Source: Trichoplax sp. H2
Taxonomy: Eukaryota
DNA: 64,000 nt
Direction: 5' to 3'
NCBI GenBank assembly: GCA_003344405.1
Contig: NOWV01000011.1
Span: forward strand, 124,001 to 188,000
This document shows positions 1 through 64,000 of the stretch, one piece after another. The notes under the pieces were generated by a model that saw nothing but the letters and a program-made list of their open reading frames with translations, was not told the DNA's origin and made no database searches. Positions within the stretch are counted from its first letter, which is position 1, and each line of letters opens with the position of its first letter. Both the position numbers and the translations under genes were made by a program.

Positions 1-118
1 TCTGACGCAGTATAATCGATGATAGCATTAACTTAAAAATGCCGTACTATTTTCTATATTTCGTCTTGAAATACATTCAAAATTTCTTACGTTAGTAAAA
101 ACTTATCGCTATTTACAG

Positions 119-3100
119 AGACCCAAAAAATGGTATGACACCACTACTGGAAGCCGCAAGAAGTGGGCGCGAAGTTATTATTAGCACATTACTGAAAAAT
201 GTAATGCTAGTACCGTCCAAAATATCACTAGCTTATTAGAACCACATATACGATAGCTAACTGCAGGTTACTGCATGATTATATAGGGTGCAGATCCTCA
301 TATCCGAAATAAGGAAGGAAGTACAGCGCGTTCCTTAGCTGTACGCTCTGGTAATACTGTTGCAGTTAAAATGTTTGACAACCTCTTACCTCAACGCGAT
401 GACTCTAAACTAACATCGAGTGATCCAGGTCTGAATCAAGGATAACCCGATATGGAAATAGATATCTATCATTTCATTTCAGATATAATGTGACGTATTA
501 TAATGCTGCGCATTCATTTCCATGATTTTTACTCATAAGGTGTGGTCAGATCGAGATCATCTGATCAGATTGAAGAAATTAGCAAAGAAAATGCTAATCT
601 AAATACGCCGCAAGATTATGGCATTAGAAAAGGACCAGAAGAATTTAATCGCCTGGTTAGGCAAAAATCTAATGAAAAGCAATTACCTACTGCTGGTAAT
701 GAGATAGCCGATCTAGAAGGTAATTTTTCCAAGTTGACTCTAGGATTCGGAAAGTAAGAGATTGTATACTATTAGACATCTAAATACTTTCTTATATTCT
801 ATCTCTACAGCTCGTAAAACCGTTAAATTTCAAGAAGATATTGATGTAGCTCTAATACAATCATCAGATAAAGATGTGACTCCTACCAAAATGAATCCCC
901 TACCCACTGAACGAGGTATACATGATTTATTTCTCATTATGCCATTTAAAAAATTATCATAGCAATCGTACTAAATGACTACATTACGAACTAAAAGAAT
1001 TTATAACTAATCTTGTAATGAAACACTTTTCATCCATAAAATGATTTATATATAATACTAGCCGTTTCATCCAAGAAAGAAGTAGAAATCTTATCAAATA
1101 GTTCAGAAAGCGATTCTGATATTGGATTCTTTCGAGGTGGCATGGAAACAGTAAAATATGATGGTCCGTTAAGTCCAAGTTCAAGTAGTACTAATCTACT
1201 ACTTAAGCGCAGCGATTCTATTCCAGAAAAACAGGAGAATAAGCAGCAAAATACCGTAAGTAGACAAAACTCAGCAAGTTCTCGCGCAGTAAGTGATCAT
1301 GATGAGGGAGTCGTTCAGTTCTTGGAACAACTCAAGCTATCGAAATATTTATCGACTTTTGAAGAACAAGAGATCGATATGGAAACGCTATTGACGCTTA
1401 GTGAAGCAGATCTTATATCGATAGGAATCAAGTAATTGCTCAATTTCTTTACAAAAAACATTCACTACTGTTGCCGTAAACATTATAAACATTTATACTT
1501 AATGTCATCAAACTGGATACCATCATAACGGCATTCCATTTGCATCTATAGATTATTAGGTCCTAGAAGAAAAATTTCTATGGCAATATCGCGTCACTCG
1601 TCAAAGAGATCGTCTAAAGTTAGTATCTCTGTATCACTATACGAGTTAGATAAGACTATAATACATCCATCGTTTTTCATTAATTTAATATTAGTTATTT
1701 TAGAGCATTAGAGTATTGCTCTACAACTTTTAGCTATGTAGCTATTTAAATCTGGATATTGGAAGTCCTCTAAATTTAATTCCTCTCAATAAGTAGAATA
1801 CTGGAACTTCATAACTACAGTTTAAATAACTTCATTAAAATATGAAATTGTACTATAAAAATGACTTCAGATGTATAATTTCGAGACGAGGAATCATACA
1901 TGGAAGTCTCTCTTTCCCTAATGGTTTTTTTAAGTGTAGAATGTAATATATTTCATAAAATTACAATATTGCCTTTTTGTATAATATTATTGCTGCTTCC
2001 TCAACTAAAAGCTTTTGAAATATACTGATTAGGATTCGGGAATAAATCAAAATATAGAAAAAGAGAAAAGTGATTTAGAATCACGATTACAACAGGTAAA
2101 TTTATTTAATTCATTAGACAACATTTCTAATAGCATTCAACCAATGATTTAAAAATAACCCTGTTCACTCATCTATGCACCGATTTGGTGATAAATACCG
2201 TATGAAATTTTTACCTCATTTTTTGATGTTGTAAGAAATCAGTAAATCTAAATAGATTTCTATTCCACACATTCAACTTTAATTTGATGCAGTACTCATG
2301 CCATGCTGTATCACTCTTACTATTGTAGAAAGCTAATTTATTAGATTCATGTTATGAGTGAAATAGTAAAATTCTTCTGCCTGATTTACGAATCTTCTCA
2401 TTTAATCCGATACAGCATACCGTCACATGGTCTATTATAGTAAATAGTCATAATTGTATAGTAGTGTAGTATACCGATTTGAATAGATATAATTTATGTA
2501 ACTTCCAAGCTTTTTCCGTCTTAGTAAAGCTACCAGTAAATTCATACTATCCTGGAGAATGAACATAACTCCTACTATTTTACTCATTCTATATTTCAAT
2601 GTGATACATTTGTAGGCTTTAGACAAGATTAAATATATATCAAATCAACTACAGCAAAGCAATAAAACAAATGAACAATTACGCAAACATCTCAATGAAG
2701 AAAATTTGCGTAGTCAACAAGTCGTCAGAAATGTTAAAAAAATCAATGAAGCCACTGTGAAAGCTTTAAAACGTCTTACAGCAGCAAGGTTGTTGTTATC
2801 TCCCTACCCTATTTTACGTAGATTTTAGTTTAAGGAACTCCCATTTGGTATTAGAATAATTTTTTTTATTATAGGCAAACCAATGATATCATGCAAAAAA
2901 GTTTCCGTCAATTAGAATTGCGCTATCGCGGTATGCGAGTATAATATTTCTACTTTTAATTTAACGATAGCAAATTATTAATGATTCTTACCATGAAAAA
3001 TCAATTAATTTTTATTATCCTTCAGAAAATTAATTCAAAAATATATACCACTTACTTTACAGAAATGGCAAGGGCATTAGAAGCCAAGAAAATCAACTCA

Positions 3101-3286
3101 GAACCTGATGAATCGTCATCAAGTCCTTTATCTAGTAATAGTGAAACTAGTGAAACCATTAATAACACTACCGACAAATTACTTCCAGCCTTAAGTAATG
3201 TTAATAGTCAATTAGTCGAAGAACTCAATTCAGTTAATAACATGATAGAAATTGCTATAAGCAATCTTAATAAAATATCTCTTTGA
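119..3286 (+). CDS. ANKS3: Ankyrin repeat + SAM domain protein, ANKS3-like (5' part outside window; multi-exon)
   Basis: Exon 119-200 encodes DPKNGMTPLLEAARSGREVIISTLLKN and the next exon GADPHIRNKEGSTARSLAV (ankyrin repeats). SAM domain VVQFLEQLKLSKYLSTFEEQEIDMETLLTLSEADLISIGIK|LLGPRRKISMAISRH. Coiled-coil exons follow; stop at 3286. Exon structure after the SAM domain is approximate. Confidence 0.8.
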
Positions 3287-4752
3287 ATTAAGTCAGGCTC
3301 ATACTGTATAGACTAATAAATTACCTTCAAGACGATATAATACTGTATTTAATCTATCAATACTAACTTTCGTTTGTCGTTACTGACTGTTTACGTAATG
3401 AATATATATATTGCAGTTTACTACTAGCGTACAGTAAATTTCACTATAGCTCATGGACTACATATCATTTTTTGTCAAATCAAAAGTAATCCCTTAGCCT
3501 ATTTTTATCTCTGCGTTATTTTTACTATACTAATGATTATTAATTGAGCTTCATATCAGTTATAATTTTTATTGATCACAAGTTAATTTTTCCTACATTT
3601 AAAAATGTAATATCAAGAGTTAATAACTAGATAGACTGTACGCTTTTACTTACTATCAATTTTTTAATTATCGTTTGTGAATTTTAGTTTATATTCCATT
3701 TTAGTAAGTATTTACAATCTTAAACCTCGATTACACTATGATGCAAAGACATAGAATAATAGATAATGAAATTATCTCAAACAACTTCTCTTGGATTAAC
3801 TAATCTTATTACCTTACCTCTACTAGGTAGATCATTATTATTTTATTTTTCCTATGTATTTCTGATGAATTCGTTTCTTTTACAAATACATACAAGTAAT
3901 TAAGTCTGCGTAATTGACGATCTAAGCTACAATTATCATGAAGCTTGAATAAAATAATAATATCGTACTTAGGTACATTTTCTATATTATTATTAGGATC
4001 GTGAATGTTTAAGCTAGATTCCAAGTTTATTAGATGAAAATTTACCGATATTTACAACTATTTAGTATGCTCTATATTTATGGGTTAATATAACGATGAA
4101 GCCTTATTCACGTTAGCAGTGCAAAATTGCATGGTGCTAGCTTCAAAAACCCTCCAATTTTGATCAGCTGAGGTGCGAGATTCGCATTACTAACATTCCT
4201 TTTAATGAAGTTTCATTCTACATCAGTATACTTAATTATGAATTACGCTCCACCAAACCAATACTTCAAGATTAAAAATAATGTTATTTCATCATAGATG
4301 CTCCATTTTTAGTTTCGCAGCCTAAATATTTATTAATCATTTTTATTTGATGACACTATTTGCAAGCTATAAATAAATCCGATGCTATGAGATTTCTTAA
4401 GCTATATTTTCGTTAAATTGAACAGTTTTACTTATGCAAGACTGTTTATAATTTAAACACAAATTATAATTGATAGTATGATTTTAATTATATTGAGATA
4501 TATTTGAAATATCTTGCTTATTCAGACCAAAAAGGAAAAATACACATGAGTTATTCATAGCAATGTTTGTTCTATATTTTGTATAGATGTAACTAAGGCT
4601 GCATAGTAAATAATTTTTAAATACTTCATAATGTAGTACTATAATATCTTGAAATCTTACAAGTCTGCTATTTTCAAAGATCAAAAGCTATTCTATCTAC
4701 TATGGCATATAAAGCATTTATTAAGTAAATTATAGCTATTTTATGAAGGAAT

Positions 4753-7700
4753 TTAATGACCTGTGGCCACAGTTGTCAATGCATTTTCGTCTTGCTGATT
4801 AAAACAATCACCGCAGGCGTTATAATATCCAAAAACACTTATAGCGCCTACTATGATACTGATTAAGATCTATTTGGATATAAGATTGTATTAATATGAT
4901 TGGATTTACATACGTATCGTACTTACTTTTATATCCTACGCTCCTGCTATCGATACAAATAATAATATATAAAATCGATCTAAATAATAATACTTACCGA
5001 AAATATAATGTAATGTTCAAAGAACTGTTTCTTGATCATAACTTTTACGTAAGCAAAGGCACAAGGTATATGAGCTTCTCGTTTTTGACTTTTAAAGCAT
5101 CTAAATGTATCATATATCATTAATTAATATCATTAATTGTAAATTTAGGGCTATAACGGAAAATTTAGGAACTGGTCTAATCAGACTTGATTAAGATGAT
5201 AGCTATCTGTTGCAAAATAGTGATAAAATCTCGGCCAGTCAAAAAATAAGCTGATATTCCTCTAGTCACCTTTCGTAAAAATAAGCCGCAGCAGTTAAAT
5301 TGCCATTAGTTAAGGTTAAATTACGAGCACCAAAAGTGAAAACGGTGTCATTATCTAATTGGCCACTCTCAATTAACCAACCAAGGTTAAAATAGCCCTA
5401 AAAAATTAAATTTCAGTAATTGTAGATTGCTGTTGGAGGATAAATCAACAACAAAAAGAATAAATATCTCTAATTATCTGTATACAAATACATGTACAAG
5501 TCTAGTTCAGCCTGTAAAGTATGCTTATCTTTCTTTTATTTGCTGTATTTACTCCAAAAGAAAACGAATCTGCATTTATCTGAATATTTCTACCAAAATT
5601 TTGACCTATAGCAAATTTTAAATGTACTTGACAAGTAAAGCACTATACAGTATTTACTGAATCGTTCGTCGTTGTATTTCGGGTTAACGAGAGAGAATGA
5701 TTGTCATACAGTATATATCTGTTCCTCCATGCTAAATGTAATCATAATATCTTATATACATAAGAAATTCATTCCTATTTAACACTATTCAAATGGATGC
5801 TTCTATTGCGTATATACCAAATATCTAGTCCTTTTCTTACAACTCTAATAGCTATTACAATAATTCCGATTCAGAACAATCTCATTACTAATCAAGATAG
5901 AATCACAATACTCAGCAAGGATTAGATTTCTCTGTAAATTTCTGATTTATAACCTTGAGGGAGCTAATAAATCGCTGATAAGGCATGATAGTAGGAAGAA
6001 ACAGAAGCTCATTGTCCCTAACCGGTAAGGCTAAGGATGTTTAATTAAATTACCTGAGGTTCATTCTTTTCAGCTGCTTCGATATATAATTGTGTAGCTC
6101 GCTTACTATCTCGTTTCCCTTGCAATCCATACCAATAAGCATCTGCGATCTTGACTTTAGCTGTTAGACAATCAATTTAACATTAATTTATGTTGAAAGC
6201 ACGTAATTAACGTTTGCCAAATACATTCAACATTCGATTAATCAATACTAGAATTAATCAGTGAGTTAATCTATTCTAGTATCTGAAATTTTATGTCCGT
6301 AGAATCTAGAATTGATGTATCCTTCAAGGATAGTATAACGTATGAAAGATATATAATATATATGCATATTATATTTACATACTACAATATGTAAGTCATA
6401 TATAATGCAATAAATATAATTTTAAGCATATATGTAGGCATACTTCTTATCATTTTCTATAATTACCTGGTGCATGACCTTGTACAGCAGACAGATTATA
6501 CTGACGCCATACGCTATTATCGCAATCTGGTAATTCATTCTAGTCATATTTGGTGTTAAGAGAAAAGGATTTTACTGCAATCTATAGTTTGATGTCACGA
6601 TTATTGTGATCTTATCAGAATGCAAAATTTATATAACTCACGTAGAAATTTTCACATATGAAAGCAGCGTTAAATTGTGCGAATTCAATTCCAGCTTCAG
6701 CAACCATCAGATAGAAAAGAAATGCATGTCGTCTATAGTTTGGTGTTTTATGCAACATTTTTGATCAATTTATAGCTTCATACATTCTAATATAAAATAT
6801 TTTATGCAGTATTATTCAATTCAACAATTGAAATTTACTCATAAATAATACGTCTGATACCTATGAGATGCAAGAAAAGCATCTAAGCCTTTTCTTAACG
6901 TTTTGGCTAACATTGGACTTTTTTTAGCAACTCCATCAACATAGCTGCATTTGAATAAATATTAAGTTAAAGAAACTTTAACAGTGCTTTCAGAATGTGC
7001 TACAATTATCACAGAGTAAATTTAAATATCTGCTTTGGATTATCAAAAATGGAAGAAGAGAATTAATGTAACTCTACTGTATAGGACAAAAATTTTTACC
7101 CAATAGCTTGCGGACATGATCGTTTAATAAATTTATTGTGTCCCATAAAGGCTTGAGCAACTTCCATACTACCGTCCATACTACCAAGATTAGCTGCTTT
7201 AACAAAGTATTTTAAAGCCATTTCCTATATTATTGAAATGATTAATGGTTAAAAATTATTGATATTCCATAGATAAGTCTATTATATAATTCTATCACAA
7301 ATTATTGGATAAATAATTAAAATACATTAAACTAACTTCGTCTCTCGTTCCGTTATTTAACTGGCCTTGAGCGTACATATAGCCCAAGTTATAAGCAGCT
7401 TCAGGATGATTTAATTGCGCGGCTTTTTGATAGTAGTGTGCGGCTGCAAGTTTGTTATCATTGACATTAGCCGCAATCCAACCTAAGGCAAAGTATGCGT
7501 TAACGTTGCCCTATGCAAAATCAAAAGGAACGTTAGGCAGACGTCAAGATACTACGGTATATATGTGTATATAAACTAAATAATCCATAAAGATACTGGT
7601 AGCAATTATGATTAAAATCTATAGCATCAATACTATGCCAGCTGTTCAATGTAGATTGTAATAGTCTAATCGCAAACTTTATTCATACGCATAAATATTT

Positions 7701-10700
7701 TAAGCGTTTATATTATCCCTACCATCTTCGCTGCTTTTTCTAAATAAGTTACTGCTTTAGGCACATCTTTCGGAACACCTTGGCCCTATGAAAATGATAA
7801 TTCAGTTATTTAGTAGAAGTAATTTCTCAACCTGAAGAACTACCGTAATATGTTGTTTCTATAAGGTTAGTGGATGATATGGCAGTTAATGATAGCATAG
7901 TGGTATCTGCATGATTCTAATGGGATAACGGAATAAATTATCTACGCTTCATTACTTTAAAGACATTTACCTACCCTCAAATGAACAATTCCTAAATTAT
8001 AAATTGAATCCGGATCCTCATTTTTAGCTCCCATGCTGTAATACTTAGCAGCTGCTCTAAGATCCCTTTTAACACCTCGATTTCCCCAAAATAGTAATCC
8101 TGCCATTTGCGCCTATTTATTGCGATGCATAATTGAAATGATTTAGTGGTCTAAAACCGTTTTTAGTATTCAGTCTGGTATATTAGATAGCTTGATACTA
8201 TAGATATTAATAAATACAACATTCAGATCATTTTATTCATGTAAATCTATACCTGCGCTGACGTGAAACCCTTTTCCGCTTGGTATTTTACAAATTGTAC
8301 GTAACCGTCATTAAGCCCCTGCTGTCCTTCTAGATGTTCTGATATCGATAAACGGATTTCCTCAAGATCAACCTAGGATATACATACACGTAAGTTTAGA
8401 TAAAATGGGTTTGCAAAATCTAATTACTTGACTACATTTTATTTAAGCAAGTTAGTGTTTATGCATGTTGTCGTAGACTAATATCCAATTACATCGCCAA
8501 AGCGGTGAGCTTCAAGGTCTTCTCTTGTCCTAATTGCAGCTAATTTCAAATAAGCTACGTAAAGAAAGAACTTACATCAACTCCGGATGACCTATGCAGG
8601 AAACTTTAACCTCACACAGCAAGTTTTACTTCATTTAAGAGCTTAAAACTAATATCGATATGATAAATTTTGAGGTTAAATCATAGTAATCTTACCATAA
8701 GCTATATCACAAATTATAGGATAGCGGTCGATACCGTGAGCTTGACGAAAACCTAAGGCCATGCTAGCAAATTGATTTCCTCTATCACCAGATAAGAGAA
8801 TATAGAATATTCCCTAAAACGATTGCGATATTGAATTAAGCAACTTGTAAGCTATTCACTATAAATTTTAGGCCAAATAAGGCTTTAGGTCAGTTACTGC
8901 GGGATAAATTGAGTCCTAGCAACTTTGAGTATACTGCTATACCTTGTCAATATCTACGGGTGTTCCAATACCATTAGTATATAATGTTCCTTGAAAGTAA
9001 TATGCATCGGAGCTGCCAGCACATCCAGCGTAATCCAATATTTTAAATGCACGTTGATTATCTTTTTTAGTCCGTTCTTGACCTCCCTATAAACATTGTA
9101 TCAGACTATAACTACCTATATTTCATTAGCTATATGTTATTTTAACATATCTATTCATATTATATTGTATGATTGGAAACAATAATTCATTATGAATAAT
9201 AGCTATCTATATATAAAAGTCATCTGACCATAATCGCGAATGCTTGGTAATACAGCTCATCTCCTATGGAGGACATATCTAAATCGGTAGGATAGAGTCC
9301 CGGAGATCCATTTTTATAATTATTTTTAATTGTTGTATTGACTGCACTGATGACTTCTGGTGTGACTATCTCATTTACTGGAGCTAAGCATATCTGATAT
9401 CGTTCAATATTCTTCCTTAATATTCTCCACATAGCTGAAGGACATGATCCTATTATTTCAATCAAAAATCTATTAGTTGCTTACATGATCGTATTTCGAG
9501 ACTGAAGTATAAATACGCGTATACGATAATTACGTCAGTAATCAAACCTAAGATTTCTAAAATACTTTATGAACTAAATACATTATACGTGTATAATATA
9601 TTTTAATTAAATAACTTCAAAGTAAGCAATGAACCCTTAAATATTATGATAATTATTAATAAATAAAAGATGATAAAATCTACAGCGAATAGTTTACCGT
9701 ATCTATCTGCCTATTTATCAAAGTTGTATCCCAATAATTACTACACGCGTACAAATATGCAATATGATTGTTGCATAATTATTCTTTCAATTATACCAAA
9801 GTCAGTATAAATTTTTAATTATCATCACAAGCAATAATCAAAATTTGATGTAGTTATAATTTTCAATGTTACTGTAGTAATATTAAATTATTTCTGAGAA
9901 TTAAATTTATCTCATGAAGTGATGATAGAAGGATTAAACAATATGAGCACTTGCCGTAATTTCGCCTTCCTTTTGGATTGGCTGCCAAGTAATATTTAAT
10001 ATGTGTTCGCCTAATATCCCTTCTATACTGTAAGCAAATCTTTTTTTGCTGATTGAAGTCTAGTGATTAATCATTAGCGGTAGGTAAATAGAATGTAATT
10101 ATAGTGTTAACTAACGATTTAGTTCAAGTCTGTAACTATCGTACAGCTATCACATTTTACCTTTTACTAGCTCTGGTGGTTCCTTATGATCTGAAGGTAG
10201 CTATACGTATTGATTGCCGTTGGAAAAAAATATATGTTAAATCACATCTAATAAACTTATAAGTTAGGATCATTACTAATCTCTCATTACCAAATCATAA
10301 TGGATGCAATGTCTGCGGAATAGAGTTACTTTACTAAGATATCCTGTAAATGACGGAAAATTTTGATTTCCACCTAATGTCCACTGTCGTTCGTTATGAT
10401 TATAGCGTACTCTTCCAGGCAGTCTAAATTATCAAAGAATAGAATAATCTAATTTTCAATCAATTTCAATTTTACATAAAATTGTCAAATTAATCGTTGT
10501 GATAGCTTTAATCCACTGTATTTATTATAGTAATAAAGAGAATCTTAATTTTTCACGCTCTTTATCAAAACTGAAATCTATAACTAATTTCAGATGCAAA
10601 GATGGCCTTAATACGAACACATCAAATCGGCTGACTAATGTTTCATCGTCGCTTGACATATAAATGGTGGCCTATTGAAATAATCAAAATCGGTAAATAT

Positions 10701-13268
10701 GCTATTAATTTATATTGTATATGTTATCCTCTCATATAAATTAATCAATTTATAAACAATTCAGTTTACATAGAGAGGCTTCATAAAGTCGATGTTTTTA
10801 AAATTACCGTGTTAGAGCAAATGGTAAGGAGGATATGAACCCATGATTTGACTGGTATTTTCCATCCGGTAAGAAATGCATAAGGTTTGCCTGATGATAA
10901 TTCAACTTGCACATGCAAATTACCTATATTAAGGAATGATATTCAAGATTACTATATATATATCAGATTTTGGAATAAATTAAAGCTGAACAAAGTAAGG
11001 TAATATTATATTAAAATGAACCTATAAGAATTTGATGTGTTTCTAAATTATATTATATTGTCCTGTATCCCACAACAGATAATTAAATACTATATCAGAG
11101 AATAAACCTTTCAAATTGTGGCCAGCAAAATTAAATTACCTGCTTTAATTTCGTAAAGATGAGGCGTAAGAAATCTCTCTTGTTGGCGAAATATGATACT
11201 GCAGAAGTTATAGGGACATCTTCTAGCGATGTAAACCCACAAGGAAACGGTAACACTATAGAAAATAACGACACGTTTCGTTATAGGAAAATGATCATTT
11301 AACAAGTAATAAATAACATGCAGTACAAGCATAACAATTAAATACTACTTAATCTTTATGATTTCGTACCTTGGCGGCATAAAAATATTATCCAACCGTA
11401 TTGATGGATCGTAATATTTATCTAAATAGCTATCGAGACGAATAAAATGTATCGATAAATCGCTCATAGTCATTCGGTAGTATTTTCTAATAAATTTATG
11501 AATATTGATCATTTTACTGTATAATTAATGCTATATCAAATAGGTGAATATTACTTGAGTTATAATTGTTACAGTTAATAAATTATACTACTGTCGAATC
11601 GTCGAGATTAGATAAGGATATTTAGAGCAGGCGCTCCGAATATTTAAAGCAGCCACTAGTAAAAGGTAGGTTAAAGGTGACGTTTTATTAAATAATACCA
11701 TACGCCATCGGAAATTGATATTTTGGGGGATACTTATATATGTAAGACTCTTATGGCTATAAATGGATTGAATTATAATATTTTGTATTTCTCAAGTTAT
11801 TGTGTAATAATCAAGACCGAAAGAAAAATCTAAAACTACAATATTTTACATTTGGATTCAGGAGTTCTTCAATAAATTAATGAAATAAGTTTTTATGTTT
11901 TCGTTATAGCCATATGTTGATTAACTTATAATTATGTTTCTCTAATTGCTTTTTAATTAATAAATCTGTCGATGTAATCTGAAAGTACAATCTGTTATTG
12001 AGGATTGATGTTTTGGGTGGAGATTAATTAATGTAGAGCTATTGTGCTTGATTTATTACTAATAGTACGCAGTTGCTAAGTCTGGATAAGGATATTAAGA
12101 ATTGATTAACTCAAGATTTATGGTTATCTAAACTGAATAGTACAAGGCTAAAATAAATATTTCTAGTGATTAAAGTTAATGCTAATCTACAAGATCGTTT
12201 CTAACTATATTCAATATGCCGTAGAAATTGTAACTATTCTTTTAACCCCTGAGTGCGCAACTACCATATAACATTAACGAGCAAGCTGGGTCTAATAGAC
12301 CCGACAGTTAAGAATTACATCAATTTAATCATATTTATCAAAAAATTATAAAGCTATTTATCCTAAAGCACTTCTAGGTATACGAATACATCAAACTGCT
12401 TTTATCAAGATTTCTTGAAAGAACAGTGTTAACCTCGTGATTCCATTCTGTTCTCCAGAAAAGGTTATTGGTGTCTCTACCAAAGTTACAACTTCTGCAG
12501 TAATTAAAAAGACAAAAGAGCAACAAAAATCTTTTTCAAAAATATGAAAATCAAGTCGAATAAATATCAAAATGATTCTTCAAGTTTATGTGTGAAATAT
12601 GCGTAAGAAAGCAGAAAATTTCAACTGAATTTTAAATTTAAATACTTTTATATTCTTGATTTGAAGTTAACAATAACTAGATTAAATATCGGCTACTAAC
12701 CGCTCTCAATCTTGCAAGTTTTATCCCTATATTGCTCAAATTCGTTTTCACAAAATGAGACAGAATGACCCCAAATGTTCAAAGGATAGATACCATTAAT
12801 GCCAGCTAAATGAACCGACGATATACCATCTTCTTCCCACTTTTTTGGCTCAATTAAGGCTGCATAGAGATTAATTTGATGAGCGAAAGCGTCTAATTGG
12901 ACAATGGATTGGCCAACTCTTAACAACGCAGGCAATAAGACTTCAAAGTATATTACACCTTCTCCAGCAACGGGTATAGATTGATTATTCTGACTCACTT
13001 CCCAATGATATTGACGTATGTCAGTCGCTAATATGCGTATTGCCAACATTTTAGGATTTTTGCATTTGTACTTGATAGGTAGTATAATAATTTCCGATGG
13101 TACCAAAGATTTTTTAGGTTGAACAAAATCGACATATTCAGCTGGTACAATCTTCCGCCGCCTACTATCACTTCTGTGAGATAATCTGGATAATTGGGCA
13201 CGGCTAGTAAAATTAGGCCAAACGATGACGATATAAACGAAAATTACCCAGCTTATAGTCGCCTTCAT
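4753..13268 (-). CDS. SEL1L3: SEL1L3-like protein (signal peptide, LamG-like region, SEL1 repeats, C-terminal TM)
   Basis: ORF 12696-13268 is exon 1 (donor GTTAGT at 12700), then EVVTLVETPITFSGEQNGITR and VTVSLWVYIARRCPYNFCSIIF..LHVQVELSSG. SEL1 exons include AQMAGLLFWGNRGVKRDLRAAAKYY and KIADAYWYGLQGKRD. Late exon CFKSQKREAHIPCAFAY and TM HYIIFSILISIIVGAISVFGYY. Order matches human SEL1L3 as I recall it. Splicing between about 5100 and 6050 and the exact stop are uncertain. Confidence 0.8.
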
Positions 13269-15368
13269 GTTGAAAAATTCGAGACTGTTTCAAGATAATA
13301 TTGTCTTATTTGTCGTCGCTTGAGTTAAATTTGTTTTTCTAGATTAAAATATTTTCATTTGAGCAAATAGGATAAAATATCAGTAGTAATAAGTAGATGC
13401 AATAACTATTCTATATTCATAATTCCAGTCAGCCACGAAGTAAAATGATTCGTACATATAGTATGGTTTCCGCAATTCTATTCAATACTTCACCTAGTTT
13501 GGCTTCTATTGAAAGACTCTTCTCGACTGTAACTATAATCTACTTACAATTTTAGATCGTCAATATTCCATCTGGGTTGGTAGTTATGCAAAGCATTCCA
13601 TTGTATTGACAGTCTTCTGTTAATACTCCAAGATCAATTTAGAAGATGCCACGTAATATATTTAATGATAATCAATCTGGATGAACCATTTAATTTCTTT
13701 GATCCTAAAGACATCTGTTGCCATCCGAAGAAAAAATTAATAATTCCGGTTACTGTGTTGATCGTTAGGATTAACAATATGTATAGCTTCTGTACTATAA
13801 TAAGAGGATACCAATCCTGTATACTTTTATTTGACAGAAATTAAATCAATATAGCGTTTGCTCTACACTTTAGTCTATATTTGGTTCATAATATGAGAGT
13901 ATGGTATTATAATATAGTGAATAATTATAATAGAACTAGTATAACAATCAAAGCGGCATTTTATCTCCATTTTATTAATATCTCACGTATACAATTACGT
14001 TCTATAATATGCAAAAGGATAACAATGTCAATACACTATACTATTACATGAGTATAATCAAAGCCGGAGTAATATTTATTCTAGATTTTGGTCTGTATTT
14101 AGTATAAAATTTTGGTAGAATAGTACGAATGTAGCATATCAATATAAGCTATAATAGGCTATTTTTACTCGAATAAATCAAAGTTGTTAAAATTCTCTCT
14201 CGATTAGTTCATATTCAGCTTTTTATATGATTCTAAACTATAATAAATAAAAGATAAATTTATTACTATTTGATATTGATTGAAGGTGGCTGAAAGTACC
14301 CCGGGATTCTTTTCTTAACCCTATAAATATACAGTTTATAATTTTAGCGTGTATAATCGGGGAATAGCAACACCAATACTATATTCTCTTGCTTGAATTA
14401 GACTAACTAAAATTTTTTTATAATTTCTTTTACATTTTTACGTAGATAATCACACTATAACAAAGGAATGAGTTATTTACATTACAATATCGATAATAAA
14501 CTCTCGCATGGTGTTACTAGTATAGAATTAAAGCACTTAAATATTTTGTCATTTCGTTTATACAGTTTCTATAATAATCCTAAGTTTTCTTCACCATTTT
14601 GTTTACGTATAGTTCACTTTGTACCGTGTATATTGAAAGATGGCCATCTCAGTAATTGTAATCATACTTGCATAAGATCAAACATGAATTGCTAGAAGCA
14701 CCGAGCATTTCTAGTAGACCACACTGTATGTATGTAAGATCAAAAATTTTCCTTATTTTAGCCCTTTACAGCTACGCAGGTATATGATTTTGAACTATCG
14801 TAAAACAATGATAGGACCGTTATTGAATAATCCCCAGTGACCTCTCAAGTAAGTTTATACTTCTGTAATTGCAATCTAGAATTAAGAGAGAACTATGGGA
14901 ATATTACAGTCTATACCGTGGCTTAAGTATAATATAAGGTTAGCTCAAATTGTTCTCGATTTTTGTCCATATTTATTTAGTTTGTAATTTTAAAACTGCG
15001 ATAGTGAAATAACGTCATCGACTAAAATAGTCTACCATATTACATACATTTCCAGCAGTCTATCATTGCAATGTTAATGTACATAATTATTCGTGTATAC
15101 AGTTTTACTGCATCGATTAGCTCAAACTTTTTCTCATTCTTGATCACGTACGGCTAATTTTAATTTTATTTCCATGTTCTAATCAGGATTTACAAAACAA
15201 ATACGACAATCTCATATATATTTATGTATGGTGTACAATCTCGTCAGCGTGTTTCATACAATAACATATATTTGACTGGCTTGAATGGGTTATCCTACTG
15301 TAAAGTAATGGAGTTCCCCACAAACAAAAAACAAACCACATAATACGCTTGCTCGATGAGTTCGCGTT

Positions 15369-15382
15369 ATTTCCATGGCAAC
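15369..15382. promoter_or_regulatory. RFX X-box candidate (ATTTCCATGGCAAC) upstream of the Sp17-like gene
   Basis: Near-consensus GTNNCC-AT-GGNAAC with a perfect right half; a possible non-coding exon donor (GTAAGT) lies about 130 bp downstream. Confidence 0.55.
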
Positions 15383-16655
15383 GGCTGTTTTCATATGTTA
15401 CTACAGCTTACAATGATATGTAATCAAATAGTATGAGTTAATTGATCATTCTAGACTCAAATAACAAGGAATTCTATGAGATTTCAAGGCCACACAATAG
15501 TAAAGTTGTAAGTAAGTATAAATTTATATATTAGTCAAGCATTTCCATAGTCACGGAAAGAAATCTTAGCTCCAAGAAGGCTTGACTTGTATAGCGCGAT
15601 ATTGTATTAGATATAAGCAATTACTGATATTTATATTAGCAGATTAATACCATTAAATCTAGAACAAATTGGTTAGAAGTTCATCATCTGCTACTCCAAA
15701 GACTACAAGTTTAACAAATAGGTAAATATTCTAGATAATTGGAGACTCATTAAATTTCTGTAAAATCTTTGCTAGTTTATTGCTTGATGGACCGTTCCCT
15801 AGTGTTTTCTTGAAATGAGTATTAAACTATCTGGAACTTATACCTAAATGCCGTTTTCTGGGATTAAAAATTACCGATATCAGTACTTGTTTGCAAAATT
15901 AATAGAAGATTAATAATCTGCTTATAAGAAAGACTCGCATTAGTTGACCGATAGCTAAATGGACTTTAAACAACCTGAATTTCATTAAAGTTATAAGAAT
16001 CATTTCTAGCTCATTGTTAATATACCGTTCGCTAGTATCTTCTCGGTATGCATACAATTAATTAAAACTAGCACGTAGATAATTTTTTTCCTTTAACTGA
16101 AATTACCAGTATCTATTGGTTATTGGTTAATAAATGTTTGATTTTTTTATCTTATATGCTGATGTCATAAACTATAAGTATTATCTAAACTACAGTATAT
16201 TAGCGATGAATACCATTATCTTCATCGATAAAATAATTTCAACAAGTAGAATTAACACAGTCTATAGTATGGACATCAATTTGTAACCAACACATACAGT
16301 ACTCGTTGCAATCGTAATAAATACATAATTGCGCTATGAATGTACTTGGATAGTCTGTCTGCACAAAAAGCACTATAGAACACTGCTATCTATCTGTTTA
16401 AATTGTGTGATTGAATACAAATTGTGCTACTGTTGACTAACATGTACGATTGGATATGAATTAAGCAAGATTGTTATGTTTAAGAACTGTGTTAAATTAC
16501 GATATAAAAAGTTTGCATTGAATTGATTTCATTATCAACATGAGCGACATCAGAAATAGAATATAGCCACAATGCTAACTGAGATAGAGATGCTATTTTA
16601 AACTAATTTAATCACAACATCTTCTATAAAATAACTATTACAGATAGCTATCAGG

Positions 16656-18136
16656 ATGTCGGTCTCCTATGCACCCGTTAACTTACGTTTGCCTCCTGGA
16701 TTTCAAAATCTATTGGAAGGCTTAGCACGTGAAGTTTTAAGATCTCAACCGGAAGATTTATATAGCTTTGCTGCGGGCTATTTCAGAGATAGATTGACCT
16801 ATAGAGAAGGTAATACACCAAATTCTTGAGATCATGGCATTGCTAAAACCTTAGCGTAATTGCAAATGTATACTTCACTATGTCAGATACCGGAATTGAT
16901 GACGCCAAAATTGGTGCGGAGATGGAAAAACGCATTAAAGGAGATGGCGCTATACCTATAAATTACGATGATCCAAAGGTGGAAAATGCGGTTATAACTA
17001 TCCAATCAGGCTTTCGAGGCTATAAAGATCGTAAATTAGTGGCAGAGATGAAATCGGAGAAACCTCAAGCTGATGGAGAGACACAAGAAGGTGAAAATCA
17101 GACCGAAACGGTAGAGGAAACAGCTACAGATGAAAAACAAGACGATGCAGAGAAAGATAATACGGAAAATCAAGAAATCTTAGACATTGATATGGATGAT
17201 CCCGAGTTAAACAAAGCTGCAATCAAAATTCAAGCCAGCTTCCGAGGTCATGCTTCAAGGAAAGATATGCAAAAAAGTAAGGATAGCGGTGATGACGAAG
17301 AGGCAAAAGTTGAAGATAAGGCTGAAGAAGCACAGACCAATGACGTAGATTTCGATGGAGCTGCTATTAAGATACAATCTACTTACAGGGGCTATCGGGT
17401 TCGAAGGACCCTAAGGCGATCAAATAGCGCTCCTTTAATTGATCCACGTGAACAATATCGTCATCAAGCCGCTGTCAAAATCCAATCGACGTACAGAGGT
17501 CATCGTACAAGGCAGCAATTTCGATCTTCATCAGCAGGAAAAAGGTTCTTATCAAGGAAATCATTTGATGCGAATGGATATACCGCAATAAGTCAAAGCC
17601 ATGAGTTTGCTACCAAAGATGCAACTGACACCGCATTAACAGCTACAGAAGATACTCAACCTACGGAAGAAGTTGCAGAAGAAAATGCAACCGTAATCGA
17701 TACGACAGTCGGAGAAGAGAGTACAGAGGTAGCTGATGATGGAAATAAAGTTACGGATCCAATAGCTACCACGGATAATGCAGAAAATCATTTAGAAGGG
17801 GAATCGCAAGCGAAAGCAGAAAATCAAGCCGAAGGGGAATCGCAAATAGAAGAAAATCAAGCAGAAGGGGAATCGCAAGCAGAAGCAGAAAATCAGCCAG
17901 AAGGGGAATCGCAAGCAGAAGCAGAAAATCAGCCAGAAGGGGATGCGCAAGCAGAAGCAGAAGCAGAATCACAAGCAGATCTAAAACCCGAAGAAAGTAA
18001 AGAAGAAGATATTGATATCGATTTAAATGATCCCGAAGTCAGTAAAGCTGCTATTAAAATACAAGCTACGTTTCGAGGCCATGCTGCCCGAAAGAATCAA
18101 CAGTCTTCACGAACAGACGAAGAAAACAATGAATAA
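16656..18136 (+). CDS. Sp17/SPA17-like protein: N-terminal PKA-RIIa D/D domain + five IQ motifs + acidic repeats
   Basis: Exon 16656-16809 encodes MSVSYAPVNLRLPPGFQNLLEGLAREVLRSQPEDLYSFAAGYF (D/D domain). GT-AG intron 16810-16886 joins in frame to the 418-aa ORF, which has five IQxxxRGxxxR motifs. Confidence 0.85.
17790..17975 (+). repeat. Coding tandem repeat (~33-36 bp; EGESQAEAENQ[P/A]) in the Sp17-like gene
   Basis: About 5 copies of gaaggggaatcgcaagcagaagcagaaaatca. Confidence 0.85.
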
Positions 18137-19643
18137 GTAAAATGTGATGCAGCTACACATTCAATTAATACCTTTTTCTCACTGCAGTCCTTAGTAAAAT
18201 CACAATTAAGCATAAAATGTCTTTAACAGCAATTAAGTGTTACTTAAACATAAAGAAAAGATAATATAGACATGATCTAACTACGATCAATCAATTCAAT
18301 GTATCAACAATTTTAAACTAATCATCTATTAAATTAACAACTCTTCCATGGACATTACCTTTACATTAGTACCTGAACAATTGTATTATTTTTATCTACT
18401 TAATGTACTGTAAACAGGATAGATTAAGCAATTATTCGTTAGCAAACCAATTTCTCCAAAGCTAACTTTTATTATTGGTTGTATAATATTAAATAGATAG
18501 TAAATTGAAATAAAATAAAAAACAGGCTTCAAAGTAACGTACTAAACGGCGAGAATAATTTTTATGAGATCTAGATTTAAGATATTAGAGGAACAGAAGA
18601 ATTTTTGGGTTGTAAGTCTTGATTATATTGAGTCCTACGTGCATCTATCCTCTCCATCATTTATAACATTAATCATCTCGTATACGAGTACATTACTGCC
18701 TAAATAATTTAAACGATCTCTCTGCTTGCAGAAACTTGAGAAGGTAATAATTCCAGCTGTATAAGATTATATTTTTCGATAAATTTAATCATAAAAAACG
18801 TAGCAATAGGGCCAGTGCTTCCATGTTGTAAGATTCGATATATTTTAGATATTGGTTAGCATGTTATAAATCCGTCGTAGAATTTATTTAGCTCCTTTTG
18901 TAGCTATCAGTCTTTCAGTAACAGAGATCTTTTAAATTCTTTAGATTGGAAGCTGTCCCTATCCACTACGTAACCACTTCACTTTATATCTATATAGATG
19001 TCTATCATTTCATTTTACTGAATAAAATTTAAGAAATAAAGACCGAATCCGTTGAAAGGGCTCTGTCTTAAAATTTAATCGAAATCAAATTATAATTAAT
19101 TAACTCAACTATCGTACAATCATAAACATCTCCCTTAGCCATACAGGTAAGATATTACTGGTTTAATGATAAATTTCCATTTAATCTTTATTCTCATCTA
19201 TTAAATGAAAATAGATCAGCAGAATAACAATCAATATTTTTAAAACATCCAAATTTGATTAAAAAAGGCTAACAATGAAATAATACAGTCACATTTGGTG
19301 ATACTTTTGATTAATAGATAGAATATTAGGAAAGATTATGTATGACTATTTGTATGGCATAATAACATTGTAGTTAAAACATCAATATCTTTACAACCAT
19401 GTTGATTTTTAGTTTATTCGAAATTATACTGTAGTTCCTTCAAGCAACAAAATAAGATATCTTACACTTGAATTTTAGCTATACTATTACCATACTAACC
19501 AATGTACAAGATAGCATAATTGAATTACCAATGGTAATTATCAAATGCCAATTTGGTAGTGTAAAATATACACGCACCATCATCGATTTAAGTTTATAGA
19601 TGGTAAACTAGTCGTAATAGATTATAGTACGTATTATCATTTT

Positions 19644-24647
<5,004 letters not shown>

Positions 24648-24682
24648 TTCGCCTTGGAGATTACTGAGATTCTGTCCAGAAT

Positions 24683-24696
24683 GTATCTATGGTAAC
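24683..24696. promoter_or_regulatory. RFX X-box (GTATCTATGGTAAC) ~35 bp upstream of the CFAP91 ATG
   Basis: Matches the canonical 14-bp GTHNYY-AT-RRNAAC consensus in front of a motile-cilia gene. Confidence 0.8.
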
Positions 24697-26881
24697 GTCA
24701 TTCTTGTTGATACTGGGTACGTACAGTACAGTATTGTATTTGTCTCAGACGTCCCTGACAGTGGACTATCACTCAAAAAGTGCCTTGTGTAGTACAGTAC
24801 ATTACACTTAACATTACAGTACTGTGTACTGTAATGTTAAGACCCACTTCTTAGTCCTACAGTACTGTATGTTACGGTGGCCCAAGGGGACGGCGTTATG
24901 CAGAAATTATGCATCTTCCCCAATTCAGAACACCGGCCGGAGATTTTCAATCTTCTCACGTACGATGTAGTTATAGAGTAAGTGCACTGCACTTAGCTAT
25001 TAGTGTTACTTGTATCACAATCAACTGCTATGGAAGATAGTCAGCGAGCGAATACTATATCATATTATCTCCTTATAGTAATCGTAACTAAATTTTCTTA
25101 ATACTATTGATCTTTTTAATTAATTACTACTCAAACAGTATTTCAAATTTTCAAATATGTGATGCTAGATCAGTTTCCATGAAAATGTCTTTCAAGTTAC
25201 TTAGTTCAACTTAGGCTATGTTAGGAACATTTATTTTGAAGATTTAATGCGTCAATAATTGTGAAATTTCCTTAGTATAGTGTTTGCTAAACCATGGACG
25301 CATGCTACTACTCAATGTACATGATCGCAATATGAAATAAAAGCATATCATACTATGGAAGCCGTTCTACAGAAGCGCCCAGCCTATCTAAAATAAGAGT
25401 TTATTTGAAATACTCTCCTTTTAGGGTCTCTACTCTCTCTAGGCCAGTATGACTATTTCTCTCTTTTTACTGCAGTCAGCGATGGCTACTGCTACTGTAC
25501 TGTTCAGCACAGTTAGCTAATATAGTATACGTCCACTCTATACGGTCGTTCATTTGCAGTTCCACAGCATGAACCACAGGCATAACAGGCCTGCGCATTT
25601 TCCCGATTTTGCTGCGCACAAAAATTATTCTTGTCCGCTACTATACAAAGATATACTCGTATTTCGAATACTGTATGTAGTATTCGTCTTTATTTTTAGA
25701 TTAGACTATAAATTTTGTGTACCAACAGTTGCTAAATCGTTCTAAACCGATTATCAGCAGTAGTAAACGTGACGATTGTATAATGTACAGTCAAAATTCG
25801 GAAAAAAAGTTCATGCAAGCTGCGCGCTACTCTGCCCAAGTCTGAAGCCGACGATGCATTCACATTTAATTATACTGTACGTATACACACAGTATACAAT
25901 ATACGTACAGTACTATATTACTAGACTTGATCAACAGAAATGGGAAAGTCCCTGATTTGATTTATAGTAATTATAAGATTTTATCTGAAAGTTGGCGTAA
26001 CTTTAATTTTTCAATTATAAATAAAAATTTTATCTGCATCTGTTTTAAATTTTTCTCTTGATGGATTAGATAAGACATTTAGGGGTAATACATTTATCTA
26101 CTATATAGAATACTGTAATACTGTTCTACAATTTAATTTATTTATTACTTTTGCATAATAATATTGTCTAATACTGCGCAGTGAATACGCCAGTATCTCC
26201 TTTAATTTCATTTCTCATTAGATTCGAATATGAGGGCACTACCTCTATCCCTGTGAATAACGAAGTTTTTAACACATACAGTACAGTACTTTACATCAGG
26301 TATTGAAGTTGCATGATATAATTGGGCTGTCTGGCCAAAGTTGTCAACAAAACACAACTGTGTGAAAAACTACACTGCAAAACTGACAAGATTTGGTTGA
26401 CGATTTCTACAATCTGTATTACTGTAGTTCTATAGTTCTAACTGACTTTTAAATACTGAATGATTGGTTAATTATCGCCCTTCTTTTATTACTTGTAAAG
26501 CCGTCAAGTCCTGCTATTCATTACGTGCTGTACATTAACGGTTCGTGAGTATTTTCTGGATTTTAAATACGCGTATTCCTCTAGCTTAAGTTATAGTTGC
26601 ATGTCGATCCTTAAGCTGCTAGCGATTATTAATTTTAATAATTTCACTACTTTAATTTCTATGTAAAAGGTAAAAGGAAGTCTGCAAGTTATTTAAATTC
26701 CTTATTCTTTTGTACCCAATATAGCAGTACAGCTGTAATAACATAAAACCATAAATCAATCGCTGTACACAGATTGCGATCTAACCGATGTACTGTATGT
26801 TTTAACTATGTAAATTTATCTCTGGGTGCGCAAAGATTTTCAGGAATACAGTGTTGTTATTTGTCGTATTTCTCTGTAAAA

Positions 26882-28978
26882 ATGGATCGACTATCAAAAA
26901 TTCAATGCGGTACTCAACAAGTGAACATTAGCAATGAATTAATTAATATCCTGATGGCTTCATCTGACGATATCATGTATCCTAGTCAATTCATTGCCAT
27001 TAGCAAAGAACGTTGGCAACAGAATGATCAACAATTTGGGCCAGATCTTATAACTCCAATCATTTCTCTGTTCGAGTTATTGGCACATTTGAAAGGCAGA
27101 GACATGTCAGCTATGCAAAAATTTTTACGCAGTTATTCTGCTATTTTGTGCTGGAGACATGAAGTATTAAAAGTGAATACAAAATCGATGGAAAAAGCAA
27201 AGTACAACGACGGTGATACAATAATGGAGGCTACGCTAGAAGAAAATCGACGTTGTGTTCGAAGTGAAGAAAATATGATAGCATTGCTTGCTGATGAATT
27301 ATGCCTGGAAACTAGTCATATCTTTAAACGAATGTGTATATCAGAATTGAAAGTGAAATTTTCTATACTACGGTCTACAAAGCACTTATACAAATTAAGC
27401 AAAAATCATTCTATGGCCATGACCGAACATTACGACAATACATTCAAGCCACTGTCTTATTATTATTGGCAGGAAGATGTTGATAATACCTGGAATTCAC
27501 TGGATGATGATAAGACATTGGAAAATCATCAATTTGAGAATGACAATCTGCAATCGATATTTAATGGTAGTTTATGCAATAGTGATCAGAATATTTCATG
27601 TAGCCTAATTGGCAATGCACCATGCAATAAAAGCTCAGTAGAAATAGATTCTATAATCACACAGCAGAGTAAAAATTGTAGACATGACGATGATTACCAA
27701 ATTTCTCCCACTGCAGAATATGATTTCAATAATTTATGTCAAACAATGCAAGGACATAATATCGCTATATCGTCATTTTACAAAGAAATTGCAAATAAGG
27801 ATAAAACTCTCATCGACAGCAAGATCCAACAGGCTCAACCACTATCTACTGATCAAATCGATCGAAAAGTTGACGTCAAAGACGATGAAACTTCGACAGC
27901 GCAGAAAGATGATTGCGATGTTCAAGCAAATGTAGGTGCAATAATAATTTAGTACATGTGCTGTAGTGGTTATAATTCAATGCTTGTATGGTTTATACGA
28001 AGTAGCTTATAGCCGAAGTCTGAAGATGTAGCGTTCCCTTTATTGAAGAGAATTTTAAATTAGCTAAAATTTGTGAAGGAGTAATAACTTGGAGGTTGTA
28101 ACTTCATCCTAGTAGTAGACCTCCTGTAAATAGTAGTATTTAAACTTAAATTGATAGCCATTTTATTTGCTATTATTATCTTTTGTAAAGCATTACAGTG
28201 AGAGTTAGTGTGCACTACACATAAGTACTACGTCTATGCTAGCAATTGCATATCTCACAAAATTGATTTATTAAAGTATTTCAGCATGTAAATTTCATTA
28301 CTGTATAATTGCATTATCCTTTAGAGCAGTAGATCGAAAATGCACTTTTAATAAATTTCTCTACGACTTATTGTAACATTCCTTATTTTTTAATCAGTCA
28401 TGGAAAGAAAAGCAAGTTTTAAAGGTTTATTTGGAGAATTTATGTCGTTTATCGCATGAATCGCACTTGAGTATCGTTGCAACACCTGATGGCTGTAGCG
28501 GAATCGTTTCATATTGTCCCCAATCCAGTTATGGCTGGCCGAAAATTTTTCGTTATTTATTATATCGAGAAATCTGGATGGTTTGCAGTTTGAGTGAGCA
28601 AGCATTAATCATGTATAAAGGTGTGATAGTCAATATAGTAACGTAATTATGGGAAATGCGTTATTTTGACATAAACCAATCTAACTGTTAAGTCTCTCAA
28701 ACTTTTCTAATACTTCAGATATGACCAAGAACGAATTTGTATGGAGACTCCCTTTTCGATTTATCGCTAATGTTGCTTTAGCTAAAAGACATCGAAATAG
28801 AAAGTCATTTTTCATTCAGCATCTGCACTATAAAATTACACTCAAGACAAAGAATAAAAATTGCGCTGCACTGTGGGTGTACATTATTACTTGGTCAATG
28901 AATCAAACCAGTCCGTCGTGGCTTCCGTCATCAACTGACACAGATATGCATGAAATACGTACAATACATTGCAAATAG
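26882..28978 (+). CDS. Uncharacterised protein with helical N-terminus and C-terminal PH-like domain (3 coding exons proposed)
   Basis: Exons 26882-27931, 28398-28620 and 28719-28978 join in frame through GT-AG sites. The C-terminus GIVSY..REIWMVCS..ALIMYKD..FVWRLPF..SFFIQH..ITLKT..CAALWVYII has a PH-type strand/helix pattern with the conserved Trp. Confidence 0.6.
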
Positions 28979-29645
28979 GCGAATAGAAGATCAATTGTGT
29001 CATTAAGATCCCTTTTAGTAAGTACAGAGTATAGTCATAACTTAGTTTTTTAATGAACTAGATTAGCGTGTTTCTCATTCCACTCTTGTTGTACTGTATA
29101 TTCCAATAGTTGATTACCGTTACTTGGTCTATTCTATGATTTGTATCATTAATTAAGTTTGTATCAAGCCATGACACTGTATGTGTGTGATACCCATACA
29201 TAGACTGCTCACCGGCTTGTGGCATTATTCAATTGAGTAAATCAGTGTGTATTTGTAGTCAGGCTTATTTATACAATTTATCTATCTCAGATCTAGATAC
29301 AATACTATTTGTAGCCTGCATTGTGCTAAAACTATCAACTACTGTAAAGTTATCGTATAAGAAAGGATGGTATTTCTTAAAGTAATACAAAAGGCAGGCT
29401 TACTGTAACAAAAAATGCTGTCCGGTGATACTCGATAAGTAGCTTTCATGTATCAAAAAATTTCCACATTTGATTATAGAATAATAATTATTCGCATTTA
29501 TTATCCAAATTCTATTAAGTTAAATCATTTAATGTCGTAAAAACATTATCAAAGCTGTCATAATAATATCATGTTGATAATAGCTATGAGTAAATGAGTA
29601 AATATTCATTCTCTTTAGCTCTTTATATGTTTCTTTCGATGGTAG

Positions 29646-32551
29646 CTAAACAAATCCGTGCGATTTCAACTTTTCTACGAGTTCACTGACATCCTCAACC
29701 TTACTTCCGGCTTGACGTACGGGGGGATCTTCCACACTTAATGTTTCCGTTCGAGGCGAGATATCTACACCCAAATCTGCTGGAGTCTTTACATCTATCT
29801 TTTTCTTTTTTGCTTTCTGAATAAATTATTTAAGAAGAGTATATTAGAATTTACGTAATTTTTATCGCATGGCGTATTCATTCAGTAGCTATTAATTATT
29901 CGAGTGTACGAACCATGATATTTGGTAATGTGGCATAGCGAGGTTCATTTAATCTACCCATGAAAAATATAATTCACCAACAATTAGTAAACGAAATAAT
30001 CATCATTATAGGTTATTAATGGCGGAACGTGCCTTTTTCGTCTCAGTAGCTAGCTACGGCATACAACTTTGTACTCATAAGGTAGATTAAAGTATGTTGT
30101 ACAGATTCTGTTGATTTCATTGCAGGGTAATACTGTATTCCAATAAGGAAATTTTGTAACAACTGAAATTGATGATATGCATTAAAGAGCTATGATCTAC
30201 CTCAAATCCGCGGATACTACGGCCGGCATGTTTACTTTTATCGTTTCTAATCCACCATCAACTTCACGAATGACTTTCATACTGTCGCCATCAACTGTAA
30301 TTTCTGAGGCAAAAGTTGCCTATTGTAAAAATAATACCATAATTAATTACAACTGTTCATTTCTATATAAACTTTCAAGACGGTTTTTATATACTGTAAA
30401 TTATGTACCTGAGGCCAATCCAGTAAAGCTGCAGTTAGCTGGCCGGTTTGGTTACAATCATCGTCAATGGCCTATTCAATTGCATATAATCGCAATTATA
30501 GGTTAATCCACATAGAGGGTTACCAAAAAATTATAGAACGCAGTAACGGAATTTTGAAAGGCCGGTACTATATTTAAAAAAACTTGTGCAATACGCGTAG
30601 AATATTAAGATGACGAGTCGTTTACCTGCTTGCCAACAATGATCAAGCCTACGTCCTCATCTTTAGCTAATTTACTAAAGATTTTAGCAACACCTAATGG
30701 TTCCAACGTATGGCTTTCTGGTTCAGGCACTTCCACGTGAATTGCACGATCAGCTCCCATCGCTAGAGCTGTTCTCAACGTTTCCTACAGCATTACAGAC
30801 AATGCAATATTAGTTGCAAAAATCACATGGATTGTAGGATAAAAATTGTATGTATCTTATTTGGTCTACCTGACATTGCTTAGGTCCACAGCTGATTGCA
30901 ACAACCTCTGAGGCTACTTTTTTCTCTTTAAGTCGAACTGCCTATTGATATGAATACAATAAACAGTACATGAGTCATAGATCAATCTTTTAACTTTAGT
31001 AATTATAAAATGTTTCTGTACAAACTTCTTCAATAGCAATTTCATCAAATGGGTTCATACTGTGCTTGACGCCATCCGTTACTACTCCAGTCTTATCAGG
31101 CTTTACACGCACCTTTTAAGAAAATGATACATACGAACATCGATCAATGCTGTTTCAAGAATTGTTGAAAGTAACTCCATACAGGTATAAAAAAAATTTA
31201 ACTCAGAGGTTTGTAAATATGCAAGGAAAGATAAGTGCTCGTAATCGTAGGAGAGTTGTGCTACACGTTGTGTTATTAATAGGCATCATCTTAAAGATAA
31301 AGTATTGAACTACTTATACTGTATTATTAACATTAAGATGGATTTAGGTGAAAGTTGTAATACGAATAATTTGACTACAGTCAATACTTGTATTTTACAG
31401 GTCTTGATGGTATTCATTTCACCGAATCTACTTAACAATTAGACCTTAAATACTGTAGTTTAGAAGGGTTACTGTAAAACGAAAGACTCGATTCTAGTGT
31501 TTTATTCCATTAATGAAAAGCTAAGATATTTCGATATTTCGTTACATTTATGGACTAGTCGAATCGGTCAGTTCTATATTTTAGTAAGAATTAATCCTTG
31601 AATTAAATTATGCCGAATAGTAAAAAAGTATTGTGTGACTAGACACTGATAGCCAAGTAAATAAACACTAAATTAATATACTCGTTAACATTGCGGCATT
31701 GATGAAAGTACAAATATTCTCGATGGAAGGATCAGAACGGTTTGTAATACGTTATTACTGCATTTTTTACACAAGTTTTGATGACCACAATCCTCAGTAT
31801 TAATTCATGGACTATTAGAAGAAAACTGGTTTTCTTCCAGAAGTCATGATTAATCCAACTCGATATACAGTTGATATCGCCCGTAGCATCGACGATACGG
31901 CCAGTTTCCTATCAGGCTTATCAAGTCATGCCACGAAAGAAACTTACTCAAGAATGGAAACTCCACTAGCAAATGATTTTTTCAAATCAGAATATACAAG
32001 ATCATCTGCTCTATCATTTAAACTATCTGCTACCATTAGACTAAGATCAGCAGTGAGCTGATGTACATAGAACAAGGTTTAAAGTACAGTACAAAACGTC
32101 AACTATCTTGCTAACCCATTTTTCAGTAGCTAGTATACGAGTACTGTAGTATACAGTACAACTACTTCATCGAGCATCTACTCTATTACTAATATTTTAT
32201 GACTAAAGCTTTTCTAAATTTTATGAATGCATTTGTAAGGTTGGAAAGAAGAGAATTTAGCTATAGCCATTAGTCTGCATGTTAGATAGCTCGCAAGAGA
32301 ACAAAATGACCTTATTACTACAAGGATTTGGCACAACATTGTGTCCATTGAGGGTTGAGCAGTATGCAACTGCATTGTACTTGCATACTGTTGAACTCCC
32401 ATTTTGTAATGTAACCCTTGTCCAACTGGACTCATAGAACAGTAAAGGATATCTTCAATGGTTAAAAGATTGGATTAAAATTACAAATTGAACTTACTTT
32501 AACGGCATAATCAATGACACGCTTGCAACCAACAAGAACTCTGAGAGCCAT
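29646..32551 (-). CDS. ETFB: Electron transfer flavoprotein beta subunit
   Basis: [100 protein letters not shown]; stop at 29646. Confidence 0.96.
31780..32270 (-). mobile_element. Degenerate non-LTR retrotransposon RT fragment (CR1/L2/Jockey-type) in ETFB intron 1
   Basis: Minus-strand translation with stops and frameshifts gives [18 protein letters not shown] (cf. YRPISLLPTLSKILEK), [40 protein letters not shown] (cf. D.VYLDFSKAFDSV) and MTSG, in the expected order. Confidence 0.5.
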
Positions 32552-33299
32552 ATTGCTAACCGTTGCGGGGGGACGTATTAAGTGATAGATTGAACGTTGG
32601 CCGTGGCTGTCACCCAGCTTTTCGGGCTGAGGGGTTAACAGGGGTTGACTGGTTAACACCTGTTTGACTTCAACACCGTGCACAGTCATACTACTGTTGC
32701 ACAATGGACTGTATCAGCAGTTCAGTACCACGCTGCTACGGTCACAGGAGTCTAGTCGTGGGTGATTGGGCAGCTGAGCATGAGCAGTATAGCTACCCGT
32801 ACAGTACTAGGACACGAACTGTACAGTACAGTACTTGACGCCCCGGGTACAGACTGTACACTATGTATTGTACTTTAGTGCCTCGTAAAGCCAGTCAAAC
32901 AGGATCCGATCCAGCTATTGGACATAGTCAACATACGGTGCAAAGTCCAAGTTTCACGAAATGCTTTATACTGTACTTGTATATACAGTACTTCAGTCTT
33001 CCGTCATGTACCTCATATTAGTACAGTACAGCTTGGCGTAGATGGATTGTTAAATATTGATATCGATACTTTGACATAAGCAATCCAGGAGAAATACGTT
33101 GATTAGTCTTCCACATCAACTCATTATATACTGTATAATCATTAATTTTCTTCTCATTTCATCCCATAATTATTGTTATTGCTGTTTTATGATATGTAGT
33201 CAGACTGGTGTTAATCTTTATTTTTCTTTTAATTGTGATTGCTGTTCTATGCCGTGTAGTCAGCCAGACGTTATGCTGGGGGGGAATTGGCCAACAATT

Positions 33300-34290
33300 T
33301 GCTAACAATTTGTAATAATGACTATGAAAACTACTCCAGCTTCTATGTTGAGGTCTACGGACAATACATGCGAGCACTGTAGTATGTAGATCCCCAAACC
33401 CTCCTCCGTCAATTAAAGCTTTCATTGGTTACTATCTTCGGAATCAGTCATCATTATTTTGTAATAATGCAAGCAAATGACAACAGTAGTTCTTATAGTC
33501 ATTATTACAGAATACCTGTACTCGCATCACCCATCCAGAGTGCATTTATTATACACGAGTACTGTTTATAGCTTGACAAAATTGAAACCAATAATATCTT
33601 TGCCAATAGGCAAATAATGTAAGCTGGTTTCCTCTTGATCTCAATCCAATCATATAGTCGAGCGTATCGTATTATTCTAGAATCAAGACCACATTGAGTC
33701 AGCTATTATGCCATTTTCTTGACCGCGAACGCAATCGTCCACGAATAGTTTGTTTACTATAATTACATTACGTAGATACGACCACCACAAGCACAGATAC
33801 ATGACAACCTAAACTTAGATTTCTCCGAAATATGTAGTACTGAAGCTAGCTGATTTTATTTTGCTCATAAACGCGCATATAATACTCGAGATGTTTTAGA
33901 AGTAATACCTTGTTAATGCTAGTTATTCCCGTAAAGAATAGTTGAAATCTTTCCATTTATTACATGCCAGTATGCCATAGTCGTTCAATATTTCGTATAT
34001 TGCATGTAATATTATTTATAAATATAATACATAAAATGATAATAATAATAAATTATAAATTCCCGAATACTGTAAATGATATGCTACCTGTAGATGTCAT
34101 CGGTTTCAACTTTACAACTGCATTAGCTCTAGAGAACACCGTTACTTTAAGCAAATGAAATTATCTTGCATTCTTTTTTTAATATGAAGTACGGTATATT
34201 AAATATCTTCCTATGCCGCCTGGGTTACCAAATAACAACTATTATTTAAGATGCAATTTCGTTTAGAGCATAGAATGAAGATCGATCAAA
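33300..34290 (-). mobile_element. Possible highly decayed L1/Tx1-type RT remnant
   Basis: Fragments CILNNS..VTQ, ETDD, LLAKILLVSILS and KALIDGGGFGDL lie in the order of SCxxNNG/VRQG, YADD and GGLGL motifs. Many stops; weak support. Confidence 0.25.
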
Positions 34291-34917
34291 TTGAGCTATA
34301 TGGACTATAAATGTAGAAATGATAGCCTATACATGTTCGGAATACATTGTATAATATCTTCGCTAAGCAATAGACTGTGTATACAAAATTTAAACCTGTA
34401 TGCAATAATAAAAAATGGTTGTCAATATACACTGTACACTAAGAATATTACAGTCATGACGATATACTCAATTGGTATTGCTAATAGATACCAAAAAGAA
34501 TGCTCCTATGATTTATGAATTACAGTTGCATCGTGCAGTAGCTTCCCAAAAATAGAGTAGCAATAATATATAGTGCAGGGACGCAGTAAAATAGATAGGA
34601 GGTACGTGACTGATTTTGAAAATTTGTCAAGTCAGTGAACTTAAGTCTTATAAATTTTAAATTTTTTAAAATGGATATACACTGCTACTCGTCATTAGTT
34701 ATATAAACTAAGGATAAATTTTAATTAATGGCTTCGAATAAATTAAATATAACTCTATAAACAAGTAGTATCACTAAGTTGACATTAACTAGGAAGATTA
34801 AATACATGGAAGATGTTCCAACCAATCAGTAACCAAGCATCAAAATTTTAACTTAAACAGTTAATAAGATGGGCACCATCATGCTGTCATAGTTAGTCCA
34901 GATTAAAATGGTATAAC

Positions 34918-36167
34918 CTAATAATCACTGAGATCTCCATTAAATTCATCAATTAAATTATGATCTTCTTCAAAATGACGAAGAGCGTTCATGGTTTCGT
35001 TAATTTCGTTTAAATCAGATTCTTTGATCAAATCGTCGTTATTCCTATGAATTTGGTGTAATTATATCAATTACTAATCACTTTCCATTCAAAGATTAAA
35101 AAAATTTAACGAAATACTCACATAGGGGAACTGTTTACGTCAATGACGCTTTGAAGGGATTGTTTCTCTAACTATACTCATAAAATAAAGACTACAGATT
35201 ACTGATACGGAAAAAATTTGCGCTATAATACATATAAATTACGGCATATATTTTCAAAGCAAGAATTAAAGTATATAACTTATTTTAACTACCTGCTGCC
35301 TTTCCTCGATCTTCCTATGTAGTCTATCTAGTGCTTTTTTGCGCCTTTTCAATACCTAAAGTATATTGCAGCGCAAATAATTATATTACCTTATTACAAT
35401 CTAATAGATTAATGTTAAACTCGACATAATGCAAAGATTTACAATGAGTTTAGCATCTGCAAGACCAGTAAATTATTTACCTCTTTACGAGCTTTAAGCT
35501 CTTCCTCTGCTTCTTTCTTCCTTCCTCGTTCTAAGTGCTCGTTGGTAACTTTAAATATAAAAAGAAACAAATTATGCAATGATACTTTATTCAGGATGTA
35601 GAATAGTAAAATAAGGTAAATTCTGTAAGAATCAATCATTAGAATTTAGATTGCTTGTCTGATAAAGTTATTTTGTTAAATTAACTCACGTTTATCTTCT
35701 TGAGGAGGATTGTGTGCATAAGTTATATCTATGAAGTAAAATAGATGAATTCGTAATCATTAAAATGGTCATTGTATCATCCAACAATGCATCAATTCGT
35801 ATTTATGTAACCATATCTATCATTGAATTACTGCATGATACTCTAAAATTCCAAAGACTGAATAATTATAGTAGCTACCACTTAATGACTACAAAGAGAT
35901 AAAAGTAATAATTCAAGGGGAACATTATTGAGAAAGTGATGGATATTTGGCACATTCGTAAATCCAAGTTTATGGTGACGTTTACAATTACATTATATTA
36001 GATGAATTCATACTTAATTTTGACTCTGGAGCTGCTTCTAATTTCTGTGAAATATTCAAATGCTCTAATGACGATTGGACATTGGATATTGGATCGATTG
36101 CTTTCCAAAATTGCTTCGCAAGCTCAATATCATCTTTTGAGCTACCTTCAAACACTATTGTCGCCAT
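34918..36167 (-). CDS. HOATZ: Cilia- and flagella-associated protein HOATZ (C11orf88)-like
   Basis: Exon 1 MATIVFEGSSKDDIELAKQFWKAID matches the HOATZ signature VFAGSSEQDANLAKQFW. Small coiled-coil exons follow (KEAEEELKARKE|VLKRRKKALDRLHRKIEERQQ); last exon ends GDLSDY* at 34918. Exon 1 is absent from the ORF track. Confidence 0.85.
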
Positions 36168-36173
36168 ATTTAT

Positions 36174-36187
36174 GTTACCCTAGTAAC
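36174..36187. promoter_or_regulatory. RFX X-box (GTTACCCTAGTAAC) in the HOATZ/TMEM218 bidirectional promoter
   Basis: Near-palindromic 14-mer, 6 bp from the HOATZ ATG and 170 bp from the TMEM218 ATG. Confidence 0.8.
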
Positions 36188-36357
36188 GTCCGCGCATGCC
36201 TATTTTCTATATTATTAACCGTCAGAAACGGTAGTCGGCGCAAACGCGATGATGACTCTTAATATTTGCAAAATAATTTGAACACCGACTACAAATTCCA
36301 TCTTTTAATCGTTATGATTTATGATTAAATAAGGATATCTCAGTCTAAAGAGAAGAT

Positions 36358-37349
36358 ATGGCCCTGGTATTTGGAATAGGAATTGGCCTATTTATACTTA
36401 TTATACTTTGGTCAGTGACTTTATTGGGCTGTTTTATATTGGCGAGAGGAACAAATTCATCGTAAGTTAGATGATGCCAATTTCAAACTAACAAAGTAGT
36501 TAATTTTTATAAATTGATCACTTATACGCAAAATTAAAGCTTCTTACCATTAATAAAATTATAATGAAGAACCCGTAGTAATAGGGGGAATGAAGGCATA
36601 GTATAATAGAAGCTAGTGATATCACTATAATAATTATACTGCATCGAAATGTTGAAGAAGAATCACTGTAGCGGCAGTAAACTGTAATCCATTGACATAG
36701 CACGGATTCTGCAGTAACCGAACAAATAGCAACAGTCGTAGCACTTGATCGATATTAATCGGTTACGGTAATTTAAACTCGTCTCAAATTATCATTTCGA
36801 ATTAATTTCTAAAACAACAAGGAGGCAGTAAATACGTTAGGGTGCCTTAACGAATCTTGAATATTTGATTATCTAAATTAGATTGGGGTAATTATTATAA
36901 TACCAACAATCTTACTGCAACGAAATCCTTACTCTTTCCTGTATAGGGGTGGAATCTTCGGTTTAGGGTTCCTAGCGGCGATTGTCACGGCGATATTAAT
37001 TCTCTTTCCTAGAGCATCTCAGTCAGAAGCTGCGACTCTAGATAACACTGTAAGTGAAATTACTCGTAACAGTACCTGATGGTGTTTTCTTATTGCTGTA
37101 TCTATACTCGCGACTAAAAGCTTTAATAATATCACCTTTGTTACAATAGCGCTGCTTCTAATATTATTGATGAACATGGAAAGTTAATATTTCAATTTCC
37201 ATTTACAGCTATACGATGAATATCTCATTGGTCGGTCAGTACTACTCGGAGTTATGTCACTATTCTCAATAATTTGTTTGTTGTTAATGGTCGTATTCCA
37301 CTGGATGGAACCCGTTTATGCCATCGAACCAAAGAAGAGCTTGTATTAA
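36358..37349 (+). CDS. TMEM218: Transmembrane protein 218 (ciliary transition zone), 3 exons
   Basis: Exons 36358-36461 (MALVFGIGIGLFILIILWSVTLLGCFILARG), 36947-37049 (GGIFGLGFLAAIVTAILILFPRAS) and 37209-37349 (LYDEYLIGRSVLL..HWMEPVYAIEPKKSLY*). Phases are consistent; the LFPRA, IGR.VLL and EPxYA motifs match TMEM218. Missed by the ORF track. Confidence 0.9.
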
Positions 37350-38247
37350 CGTTTTTATGCATCACTTGCTGATTTTCTTTAGTTTAAAAATTTACACTAT
37401 CTCCTATTGTACAATATTTATTTGAGGTAGTCGATGAGATAAATATTATTACAACCTTTATATCATAGTTAAAGGAGGCAAAATAATTTCAGTTGACTCG
37501 GGATATGAAATTATAGCCGCTGTGTTACAGAAATGGATTCTACGTTGTTGATTCTCATGGATTACGATCACACTGACTGTAACGTACTGAATTATTGTAT
37601 ATAAGCAATCTAAAGGTTTCAGCACTGGGTGGAAGCACTACGGATTGTAAATAATAGTGATACTATATAGTGTAAAAGTACCTTAGCACCCTTGACTATG
37701 AGTTCCGTGCTAGGTAGAGAAGAACTGAATTTGAATGTTTTAATTACGGGTACACCTAACACAAAACTTACTTAAGGTACAATCATTATTGTCATATGAG
37801 CTGCAAAATGGCAGTGTTGCTGTATAATATATCTTGAAGTGTTCTAAGCTTGTAAATACTCATATTCGGGATTTAAGCATAGATTAAGCGACGACAGATT
37901 TGTAAAAACAAACCAGCACGAAGCAAAATAAAGAATTTCTTAACTATGACATTATGTTTTATAATACGTATATAACTAGGTAGTTTCTAATGGCTATTGA
38001 ATTCAATGAATACAAGATAATGTAAGAATAGGGATTGTAAGGTGAGGAGTACAAGATATGGTAAGGATTCATGACTGTAACCAAAAATTTCGATCCAGTA
38101 ATCAAAAAATCTCTGGAATGATGTTTTATTTATTCAATAATTACAATTTATAATGAAGTTACGACGAGGTTAAATGTCAAATAAGATTAAATATCACAGG
38201 CGATAAAAAAGCATCTACAGTAATATTAGGTATAAACCTAATGCGTT

Positions 38248-39875
38248 TCAATAAAGAATTAAATCTACTACACCAAACAAGAGGGATAAGGCAATAACGG
38301 TATAGCCAGTCTTATAAAGCGTCGGTAGATTGAATCCTTTACCCATATCCCATATCTAAATGTTATAAATTGAAGATTGATTACAACTATTAGATCAAGG
38401 ATGTATATAGCTATTTTATCGAAAAATGAATCTTAGAGTAGCTAGCTATGTACAAGTAAAGTCCACGTTAATATCTTACCAAGTGACGGACTCCATTTAT
38501 CGCGTGATAATATAATGGAAAAATAAAGCCACATTTAAGTGTAAAGGGTACTATGGCTGGAAGGGTTTTCCAAACTTCGATATGTTCTGCTAACGTACCA
38601 CTAGACGACATGGTGTATATAGCGAAAGTAGCAGCATCTAAGATAATCATCAGTGACAATTGATTATTACTTTTCACTAGTAATATTGTGGAACGTGATA
38701 TAAAAGTTAATAGTTTTATTGATAATAAAGATGGAAATGTATTAGGAGCAACAGGTCTATAATTTTAGATAAGCATACTAATAATAACACGTACATGCCG
38801 ATAAAATCATTCCACTTGCGCGATGGGTGATTGACATCATCGAAGTAAGCTGAGGCCTAAAGATGGCAGCAATATAAAGAGAGAAGTAAGTTAGGAGTTA
38901 GTTTACTAAGTGCCTTTAACGGAGAAAGGCTAAAAGAAATCATCTTGAATAGCGAGATCAACATGATAGGAACATACTTATAAATAGTTAAATGAGGCGA
39001 CATTGGGCGATTTAAACGCTTATTCTTTTTGAAGAAGTTATCTTCTGACGTACTAGTCGCCGTGGACATTGCAATCCTAATAAAAAGAGTCGTGAGTAGG
39101 AATAAAATGTTACATCTACACTATCTTTAGGACTTGAAGATTTATTGAAGTATTTTCAGTATCGTCCCACAGTAAAAGATCAATAGTCTAGGTGGAGTAG
39201 GCGCACAAATACATATGCGTATAGGCGTATGCATTACTGTACTGTACTATCGATAAAAGGTAGAATGATCTACATTATTAATCATCGTATTTACGTAACG
39301 CCAATGCTTGTTAGCAACAACTGATTTATTTTAAAAGTACTACGTTACATGAGACTTGATATAAACAATATATACATATAACCGAAGCATAGATTGGCTT
39401 TAAGGTAGTAAATCTGGCGTTCAATTTGGAATTTGTTGATTACAGTTATTACCACACGAACCGTTGTCATCTGAGTTCGTAGTGATGTTTCAGTTGAAAA
39501 AGTAACTATCGATTATGTGGCATCACATTGTTAACATGATTGTTAAAGAACATGCTATAGGTAAGGATATAACATTAACATCTCTATACTGATAGCTATA
39601 GTTAGGGCAATCCATAATATATATACAAAAGCTAAGGATGAATTAAAGGATATTTGCCTCAATTACAATAATTAAATTTTACCTTCGAGGAGCTACAGAT
39701 GTCAATCGGACGACCGACAATGAGCTGCCACGCATAAGAAATAGCCGACTTGTGCTAATAAGGATGAAATAATATTCTTTAAAAGTCGTTTTAAATCTTA
39801 ATTATCAATCAATTGACATTACGGGAAAGAATATTGACAAAGTTATAGCATTTACCATATTAGATTGACGGCCAT
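38248..39875 (-). CDS. SDHC: Succinate dehydrogenase cytochrome b560 subunit
   Basis: FFKKNKRLNRPMSPHLTIYK|PQLTSMMSITHRASG; YHAINGVRHL|IWDMGKGFNLPTLYKTGY. Start MAVNLIW at 39875; presequence exons approximate. Confidence 0.95.
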
Positions 39876-39891
39876 GTTTGACTCTCTGGCG

Positions 39892-39919
39892 GTTAAAGTC
39901 AGGTTGTTAAAGTCAGGTT
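39892..39919. repeat. 14-bp direct repeat (gttaaagtcaggtt x2) just upstream of the SDHC ATG
   Basis: Exact duplication seen in the sequence. Confidence 0.8.
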
Positions 39920-40382
39920 GTGGTCCTGTACCCTTCTGTACTGTAGTGGTGTAAAAAAAAGGGTTGATCACAACGCTCGTAGCAGCTAATCAAAGAAGAA
40001 TTTATGTCTTTATATTTCCTATATCGCGATGTGCCATACCATACAGTTCACTAAGTATGTCGAGTTATGGACTACGTACAGTACAGTAGTAGTACGTGCT
40101 ACAGTACATGTACTGTAGTCTCACAGATGCTTGCTTTCGCAGGATTACTCTAGTCAAATCCTTATCTGCTATACTTATTTGTTGGAGTTAACTAAATGTC
40201 ATGGTCCAAGTACTGTAAGGGCCCGGGCAATGTACTGTACAGTACGAGAAAACTTCTACAGTACATTTCTACGTACAGTACAAGTGTCTACAATCTACAG
40301 TTCATTTAAGCATACAGTACTGTACTGTACAGTACAGTACAGTACACTGAGTACAGTACTGTATACAGTACATGTAGTTTAT

Positions 40383-40590
40383 ATGTTGTGGCAAACTATC
40401 CGGATCAATCCTAGGTTTTGAGCACAACATAAGAGTATATAACCTATCGATGTTGTGGCCAACTATCCTAGATTTTCTAGATAGGTTTTGAGCACAACAT
40501 ACGAGTATATAACCTATAGATGTTGTGGCCAACTATCCTAGGTTTTCCTAGATTGGTTTTGACCACAACATACGAGTATATAACCTATAT
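40383..40590. repeat. Three tandem ~70-bp units, each an imperfect hairpin plus conserved linker
   Basis: Units begin at 40383, 40450 and 40520: ATGTTGTG...CACAACAT inverted ends followed by linker a(a/c)gagtatataacctat. Confidence 0.9.
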
Positions 40591-40764
40591 ATATACACAA
40601 TTCTTTCATCACTCGATAATATTTGTTGCCCAAGCATCTGCCTTTACGTCATTGCCTTCTAAGCATAGGCTTGAGATGACGAATAACTTGATGAGATCGT
40701 CAAGTCTATGATATAGAAACGAAATTGTCTCAGAGCTCAACTAAATCATTGTTGTCGTCCCAAA

Positions 40765-41388
40765 CGTGCCGTGTAATACATTACAATATACCATACTGTC
40801 CAACCGGCGTTCTTATTAATTTTTTGAATCAAACATCTACTTTGCATAGGTCGTGACTTCCTGTTATTTAATGAAATCTTATAACTGATAGATGCCTTTC
40901 TGCAGCCTGATACTGTTGCCAGTCTAAACGTACAATGCAATTGTTACGATGCGTAAGCTCGTCCTAATTATAACTTTAAAAGGATACTTTTATATTATGT
41001 GCACCGGGAGTTTCTGACGAGACTATAAAAGGCTGGTGCCTGAAGATTCCTTTTTAGTTCGTTAGTCGGTTAGATAGTCAACTAGTTTTTCAATTGATAT
41101 TTAATTGTAAAGACTATAATCTTGGGTGCCAAGATTCCTTCAGTAATAAATGATAGTAAATCTCTGACTATCTCGTCTACATCATCTGTGANNNNNNNNN
41201 NNNNNNNNNNNCGTGCCGTGTAATACATTACAATATACCATACTGTCCAACCGGCGTTCTTATTAATTTTTTGAATCAAACATCTACTTTGCAAAGGTCG
41301 TGACTTCCTGTTATTTAATGAAATCTTATAACTGATAGATGCCTTTCTGCAGCCTGATACTGTTGCCAGTCTAAACGTACAATGCAAT
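40765..41388. other. 177-bp direct duplication (40765-40941 and 41212-41388) next to a 20-N assembly gap (41192-41211)
   Basis: The copies differ at one visible base (gcatagg/gcaaagg), and the second starts exactly at the gap edge. Probably a haplotype or assembly artefact. Confidence 0.85.
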
Positions 41389-41930
41389 ATACTGTACATC
41401 TGAACCATAGTACATTCACATTAGATGACATACACAAAATATTTAAGGGTGTTTATTATTCGATGAATATATTCATTGAGCAAATCAAAAAGGGTATTCA
41501 AATCTACGACAAAAAGTATGTCATATTAGATATGTATTGAGAACGAATATAGCATCTCAGTTAATTGGTGTATTCAACAAAGTTATATACAAATCCGGTA
41601 GAGAAACAGTTGACTAATCATTATTTCAAGTCAGTACTGAATTCGAATTAGTGCCGTATCCATTTACTTTATTGCGTGGATCTTGTTTTAAGGCTCTCCA
41701 CACATTGTATCCGGCATTTACAGTACTTTAATTTATTAATTCTGCATTGCAGTAATTTCAAGTCGGTTACCGTTTAATTCATGGCGTATTATGGTACATA
41801 TACAAGCCTGGTAACATCTATCGTATACCTGGTGATGGATATGTTAGATACACTTCAATTTGTTAGCTCTAGAGTAATTTAGCTGAAAAGTGTTAATAAA
41901 ATTATATACGCGCAGAGCGCGATTAAAATG

Positions 41931-42906
41931 TTACCGCTCTAACTTTAAATCGTTTAATTTCTTTGTTATATCTACTTCCGTCTTATTATTACTGCATTTA
42001 GCATTTTTATATCCTTTAGTAACTGGATAGAAAATTTCTCTATTTCCTTTCTTTAGATAGGTTTCCTTGCTTACGTTTGTAGTTGATTTTGTAACACCTA
42101 TTGATTTGGCATTTGTACAGCTAGCAACTTTTTCGGTGTCAACTTTAGCAGTCTGAGCGGGCCTATGCTGCTTACTCATATCTGTTTTATTTACTATTGA
42201 TTTAGAAGTTTGGGTAGCACTTTGATTAATAACATTTAAGCCTAAAGCATCTTGGTCTTTTAACAATTTGGCGTAGACCAGTTGTAATAGTTTAACATCA
42301 GTTAGTGCTCCATGCCCCAGCGATCGCGAAGACTTATCAATATTAAAGCGATCACATAACGAATCAAGTGAGGCTGGTTGTCTCGGATATAATTTTCTAG
42401 CCATCAGCATTGTATCAATAACACGTTCGAAAGATATTTCAGGTATATTCAGTTTTTGAAATTCGTTATTGATAAATTTGATATCGAAATGGCCATTATG
42501 AATGATAAGGGTATCTTCTTGAATAAAGTCACAAAAGTCTTGTACTATCCCATCGAAAGTAGGAAATCCTTCTAGAAATTTGTTCGATAGATGATGTACC
42601 TCAAAGGCCCTTTCTGAGACTGGAAATTTCGGATTGATATAGCATTGGAATGTTCGGCTAGTTGGTTGATGATCGATTAATTCAAGGCAACCAATTTCGA
42701 TTATTCGGTGGCCAGTTCTTACGCTTAAACCAGTAGTTTCGGTATCCAATACCACCTCTCTAAGAGGTGATAAGTTGCTGAAAGATGTTAATTGTCAAAT
42801 TAGCAAAGATTAAAATGTCAGGTAGGTACAGTACTTACTGCACTATTATGGCTAAATGGAATAGAAAGATCATTATTTTGGCTATTCTATCAACGATTAA
42901 AGTCAT
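41931..42906 (-). CDS. dnaQ: Bacterial-type DNA polymerase III epsilon (DnaQ) DEDDh 3'-5' exonuclease with a spliceosomal intron
   Basis: LREVVLDTETTG (ExoI), HNGHFDIKF (ExoII), HGALTD (ExoIII). GT-AG intron 42838-42778 (GTAAGT donor, TTTCAG acceptor) joins in frame to an upstream exon; ATG at 42906 is tentative. About 110-aa S/T/K-rich tail. Confidence 0.9.
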
Positions 42907-45073
42907 AATTATTCCATATTTGCATTGCTCCTCATAGGCAACAGACGGGTTCTCTCCGGTTATTACAAATTACGACTATGTATTCACAATTTTATTTTTT
43001 CATCTTAAGCCTATTTTAAACTTTGCCGAGATATTCACATAGTATCAAAGTTCATTACAGAGTAATTCAGTATCGGGCTCTTTTGTTGATGTCTCTTGAT
43101 GAACGTCGGGACATTAAGGGTTCACTAATCTCTTTTTCGTAAGGCATTGATATAAAATGCTGAGTACTGAAAAGTTAATTTTGCACTGACTTTGTACTGG
43201 CTCGCTTACGACTTAGTAATACAGTACAAGCGCTCGGCTGAAAATATCTTTACATTTGAGTTCAATTTTTAATTGACTTTAGTTCCAATGCGATCTGATT
43301 CAGGTCATAAATTAGTACAATTTGATCGAGACCATTAACTAAGAGTATTAAAAGAGTATATCAGGATAAATGCTCTATAAATTCTAAAATTTATGAATTA
43401 AAGTCGTTAGACCATAGTTGCAACTTCATGACCATTGATCAGTCAGCAAACAGCTCGGACATGGTGCTCAAAAGGTACAAAACTTGAGGAGCTAAGTTGA
43501 TGACAAATTCATCTTAGGAAACCGAAAGCTTTCAGGCTCGGGCTAAATTCGATCTAGTATAATCTAACTTCTACGGCTAAATTTCTGCTATATCATATTA
43601 CCTTTTAGGAGGATCACTAGACATCTTTTCATGAAATATGATTGTCAAATTGCATGCGTGTCGCATAAATCTCGAGGTCTTTCTTATACATGCAATTTGT
43701 GTAAGCATTCCTACCACCTGGAGTACTGTACAGTAGACATCTAATGAAAGTAAAAATGACTTTGAAAGCGATAGTTCAAGCTATGCCGTATCATATTACC
43801 GCGCTGCAATACTGCAATCAATATCACGTAAGCTAGTTGTACTGTACAGTGTAGAGTATACACTACCGTACAGTACAATATTCTATAGTACTGTACTGTA
43901 CGTGATAGCAACAGACGGGATTCGTAACCTGCATACTGCATACTTACGGCAGGAACTAGTATGCATTTTCAAGGAAATCACAGCATGATGCTATACCATA
44001 TCTACTGCAGTTTACTAATATGTGATCAGTAGTTAATTACATGTGCATATCCCTATAGTAGTGTTAAATGATTATAATTCTCGATTTTATCTTAAGCGAC
44101 GATAGCACATTAGAGGATCTACCGTCTATTGCTGTATTGAATAAAGCAAATTGTTTATTAGAATTATATTCTGCCTCAAATAACGTAGTGCTAATACTGC
44201 CCATAATAATTACTCTAAATACAGTAATAGTCGTCACCGCACAGTACTACATCAAATATAGACCGCATCGGCGTAGAACGTTTGAGTAAGTAAGTAAGCA
44301 CTAACTCTTAAATGCCGTAGCAACCAACCCGTTTAACATTCTATACTGTGATCGATGTATCTATAGATCACAGCTGACTGAATATTCAAACCTCACTACT
44401 GTATAGGGTAAAGCTCAATTGTATAGGTCGCTTTCTAGTTAATAAGAGCACACTCAGATTTATGCAGCCATGTTATCGCTGTCTTTCTAGGATATACGTA
44501 GTTATTCCTTTTAAACAGCATAGCAACACCACCACATAAAATTTTCGAACAAATATTACAGAGATGGTTAATAGTTAAAAGTACATACTGTAGGTCCAAA
44601 AATAGGTATAATGAGAACTCCTTTTTAATTTCTTATTATTTCCAAAAATTGAATATTTAATTAAGAGTCTATAACATTCCTATACTCATTCACTTTCGTA
44701 AATATTTTTACATTTAAAATTCTGAAATTTAGCATCCACACATGTGGCATGTACAACACAGTCGATAGTAACGTCTGATATAATCGGAACTGACATGTGT
44801 CTATATACAGCATAAAATAATGTAAGTACTGTATTTAAAGTAATTTAAACAACTGCATGCTTCGTAGTGAAATAAAATTATGGAACAAAACTAGGCTTTC
44901 TGCCCTAAAGAAATTAATTATCAGACGAGCAAACACGTATACGTATATATATATATATACACTGAATTTACTTTTTGTTTAGATCTCGTAACTTTATGCA
45001 TACTCCAAATAATTAGTTTAAGATAACGGATTATGCATATTAATCGATACTATTGTTATATCATAGTGCAAAT

Positions 45074-48000
45074 TTACTCAAGTGTGTAGTTAAAAAGGGT
45101 TGTCGATCTCCAACTAAGAAGACGCACTACTACGAATGATAACAGTAGAACTCCCAAACCAATGAAGAAAATACCGGTCTGAAACGAAAATTTTTAAATT
45201 GATTAACAAAAATCAATAATAAGATAGATCCTAATCATGAAAACATCTTACTTGCAATGAAGGATTTGGGACAAGAAACATCTTTAAATCAACAGATTGC
45301 CACCTAAAAATATCAAATTTAATTTTAGTCTCATCTTTGGAACATAAATGTCGATCTATAGTCAGGTCTAATTTATAGAATGCAACAAGCATACCTGCTT
45401 TCAGCCCAAGTTGAATAATTTTTAGATTTATAGTCTTTAAGTAAAAATGCAGGAGATACAGCAGGCGAATAATAAACGGTACCCCTATAGCACACGTTTT
45501 TAAAATCTTGTCCTTGAAACCATAAATAATTATATGCCTAGTACAAAGCAATTTCATTAGGGGGATTTCAAGGTATCTTAATCAGCCTAAATTTTAACAT
45601 AGTTCATTTAATACTTACAGAGTTGTCTGACGTATTAGATTTACAATTGCTCTGCTTGGTTACATCAGCCAACTGATTTCCAGTAAAATACATCATTAAA
45701 TGGTTAGTTAAATTCGTGACTTGATTAGGGCTTTGAGATACTCCCACCATACGAGGATACGCTGATGATGCTATTTAATTTAAATTAAAATCAACTGTTA
45801 AGCTCTATATCCATTCTAAGGATTGTAGCCATCTTTTGCGATCTACTTACGTAAATTTTTAGCATTACTATTCGAAACAACCTGCTGAAAGAGGGTGCAT
45901 GATGCATTCTGAAGGAAACAGTGTAGCAACTCTGAGGTCTATAATAAAACATGCGAAAAATATTAATATTGTACCGGTAATATTATTAACGCAATTTGAA
46001 CGGAGTAATTACTACTAAGAGCTTACCATATCTTCATCTGCTGTTATTTTCGACAGGTCAGGAGTAGGATTAGAATCAGAAGCCAACATATAAAGAGTTC
46101 TTGCAACAGTTGTTGCCAATCTGGTTAGACGCTGCAAACAAGTGTGGAGTCAGCCCGGTTACAGTTCTTACATTGTAGTTACCTTTATTTTTTAGCAAGT
46201 AGATTTAGGATCGAATTTATACCTTTGATAATGAATTTGGATCTCGCAATCCCTGTGAAGATAGCTTATCCATTACTTGGTTCAAAGAATCATAATGGCT
46301 GTTATAATAGCTAAAAAACGAAAGTAGCTTTCAATTCGATAATATTTTCTCAATCGTATGAAACGATATCTATAGCGAAGGTTATCAAATTTATCTTACG
46401 CATTCGTAAAATTTTTTTTATGATCAGTTAATACGAGGCCAGATAGTCCACTATCTTTACGAAGAAACCTTTGTACTGAAGCTGGTGGAAGAGGCAAATC
46501 ATTGGATGCCTTACTAATATTAACTCCAGCACCAGTTCCCGCTTTTACCAATGCAGCGAAAAAAGCATCATTCTAAAACGGTAGACCCGAAATTTCTTGT
46601 GATACATGATTGATCATGCACAGATAAAAATTAAAGAATCAAGAGAATAAAATAATTTTGATACATACCCTCGATTTATCACCACTAGATGGGTCAAAGT
46701 GAGCCCATAAGGATTTTTCATCTTCCAGTCCTACCTGTCTAAGTTCTAAAAATTGACCAATGTTTTTCAATGTAATATTAGCCGGCCAATCCTAAAATGA
46801 ATCAAGTCAAATATTAGAAAGTTGAATTGTTAACACTCTGTTAATGCTAATTTGCCTTAGAATTGCCTGGAAACATTCCACTCTCCATATCATATACCAT
46901 CCTTGAGGATCCAATGTAGTCCCAGCTTTCCTAAATTTAATATAAATTCATCGTTATGGTAATAAATTATCACTAGATGCATTGATAAAGTCAATGATCG
47001 CATACTCCTTGAAAAAATGCAAACATAATAGGCTTTTTCGGCTTCGTTAGCTTATTCTAGAGAAATTAAAATAGTAAGTAGTTAGCATAGCAAACAATAG
47101 TCGCTGACTACAAATAAAGTTTAAACAAACCGAATTTTTGGCTTTACCCAAGGCATATGCTGCAGATAATAAAGTTATGAAGCCTGAAGCATCATTATCA
47201 GTTCCTGGTGCAAAGTTGTAAAACTGGGATATGGAATCCAACTATAAGTTTAAAAGTTAGCTTAATCATTAATTTATGACTAGTACTGCTTTGATAACAT
47301 TGCTATAACATTAAACACTAAACCGATAGCAATGATAATACATTACAGAAACATTTTTTGTACTTTGTGCGTAAATGTATACATTGAAGAGATCTCGTAA
47401 ATTAAGCTATACTGTACTGTAGTACTGGGTAGGCTATCAATGACTGATATACCTGTGCCGCTGCAATTATGAGTTCCCTTTCTTTAAGAGGGTTATTCAT
47501 TGGATATAGTGTCGACCATACATTACTATCGCCAAGGGGATCACAAAATCCTATTACGTAGTATTAAAATAGCCAAATTATGCGTTAATTCTAATGCTTC
47601 CCTATACAGATTCTTACAATATTCATACCTCCAGATGTTAATGAACCAGCAATATTTCTACGCATGCAAACTTCAGTATTAGAAGGAGTAAACATGAAAT
47701 CTCCCATTTGTACCGCACACAACGGATAAATTAGCTCTCCCTTGCTTGTAGGCATATTATGCTTATGGTAGCACTACAATGAGATTTTGTTCAGTGGTTT
47801 TAGTTTAATACCGGATACGGTAGCATTATGTTACGTAAGTTTCTATATCTACTAATAAATCTCGGCTAGTACGCTTGTAACTCATATATACGTATAGGAT
47901 ATAAAACCTGTTTTAGTCTTTGAATGTCATCCTCCATATAAACACGGAATATAGGAAAATCGAAACTTTTGTATAACATTCCACTTCCCTTTTTAGTGCA

Positions 48001-49659
48001 AAATACATCGATAAAGTGCATTAAAGTAACTGAAAGCAATACCAATTTATCTTTACGCTGTAGAGTAAGCTTACATGAGGATTCCACTCTATTCTTTTGC
48101 AACTCTGATATTGGCTATTGTCAACGTACATGCCTAAATAGTTAAGTGAATATAATTAATGGCTTCGAAAGCATTAGTTGGATATATCTATGAAATAATT
48201 ACGATTACTTTAATTTCTCTAAATTATTTTACCGAAGCCATCGTTGGGACATGGTTTATCAGGAGAATAAGCTAATATAAATGTAATTATAAAGTTTCAC
48301 CAATTTGATAGTCATTTAAATTAGGCAAATATGATTACTATTTGAAAAAATATTAAGGAATGATTATAATATATGCCTATAGTAGTAGAAATACCGTCAG
48401 GAATTTCTTTATCATCAGAAGCAGTATCATTAGCTCCTAGTATAATGATTCCAGCAATCTTTCGCTTACTCATTAAGAAATTGACGTTGTCTCTGTAAGG
48501 AGATTTAATACATAATTAAGTTTTGATTAGTAGATAAGCGATATTAAGTAATGCATTTATGCTGTGATTATGTAGGATTATAGTTAGACGTAAAAGAATT
48601 TTTCAAAACGTATCATTTTATTGCTTTGGTGCAATTTATCGGTAAAGTTCGCCATCATGCAGTTAATCACATCATATTGAATTAATTAATTATAGATTAT
48701 TGTAATACTAGAGGAATAGATGCATTATTTACTACTTACAAATTAAATAACTTTGGAGTCATTAACGGAACATAATCAATATCAAGCTTGCTTGTAGCTA
48801 ATTTATTCATATCAGAAAAACTCTCCACCAAGTGTAAGACGCCAACATTTCGCCAGTACTTGGCTATAGGAAGTACATAAAAAATTTATCCATATAATAC
48901 AATGCATGTTAGATATCTATTTTAACTTTTAAAATTTCTGAACTATATAGAACTACAGCTTTTAACTTTACTCGTATCATTGATATTTTGTGCAATGATG
49001 ATATTAACCTTAAACGTCAACAATAGTGATAAGCAATTAGCATAGTACTGTGTCATTGTTACTTACAGGTGCATCCAATGCTGTGATTCTTATTGGTGTA
49101 CCTGACGCAATAATTAAATGAGGTGATATCACGGTATACCAGTTTATTCACTGTTTGGCCGTGAGCAACTGTCCAAAAAATGAGTCAAGATTAAGAACGG
49201 TACTACTTCTTTATCTCTTGTCAAATACAAGTAATCTATTTTTCGATTCAATTGGTAGAAATACGGTTACAACAAGGTTGTAATAATAGTGATGAGCAGT
49301 AATATAGCCACCGTTGTTCATTGATAGTACTACATTTAACTCTAAATTTACCTTACTCTTATTAATTACAATGACTAAGTAGCATACTTTTGGTTTATAC
49401 CATATATCAAATACGTAATCAATTCTACTATACAGTACTGTGATCATGACTGAATTCCATTTCTTCTCATTGTTCGTTTCCATCGAGCGAAATCAATTCT
49501 ACGTGTATGTACATACCAAACTCGTAAACTAATGGATTGAAAACTGATCTAATTCTATATGCTACAGATATTAAGGCATATAATCCAGTGATTACCGTGA
49601 CATATCAAGATTAACCAAGCAAGCCGTAGTAGAAATCGATCACAACAGTTGGGCTTCAT
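45074..49659 (-). CDS. NCSTN: Nicastrin (gamma-secretase subunit), multi-exon
   Basis: Signal peptide MKPNCCDRFLLRLAWLILICHG; CVRYTNKNHSIGC; CDPLGDSNVW; APGTDNDASGFITLLSAA; ESWDYIGSSRMVYDM (DYIGS motif); LPPASVQRFLRK; C-terminal TM GIFFIGLGVLLLSFVVV; stop at 45074. Confidence 0.95.
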
Positions 49660-49719
49660 CTTTTCTCCAGTGGGGGAAATGACGTTTTCCTTCCAATCCT
49701 TCAGTGGAGTGCGATCATG

Positions 49720-50075
49720 GTGCTGTACGATACAGTACAGTGCGATATAACAGTATAGGACACTACTGTACCGTGCTGATAAAAGTTGACTAAGGTTTAC
49801 ACTAGACTGGATTCTAACTGTAAGCACTGCAGATATAGTGCTACAGTACAGTACTGTACTGTAATAAGCAGATACAGTACTGTACACTGTAGCGTACATC
49901 TGTATAGCAGTACTGACGTCATACTGTACCTTACTGTACAGACAGTTACAGTACTGTACTGTAAACGTTATACTGTACTGTACTGTCTGTACTGCATAAG
50001 TACTAGACTGGACTGGATCGGACCAAGCTGGACTTAGTCTTATAGTATGCAATACTGACTCACACTACAGTACAA
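49720..50075. repeat. TACAG/CTGTA-rich low-complexity array in the NCSTN/BBIP1 divergent promoter (strongest of several such arrays)
   Basis: Dense cagtac/tactgtac pentamer-like repeats on both strands. They produce the spurious TVQY/YSTV ORFs in the track. Confidence 0.8.
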
Positions 50076-50130
50076 AGAAAGTGCTGGTACCGAATAGCTA
50101 TCTACTGAGTCAACTCAACTGGAGGCACTC

Positions 50131-50143
50131 GTAACTTGGATAC
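50131..50143. promoter_or_regulatory. RFX X-box variant (GTAACT-T-GGATAC) upstream of BBIP1
   Basis: Two RFX half sites with a 1-nt spacer, about 155 bp before the proposed ATG of a BBSome gene. Confidence 0.55.
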
Positions 50144-50297
50144 CAACTTGATATAACATCGAACTTGGACGTATTCACATCGGCAAACGTAAGCGGTTAT
50201 TAATTCAAAGTACTAGGGTACCTACTTTAATCAGGCTTTATCTGATACGGTTTGATAATAATTTAGTAAATCTAGTAAATTCTATTCCTCGCTCAGG

Positions 50298-51401
50298 ATG
50301 CTATCGCCAGAGGTAAGATTAAGATAACATTCTTAACGTACTACTGTAAGCGTATTATGCCACCATCCTAAGTATACACGAAAAGTGATTCCTAGAACAA
50401 CGTCATTAATTTTACTAGGGATAGTCGATTAAGTCTTGAGAGATAAAAGCTTTCATAGAAGTGCTTAATAATCAATACTTTAATGTGAACTTTGAGTAAT
50501 TTTTAGTTAGCCTCTAGTGCAATCATGCTCTTACTTAGTATTGTAGAGACCTAGACGTGATATCAATTGTTGTTGCACTATTGCATTGCAATTTTCAATA
50601 GTATATTATAATAAAATGTACGAGTATGTATAGTACATATTTTTAAGATTATTTACGAAGGTATGAACGAGTACCAACGATTAAATACAAAGAGAGTCTA
50701 GACTATTTATACAATAACTACCAGTATCATATAAGTTTATACATACGTGAACGTAATAGAAGTATAAAATTATGATGCCTTTACATCAAGCAATTAATTT
50801 ATTAGTAACTCTTCTAATTACTGCTTGAACATCATTAGAATGGAAGAGTATAAGTTGCAGTATTACACGTATACAACTGCAGTTGGTGACAATTACATAA
50901 ATCACGTTTTGCTTAAATTATAACACACTAATAAGTATGAATACACGCTTGCAGTATAGAGATAGTGCTAGAGGCGCTTCAAAAACAATTAAGGAAGTTT
51001 TACCCAAGTGTGGTATGCTGTTTGCTGAAGAAGGTGCTCAAGCTGTAAGTTTATCTTTAAAACAGATATTATTATGTCCGATGTGTAAAGAATTTAACTG
51101 CATTGCATTATGTATTTACAAGATTCTTTGCAAACCGAAATTAATGCCTTTGAAATCGGTTACACTTGAAAAACTAGATAAGATGCAAAAAGAGGCAAGT
51201 ATTATATTATAGTTGATCGTCAACTATCATCAGTTATTTCCTTTTTCGTAGTATTAATGCTGCATATAAACCTCCATTCCACTTATCACCTATTAAATAA
51301 TGTTTGCAAAACTATCGATCCAATAATATATTTAGGCTCAAGAAACTGTTAAGCAACAGGAACTTCAAAAATTAGCTGAGGAAGAAGAAAAGATCGCTTG
51401 A
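50298..51401 (+). CDS. BBIP1: BBSome-interacting protein 1 (BBIP10/BBS18)
   Basis: Exons 50298-50312 (tentative), 50955-51044 (IKEVLPKCGMLFAEE), 51123-51194 (ILCKPKLMPLKSVTLEKLDKMQKE) and 51336-51401 (AQETVKQQE..*). Confidence 0.93.
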
Positions 51402-52288
51402 ATACAATATATGTATAGTTTAAGACAACATCTAATATACTGTCATTCTATAAAGCATTCTACAGAAAAAATGTGAATTTTTTCAAATTACAATCAATCA
51501 GTATCTTAACTAGATAGACGATTCATCCGGGAGTAATGATAGTGTAGTGATACTTCAGTAGGAGAGTGTACTACTTGAACTATAGATAATATAGCGTGTT
51601 CAAATTTCCGGATATATTGCACACTTCCATGCAATAGCAATTATAATTGATACCGTATAATTTATTAAAATTTGTTCATGATTGCTTAAATTATCTTAGT
51701 TATTGCTGCCGTTCTATTGATTATCGCGTGTAAATAGATGAACTCAAGGCATATTATGGCTAGATTGTAATTTAAGATCACCTACACTTGAAACCTCCAT
51801 GATAAAATGTAATGCATATTCACGTATCAAATCATAAGCTTTAATAAACTTTATATTTCAAATTAAGTCCAATGATACTTTCTTAAATATTGTGATATAC
51901 CTAAAACTACTAATTACATATCATGAATACACATAGAAGCTACATAGTAAGCATGTGTAGTAAGCATATATTGCATAATTTAGGGATATCTTGAATAGAA
52001 TTAAGAGCCATGTAAGTATTTCATATATAATAAAGCATTGCTAACCAGCAACTGTACAAACAGTGAAAACTTTAAGCTATTAAAACATAAGATATTTAAT
52101 TTAATCATGATTTCAACTTTATGCCGATAATGCTATATTTATTCCCTAAAAATATAGAAAAAAATTTAATTTTATAAAAAACGATAACCTTTTTACGTTG
52201 ATCAGATTTAAGTCACAATCTACGTCTCTATGGAATAAATGCATAAAGTAGTTTGATTTAAGAGTATATGTGCCTTTGCAGAACAGTC

Positions 52289-53344
52289 TTACGCTGTTTT
52301 TGCAAATTTCTTCCACTGATCAACATACGCAGCTCCAGATGTTGTCAGAAATGTGTTATATGTGTTTCTAAGAGGAGGGAGATCTAACTCTGGTTGATGA
52401 GCAGGAAAGGCATATTTATCTCTACCTGTAATGTTTTAAATCGTAATATATATATCATTTATCAAGAAATTTGAGATATTTGATACTGGAATAACTAATT
52501 TTTCATAGCCTATTTTAAAACACAATCTAGCAGTCCAAATTATGGTATCTTTTCAAATACTACTTCGTTAATTATAATCACGCTATTTTACGGCTTACTT
52601 TTTAACTTGCGAACTTGGTGGTCGATTTCTGGGGACTTTTTCGAAACGTATTCGACATTGTAGGTGGTTTCATAGTAGTGAGAAAACTATACAAGAATAA
52701 CAACTGGGGTTTTAATGTTTATTTTAAATGTAAATAATTTTTATTCTAAATCAAGTAATGCACTTTTACTGCAATAAAAAACTGTAAATCGTTATCGCTA
52801 GCTATTAATAATATAATGTACGTTCATATATTGTTATAATTTTTTTGATTAATGTTAATATAATTATTATAAATCATATTACTGCATTGATAAGGATCGT
52901 TTCACTAATATATTGGATAAGCGGATGTATGATCACACTGCTTCAACTATAGCCAACATTATAGCGTAAAGGAAAAAACTATGAATTCTATATAGTTACG
53001 ATTATATAATCACTGTTATACACATTCCATTTTATATATATATGACATACGAGTATATTGGTCATAAAACCAATTAACTTATTCATATGTAAGACAACAT
53101 TATTTAATGATCGTCATTCACTTACCCGTGATGGTAGGCATTTTCTTTTACTTACGCTAGTAAGATCTAGCTTTTCTTCCACCCAGTTACCTACTAGTAC
53201 TCCCTTCCGATAGACATCATCGCGTTTACCAGATCTCCAGCCGAATTGACTAAATTTATTTTTGTCTGTGTGATCCCAAACTTCTCCTTGGGTTGTAGCC
53301 CTCACATAACTCATAAAAGGCAAATCTGTTTGGTTTTGAGCCAT
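52289..53344 (-). CDS. CFAP68: CFAP68 / C11orf1 (UPF0686)-like protein, 3 coding exons
   Basis: KFSQFGWR..VLVGNWVEEK; FSHYYETTY; YAFPAHQPELDLP; stop TAA at 52289. Confidence 0.85.
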
Positions 53345-53457
53345 CTTATGCAAATTAAAGCTTTTACTACAGGTAAGTATGTTTTATAAATTGAACAGCG
53401 GGGCTAACAACATGTCATATACGCACTAACTTCCTATGACTTGGTGGGAAGCCCAAA

Positions 53458-53471
53458 GTTACTATAGCAAC
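53458..53471. promoter_or_regulatory. RFX X-box (GTTACTATAGCAAC) ~115 bp upstream of the CFAP68 ATG
   Basis: Canonical 14-bp X-box. Confidence 0.85.
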
Positions 53472-54514
53472 CATATGATAAATCCAATTTCATGGTACAA
53501 CTGGGGGTCATACTCGTACAGATAGTATAGTCAGTACATTAGCCATTAAGCACCCTTCAGTGTCATACTATTGGTTAAAGAAAAGAGAGGCAGCTTAGTA
53601 GCATTAATTAATTAATTAATTAATAAATTGATTAATTTGTTTTGTTCTCAAAAGAATAGAAAAGCTAGTGATGCGAAGTTACTCGCGTATGATCTTTATC
53701 TGATTTCTATGGCCTCATATTTCTCGAAATTTATAAGATCTACGCAAATTAAAATGGATGTCGACTTGTGCCAAGATAGTTTTGATCCGCATATCTCAGC
53801 CAAACTTTATATTTAGAGTGATGATTCATGTTTTTTATAATTTAGTTATTGTTTAATGGGAGAGTCCTAAAATAATACTGTGACTAAGATCAAGTTCTAG
53901 GACGGTACTAAATATCAAACAGTTCGCCTAAGCAATGATATACATTGTATATTAATATCGTGCAGTGCATGCGTAGAAATAATATAAGACTATACATATG
54001 TACTAAGCATCTTATTAAATTTAATGACTTCTTACTGTCAGTGAATCATATAATGCAGATGATTTGATATCCTAAAGGAATGTTACAGTAAATTATTTCA
54101 GAGTGAATTTACATACCTGCTCGCGAGGCATTGTGGAAGTAAACTTTAAGATATATCGTAGCAAATTTAACACTTTTCTATCGTTTATAGTTTTTTTCTA
54201 CAAAGTCAGCTCTCGTTGCAATTTTGTGCTTAAATTGCCGGCCTTTCAGCTATTTAAGTGAGTTATAGGAAATTCAATCACCTCCGAATTACTGCAATTA
54301 ATTCCACTGTTAAGATATTAAAGTTAATTTTTTATATGTTAATTCTATATTATTTGCAGTCACTATCTGAACAATTTATGCCATATTTGTAGCGGATATA
54401 TGCTTATAAGAACATGCTGCAATCCATAAGCTTCGCTATTTATTAAGATTAACACTGATTCCTTAATTGGACTTCTATACCATACTTTCTTTTTAGCTGA
54501 AATACGTGTCAAAA

Positions 54515-55653
54515 ATGGTTCTTGATGGTGAATATTATGCCGCTACAACTATTGTAGTGACTACTCTAATCATTTATTATGGTCGTGACTTGCACTTAAA
54601 AACTTTGAGCCACTGTCAGTATCTTCCAACTGTATTTGCTATAATATTTAGTTGGCATCGTGGCACTCTGCAATCTTTATTACATCGAGCTCTTTTATTA
54701 AATCAAAGCTATCAGGTACACAGTACACAGCTTAAGTTAACTTCACTGGTTTTTTTAAAATAGTTTTAATTATGATATTCTACATAAATTATGGCGTAAT
54801 CGCTTGTTTTATAGTCATTAGAGATCATAATAGGTACAGCCTTAGTAATCCTTATTATGTAGCATTCTGCTGTTTCATAAAGCATATCCAAACTATTGCT
54901 ATGTCGATTTAAGAATCGATAACGTATCAACAATTAAGCGTTTACATAACATAAAATTTTTTGTTGTGATTTCTTAACTTAAATAGAAAAAGCTGATAAG
55001 AAAGATATTCCATATAACTGAACTATATTAAATTTTGGGTTGATTATTTTAATAAGGTTATCGGGCTTCATATAATGCAAGGGATTACGATAGCTGCAGC
55101 TTCCATTGGACTAGTAGCAATGCTAGATGTCTTTTTGGGCTGGGGTATCATTAAGCAAAGTAAAAACTCAAACACTATTTTTGGACCAAACACAATTTCG
55201 AATTATGGCATCTTTAGTTTATTGAGAGCTTTTGGAGAAGAATTTGGTTGGCGCTGCTATCTCATGCCGATACTTTTGGCAAAATACAACGTCATGGAAA
55301 CATTATTTATTAGTGGTATCATCTGGGCATTATTTCATATTCCAATTATGATATTACTAACTGCTAGATATGAAGTTGAAAGACCGTTGTATACCTGGGT
55401 GCTGCAAGGCTTATCTGTATTTCTTGACGCTTATGTATTTGGTTGGTTATCAATCCAGACAAATTACTCCCTATGGGCTGCAGGATCATTTCATGCTGCA
55501 TGGAATTTCATTAATCCAATTGTGTTGGGTAGCGTATATACAAATACAGATGGCATTATTAAAGGAGAACTATGGAAAATTAACGGTGAAGGCTTAGCTG
55601 GTTGTATTGTTAGTCTTATGATGATTTATTTAATACAGTTAAATATATCTTAG
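54515..55653 (+). CDS. CPBP/Abi (type II CAAX protease-like) intramembrane protease of bacterial appearance
   Basis: GEEFGWRCYL (EExxxR), WALFHIP and FHAAWNF (HxxxN). Exon 54515-54715 joins in frame (phase 0) to exon 55057-55653 through a GT-AG intron. Confidence 0.8.
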
Positions 55654-56773
55654 CTCTTGTAGTTAATTTTAAAAAGTCATTTATAGAAAGTAATTACATT
55701 TTAAAAATAATTAATTTCATTAGAGCCAGTTACTTTTGTCTTCGTTTATATGTTGCTAAGAGTAAGTATCTATAAATGTATCATTGCATACGACTTGCAT
55801 AAATGCTAATATTGATACTGTATCATTTTCAATCTGACTGACCACACATTGGCTGAATAGCACCTAATAGCTCTACTAGCATTACATTGAGAGTAAATAG
55901 ATAATTTGCAAATAAAAGTGCAGTATCTGTTTCTTTAAGTTCTTCGATCTTGCGAAAGAGCTACTGAGGATCAGATAAGCTAAATCGGTAGGAAAAATGT
56001 TGAAGTTCCATTTCGCAAAATCTTTTCACTCTTTTGCCAATATCCGTATCCGTATTCATTCTCACAAATCAATTAATAAATTTTTAACCTAGATGTATTA
56101 CAAATTAATTCGTAAGTTGTACACACTCTTAGACCTGGTTTTTGCAAGTTTCTACAGAACAGTCATGACAGTAAAATGACGGAGTTTATTTATGATCTCA
56201 AAATCTTTAACTTTTTCTCACTATCAAATTTTATTATTAAATTCTTCTGACCAATAACTGCTATAAAAGTCTTCATACATGTGTTACTCTAATATGCTTT
56301 TCAATACGTAGAAATATAATCGGTATAATTTAATGCCTACACAAAATGTACATTTCTATTACAGAAAGTAATAATTCTTTCTATGTACACATATAGAGGA
56401 TTTAGTGTAGTAGCCCACAGGTAGACTGATGATGGCATTCTACTTTATAAGAATACTGGCGCTACTATTATGGAGGCTTTGGGGAATATGCAAAGAAAGC
56501 TTACCTTGTTCTATTTATTAGCGTTATAATGATATTGATATTTAATTCAATTAAACTTAACTTAAACTTTTGTACAAAGTTTGCAAATAAGTTTATTGAA
56601 AGCAAATTTAGTTTTCAAATCAATTCAGTTAATAAGAATCAATCATTTCCCGTTTTATCGTCCTAGTATACTGGTATATCCCTTACTAAAAGGAGATATT
56701 TCAAAATATACAACCAAATAGAGATTATATCAGTGATAATTTTAGTTTTTTAATTACAGCTAGTATAATAACA

Positions 56774-59700
56774 TTAATACAAGTTGATGGTAGGTTGCAT
56801 AATAGTATCAGTAGTAAAGATTCCTAATTGTGCCATTTCTGTTTTTAACTTCGTCATCATATCACCTGAAAGTTCCTGTAATGGAGAGCGAGGAATACCA
56901 ATGTCTAATCCCCGCAAGGTCAACATTGCTTTATGAACAGTAACCTCATTACCTGCCAACGTAATAAATCAAAATTGATAATCAAATATCATTCCTCTAA
57001 TATTTCTGGATATATTCTTAAAATATATTTGATAATTGAGGTGTTGTACGCACTGTATGAACCTAATTTTCTGTGTACAGCGTTAACAATGCCCTATTAA
57101 TAAGAGAAATTGAAATTGTCAGGGCAAAAATCTAATAAAACAAAGTAATCTGCCAACTCCAAAGTAGTAACTCACCGACGACATGAAATACCTTACTTGA
57201 TTAATTATATACTAAAAAGACTTTGATAAATTAGAATAGCATATCTTACTTGCAGCCGTCGAGCTTCGTGTATATTACCAAGTTTAAAGCAATCAATGAT
57301 ACCATTGTATAATTTTCCTAAATAACCATATACGCTAAAATAATTTATCGACAATACAAAAAAAGCAATTAAAATTTTACGATCATTTAAAACGACATAT
57401 GAAATTTCACGCCTTAATAAAATAATTTTAATCTGTAATATTTACTGGCTTTGAAAGATCGTACACCCGACCGCAAGACCTCCTAAAAATTGCTAAAACA
57501 AAGAGTACTCGTAAGATTGTAATTTATTTGCAAATTAAAAAAATGAAACTTAAATGTACTACGAATCTTAAAGTATATTTGAGGCTTAATATTACTTAAG
57601 AAACTTCAGTTGTGTACCTCTTCTCTCCCCATGATCATGAAATAATTTTTCGAATGAACACTCGAGGTTTTACATAGGCCGTAGTCACACAAATTATAAC
57701 CATTGTATTGCGTACCACAGAACGTTGGAACATCAAATGCAATACAGTTCAAAATTTCTTCAAGATTTAGAACAGAAACTACAAATATTTGTTAGTGGTT
57801 GCTCGTAACAGTACGTACTATGCCATAAACTAAAGGTTAAATCAATTGAATACAAAAAATATTTCTCTATAACACATACATGGTTCTGTACTGGATGTAA
57901 TAATAGTTTCTTCAGAGTGATTATATAAGAGAGGTATATTAGGAGCATCGCGAGAAATATTAGACAAGTAATTTGTTAAGGTTGCTAAAGAAAACAATGA
58001 AAAAGAAAGTAAACTTTAGTACCAATGCGATAGTGACACAGGAAAGGATTTCATGCTAACTAGTGATTGTCACTTGGAGATTTTTTAATGCCCAAGCTCC
58101 CTAAGTATCGGTAGTAACTTAAACATAGAATCAAAATTCATCTGCGATATATCTTACCTATTCTAGTTTTATATCCATAACTTGGACAAGTACAACTAAT
58201 AGCTGAAACACCAACGGATTGTGCAAAGCGTGCCTAACAAAAGTATCAGGAATAAAAAACACCATAGCGTAAGTTAAATTAATAAAATCTTTCTACCACT
58301 TTTACTCGTATAGAACGCATGCGTTAAAAATAAAAAAAGAATCGAGTGACTACCAGTTCAGTTGCTGCGTTGAGACAATCGCAACTAACGTTACAGATGA
58401 TTCCCTGAAGTCTACATAAGCAAGTTTTATTATAATAAATTCAATTACCAATAATACAATTATTGCAAATGTAAGTTTAATTGTACGAAATTTACAGTAA
58501 ACATACTTTCCCTGAGATGCTCTAGCCCATTCTTGTACTATGGCTTTCCTTTCGTCGATCGTTAATGATTTATATTCACCAGCATCACTACATACTGTTG
58601 GTTGGTTAGCAATTAGGAGTAACACCCATATTAATCAATATTAACAGAAATAAGTGCGATAAAGATAGATGAAGTAGAGCTTTAGCTTTCATAATATTAA
58701 ACTTACTGTGACAAATCGTAATACCATCGCTGAGTAACAAATTAATATATTGTGGAATTAAGGTTAAATTGAGTTCTCTGCTCGTATAAATATTTTTATT
58801 AGTTATAATAAATGTTAATGTTGTATTGTTGAAATTAAATGATGAGATTAATCTTAGTGATTTAGACTATAGGAATAATTTAAGAGCAACTTAAGGACCA
58901 CCTTACCTATTAGCTATAGTGAACATGACATCACCATATTGTATTCAAAAGAATGTAGGTAATAAATGAGCTAATAGAGTAAACTAACCCGTTACGATGA
59001 AAAGGAGTCAATACGTCAGCTATTAAACCTTCTACCATAAATTGTTTAGGTGTCGTAATCTAGATTTTAATAACAATATCGAATGGTGCAAAATTAATTG
59101 ATTAATATTTTTTCTAAATCTTTAGCAGAAACTAAGGCGAAAATTTTGATTGAAATAGTTGAGATGTATTGCTAATTGTACCATAATTATAATTACTGTA
59201 GTTATGAAAATTATCTAATGTTACTATGGAAAAAGATAGATGATATCTATAATTAATAATACTACAAAAAAGTTATGCAGCACAACATGCTGAATGGAGG
59301 TATTTTTCGTATAACTTACAGGTGATACTTTCATGCCGTCATTTAATTCACCTTGGATGACAGGTCGAAATACTTTACTGGTTAAACGTTTGACACCTGA
59401 TGAAGAAGCTCTTGATCGATTTTGACTAGCATTCGTTTTCTTAGCTCCAGTAATGGTAATAGTAGTAGTAGCCTTGCTGGTGGAATCATTCTGATCATTT
59501 TGCAATTTCCTCACCAATAGCTTTTCATAAGGTTTTCTAGTAATACAGTATATGCATATATTCTGAAATCTCTTAGCGATCGTAAAAATTATTTGCAAAT
59601 TAATTTTATTGTAGCACCTCCACATCGCCTAACTTTTGTATTATACTGTACGAATTGCAATCACAATGATGATTACTATGATTGTGTTACCTAATCATTT

Positions 59701-60539
59701 TAAAGCTTTAGCTGGCTAGTAACTGTTAGCAAAATGAGTAATAATTACTGCAGTAGGTACTAATTAATCGAAGCAATTGTAAAGTAATACAGTAGTTGGT
59801 AGAAGAGTGTAGCAGGCATTTGTAATGTATTCCTTGACATTCGACGAACTTGTTGAGCAGATGAGGACAGTAGCATATGATTTATAAGCCCATAGTACTG
59901 ACAGTATTATAGGGTAAGGATATCTATTATTGTTAAAGGTACACACTGGAAGCTGATGATTGCCATATTTTGTTATGCAGATACTGTGTTAGAAACATGT
60001 AGACTATGACGTCAAGTGTAAACACCATTTTAAACCTTGCGTGTATGACGTTAGGCAATAAATATGATATGACATCAAAAGATGGTACAGCAAGATTCCT
60101 AATGCGATCAACTTGTATAGGAATTTATCGTCTTATCGTTGATGATTGACTGTTAATACAAAGATTTTTGTAACTATTTGAAGTTTTGATACTAGAAAGT
60201 GACATCTTTGTCAAGAAACTGAGCAGCACTGTAAGAGTAGTAAGATAAAAAAATGGATCATCCATATACGGTAGACGTCTACATGCTAATACCATTGATC
60301 GTTCTTATCGGTAGAATAACATTTTTGTACAGTAATCTCGTTTACCTGGTGCTATCAGTGATTGGGCCAGGTTTCTCACCACATTTGATCAGCTCTGCTT
60401 TGAGCTCAGCGTTGCTTAATTCAGTAAGACTTTTACGTTCACCATTGATAACGTCAAACATAAGTGTGTTGATATCTACTGTAGCTTCCTTCCGTTTAGT
60501 CGTTGACTTTCTACTTCGTTTTAATGGTGGTGTAGCCAT
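56774..60539 (-). CDS. LEM-domain protein spliced in frame to a degenerate N-acetylneuraminate lyase (NPL/DHDPS-fold) domain
   Basis: Exon 60539-60346 plus exon 59536-59320 give LEM LTELSNAELKAELIKCGEKPGPITDSTRKPYEKLL. A phase-0 intron leads to exon 59059-58989 (VEGLIADVLTPFHRNG), then NPL-like exons (GEYKSLTIDERK, ARFAQSVGVSAI, VPTFCGTQYNG, MGREE|QFLGGLAVG, KAMLTLRGLDIGIPRSPL). Confidence 0.75.
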
Positions 60540-63500
60540 TGCCAAACTTTGAACGAGTCAGTCAGTATACAGTTCAATACACTTCAAATATGTAGACTAG
60601 TTACCGTTCGAAAGTACGGTAGGCTCTTTTTCGGCTTTCTTTGACTTGCTAGAGCTGTTGTTATGAAATGTAAGATAGTTACAGAGGACTTCTTAATGCC
60701 GGGAATACTATTGTAACAACAGTGGCTATTTTTTTCAGCCTTTCCTTGAGTTGTTCCTGTTGACAAAGTCAGTGATTTGATACTGAATCACACTGTAATC
60801 TTAGCTTGGCAGATTCTACAGTGATCCAGTCAGCACGACTATGTTGGTGAAATCTCTCCTTCTTAGGACACGGATTGGCGTAGAACTACTGTACGTATTC
60901 ATTTTTAAGCATTAGGGTCAAAGGACAGATAAACGCATACAGTTTTAATTATCAACTGAATTAGTTGTTTAGAAGAACGTCTAGTCTTGTTTTATGTTAA
61001 GTATGTTAGCTAAGCCAGTAAATTTCATGGCATAATTTTACGTTTTTATCACTGAAATTCTTCACTTACCGCACCATCAAGTCCGCTGGAAAAATTGATT
61101 CAATGGCTGTCAATTTACCAATTATAATGTATTTAAATGATGCTTCACGTACAGTATGACGTGAAGCGTTTCAATTGTTTTTGTGTCAAACGTACTGTAG
61201 CTCTAGTCAAACAACACAACAACCGATCGATGTTCACACTGAGTACAGTACACTGAGTACAGTACAGAATTGTACTGTAGAGCATGAACTCCTATAAAGG
61301 ATCTACAGTACAGTACTGTACTGTACTGTACTGTACCGTACTGTACATACTGTACACTTCGCAACGATTTGCAAGTACATTTGTACAGTACAGTTCACAT
61401 CAACTTGACACATCAGTTAACTCGCTGTAATTGATTAATTTATTATGATAAAGTAAAATAAAATGAAGAGGATATAAAAATTAATAATGACCGTCATAAT
61501 ATGCTATTTTCTTCTTCATTTGATAATTATAATTATCACTAGCCAGCCTTAGATAACTCCATATTGAAGTAGTGCGTCAGAAACAGTGATTTCCAGCTGT
61601 AGCGTACGCACACTCGTACGGCAGTTTACAGTATACTGCAAACACTAAGGTTGCATTGCATTGTACAAAGCACAACGTGGTGCTCCACTAAAGCAGCATG
61701 GTTCAATAGTTCAATCTATAAACTCCAAAGGTTGATTAAACATCGACAGTAAACTTGGCTGCATATGGTGGTTGGGTTGTCAATTTCATCATGTCTATAA
61801 AATGTCTACAGTACAGTATATTCATTGAGTTAACCACACGAACTTTTATCGCACGCTCAAGTAACGAGTGGATAAACAGCAGTACAATTAAACATTATAT
61901 TATCAACAACGCTGCGTACAGTATGGACGTACATGAGCAGAATTGGGTTCAGCATGGAGATAAGAATAGGTTATGGCGGCATGCTACTGACCAGAAATTA
62001 GAAATCCTTAGTTTCTCACGTTTACAGTAGTATAGGAGACTGCAAAAATGATCTTTGGTGACATTTGGGCGTAGCTCATGACCTCAGAATTTTTAAGATC
62101 CAAACAGCGAAACAGAATTGAAGTGAGATCATGTTTTTGTTTATAAGTTAAATTTTTGAACCCAATACTCTAAAGTCGATAGCGTTGTGTATGGTTATCA
62201 GAGTCTAATGCGCCCGTAAGCCATGTCATGTTTAAATTTTTTTAAATTTGTATTTCATTTCGTTTACTTCATCTATGGCCGTTGAATTCCTTCTAAAGGG
62301 GTTACGGAGCTTATATCTTTAGCTGTTCAACATTCAGTTGCGCTAATGCATTACCACTGGGGGTTCAAGATACGGCCTTGACCTATGGCACTTTGCACAC
62401 GTTGCATTGTTGTGCCAAGTAGTGTACACTGTACAGCACGTAATAAGTAATCCAATTATTGAGATCTAGTACAATATAAACTAAAGATATAGCGTAAATA
62501 TATTATGAACAAGTATCTAGAAACTAGCTATATTGTATAGCCTATATATCGTACATAACTCTTATACGTGATTAGTAACGTCAACAGATTATCTGAATAA
62601 ACCAATGTTGTCCGTTGTGTCCAATTAGTGTGTGGATTACTAAATCATATTTACGGTATACCTTGCAAAGTGTTTATAGTATTTTTATTCTACCTTATAA
62701 AAGATAGCAACATAAAAATAATAACAATAATAATAATAATAATGCTATATTTTTTGTATTTTACCGAAGGATAACTTGGCATAATATAAGAGGTCAAGAT
62801 CTAAATTGTATTTTTATTTCAATGTGTAGATGCAACTACTTCGGTGTATGGAATGTACTTCCATGGATTATGGAGCTATATATGTATACTTGTATAACGT
62901 ATAATAAGACTTATTTGCTTACAGTTTTAAAAATCTGAAAATATGCAAACTTGCAGTTCTTTGATATATCTAAATCGAATAAACCAATGTTTACAACTTT
63001 ATCGCAAGCGCTTATCAAATTTTGTTTATACGTTTTATTACTCTTTTTTTTGGACGATAAAGTGTTACTGCATGCTACGTGAGTGAATTTTAGATTTTAA
63101 ATATACTATGCTTCTAATATTTTCTTTGTACGAAAATGTTTTTACTTCTTGACCTTAAACTTTTAAGTTAACACTACTATACAGTAAATAACTAAATATT
63201 TTAGGCATTTAATCTAGATTGATAGTAAACAAGAATGAAAGACTTGTGAATCATTGTCACTATATATATAATACTCGTATATATCGTATGCATACATTCT
63301 TAAATTATTATTATAATTACATATTATATGTTTGTAAGTCTGTATTGCTTTTCAACATTGTTTCGAAGAGTTTTAGGTCGAAGTCGTAAGGGATCGGGTA
63401 TACAGTACACTATACAGCTGCTGTATCTTCAATACTATACAAAAACAAAAACGGCGATCAACGAGTGATTTAAACCATATACGCATATTTTTATATGGCA

Positions 63501-64000
63501 GTCTGTTAAATCAGATAAAGGTAACTTTTACGGCATAACAAGTGCTATGTGCAGGTAGCATAATAATGGATCGCTAGAAGCTACAATGTAGCTGCTACAT
63601 TGGATTACTGACAGTACTGTAGCTCATGTGTCATCAGCTCTTACAATATACAGCATAATAATCTTGGAAGTGTAAATTAATTGACTCTAACGTATTGATT
63701 GCAACATCAAGATTTATAAATGGCGATTTAATAGTCATAGAAATTATAATTGCTATAACATTATACAGTATAATCCTTTACTAGCGTATGTACAATGTAC
63801 AGTACTCACCATGCTCTGAGTTATCTATATTATAGATTGAAAGTGACCAAGTATTTACTACATATAGATGAAAACTTCAACAGTCGGTTGGACTTTTTAG
63901 CCTACCGTATATTGCACTGTCTAGCAGTTGCCCTGCTGATGTAAATTAATGCTGTAAAGTCCGTTGGCTGTACAAACAGTTGAATTTTGGTACATAATTA

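What the first reader, a model, noticed from the sequence alone, without database searches (positions are those of the whole stretch)
41931..42906. Rickettsiales-like dnaQ integrated and intronised in an animal chromosome
Seen: LREVVLDTETTGL..GHRIIEIGCLELI..YINP..HNGHFDIKFIN..IDTMLMARK..ASLDSLCDRFNID..HGALTD, with all DEDDh residues intact. It has a 61-nt GT-AG intron, is contiguous on its 5' side with the nicastrin gene, and has a host-type TACAG array upstream (~43720-43900). Known: this pattern is typical of alphaproteobacterial (Rickettsia/Wolbachia-type) Pol III epsilon, not animal TREX/ERI/REXO, and placozoans carry Rickettsiales endosymbionts. Inference: a domesticated symbiont-derived proofreading nuclease, possibly for organellar DNA maintenance or clearing foreign DNA.
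Basis: partly seen in the sequence, partly recalled or inferred. Interest (0 to 1): 0.82.

Follow-up and report, generated by a model that had tools for sequence, protein, structure and literature searches.

The report
Bacterial dnaQ exonuclease gene in Trichoplax
A placozoan (Trichoplax) chromosome carries an expressed, spliced gene for a bacterial-type DNA proofreading exonuclease that kept its catalytic core but lost the tail that ties it to the bacterial replicase, so it is a likely old bacterium-to-animal gene transfer working as a stand-alone nuclease.

Summary
The dnaQ-like ORF is real: minus strand, 41931-42777, with all five DEDDh residues. It scores above the NCBIfam Pol III epsilon equivalog cut-off (221.3 against 196 bits). 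The spliced CDS equals Trichoplax sp. H2 protein RDD46033.1 letter for letter and is 99% identical to T. adhaerens TRIADDRAFT_55196, so the gene is already annotated.

It is not contamination. An RNA contig splices it, a DNA-like run covers it at the depth of neighbouring nicastrin, and that run shows a half-depth two-allele site in the intron.

The acceptor (42778) is right, but the donor lies at 43601/43602, giving an 824-nt intron rather than 61 nt. The proposed ATG at 42906 lies in the intron and reads TTG in another run.

No close donor was found. Identity to bacteria is 40-58%. The Trichoplax rows and one unnamed ENA protein form a clade (100/98) in an unresolved alphaproteobacterial polytomy. 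A tie to Anaplasmataceae is neither supported nor rejected (AU p 0.26).

The exonuclease domain keeps 59 of 65 conserved columns. The Pol III-binding tail keeps 0 of 5. The best reading is an old transfer, now a stand-alone 3'-5' exonuclease whose cellular target is unknown.

The parts
43602..43708 (-). Exon 1, coding part (35 codons plus 2 nt: MLTQIACIRKTSRFMRHACNLTIIFHEKMSSDPPK). A new N-terminal extension with no bacterial counterpart. The first ATG after an in-frame stop is at 43708-43706; further in-frame ATGs are codons 15 and 29.
   Evidence: The RNA contig of run X13 carries 87 nt of this exon (43602 to about 43689) joined to exon 2. The H2 model P0122 starts at this ATG and the H1 model P0002 at codon 29. 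The join translates exactly to P0122. Transcript cover of the first 19 nt, including the first ATG, is not shown.
42778..43601 (-). Spliceosomal intron, 824 nt, GT..AG. It lies between the new exon and the bacterial-derived ORF. Neighbouring nicastrin introns are 73-91 nt.
   Evidence: Joint 42777->43602, 'skips 824', ends CT..AC on the plus strand, run X13 depth 21.7. Splice-site letters AAAAG|GTAATA and TTTCAG|CAAC. Nicastrin intron lengths.
42839..42906 (-). It lies inside the intron and is not supported.
   Evidence: No joint at 42838/42778 in the 4 runs laid. Position 42906 is T>A on the plus strand (ATG to TTG) in run X1, 84.1 of 84.1 depth.
42240..42764 (-). DEDDh 3'-5' exonuclease domain (residues 41-215 of the 317-aa product). 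L41 stands where bacterial homologues have their start Met. Catalytic codons: D47 42746-42744, E49 42740-42738, D134 42485-42483, H191 42314-42312, D196 42299-42297.
   Evidence: Pfam, NCBIfam and PDB matches. Invariant columns. AlphaFold2 pLDDT is at least 89 in every 10-residue block across residues 41-210. 59 of 65 columns conserved at 85% or more in 38 bacterial rows are kept.
41934..42239 (-). C-terminal tail (residues 216-317). Low-complexity, Lys/Ser/Thr/Asn-rich, predicted disordered. It stands in place of the clamp-binding motif and the alpha-binding segment of bacterial epsilon, carrying a 24-residue insertion and a roughly 20-residue extension.
   Evidence: All 5 conserved tail columns of the bacterial rows (Q, R, E, H, W) are changed. 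pLDDT is under 50 for 221-317. Composition. Alignment.
41931..41933 (-). Stop codon TAA.
41447..41930 (-). 3' untranslated region (minimum extent).
   Evidence: RNA-run contigs reach 41493 (X13), 41525 (X15) and 41447 (X18).
43839..43910 (.). Imperfect GTACA/TACAG-type host repeat upstream of exon 1. Run X1 differs structurally from the window here.
   Evidence: Repeat family D2. One exact TACAGTACAG at 43891-43900. Joints and loose ends in X1 at 43838-43901.
44618..48114 (-). Context: 3' part of the host nicastrin gene, same strand, ending about 900 nt upstream of dnaQ exon 1.
   Evidence: Pfam Nicastrin hits. Eight GT..AG joints in runs X13, X15 and X18; transcripts end at 44618-44664.

Best explanation
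This is a nuclear Trichoplax gene that descends from a bacterial, alphaproteobacterial-type dnaQ (Pol III epsilon) by an old lateral transfer. The bacterial ORF survives as one 847-nt exon. It gained a host 5' exon and an 824-nt spliceosomal intron just upstream of the former start codon, plus a 3' UTR, and its base composition now matches the host. The catalytic DEDDh core is under purifying selection. The C-terminal peptide that tethers epsilon to the Pol III alpha subunit and the beta clamp has degenerated into a disordered tail. The product therefore most likely works as a stand-alone, metal-dependent 3'-5' exonuclease on DNA ends, not as a replicase subunit. Shown: nuclear location, splicing, transcription, family, intact motifs, loss of tail motifs, sequence constraint. 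Inferred: enzymatic activity, independence from Pol III, age of the transfer. Unknown: substrate and compartment. The basic N-terminal extension is compatible with a mitochondrial presequence, but that is not shown.
For: Family: NF004316 221.3 bits against a cut-off of 196; E. coli epsilon 1.8e-37; 7811 homologues, with all named ones in the top 120 bacterial except Trichoplax and one Wolbachia-like insect record.

Host location:
- The spliced RNA contig has a GT..AG joint.
- The DNA-like run X1 covers dnaQ at depth 84.1 and nicastrin at 75.5.
- A two-allele bubble at 43195 shows 45.3 and 41.8.
- A paper reports about 5-fold lower coverage for the symbiont than for the host (PMC6879607, passages).
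- The same gene lies on an 8.16-Mb H1 scaffold and a 1.03-Mb H2 contig.
- CDS GC3 is 0.286 against 0.277 for nicastrin.
- 0 of 39 flanking ORFs hit any Pfam family, so no other bacterial remnant is visible.

Constraint:
- Run X1 shows 0 differences in 954 coding nt against 16 in the other 2434 nt of 41230-44617. The chance of that under a uniform rate is 0.005.
- All catalytic residues are kept in Trichoplax and in the 65%-identical ENA protein P0003.
- 59 of 65 conserved domain columns are kept against 0 of 5 tail columns (Fisher p 4e-5).

Age: no bacterial hit exceeds 58% identity. The clade with P0003 has 100/98 support on a stem of 0.57. The clade shares a one-residue insertion before the catalytic His and shares G>S, G>H and L>C changes at conserved columns.
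Against: No enzymatic, localisation or protein-level data exist.
- The three amino-acid differences between H1 and H2 are all nonsynonymous, and no synonymous count for exon 2 could be made.
- TIGR01406 misses its cut-off narrowly (220.0 against 222.7).
- Trichoplax differs at 6 near-invariant domain columns (G76S, G98H, L118C, A131G, L159M, G168R), which might affect activity.
- The origin of P0003 is unknown, so 'old transfer' rests on an unlabelled sequence.
- Absence of a DnaE partner in the host could not be tested, because no whole genome is held.
- The DNA-like run leaves about 100 nt at the upstream repeat (43789-43887) unbridged in the listed pieces.
Confidence: 0.75

Rival explanations
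1. The gene came specifically from a Rickettsiales endosymbiont of placozoans, possibly an ancestor of today's Grellia/RETA lineage.
For: Placozoans carry Rickettsiales symbionts (PMC3641634 abstract and passages; PMC6879607 passages). Wolbachia DnaQ is among the hits at 52-54% identity. Forcing the placozoan clade together with 9 Anaplasmataceae costs 14.4 lnL and is not rejected (AU p 0.259).
Against: The free trees do not join them. Anaplasmataceae form their own clade (100/96). Rickettsiales bacterium Ac37b and the placozoan clade fall separately into the polytomy. The nearest rows are unnamed or 'Alphaproteobacteria MAG' (91/52). Similarity is flat, 40-53%, across 287 of 301 sampled genomes of the class. 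No Rickettsiaceae, Midichloriaceae proper or Grellia sequence was available under a name, so the test is incomplete. AT-rich long branches may attract each other.
Confidence: 0.25
2. It is a vertically inherited eukaryotic gene of mitochondrial (endosymbiotic) origin that most lineages have lost. It would then not be a placozoan-specific transfer.
For: It is placed among alphaproteobacteria without a close donor. Nuclear dnaQ-annotated genes exist sporadically in other eukaryotes, for example one in Paulinella with a predicted mitochondrial transit peptide (PMC9450145, passages). The basic N-terminal extension has 5 K+R and 1 D+E in its first 28 residues.
Against: Among the named proteins in the best 120, the only non-Trichoplax eukaryote label is a Wolbachia-like record (76% to wBm). 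The other named rows are bacterial. This reading would need very many independent losses. No eukaryote DnaQ homologues were put in the tree, so it was not directly tested.
Confidence: 0.08
3. It is a transcribed relic: a transferred gene that is spliced and expressed but no longer has a useful activity.
For: The tail has degenerated. Six near-invariant domain positions are changed. All three H1/H2 differences are nonsynonymous. RNA contig depth is modest, 21.7 against 97.5 for nicastrin in X13, and contig depth is a poor measure of expression.
Against: The 317-codon frame is open. All five catalytic residues are kept in two lineages that are 35% diverged in the domain. There are no differences in the CDS against 16 in the flanks in run X1.
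Confidence: 0.08
4. It is symbiont contamination or a chimeric assembly join.
For: A 20-N gap lies 720 nt downstream, flanked by a 177-nt duplicate. The upstream repeat is not bridged by the listed contigs of run X1.
Against: The mRNA is spliced to an upstream exon. Depth is at host level. A heterozygous site lies in the intron. Two independent assemblies carry the gene. No bacterium is more than 58% identical. Host-type repeats lie on both sides.
Confidence: 0.02
5. The host-encoded epsilon is delivered to the bacterial endosymbiont (or to a bacterial-type replicase) and still proofreads for a Pol III alpha subunit, as a form of host control.
For: One precedent of this kind is reported: Paulinella has a nuclear dnaQ-annotated gene with a chromatophore transit peptide, which its authors consider possibly non-functional (PMC9450145, passages). 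Trichoplax has an added N-terminal extension.
Against: 0 of 5 conserved columns of the clamp- and alpha-binding tail are kept, including the nearly invariant Trp (37/38) and His (35/38). No import pathway into Rickettsiales symbionts is known to me (recalled).
Confidence: 0.03

Closest known systems
Bacterial DNA polymerase III epsilon subunit (DnaQ; E. coli 5fku_D/1j53; NCBIfam NF004316, TIGR01406)
   Same: Same DEDDh fold and motifs (Exo I DxE, Exo II D, Exo III-epsilon HxxxxD). 221 bits to the equivalog model. 33% identity to E. coli epsilon in the 9-row alignment and 40-58% to alphaproteobacterial DnaQ.
   Different: It is encoded in an animal nucleus with a spliced 5' exon. The clamp-binding Gln and the C-terminal alpha-binding segment (R, E, H, W columns) are lost and replaced by a tail about 100 residues long and disordered. 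It has a one-residue insertion before the catalytic His and a 40-residue N-terminal addition. The clamp motif QTSMAF of E. coli epsilon is taken from PMC11139829 (passages). The role of the C-terminal segment in binding alpha is recalled knowledge.
Reported bacteria-to-Trichoplax gene transfers (Driscoll et al. 2013: BPL_N_1/2, dapF, murA, rsmE, phrB_1-4, GNAT_1-2, mhpC)
   Same: Bacterial-type genes on large eukaryotic scaffolds of T. adhaerens. Two of them (BPL_N) have an intron (PMC3641634, passages).
   Different: dnaQ is not among the 18 genes named in the passages seen (0 occurrences of dnaQ, epsilon or 55196 in the main text). Supplementary tables could not be opened. Ten of their 12 genes are described as recent and intron-less, whereas this one is far diverged from any donor.
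Nuclear-encoded dnaQ-annotated genes of Paulinella micropora (one with a mitochondrial, one with a chromatophore transit peptide)
   Same: A eukaryotic nuclear gene of putative bacterial origin annotated as Pol III epsilon with an added N-terminal targeting extension (PMC9450145, passages).
   Different: It is a different host (an amoeba with a young organelle). No sequence comparison was made here. Targeting of the Trichoplax protein is not shown.
Animal DEDDh nucleases TREX1/TREX2 (stand-alone 3'-5' DNA exonucleases)
   Same: The likely mode of action: a stand-alone DnaQ-like 3'-5' exonuclease in an animal cell (recalled knowledge of TREX; not tested here).
   Different: Not a member. The closest matches are bacterial epsilon models, and no TREX chain is among the 10 PDB sequences matched at E<=0.001.

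Membership tests
DEDDh (DnaQ-like / RNase_T, PF00929) exonuclease superfamily | Exo I (DxE), Exo II (D) and Exo III-epsilon (H-x4-D) acidic/His residues in order | tested here: met
   D47, E49, D134, H191 and D196 are invariant in 41 rows. PF00929 3.7e-29, 102.8 bits against a cut-off of 24.
DEDDh (DnaQ-like / RNase_T, PF00929) exonuclease superfamily | Compact alpha/beta RNase H-like fold | tested here: met
   The AlphaFold2 model gives block-mean pLDDT 89-98 across residues 41-210, with the strand/helix order expected for the fold. No structural search was run.
Pol III epsilon subunit (NCBIfam equivalogs NF004316 / TIGR01406) | Whole-protein score above the curated equivalog cut-off | tested here: inconclusive
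   NF004316 221.3 against 196 (met). TIGR01406 220.0 against 222.7 (narrowly missed). Both matches stop at profile position 209-210 of 231-234, so the tail is unmatched.
Pol III epsilon subunit (functional holoenzyme member) | Beta-clamp-binding motif (Q-x-x-[LM]-x-[FL]) directly after the exonuclease domain | tested here: not met
   The Gln conserved in 35 of 38 bacterial rows is Asp in Trichoplax and Thr in P0003. A nearby QDALGL string exists in Trichoplax but is out of register and absent from P0003.
Pol III epsilon subunit (functional holoenzyme member) | C-terminal alpha(PHP)-binding segment (R..E...H...L..I.NPLW in alphaproteobacteria) | tested here: not met
   The R, E, H and W columns are changed to Q, K, C and T in Trichoplax. 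A 24-residue insertion splits the segment.
Pol III epsilon subunit (functional holoenzyme member) | A DnaE (alpha) partner encoded in the same genome | not testable with these tools
   No whole genome is held for the window.
Rickettsiales-derived gene | Nests within Rickettsiales in a supported phylogeny | tested here: inconclusive
   It is outside the named Anaplasmataceae clade in the free tree, but the constraint is not rejected (AU p 0.259). Named Rickettsiales available were 9 Anaplasmataceae and bacterium Ac37b only.
Functional bacterium-to-animal lateral gene transfer | Physical integration in the host chromosome at host copy number | tested here: met
   Depth 84.1 against 75.5 for nicastrin and a half-depth allele pair at 43195 in run X1. 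Two assemblies carry the gene.
Functional bacterium-to-animal lateral gene transfer | Transcription with eukaryotic processing | tested here: met
   GT..AG joint 42777->43602 in an RNA-run contig in which nicastrin is also spliced. A poly(A) tail was not examined.
Functional bacterium-to-animal lateral gene transfer | Purifying selection / retained activity | tested here: inconclusive
   0 coding against 16 non-coding differences in X1 (p 0.005) and conserved catalytic residues. No dN/dS and no assay.

The most novel reading that the evidence does not exclude
The placozoan lineage captured a bacterial replicase proofreader, stripped it of its replicase tether and gave it a basic N-terminal presequence. 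It now serves as an organelle-directed exonuclease, most plausibly in mitochondria, where it would help maintain or degrade the unusually large placozoan mtDNA. It would be an animal analogue of plant organellar DnaQ-type nucleases, arrived at by lateral transfer.
Probability: 0.2. Interest if true: 0.7.

Novelty: new member of a known kind. Interest (0 to 1): 0.5.

Why it matters
Functional bacterium-to-animal gene transfers are few, and transfers of core DNA-replication parts are rarer still. This is a clean example in an early-branching animal that lives with intracellular bacteria. The bacterial ORF is intact as one exon and fitted with a host exon and intron. It is selectively maintained in its catalytic half and has decayed exactly where it used to bind its bacterial partners. 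That pattern makes a clear, testable prediction: a free-standing 3'-5' exonuclease. It also offers a natural experiment on how a replisome subunit is repurposed. The gene is already annotated in public records. The new points are its reading as an old transfer, the corrected gene structure and the loss of the tail. I found no paper describing it (searches; main texts only).

Tried and rejected
- **Whole-genome search of the window's own assembly:** none is held.
- **The search for related loci in genome contigs:** only one locus, an Alphaproteobacteria MAG at 50%.
- **The search for related loci in metagenome contigs with P0003:** only a 38%-identical bacterial locus. The DNA context and origin of P0003 therefore stay unknown.
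- **Reaching a labelled Rickettsiales sample through genome handles:**
  - 20 small-genome matches were fetched and compared with Wolbachia wBm DnaQ.
  - The best, G066, was 59.5% identical.
  - Its GTDB order holds 18 genomes, none closer than 59% to Wolbachia.
  - So it is not Wolbachia's order, and that route was dropped.
- **Labelling tree neighbours:** two cluster-member runs gave few names, namely Puniceispirillum/Pelagibacter, Gromoviella, Tectomicrobia and Wolbachia.
- **The 61-nt intron:** no joint in the 4 runs laid. Contigs drop rare variants, so rare use is not excluded.
- **Transcript cover beyond 43689:** no contig seen, so use of the first ATG is open.
- **Flanking ORFs:** 0 of 39 ORFs in the flanks and intron hit Pfam.
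- **The two tails:** no significant similarity between the Trichoplax and P0003 tails; only an 8-residue match at E 1.1.
- **N-terminal extension:** it has no confident structure (pLDDT 51-58, no helix). No targeting predictor was available, and the charge count and hydrophobic moment are only suggestive.
- **Not run:** a structural search of the model and a complex prediction, because the sequence evidence already decides the family.
Full report
**What is there.** It is a DnaQ-type DEDDh exonuclease:
- Pfam RNase_T, 3.7e-29.
- NCBIfam NF004316 'DNA polymerase III subunit epsilon', 221.3 bits, above its equivalog cut-off of 196.
- TIGR01406 dnaQ_proteo, 220.0 bits, just under its cut-off of 222.7.
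- The best solved relative is E. coli epsilon, 5fku_D, 1.8e-37.
- D47, E49, D134, H191 and D196 (numbering of the 317-aa product) are invariant in a 41-row alignment.
- An AlphaFold2 model is confident over residues 41-215 and disordered before and after.

**Whose gene it is.** The best database match is TRIADDRAFT_55196 of Trichoplax adhaerens, 99% identical, on an 8.16-Mb scaffold. Its 90% cluster also holds RDD46033.1 of Trichoplax sp. H2, 317 aa, on a 1.03-Mb contig and named 'DNA polymerase III subunit epsilon'. The two-exon CDS of the window translates exactly to that H2 protein. The gene is therefore annotated already. H1 and H2 differ at three residues: S31G, C118R and K278R.

**Gene structure.** Public runs were laid on 41230-46700.
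- *Spliced form.* In run X13 nicastrin is spliced at eight joints, so X13 is RNA. One of its contigs (depth 21.7) covers 41493-42777 and then continues at 43602. It skips 824 nt with GT..AG on the minus strand.
- *Supporting contig.* A contig of the recorded RNA run X15 stops exactly at 42777.
Its ATG is TTG in run X1. No run shows the 61-nt joint. Both public models use the distal exon.
- *Exon 1.* It adds 35 residues (MLTQ...DPPK) that have no bacterial counterpart.
- *Position of the intron.* It sits seven codons upstream of L41, which aligns with the start Met of bacterial DnaQ. The bacterial ORF itself is a single exon, so the 'intronisation' is the capture of a host 5' exon.
- *What is not shown.* The contig reaches only 43689. 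Use of the first ATG (43708) rather than codon 15 or 29 is therefore open.
- *Weak coding signal in exon 1.* Both differences that X13 shows in exon 1 are synonymous (codons 17 and 25).
- *Intron size.* Neighbouring nicastrin introns are 73-91 nt, so the 824-nt intron is unusually long for this locus.

**Host or contaminant.**
- Run X1 behaves as genomic DNA. It covers all 30 bins, retains the introns and has a flat depth.
- It covers dnaQ at 84.1 and nicastrin at 75.5.
- At 43195, inside the dnaQ intron, it shows two alleles at 45.3 and 41.8, as a diploid host locus would.
- The CDS has GC 0.354 and GC3 0.286. The nicastrin exons have 0.372 and 0.277.
- TACAGTACAG occurs 24 times in the window against 0.09 expected, on both sides of the gene.
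- None of 39 short ORFs in the flanks and intron hits a Pfam family.
- Caveats: the listed X1 contigs leave about 100 nt at the 43.8-43.9 kb repeat unbridged, where X1 differs structurally from the window. The 20-N gap at 41192-41211 is flanked by a 177-nt duplicate.

Taken together, contamination or a chimeric join is very unlikely.

**Constraint.** In X1 all 16 single-base differences between 41230 and 44617 lie outside the 954 coding bases. The chance of that under a uniform rate is 0.005. Within the single 1676-nt contig, 8 of 8 differences are non-coding (p 0.004). The three H1/H2 differences are nonsynonymous, and a synonymous count for exon 2 was not possible.

**Relatives and donor.**
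- *Similarity.* Apart from Trichoplax, the nearest protein is P0003, an unnamed 278-aa ENA protein on a 2.8-kb contig. It is 65% identical over the domain, and Trichoplax is its best hit in return.
- *Shared derived features.* The two share a one-residue insertion before the catalytic His and a tail of the same length. They also share identical G>S, G>H and L>C changes at columns conserved in bacteria.
- *Bacterial matches.* All other matches are bacterial at 40-58% identity. 287 of 301 sampled genomes of the class of an Alphaproteobacteria MAG match at E<=1e-20, with identities of 40-53% and no outlier. That tally includes two genomes flagged unpublished, from which nothing else was used.
- *Careful tree.* It has 55 rows and 230 columns under LG+C20 PMSF, rooted on E. 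coli only. Trichoplax H1, H2 and P0003 form a clade (100/98) on a stem of 0.57, inside a polytomy. The weak sister is an 'Alphaproteobacteria bacterium' MAG (91/52). The nine named Anaplasmataceae form their own clade (100/96), and Rickettsiales bacterium Ac37b stands apart.
- *Quick tree.* With 107 rows it gave the same picture. Its neighbours are long-branched, AT-rich lineages later labelled Puniceispirillum/Pelagibacter, Gromoviella (Holosporales) and Tectomicrobia.
- *AU test.* Forcing the placozoan clade and Anaplasmataceae together costs 14.4 lnL, p-AU 0.259, so it is not rejected.
- *Conclusion.* The gene is alphaproteobacterial-type and the donor is unresolved. The Rickettsiales claim is neither supported nor refuted. 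No Grellia, Midichloria or Rickettsia sequence was available under a name, and beta/gamma sampling was minimal.

**What changed in the protein.**
- 70 columns are conserved at 85% or more in 38 bacterial rows.
- 65 of them lie in the exonuclease domain, and Trichoplax keeps 59.
- 5 lie in the C-terminal part: the Gln of the clamp-binding motif and the R, E, H and W of the terminal segment. Trichoplax keeps none and P0003 keeps one. Fisher p is 4e-5.
- In E. coli the motif after the domain (QTSMAF) binds the beta clamp (PMC11139829, passages). The terminal segment binds the alpha subunit (recalled).
- The placozoan tail has a 24-residue insertion and a roughly 20-residue extension, and it is predicted disordered.
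- The tail is basic in Trichoplax (20 K+R, 9 D+E) but acidic in P0003 (13 and 17). The two tails share no significant similarity.

**Reading.** The catalytic half is maintained and the partner-binding half has decayed. That is the pattern expected if the protein no longer serves a Pol III core but works alone as a 3'-5' exonuclease. Activity, substrate and compartment are inferred or unknown. The N-terminal extension has 5 K+R and 1 D+E in its first 28 residues. That is compatible with a mitochondrial presequence, but the model shows no helix there and no predictor was available. I put mitochondrial targeting at about 0.2-0.35.

**Literature.** In the main text of Driscoll et al. 2013, 'dnaQ', 'epsilon' and '55196' do not occur. 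The 18 large-scaffold genes named there do not include it (PMC3641634, passages). Its supplements could not be opened. Searches found no paper holding TRIADDRAFT_55196 or describing a placozoan dnaQ. Neither Kamm et al. 2019 nor the 2026 placozoan microbiome preprint mentions gene transfer or a polymerase. A partial precedent is Paulinella, with nuclear dnaQ-annotated genes that carry predicted mitochondrial or chromatophore transit peptides (PMC9450145, passages).

**Verdict.** This is a new, well-behaved member of a known kind (functional bacterium-to-animal transfer), and the loss of the replicase-binding tail is the informative part. Interest 0.5.

Noticed in passing
window 40765-41388: The 20-N gap (41192-41211) is flanked by a 177-nt direct repeat (40765-40941 and 41212-41388, 99%). 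An RNA-run contig laid on the second copy continues with the sequence that follows the first copy. This may be an assembly duplication or a real tandem repeat.
   Followed up: partly
window, 24 sites from 24722 to 61816: The 10-mer TACAGTACAG occurs 24 times against 0.09 expected by shuffling. It clusters near 40.3, 49.7-50.0 and 61.3 kb and looks like a dispersed host microsatellite-like motif.
   Followed up: partly
window 40403-40592: About three tandem units of roughly 70 nt (80-95% alike) lie just downstream of the gap region.
   Followed up: no
window 38468-38764 (-), 50901-51212 (+), 53114-53383 (-), 55018-55653 (+): Other host gene pieces: an Sdh_cyt-like ORF below the Pfam cut-off (22 against 25.8 bits), BBIP10, CFAP68 and an Rce1-like CAAX protease.
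   Followed up: no
window 42931-43408 (dnaQ intron): Low-depth contigs in RNA runs lie inside the intron (X13 42931-43312 at depth 5.66; X15 43210-43408 at depth 2.3). They may be unspliced pre-mRNA, DNA carry-over or a separate transcript.
   Followed up: no
window 43839-43901: The DNA-like run X1 shows a back-joint with 26 other letters and several loose ends here. The upstream repeat therefore differs in structure between that sample and the window.
   Followed up: no
proteins P0105, P0106, P0136, P0365, P0368: Some Wolbachia DnaQ proteins (for example from Homalodisca vitripennis) carry an N-terminal leucine-rich-repeat region fused to the exonuclease domain.
   Followed up: no
protein P0123 (611 aa): An unnamed protein with five DnaQ-like stretches in tandem, several of them partial, scored second to the query in the representative search.
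   Followed up: no
protein P0003 (ENA, 278 aa): The only close relative of the Trichoplax protein outside Trichoplax. It starts at the ancestral bacterial Met and has an acidic low-complexity tail. Its organism and genomic context are unknown.
   Followed up: partly

Follow-up and report, generated by a model that had tools for sequence, protein, structure and literature searches.

The minus strand of the window (the whole 64,000-nt stretch of Trichoplax sp. H2 DNA that was analysed) was found to carry one placozoan gene with 13 coding exons, the coding sequence running from 60539 down to 56774. Once joined, these exons form a frame that is open over 463 codons and yields a product of 463 residues. 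GT..AG boundaries are present at 12 of 12 introns between coding exons, and RNA contigs of three runs from as many studies (X8, which is on record as RNA, X5, and X6) contain each of the 12 coding-exon junctions; the whole coding sequence lies on a single X5 contig of 1871 nt. These RNA contigs show that transcription and splicing of the gene give a single mRNA carrying both LEM and lyase-like exons. The fourth run, X4, gave short unspliced pieces only, without joints, and is uninformative on splicing. The original prediction had placed a lyase-like feature at 57618 to 58600, a range that is a real part of the gene but covers only coding exons 5 to 9 of the 13. Its description of open exons with intact splice sites holds for all 12 introns, and a check for an unexpressed gene found expression and correct splicing in the runs from three studies.

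A partial upstream 5′-UTR exon was placed at 61071 to 61100 (minus strand, as for all exons below), where the loose end at 60889 of one X8 contig, the only contig concerned, maps uniquely. The intron that follows it is about 181 nt long, extends down to 60889, and has GTAAGT and AG at its boundaries. Coding exon 1 (60346 to 60888) holds the 5′ UTR up to the ATG at 60539, which is preceded by an in-frame stop, and then the basic N-terminus and the start of the LEM domain. Its translation matches Pfam LEM with an E value of 9.5e-10, and the joint 60346/59536, seen in X8, X5, and X6, connects it with coding exon 2 (59320 to 59536), which completes the LEM domain, adds a linker of low complexity that is rich in Ser and Thr, and ends at joint 59320/59059.

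The lyase-like domain starts in coding exon 3 (58989 to 59059; joints 59320/59059 and 58989/58777) with the first barrel strand, G-L-I-A-D-V-L-T-P-F, and this exon aligns with the N-terminal strand of relatives. Coding exon 4 (58707 to 58777), defined by RNA joints and frame, encodes helix 1 and strand 2. RNA joints likewise define coding exon 5 (58507 to 58594), in which S187-D188-A189-G-E at 58589-58575 replaces G-T/S-T-G-E, coding exon 6 (58354 to 58411; strand 3, C-N-V-S-C-D-C), coding exon 7 (58158 to 58233; strand 4, S-C-T-C-P-S-Y-G-Y), and coding exon 8 (57880 to 57984; strand 5, with Asn280 at 57922-57920 in the catalytic-Tyr column). Strand 6, Gln317 (CAA at 57710-57708), and E346 are encoded by coding exon 9 (57618 to 57778; contigs of X8, X5, and X6), and strand 7 by coding exon 10 (57446 to 57492), whose final Q-S aligns to V-G of V-G-S-T-Y-N, with Ser362 (57450-57448) in the Gly column. 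The codon of His363 is split across the junction of exons 10 and 11, and the opening V-Y-G of coding exon 11 (57250 to 57334; RNA joints) completes the stretch aligned to G-S-T-Y-N. Coding exon 12 (57054 to 57093) measures 40 nt, with joint 57054/56952 in X8, X5, and X6, and the last coding exon (56774 to 56952) encodes the C-terminal helical part, in which the conserved K412 and G-x-P-R-x-P are kept, and closes with the stop TAA at 56776-56774. As judged from the ends of RNA contigs, the 3′ UTR extends to about 56583-56652.

The translation of exon 9 is 100% identical to P0001, a public protein named ‘N-acetylneuraminate lyase [Trichoplax sp. H2]’ that carries Pfam DHDPS and LEM. Neither public model, that of Trichoplax sp. 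H2 or that of T. adhaerens, is free of errors; the two differ from one another, and both conflict with the RNA. Coding exon 3 is omitted from the NCBI Trichoplax sp. H2 model and included in the T. adhaerens model P0002, and the NCBI model ends coding exon 12 9 nt too early in comparison with the RNA contigs. The RNA-based structure corrects these two public gene models. Their disagreement could be taken as a sign that the fusion is an artefact, in which prediction or assembly has merged a LEM gene with a neighbouring lyase-like gene, and a lyase-only product is indeed conceivable, given that Met145 is an ATG within the first lyase exon. We nevertheless regard such an artefact as highly improbable: the LEM-to-lyase junction 59320/59059 is in frame, spans a canonical 260-nt intron, and is present in contigs of all three runs (X8, X5, and X6) and studies; no alternative 5′ end at the first lyase exon was found among the RNA contigs; and transcript-derived sponge proteins share the architecture.

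The product opens with a basic N-terminus, which is followed by a LEM domain (residues ~38-73) and a disordered linker about 60 residues long; a complete N-acetylneuraminate-lyase-like barrel of the NAL/DHDPS family with C-terminal helices comes last (residues ~138-463). Pfam LEM (PF03020) matched P0001 at residues 38-73 with 47.9 bits versus a cut-off of 24 (E 9.9e-13, profile positions 2-37 of 40), and phmmer matched the LEM part to the solved LAP2 LEM domains 1h9f and 1gjj (E 5e-6 to 9e-6). For the lyase part, Pfam DHDPS (PF00701) gave 66.9 bits versus a cut-off of 22.1 (E 1.6e-18, profile positions 16-287 of 289), and human NAL (6arh) is the top phmmer match among solved structures (E 1.4e-31). 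A Pfam search of single exon translations returned no DHDPS match because the pieces are too short. Two other matches were dismissed as chance: SWIM on exon 7 (E 0.038; 14 bits, under the cut-off of 19.6) and an MmcB-like match of P0001 (18.2 bits, under the cut-off of 22).

The AlphaFold2 model supports a (beta/alpha)8 barrel with a C-terminal helical domain as the predicted fold. Its pLDDT is mostly >90 in the lyase domain, 83-95 in LEM, and <50 in the linker. The model was computed on P0001, in which the true first strand is missing, and its confidence values are driven by the alignment of real enzymes and are no proof of folding. The best solved match of the model in Foldseek is again human NAL 6arh (TM 0.90 on the target, rmsd 1.9 Å). 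No transmembrane segment is visible in the sequence or the model. By inspection, the basic N-terminus resembles a nuclear-localisation signal and suggests nuclear import, and this LEM protein is probably nuclear.

When the domain was aligned to 6arh with phmmer, no gap fell within the Lys, G-T-T-G-E, and Tyr motifs, for all of which catalytic replacements had been predicted from a quoted human NPL string; that string agrees with the 6arh row. P-T-F-C-G-T-Q-Y stands against human P-T-F-Q-G-L-K-F, and Gln317, read in the frame F-C-G-T-Q-Y-N-G, occupies the column of the Schiff-base Lys. I-C-S-D-A-G-E stands against human V-N-G-T-T-G-E, leaving G-E alone of G-T-T-G-E, and I-P-L-L-Y-N-H-S-E against human L-P-F-Y-Y-Y-H-I-P. 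The three changes originally named (Lys to Gln, GTTGE to SDAGE, and YYYHIP to LYNHSE) are thus real, whereas the suspected ambiguity in the register of the Tyr is not: three phmmer alignments (6arh, 6h4e, and 5afd) and a MAFFT alignment, each of the four gapless here, all put Asn280 in the catalytic-Tyr column and Tyr279 one column earlier. From its place in the strand, Tyr279 should face the opposite side from Asn280. Over 57618-57778, the RNA contigs of X8, X5, and X6 contain 0 differing letters. An AAA codon at 57708-57710 was looked for in them and CAA was found instead; since the contigs of the three runs agree letter for letter, CAA is no assembly error.

Column counts were taken from the MAFFT alignment with the 149 nearest representatives. 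The Schiff-base column holds K in 145/149, the four others without Lys being P0032, P0080, P0089, and P0143, and the catalytic-Tyr column holds Y in 146/149. The first three columns of G-T-T-G-E are G in 144/149, T/S in 141/149, and T in 114/149, respectively. Replacements extend to further sites: the T/S two residues past the Lys (136/149) is Asn319 in Trichoplax, the D of G-x-D-E (128/149) is Glu346, with the next residue, Glu347, kept, and G-S-T-Y-N reads S-H-V-Y-G, with His363 in the Ser column (S in 107/149). We take G-x-D-E and, within G-S-T-Y-N, the Ser to be sugar-contact sites. In the E. coli enzyme, Lys165 on strand 6 forms the Schiff base, Tyr137 on strand 5 is the catalytic Tyr, Ser47 lies in the carboxylate-binding motif G-S/T-T-G-E, and Thr167 is a sugar contact (PMC6559660).

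To place these losses in the family as a whole, we defined as family-conserved the columns conserved in ≥85% of the 149 representatives (n = 29). The Trichoplax domain keeps 20 of them, the lowest number of any full-length row, versus 29 in Ephydatia, 25 in Sycon, and 29 in rat NPL. The nine lost columns are A152D, G187S, G223S, H236F, Y280N, P283E, K317Q, D346E, and G362S, and the retained ones, which comprise Gly, Pro, and core positions, look fold-determining.

To our knowledge, no characterised member of this family of class I aldolases works without a lysine-pyruvate Schiff base. With Gln317 in place of the Lys, we infer that the domain would be incapable of forming one, and the Asp in the carboxylate pocket argues against ancestral keto-acid binding. 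These two features together argue that the domain is a pseudoenzyme. A counterpoint is that Lys193, Lys255, and the conserved Lys412 are present in the domain and might supply the pocket with a substitute Lys. The original interpretation to this effect is supported by the residues it named and, at the level of sequence, also by D346E, S-H-V-Y-G, Asn319, and A152D.

It could be argued that the domain is still an enzyme with altered chemistry, which would use another nucleophile, a metal held by Cys residues, or a different substrate. The barrel is kept and modelled with high confidence, and Tyr279 and Tyr252 still adjoin the old site. Furthermore, the domain contains 13 Cys versus a family median of 5, with C186, C224, C226, C249, and C314 located in strands 2, 3, 4, and 6 or at their ends. 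However, several of the Cys stand in V, I, or A columns, where they take the place of small hydrophobic core residues, Cys is common in the family at column 186 (65/149), and no metal-site motif was detected, the SWIM match (E 0.038) being below the cut-off. The nine conserved columns that are gone include known catalytic and substrate-binding positions, and we know of no member of the DHDPS/NAL family that works without the Schiff-base Lys. Continued catalysis is, in our judgement, unlikely.

The same residues bear on the idea of a non-catalytic sensor, which would bind a sialic-acid-like or keto-acid ligand and report to chromatin. Retention of the barrel and pocket architecture, of Glu347 in G-x-D-E, and of some aromatics would suit such a function, but Asp-Ala stands where the family has its pair of carboxylate-holding hydroxyl residues, and an Asp at this place would repel such a group. 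Replacement has also reached G-x-D-E (at its Asp), G-S-T-Y-N (at its Ser), and the T/S that follows the Lys. A ligand-reporting role appears improbable to us.

Loss of catalytic residues would also be seen if the lyase-like part were a vestigial tail in neutral decay, with LEM alone being functional. In line with such decay, the Trichoplax end branch in the quick tree is long (1.78 versus a median of 0.83), and the Pfam score of 66.9 bits compares with about 160. On the other hand, some 326 codons have stayed open over 11 exons with splice sites that are canonical and used, the 20 conserved columns that are kept look structural, and identity to the Ephydatia protein is 32%. The four coding variants found in the domain between runs comprise three synonymous ones and one conservative Leu>Met, versus 0 synonymous and 3 non-synonymous in LEM plus linker, all of these being small numbers; the 3:1 synonymous excess in the domain is a hint of constraint. 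A synonymous AGT>AGC at 58180 in exon 7 occurs in all 4 runs, and intron 1 shows many differences between runs. In the lyase region of X4, divergence is no higher in introns than in exons, which leaves no usable neutral yardstick. The intact frame over 13 exons, the 20/29 columns, and the pLDDT of >90 are signs of constraint, and we give little credence to neutral decay.

Among 1541 matches, the best non-placozoan ones are P0003 of Ephydatia muelleri (its cluster includes KAL5499648.1) and P0005 of Sycon ciliatum (XP_065192705.1), each of which aligns to the query in a single stretch from LEM to the C terminus, at identities of ~32-33% and 29%, respectively. Their sources give these proteins no other name than ‘hypothetical protein’ or ‘N-acetylneuraminate lyase-like.’ They share with the Trichoplax protein a basic N-terminus, LEM, a low-complexity linker, and a NAL domain in that order, the LEM match of Ephydatia reaching 21.2 bits, under the Pfam cut-off of 24. 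In contrast to the Trichoplax domain, their catalytic and substrate-binding residues are all intact, including G-T-T-G-E, Y-Y-Y-H, and the Lys, and Pfam DHDPS scores them at 161-165 bits versus 66.9 bits. By sequence, the sponge fusions look like active enzymes, and the Trichoplax protein does not. Another candidate for a LEM fusion, P0190 (440 aa), was rejected; it is an internally duplicated lyase. No Trichoplax-named paralogue was present among the best 120 of 3377 matches (E ≤1e-20) to a profile of 13 animal lyases, and a word-index search with the lyase part matched only the two Trichoplax models and no orthologue from another placozoan genus.

Since two sponges of different classes share the architecture with their catalytic residues intact, the fusion of LEM with the lyase probably predates the loss of catalysis. 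In the free quick tree, the three fusion proteins lie apart, in a topology whose deep branches lack resolution; 26 of the 53 inner branches of the family tree are open. Constraining the three fusions to one clade gave a log-likelihood 13.3 above that of the free quick tree and a p-AU of 0.70, and this non-rejection is no proof of the clade. The fusion could have arisen twice.

Taken together, we favor, at a probability of roughly 0.6, an expressed pseudoenzyme module within a LEM protein that acts as a chromatin tether and has no metabolic role. The LEM domain would dock the protein on BAF-bound chromatin or on the nuclear lamina, and the dead barrel would supply a folded body that, by analogy with family members, most likely oligomerises as they do, or else binds a partner. 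N-acetylneuraminate lyase is a homotetramer, built as a dimer of tight dimers, and a homodimer prediction for P0001 residues 166-466 scored 0.49, with 0.40 for a single control, which speaks neither for nor against oligomerisation. The protein would then be a soluble and possibly multivalent chromatin tether.

A broader history can be proposed as a speculation that we hold to be doubtful: early animals may have tethered a sialic-acid-type lyase to chromatin or the lamina via LEM, after which sponges kept a likely active enzyme, and in placozoans it became a nuclear scaffold that is rich in Cys and non-catalytic. If true, a structural, BAF-linked role would be conserved while the chemistry was dispensable, and sugar-acid metabolism would be linked to nuclear architecture. 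This would offer a possible parallel to the CMP-sialic acid synthetase of vertebrates, whose nuclear location is unexplained.

Literature searches found no relevant paper on a LEM domain paired with the N-acetylneuraminate lyase/dihydrodipicolinate family, on a pseudoenzyme within the dihydrodipicolinate synthase family, on a Trichoplax LEM domain or Trichoplax N-acetylneuraminate lyase/NPL/CMAS sialic acid or sialylation, or on the evolution of LEM domain-BAF in sponges; an unrelated proteomics paper and one on glycosyltransferase family 54 were the matches obtained. As far as these searches reach, a pseudoenzyme of the DHDPS/NAL family would be described here for the first time. The system provides a natural experiment: sponges have the enzyme half of a conserved two-domain protein intact, and the disabled placozoan half is still expressed, with its fold predicted to be kept. 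A non-catalytic role for an aldolase-fold domain can thereby be tested directly. The protein also raises the question of why early animals joined a sialic-acid-type lyase to a chromatin-tethering LEM domain.

Compared with human NPL/NAL (6arh) and bacterial NanA, the Trichoplax domain shows homology over its whole length, the same predicted fold, and the structural Gly/Pro/Arg columns. It differs from them in lacking the Schiff-base Lys, the catalytic Tyr, the T-T pair, the Asp of G-x-D-E, and G-S-T-Y-N and in having a 7-residue insertion in the loop after strand 5, 13 Cys, and the fusion to LEM. Pseudokinases and pseudophosphatases are known pseudoenzymes, and the pattern seen here is that of pseudoenzymes in general, in which expression and fold (the latter predicted in this case) are retained and the residues of the chemistry are replaced. 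Among LEM proteins, the nearest comparison is with ANKLE1/LEM-3, a soluble protein that combines LEM with a GIY-YIG nuclease. Both consist of LEM, a flexible linker, and a globular domain of catalytic type, with no transmembrane segment visible, and the Trichoplax protein joins the few soluble LEM proteins that have a body of enzyme type; unlike in ANKLE1/LEM-3, that body is an aldolase-fold barrel predicted to be catalytically disabled.

The minus-strand gene was found to encode an expressed protein in which a LEM domain is followed by a disordered linker and then by a lyase-fold domain; the latter, judging from its alignment with relatives, is devoid of the residues underlying the chemistry of the DHDPS/NAL family. 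The window is AT-rich (GC 32.6%) and eukaryotic in character, with short introns, and the minus strand of 57618..58600 reads as a run of short open exons with GT..AG introns throughout and a frame that is open once they are joined. A first exon model, assembled by eye and script, was compared over 56400-60900 with Logan contigs from four sequencing runs of four studies, one of which is RNA on record (X8) and three of which are presumed RNA (X5, X6, and X4). Twelve identical joints were present in each of X8, X5, and X6, all of them CT..AC on the plus strand and hence GT..AG on the minus strand, and the open exons and intact splice sites of the original prediction were thus borne out; the X4 contigs were short unspliced pieces with no joints. 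As defined by these RNA joints, the coding exons run on the minus strand from 60539 (ATG) to 60346 (exon 1), 59536-59320 (exon 2), 59059-58989 (exon 3), 58777-58707 (exon 4), 58594-58507 (exon 5), 58411-58354 (exon 6), 58233-58158 (exon 7), 57984-57880 (exon 8), 57778-57618 (exon 9), 57492-57446 (exon 10), 57334-57250 (exon 11), 57093-57054 (exon 12), and 56952-56774 (exon 13, ending in the stop). The 13 exons yield a coding sequence of 1392 nt for 463 residues, which is contained completely in a single X5 contig of 1871 nt. Since one X8 contig has an overhang at 60889 that matches 61071-61100, there is at least one additional 5′-UTR exon. At the junction 59320|59059, the exons for LEM and linker are spliced in frame onto the first lyase-like exon, indicating that the fusion is transcribed and is no prediction artefact. 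A false joining of the two parts is therefore very improbable, being nearly excluded by a splice junction that recurs in three studies. Intron 1 (59537-60345) carries about 24 sites that vary across the four runs, including some found at half depth inside one run, and very few differences occur in the rest of the gene; the intron may stem from a divergent haplotype or contain repeats.

Both public gene models are partly wrong, and the RNA contigs yield the corrected 463-residue product. In a word-index search, the exon 9 translation was 100% identical to the NCBI model of Trichoplax sp. H2 (P0001; 466 amino acids; Pfam DHDPS and LEM), which is named "N-acetylneuraminate lyase [Trichoplax sp. 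H2]." This model omits exon 3 (58989-59059), translates 30 residues of intron (58778-58866) ahead of exon 4, and ends exon 12 9 nt too short (57054-57062). The T. adhaerens model (P0002, TRIADDRAFT_55200; 336 amino acids) has exon 3 attached to the LEM part and lacks exons 9 to 12 as well as part of exon 4.

Pfam searches with single-exon translations gave no DHDPS match, the single exons being too short. When P0001 was compared with all solved chains by phmmer, human NAL (6arh) ranked first (E = 1.4e-31), followed by bacterial N-acetylneuraminate lyases and then by dihydrodipicolinate synthases. The RNA-supported protein was then aligned with the 149 nearest cluster representatives of an exhaustive phmmer search (1541 matches at E <= 1e-3). 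The Schiff-base Lys, present in 145 of the 149 relatives, is Gln317 in Trichoplax, encoded by an in-frame CAA at 57710-57708 on the minus strand (F-C-G-T-Q-Y-N-G), and the G-T/S-T-G-E motif (G in 144, T/S in 141, T in 114, G in 142, and E in 145) reads S-D-A-G-E, both as originally predicted. The register of the catalytic Tyr, which had been called ambiguous, is fixed in the alignments: the family Pro (145/149) sits 4 residues N-terminal to this Tyr (146/149), and in Trichoplax the +4 residue is Asn280 and Tyr279 lies at +3, where its side chain should face away from the pocket, being one strand position off. Furthermore, the T/S at Lys +2 (136/149) is Asn319, the Asp of G-x-D-E (128/149) is Glu346, and G-S-T-Y-N (139, 107, 112, 108, and 125 of 149, respectively) has become S-H-V-Y-G. 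As described in PMC6559660, the Lys of the E. coli enzyme forms a Schiff base with pyruvate, and Tyr, Ser47, and Thr167 have roles as well. From these replacements, we infer that the Trichoplax domain would be incapable of Schiff base formation. Binding of the ancestral keto acid has probably been lost too, since Asp-Ala replaces the two hydroxyl residues holding the substrate carboxylate. G-x-D-E and the Ser of G-S-T-Y-N are presumably sugar-contact sites.

A column was counted as conserved if 85% or more of the 149 representatives shared it (n = 29). Trichoplax keeps 20 of the 29, the lowest number among full-length rows, and the sponge fusions from Ephydatia and Sycon and rat NPL keep 29, 25, and 29, respectively. 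The nine losses (A152D, G187S, G223S, H236F, Y280N, P283E, K317Q, D346E, and G362S) take in positions of the Lys, the Tyr, G-x-T-G-E, and G-x-D-E, a set that reads as the usual signature of a pseudoenzyme, unlike gene decay. The 20 kept columns, including Pro156, Gly190-Glu191, Glu199-Arg200, Pro276, Gly315, Gly344, Gly356, Gly423, Arg426, and Pro428, look structural. An AlphaFold2 model of P0001 (73-row alignment) had a mean pLDDT of 80.3, with 83 to 95 in the LEM domain, mostly above 90 in the lyase domain, and below 50 in the linker and the intron-derived stretch; its top Foldseek match was human NAL (TM 0.90 on target, rmsd 1.9 Å). P0001 residues 116-119 (exon 2, linker) were modelled as a short strand (pLDDT of about 76), which may substitute for the first barrel strand absent from P0001 and is probably an artefact of the erroneous gene model. 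The domain also carries a 7-residue insertion in the loop following strand 5 and contains 13 Cys versus a family median of 5. Several of them (C186, C224, C226, C249, and C314) are located within strands 2, 3, 4, and 6 of the barrel or at their ends, close to the old active site. A metal or redox site is conceivable. An altered chemistry, perhaps via these Cys-rich strand ends, is unlikely.

The lyase-like part comprises about 326 codons open over 11 exons, with all splice sites intact and used. Comparison of the window with the four runs gave seven coding differences: in the lyase part, three synonymous ones (Ser251, Pro425, and Thr438) and a conservative replacement (Leu174Met), and three non-synonymous (Lys11Asn, Ala108Val, and Thr117Ala) with no synonymous one in LEM and linker. 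Three of four being synonymous in the lyase part is as expected under constraint, at numbers too small to weigh. A stronger, though indirect, argument for constraint is that the open frame, the used splice sites, and the structural columns were kept despite a divergence from sponges by which an unconstrained sequence would have been erased long ago. We consider it improbable that the lyase-like part is a vestigial tail.

After the T. adhaerens model, the best phmmer matches were two sponge proteins, P0003 (421 amino acids, 33% identity; its 90% cluster contains Ephydatia muelleri KAL5499648.1) and P0005 (475 amino acids, 29% identity; Sycon ciliatum XP_065192705.1, found also in a transcriptome-derived set). 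Each aligned in a single stretch from query residue ~35-40 through the C-terminus, with Pfam DHDPS scores of 165.5 and 161.5 bits, respectively; the LEM score was above the cut-off in Sycon (38.5 bits) and slightly below the cut-off of 24 in Ephydatia (21.2 bits). Among 307 collected proteins, a small LEM profile derived from the fusion proteins themselves matched nothing outside the three fusion clusters. Seventeen further long matches were devoid of a LEM domain. Both sponge proteins retain G-T-T-G-E, Y-Y-Y-H, Lys, D-E, and G-S-T-Y-N. A quick maximum-likelihood tree was built from 56 rows, i.e., the lyase part of the three fusions and representatives P0004-P0060, excluding two two-domain proteins (P0013 and P0057) and a fragment (P0042). 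It left 26 of 53 inner branches open, and the Trichoplax end branch was 1.78 (median, 0.83). Among trees uniting the three fusions, the best had a log-likelihood 13.3 above that of the free quick tree (p-AU 0.70), so that a single origin of the fusion is compatible with the data, short of proof. In the simplest history, the fusion predates the sponge/placozoan split, or is at least common to both, and catalysis was lost on the placozoan branch.

LEM domains bind BAF on chromatin, and the N-terminus of the protein is rich in Lys/Arg, with no apparent membrane segment. Together with the lost residues, these features suggest a soluble nuclear LEM protein, in which the dead barrel would serve as the structural body. 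A role of the domain as a ligand sensor appears quite unlikely, given the probable loss of keto-acid binding. Members of the DHDPS/NAL family are tetramers; if the nuclear LEM protein is still tetrameric, it could, we speculate, present several LEM domains and cross-link BAF-bound chromatin.

Elsewhere in the window, a DnaQ/RNase T-type 3′–5′ exonuclease frame of 287 uninterrupted codons was found at 41934-42794 on the minus strand (Pfam RNase_T, E = 3.7e-29), which is unusual among the neighbouring short-exon genes; close by, positions 41192-41211 are 20 consecutive N. A 210-codon frame at 55021-55653 on the plus strand encodes a CAAX/CPBP intramembrane protease domain of the Rce1-like type (Pfam E = 2.8e-14). 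It lies in convergent orientation to the LEM-lyase gene, with about 900 nt between its end and the 3′ UTR of that gene. At 16850-18136 on the plus strand, an open frame of 428 codons encodes five calmodulin-binding IQ motifs (Pfam E = 4.1e-29) as well as an A-E-G-E-S-Q-rich acidic repeat. On both strands, the translations at ~61200-61430 and 49555-50064 are repetitive (T-V-Q-Y-S-T-V-L-Y-C type), which suggests a short tandem DNA repeat directly upstream of the LEM-lyase 5′ exon, with a second occurrence some 11 kb away.

By descent and fold, the domain belongs to the DHDPS/NAL family, and its database name "N-acetylneuraminate lyase" is misleading, since it departs from such an enzyme in four of four residue-level tests. 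In a lyase profile search for a second, intact Trichoplax lyase (3377 matches at E <= 1e-20), none of the best 120 matches bore the name Trichoplax. The LEM+lyase architecture is already visible in database domain annotations; in the openly accessible full-text literature, we found no description of it, nor of a pseudoenzyme of the DHDPS/NAL family. Four of the 149 nearest representatives are likewise without the Schiff-base Lys, with T in P0032 (a partial sequence from the spider Oedothorax gibbosus), I in P0080 and P0143, both of which lack the catalytic Tyr as well, and M in P0089. As far as these sequences tell, copies devoid of the Schiff-base Lys may have more than one origin within the DHDPS/NAL family.

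What the first reader, a model, noticed from the sequence alone, without database searches (positions are those of the whole stretch)
56774..60539. LEM domain fused to an NPL/DHDPS barrel: candidate novel nuclear scaffold
Seen: canonical GT-AG introns (60345-59537 in phase 2, 59319-59060 in phase 0) join an NLS-like N-terminus (PPLKRSRK..KRK), a complete LEM motif and a T/S/K-rich linker in frame to a full-length NPL-like barrel, and I see no TM segment. Known: LEM domains bind BAF/chromatin and occur in emerin, LAP2, MAN1, LEM2 and ANKLE proteins, and NPL/DHDPS barrels are typically tetramers. I know of no LEM-aldolase architecture. Inference: an oligomeric, multivalent BAF-binding nucleoplasmic protein or metabolite-sensing chromatin tether built from a recycled enzyme fold.
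Basis: partly seen in the sequence, partly recalled or inferred. Interest (0 to 1): 0.88.

Follow-up and report, generated by a model that had tools for sequence, protein, structure and literature searches.

The report
LEM domain fused to dead lyase
A Trichoplax gene really does splice a chromatin-tethering LEM domain onto a sialic-acid-lyase barrel that has lost its catalytic residues; sponges carry the same fusion with those residues intact, and I found no paper on it.

Summary
The locus is Trichoplax TRIADDRAFT_55200. A 13-exon minus-strand gene (60539..56774) encodes a basic N-terminus, a LEM domain, a disordered S/T/K-rich linker and an NPL/DHDPS barrel.

All 12 introns, including the critical 59320->59059 junction, are spliced out in RNA contigs of 3 of 4 runs laid, from 3 studies. 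One 1,871-nt contig runs from the 5'UTR to the 3'UTR.

The architecture is not new to databases. Two Trichoplax models already carry LEM+DHDPS, but neither matches the RNA isoform of 463 aa. The sponges Sycon ciliatum and Ephydatia muelleri have the same fusion. I found no paper on it.

New here: the Trichoplax barrel is catalytically dead.
- The Schiff-base Lys is Q317; K stands there in 145 of 149 homologues.
- The catalytic Tyr is N280; Y stands there in 146 of 149.
- GTTGE has become SDAGE.
- The sponge fusions keep all three.

Best reading: a soluble nuclear LEM protein whose barrel is now a non-catalytic module, descended from an ancestral LEM-tethered lyase. BAF binding, localisation and oligomeric state are untested.

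The parts
60540..60888 (-). 5'UTR on the first coding exon. Contigs of three runs end at 60889, beside an AG, so a further upstream non-coding exon is likely.
   Evidence: records 10, 19, 24 reach 60889. (349 nt, 0 ATG against 5.9 expected). An in-frame stop lies at 60560-60558.
60346..60539 (-). Exon 1: start codon, basic N-terminus (residues 6-17, 60524-60489) and the first part of the LEM domain.
   Evidence: 100% identical to P0001 and P0002. Joint 60346->59536 seen in X7, X6, X8.
59512..60428 (-). LEM domain (residues 38-73), split by intron 1 (60345-59537).
   Evidence: Pfam PF03020, E 5.3e-13, 48.7 bits against a cut-off of 24. LAP2 LEM 1h9f, E 1.2e-6. Helices 43-52 and 65-82, pLDDT 81-95. 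Coordinates.
59320..59536 (-). Exon 2: end of the LEM domain plus the S/T/K-rich linker (residues 65-137).
   Evidence: pLDDT is under 50 for residues 82-92, 94-113 and 132-164 of P0002.
58989..59059 (-). Exon 3: first strand of the barrel.
   Evidence: Joint 59320->59059 (skips 260, GT..AG) in X7, X6, X8, side 71 in each. Aligns to the N-terminal strand of homologues.
58707..58777 (-). Exon 4.
   Evidence: Joints 58989->58777 and 58707->58594.
58507..58594 (-). Exon 5. Holds SDAGE (58589-58575) in place of the family's G-T/S-T-G-E motif.
   Evidence: G in 144, T or S in 141 and T in 114 of 149 homologues at the three changed columns. for coordinates.
58354..58411 (-). Exon 6.
   Evidence: joints.
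58158..58233 (-). Exon 7.
   Evidence: joints.
57880..57984 (-). Exon 8. Holds N280 (57922-57920) at the catalytic Tyr column.
   Evidence: Y in 146 of 149. alignments to 6arh, 6h4e and 5afd.
57618..57778 (-). Exon 9. Holds Q317 (57710-57708) at the Schiff-base Lys column.
   Evidence: K in 145 of 149. (human NAL has K where the query has Q).
57446..57492 (-). Exon 10.
   Evidence: joints.
57250..57334 (-). Exon 11.
   Evidence: joints.
57054..57093 (-). Exon 12. The donor after 57054 is taken from RNA; both my first model and P0002 used 57063.
   Evidence: joint 56950->57052, cut +2..
56774..56952 (-). Exon 13, coding part, with stop TAA at 56776-56774.
56583..56773 (-). 3'UTR. AATAAA lies at 56597. 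Contigs end at 56652 (X6), 56658 (X8) or 56583 (X7).

Best explanation
This is one gene and one mRNA. It encodes a 463-residue soluble protein with four parts:
- a basic, NLS-like N-terminus;
- a canonical LEM domain;
- a disordered linker of about 60-80 residues;
- an N-acetylneuraminate-lyase (NPL, DHDPS-family) TIM barrel.

The barrel still folds but can no longer perform class-I aldolase chemistry. The Schiff-base lysine, the catalytic tyrosine and the carboxylate-binding GTTGE motif are all replaced.

The architecture is old. Sponges of two classes carry the same order of parts (N-terminal basic motif, LEM, linker, NPL) with an intact active site.

Most likely history: an early animal tethered an active sialic-acid/2-keto-acid lyase to BAF-coated chromatin or the nuclear interior through a LEM domain. 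In the placozoan line catalysis was lost, and the barrel was kept as a structural or binding (possibly oligomerising) module of a nucleoplasmic LEM protein, comparable to LAP2alpha.

Shown: the gene structure, the transcript, both domains, the fold, the loss of catalytic residues and the sponge counterparts.

Inferred: nuclear import, BAF binding, oligomerisation, the single origin of the fusion and the direction of change.
For: Transcript:
- 12 of 12 introns are removed in contigs of 3 of 4 runs laid, from 3 studies. This includes 59320->59059.
- One 1,871-nt contig runs from the 5'UTR to the 3'UTR.
- The 5'UTR holds no ATG.

Domains:
- Pfam LEM and DHDPS both score above their cut-offs.
- The LEM aligns to the LAP2 LEM, 1h9f.
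- The barrel's best solved relative is human NAL 6arh, E 1.4e-31. Foldseek gives TM 0.91-0.92 and rmsd 2.0-2.3.
- The AF2 model has the barrel mostly at pLDDT above 90, the LEM at 81-95 and most of the linker below 50.
- There is no TM-like window.

Dead active site (149 homologues):
- Q where 145 have K.
- N where 146 have Y.
- S-D-A-G-E where 144 have G, 141 have T or S and 114 have T.
- S-H-V-Y-G where 139 have G, 107 have S, 112 have T and 125 have N.

Still maintained as a gene:
- The frame is intact over 13 exons with canonical splice sites.
- Of the 4 coding differences between runs that fall in the barrel, 3 are synonymous.

Ancient architecture:
- Of the best 150 representatives, 3 carry LEM plus barrel: P0001 Trichoplax, P0003 (Ephydatia cluster) and P0005 (Sycon).
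- A local LEM HMM run on all 174 fetched proteins hit only rows of these three organisms below E 0.7.
- The sponge proteins keep GTTGE, Y and K.
- The N-terminal M..P.KR motif is invariant in the 4-sequence alignment.
- Holding the three fusion barrels as one clade is not rejected: lnL is 0.86 higher than the free tree, p-AU 0.51.
- The Trichoplax end branch is 1.63 against a median of 0.74, which fits a change of constraint.
Against: - No experiment or computation here shows BAF binding, nuclear location or oligomerisation.
- I could not obtain a Trichoplax BAF sequence.
- In the free tree the three fusions are not one clade, and the backbone is unresolved (27 of 57 inner branches open). Independent fusions are therefore not excluded.
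- The Ephydatia LEM scores below Pfam's cut-off (21.2 and 20.4 bits against 24).
- Contigs cannot show transcript starts. An additional NPL-only mRNA starting from Met145 is not excluded.
- The polymorphism sample is tiny: 7 coding differences, and 3 of the 4 non-synonymous ones lie in the N-terminal part.
- The structure was predicted on P0002, whose residues 138-165 are intron-derived and which lacks exon 3.
- No whole genome was held. I do not know whether Trichoplax has a second, catalytic NPL.
Confidence: 0.6

Rival explanations
1. The barrel is not inert. It still binds a sialic-acid-like or keto-acid ligand, or catalyses a different non-Schiff-base reaction. The protein would then be a metabolite sensor that couples a small molecule to chromatin.
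For: - The barrel is predicted with high confidence and keeps many family columns, such as E191, G315 and the G-x-(D/E)-E motif.
- Mammals activate sialic acid in the nucleus through CMAS (passages of PMC13214540).
Against: - The motif that holds the substrate carboxylate is changed to S-D-A-G-E, which introduces an acidic residue.
- The GSTYN motif is also changed to SHVYG.
- Three separate active-site elements are lost together, which is the usual pattern of a pseudoenzyme. This last point is an inference.
Confidence: 0.15
2. The barrel part is a decaying relic. Only the LEM-linker part matters, and the downstream exons are carried along without function.
For: - The catalytic residues are lost.
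- The end branch is the second longest of 60 rows, 1.63 against a median of 0.74.
Against: - There are no stops or frameshifts in 326 barrel codons spread over 11 exons.
- All splice sites are canonical and all are used.
- The barrel has pLDDT above 90.
- 3 of the 4 barrel differences between runs are synonymous, though that is very few sites.
Confidence: 0.1
3. One gene gives two products. Besides the fusion, retention of intron 2 would stop at 59224 and yield a 168-residue protein. That protein would have the NLS-like N-terminus, the LEM domain, the linker and a hydrophobic C-terminal tail, which is the layout of emerin and other tail-anchored proteins.
For: The read-through frame ends in a 19-residue window with a Kyte-Doolittle mean of 2.47, directly before the stop.
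Against: - A/T-rich introns often translate into I/L/F/V-rich strings, so this may be chance.
- No joint or contig supporting it was listed. Contigs drop rare forms, so that is weak evidence.
Confidence: 0.07
4. There are two neighbouring genes: a short LEM gene and an NPL-like gene starting at Met 59038. The fusion would be an artefact of gene prediction or contig assembly.
For: - Met145 sits where barrel-only NPLs start.
- The two public models disagree at the junction.
Against: - A GT..AG joint 59320->59059 appears in contigs of three studies, at depths like those of the neighbouring joints.
- Single contigs run from the 5'UTR through exon 3 (X8 record 24) or to the 3'UTR (X6 record 10).
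- Two sponges have the same architecture, one of them also represented in a transcriptome-derived set.
Confidence: 0.03

Closest known systems
Sponge LEM-NPL proteins: Sycon ciliatum XP_065192705.1 (P0005, 475 aa) and Ephydatia muelleri KAL5499648.1 (P0152, 427 aa; P0003, 421 aa)
   Same: - Same order of parts: N-terminal M..P.KR basic motif, LEM, low-complexity linker, full NPL barrel.
- They are the best full-length hits in 1.84 billion representatives: E 4e-42 and 4e-36.
   Different: - The sponge barrels keep GTTGE, the Tyr and the Schiff-base Lys, so they are probably active lyases.
- 27-32% identity overall.
- They are annotated only by pipelines, as 'N-acetylneuraminate lyase-like' or 'hypothetical protein'.
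Animal N-acetylneuraminate lyase (human NPL/NAL, PDB 6arh; cnidarian, echinoderm, hemichordate, tunicate and tardigrade NPLs)
   Same: - Homologous barrel: E 1.4e-31 to 6arh.
- TM 0.91-0.92.
- The nearest barrel-only relatives are animal NPLs of about 300-310 aa.
   Different: - These have no LEM or linker.
- The Trichoplax barrel lacks the catalytic Lys and Tyr and the GTTGE motif.
- Human NPL acts on free Neu5Ac released into the cytoplasm (passage of PMC13214540).
LAP2alpha (soluble, nucleoplasmic LEM protein)
   Same: - LEM domain.
- No membrane anchor.
- A large, unrelated C-terminal domain replaces the TM segment. That LAP2alpha is nucleoplasmic and oligomerises through its C-terminus is recalled, not from a call.
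   Different: - The C-terminal domain is a different fold.
- LAP2 also has an N-terminal LEM-like domain (passage of PMC5630835), and I saw none here.
- By my recall, LAP2alpha is restricted to mammals.
ANKLE1 / LEM-3 (LEM domain plus GIY-YIG nuclease)
   Same: It is the precedent for a non-membrane LEM protein fused to an enzyme domain, and it shuttles using NLS and NES signals (abstract of PMC4888674, seen in the listing).
   Different: - The enzyme is different, it acts on DNA, and it is active.
- ANKLE1 has ankyrin repeats.
- The order of domains differs. That the LEM is not N-terminal in ANKLE1 is recalled.
Emerin / LAP2beta (tail-anchored LEM proteins)
   Same: N-terminal LEM followed by a low-complexity region.
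   Different: The spliced product has no TM segment. Only the unsupported intron-2 read-through would have a hydrophobic tail.

Membership tests
LEM-domain proteins (Pfam PF03020) | A motif of about 40 residues that matches the LEM profile above the curated threshold | tested here: met
   48.7 bits (P0001) and 47.9 bits (P0002) against a cut-off of 24, residues 38-73, profile positions 2-37 of 40.
LEM-domain proteins (Pfam PF03020) | Sequence likeness to a solved LEM domain, including the G-x-PGPI...TR-x-YEK core | tested here: met
   phmmer hit to the LAP2 LEM 1h9f at E 1.2e-6 and 1gjj at E 1.4e-6. The core is visible in the alignment.
LEM-domain proteins (Pfam PF03020) | Two-helix fold | tested here: met
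   AF2 predicts helices 43-52 and 65-82 with block pLDDT of 81-95. This is a prediction, not a solved structure.
LEM-domain proteins (Pfam PF03020) | Binds BAF (barrier-to-autointegration factor) | not testable with these tools
   No Trichoplax BAF sequence could be obtained. No whole genome is held, and the complex tool's references cover only bacteria, archaea and phages.
Inner-nuclear-membrane LEM proteins (emerin, LAP2beta, MAN1, LEM2) | Transmembrane segment(s) | tested here: not met
   The best 19-residue Kyte-Doolittle mean is 1.24 in the 463-aa product.
DHDPS/NAL class-I aldolase family (Pfam PF00701) | Profile match over the whole barrel | tested here: met
   66.9 bits against a cut-off of 22.1, profile positions 16-287 of 289, on P0002. 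Exon 3, which is missing from P0002, aligns to the first strand.
DHDPS/NAL class-I aldolase family (Pfam PF00701) | (beta/alpha)8 barrel like solved NALs | tested here: met
   Foldseek top hit is human NAL 6arh, E 1e-21, target-normalised TM 0.91-0.92, rmsd 2.0-2.3. The next hits are bacterial NALs.
DHDPS/NAL class-I aldolase family (Pfam PF00701) | Schiff-base lysine (Lys165 in E. coli NanA; that number is recalled) | tested here: not met
   Q317. K stands in that column in 145 of 149 homologues. Human NAL has K there.
DHDPS/NAL class-I aldolase family (Pfam PF00701) | Catalytic tyrosine before the H/N-I-P turn (Tyr137 in E. coli NanA; PDB 4bwl is titled as a Y137A mutant) | tested here: not met
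   N280. Y stands in that column in 146 of 149 homologues.
DHDPS/NAL class-I aldolase family (Pfam PF00701) | G-T/S-T-G-E carboxylate-binding motif | tested here: not met
   The sequence is S-D-A-G-E. Of 149 homologues, G stands in 144, T or S in 141 and T in 114 at the three changed columns.
DHDPS/NAL class-I aldolase family (Pfam PF00701) | Homotetramer (dimer of dimers) | not testable with these tools
   No usable result was obtained here. It needs SEC-MALS or a crystal structure.

The most novel reading that the evidence does not exclude
The LEM-NPL fusion may be an ancestral animal gene, present before sponges and placozoans diverged. It would have placed the sialic-acid/keto-acid lyase on BAF-coated chromatin inside the nucleus. 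That is the compartment where vertebrates, for reasons still unclear, activate sialic acid with CMAS.

Sponges would keep the active nuclear enzyme. Cnidarians and bilaterians would have dropped the LEM exons. Trichoplax would have dropped catalysis and kept a multivalent chromatin-binding scaffold.

If so, this is an eighth, previously uncounted LEM-protein family. It would also be a natural case of an enzyme turning into a pseudoenzyme within a fixed chromatin-tethering architecture.
Probability: 0.25. Interest if true: 0.75.

Novelty: new variant of a known kind. Interest (0 to 1): 0.55.

Why it matters
LEM proteins are the main adaptors between BAF-coated chromatin and the nuclear envelope. 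A survey using emerin's LEM as query recovered MAN1, LAP2, LEMD1 and ANKLE1/2 and mentions no LEM-NPL protein (passages of PMC5630835).

A LEM-lyase fusion shared by sponges and placozoans adds an unstudied member that is soluble and carries a metabolic-enzyme fold. It offers three things.

1. A natural pair for asking what a LEM-tethered barrel does: active in sponges, dead in Trichoplax.
2. A possible link to the unexplained nuclear step of sialic-acid metabolism. CMAS is nuclear, and Neu5Ac reaches the nucleus 'via unsolved mechanisms' (PMC13214540).
3. A corrected gene model. Neither public Trichoplax model matches the RNA isoform.

It is not a new principle. LEM-enzyme fusions (ANKLE1) and soluble LEM proteins (LAP2alpha) are already known.

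Tried and rejected
- **Complex prediction.** I folded two copies of P0002 residues 166-466. The verdict was 'no answer': scores 0.49, 0.45 and 0.42, while one unrelated control scored 0.56. This says nothing either way about oligomerisation.
- **The search for homologous proteins.** Searches with P0002 and with the 4-sequence alignment A1 returned only Trichoplax and Sycon rows. The word index missed even P0003, so these two searches say nothing about distribution.
- **Whole genome.** None is held. I made no search for a second NPL, for BAF, for other LEM genes or for sialic-acid pathway genes.
- **Intron-2 read-through (tail-anchored) isoform.** Depth in the bin 59126-59282 is 0 in X7, X6 and X8. 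Lack of cover in contigs is no proof of absence.
- **P0002's junction.** P0002 goes from exon 2 to an extended exon 4 and skips exon 3. No such joint was listed in any of the 4 runs.
- **Run X4.** It held only unspliced pieces and no joints. It may be DNA or pre-mRNA, so I did not count it for or against.
- **Paralogue in the window.** tblastn of the spliced protein against the 64-kb window found nothing below E 4 outside the gene.
- **Tree.** The backbone is unresolved, so it settles neither a single nor a multiple origin. The tree held 60 rows: my model plus P0003-P0061, out of the 150 listed. P0001 and P0002 were left out because my model stands for them.
- **Literature.**
  - 'LEM domain' + 'Trichoplax': 0 papers.
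  - 'TRIADDRAFT_55200': 0 papers.
  - 'LEM domain' + 'aldolase': 15 papers, all unrelated lists or reviews by title.
  - 'LEM domain' with NPL/DHDPS terms: none of the 15 listed of 168 held 'LEM domain'.
  - 'LEM domain' with sponge or placozoan terms: none of the 20 listed of 5,107 held 'LEM domain'.
  - 'barrier-to-autointegration' + 'Trichoplax': 1 unrelated paper.
  - The ANKLE2-evolution paper has none of my 5 terms.
  - Brachner & Foisner 2011 (PMC4333761) is not held.
  - Supplementary tables of placozoan and sponge atlases were not seen and may list this gene.
Full report
**What is there**

The first coding exon translates to a peptide 100% identical to two public proteins. These are TRIADDRAFT_55200 of Trichoplax adhaerens (P0001, 336 aa) and an 'N-acetylneuraminate lyase' of Trichoplax sp. 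H2 (P0002, 466 aa). The window is therefore placozoan. It has 32.6% G+C and holds one run of 20 N far from the gene.

Reading the minus strand and splicing by coordinates gives 13 exons with canonical GT..AG borders and one open frame, from ATG 60539 to TAA 56774.

**Is the fusion transcribed?**

I laid contigs of four public runs, from four studies, on 56300-61000.

- Three runs each contain all 12 joints, one contig per joint, with GT..AG ends on the gene's strand. X7 is on record as RNA-Seq. X6 and X8 have their kind guessed, but they hold spliced contigs.
- The joint in question, 59320->59059 (skips 260), has 71 letters on its shorter side in each run. Its contig depths (62.9, 80.9, 68.2) are like those of the flanking joints.
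- X6 record 10 is one 1,871-nt contig. Its listed pieces run from 60889 (5'UTR) to 56652 (3'UTR).
- X8 record 24 (832 nt) joins the 5'UTR, exon 1 and exon 2, plus 71 further letters that equal the length of exon 3.
- The fourth run (X4) held only unspliced pieces and no joint. I count it neither way.

RNA corrects one donor. Exon 12 ends at 57054, not 57063, so the product is 463 aa.

Neither public model equals this isoform. P0001 lacks part of exon 4 and exons 9-12. P0002 replaces exon 3 with intronic sequence and uses the 57063 donor. No joint supporting P0002's junction was listed.

The 349-nt leader (60888-60540) has no ATG, where shuffles give 5.9 on average and never zero in 1000. An in-frame stop precedes ATG 60539. 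Contigs cannot show transcript starts, so an extra NPL-only mRNA is not excluded.

**The parts**

- **LEM domain.** Pfam finds LEM at residues 38-73: 48.7 bits against a cut-off of 24. It aligns to the solved LAP2 LEM (1h9f, E 1.2e-6), sharing the G-x-PGPI..TR-x-YEK core.
- **N-terminus.** The first 20 residues hold 7 K/R.
- **Linker.** It is S/T/K-rich and mostly predicted as disordered, with pLDDT below 50.
- **Barrel.**
  - Pfam finds DHDPS at 66.9 bits against a cut-off of 22.1 on P0002.
  - Its best solved relative is human N-acetylneuraminate lyase 6arh, E 1.4e-31.
  - An AlphaFold2 model of P0002 with 87 aligned sequences has a mean pLDDT of 80.2, with the barrel blocks mostly above 90.
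  - Foldseek puts human NAL first: target-normalised TM 0.91-0.92, rmsd 2.0-2.3. Bacterial NALs follow.
- **No membrane anchor.** No 19-residue window of the spliced protein exceeds a Kyte-Doolittle mean of 1.24.

Caveat: P0002 carries 28 intron-derived residues (138-165) and lacks exon 3. The model is therefore slightly wrong at the start of the barrel.

**The barrel is a dead enzyme**

I aligned the RNA-supported protein with the 149 best representatives (P0003-P0151).

| Active-site element | Trichoplax | Homologues (of 149) |
|---|---|---|
| Schiff-base lysine | Q317 | K in 145 |
| Catalytic tyrosine | N280 | Y in 146 |
| G-T/S-T-G-E | S-D-A-G-E | G 144, T or S 141, T 114 at the three changed columns |
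| G-S-T-Y-N | S-H-V-Y-G | G 139, S 107, T 112, N 125 at the four changed columns |

The pairwise HMMER alignments to human and two bacterial NALs show the same substitutions. Five other rows also depart at the K or Y column: P0032, P0080, P0089, P0120 (a gap) and P0143.

That these columns are the catalytic ones rests on established knowledge of the NAL/DHDPS family. The E. coli numbering (K165, Y137) is recalled. PDB titles do name a 'catalytic lysine mutant' and a 'Y137A mutant'.

The gene is nevertheless maintained. It has an intact frame, and all its splice sites are used. Among the differences between runs that fall in coding sequence, the barrel has 3 synonymous and 1 conservative change (L174M). 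The N-terminal part has 3 non-synonymous changes. These are far too few for a test.

**The architecture elsewhere**

A full HMMER scan of 1.84 billion representatives gave 1,541 hits at E<=1e-3.

- Among the best 150, three match from the LEM region through the barrel: P0001, P0003 (421 aa) and P0005 (475 aa).
- Pfam confirms LEM plus DHDPS in both sponge proteins. Sycon scores 38.5 bits. Ephydatia scores 21.2 and 20.4 bits, which is below the cut-off of 24.
- P0005 is Sycon ciliatum XP_065192705.1. A EukProt row, which I take to be transcriptome-derived, differs from it by one residue.
- P0003's cluster holds Ephydatia muelleri KAL5499648.1. P0003 itself stands on a 1,530-base contig, which fits an uninterrupted 421-codon frame and hence an assembled transcript; that last step is my inference.
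- A LEM HMM built from these proteins and run with all filters off on all 174 proteins fetched up to then scored only Trichoplax, Ephydatia and Sycon rows below E 0.7.
- Other NPLs with N-terminal extensions showed no LEM. These are the tardigrade, Acanthaster, Tubulanus and several unnamed rows.
- Named barrel-only neighbours are animal NPLs of about 300-310 aa. They come from cnidarians (Nematostella, Sanderia), echinoderms, a hemichordate, a tunicate, a nemertean and tardigrades.
- Both sponge fusions keep GTTGE, the Tyr and the Lys.
- The N-terminal M..P.KR motif is invariant in the four-sequence alignment.

**One origin or several?**

I built a barrel-only tree of 60 rows: my model plus P0003-P0061.

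- The backbone is unresolved, with 27 of 57 inner branches open.
- The three fusions are not one clade in the free tree. No starred branch forces them apart.
- The constrained tree with them together has a log-likelihood 0.86 higher, p-AU 0.51. A single origin is allowed but not shown.
- Trichoplax has the second-longest end branch, 1.63 against a median of 0.74. That fits a change of constraint. It also makes its placement unsafe.

**How it most likely works**

Steps shown: one mRNA, LEM plus linker plus folded NPL barrel, no TM segment and no catalytic triad.

Steps inferred from established knowledge:

- LEM domains bind BAF and so tether proteins to chromatin. The BAF-LEM link is likely restricted to Metazoa (passages of PMC5630835).
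- The basic N-terminus serves as an NLS.
- DHDPS-family barrels are usually tetramers (abstracts), which would make the protein multivalent.

I therefore read it as a nucleoplasmic LEM protein that is analogous to LAP2alpha in layout, with a non-catalytic barrel. It would descend from an active LEM-tethered lyase like those of sponges. In mammals sialic acid is activated in the nucleus by CMAS, and how Neu5Ac gets there is unsolved (passages of PMC13214540). An ancestral nuclear lyase would sit in that same compartment. This link is speculation.

**Novelty**

I found no paper on it. Supplementary tables were not available. One relevant review (Brachner & Foisner 2011) was not held.

- the RNA-verified 463-aa model;
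- the finding that the Trichoplax barrel is a pseudoenzyme;
- the finding that sponges keep the same fusion with an intact active site.

I file it as a new variant of a known kind: a soluble LEM protein or LEM-enzyme fusion.

**What remains open**

- BAF binding, localisation and oligomeric state.
- Whether Trichoplax has another NPL; no genome was held.
- The wider distribution of the fusion.
- Whether intron 2 is ever retained.

Noticed in passing
window 59319-59224 (minus strand, intron 2): If the donor at 59320 is read through, the frame runs 31 more codons and ends in a strongly hydrophobic stretch just before the stop at 59224. The best 19-residue Kyte-Doolittle mean is 2.47. That would make a 168-aa protein laid out like emerin: LEM, linker, then a tail anchor. 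It may be chance in an A/T-rich intron. No contig covers it in X7, X6 or X8.
   Followed up: partly
window 60889-61080 (minus strand): - Contigs of three runs stop at 60889, next to an AG (60890-60889).
- A strong donor-like site (GCG|GTAAGT) lies at 61070/61069.
- The mRNA therefore probably has a further upstream non-coding exon, outside the stretch I laid.
- An ATG at 61078 would open a short upstream ORF if that exon is real.
   Followed up: partly
window 60889 / 61000: X7 record 19 shows a joint '60889 -> 61000, opposite strands' (66 letters). I did not explain it. It may be a contig that joins transcripts of both strands, or an effect of the stretch ending at 61000.
   Followed up: no
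window 61228-61397: A patch of GTACA/GTACT-type short repeats forms many imperfect inverted repeats (14 pairs listed). It lies upstream of the gene.
   Followed up: no
window 58180: All four runs read G where the window has A. On the gene's strand this is the synonymous change AGT>AGC at Ser251. The window's letter may be a strain difference or an assembly error.
   Followed up: partly
window 58749-59018: X8 record 23 (270 nt, depth 18.7) runs unspliced from exon 3 through intron 3 into exon 4. Some intron-3-retaining RNA or pre-mRNA therefore exists. The odd P0002 exon lies in this intron.
   Followed up: no
window 56300-56591 (minus strand): X6 record 9, a 2,009-nt contig, covers 56300-56591 on the same strand. 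It begins within a few bases of the poly(A) signal region of the LEM-NPL gene (AATAAA at 56597). The next gene downstream is therefore very close.
   Followed up: no
P0155 (Sycon, 58 aa, from a genomic contig): This short gene call ends at '...DATR'. That is the same point in the LEM motif where Trichoplax exon 1 ends ('...DSTR', donor AG|GTAA reading as R-stop). It hints at a shared intron position inside the LEM domain.
   Followed up: no
P0091, P0144 (representative hits): Other NPL barrels carry different N-terminal additions. P0091 has a ZSWIM3_N domain. P0144 has the start of a GlcNAc 2-epimerase domain. The NPL barrel seems prone to N-terminal fusions.
   Followed up: no
P0032, P0080, P0089, P0143 (representative hits): Four of the 149 homologues also lack the Schiff-base Lys (T, I, M, I), and two of them lack the Tyr as well. 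Dead NPL-like barrels may have arisen more than once.
   Followed up: no
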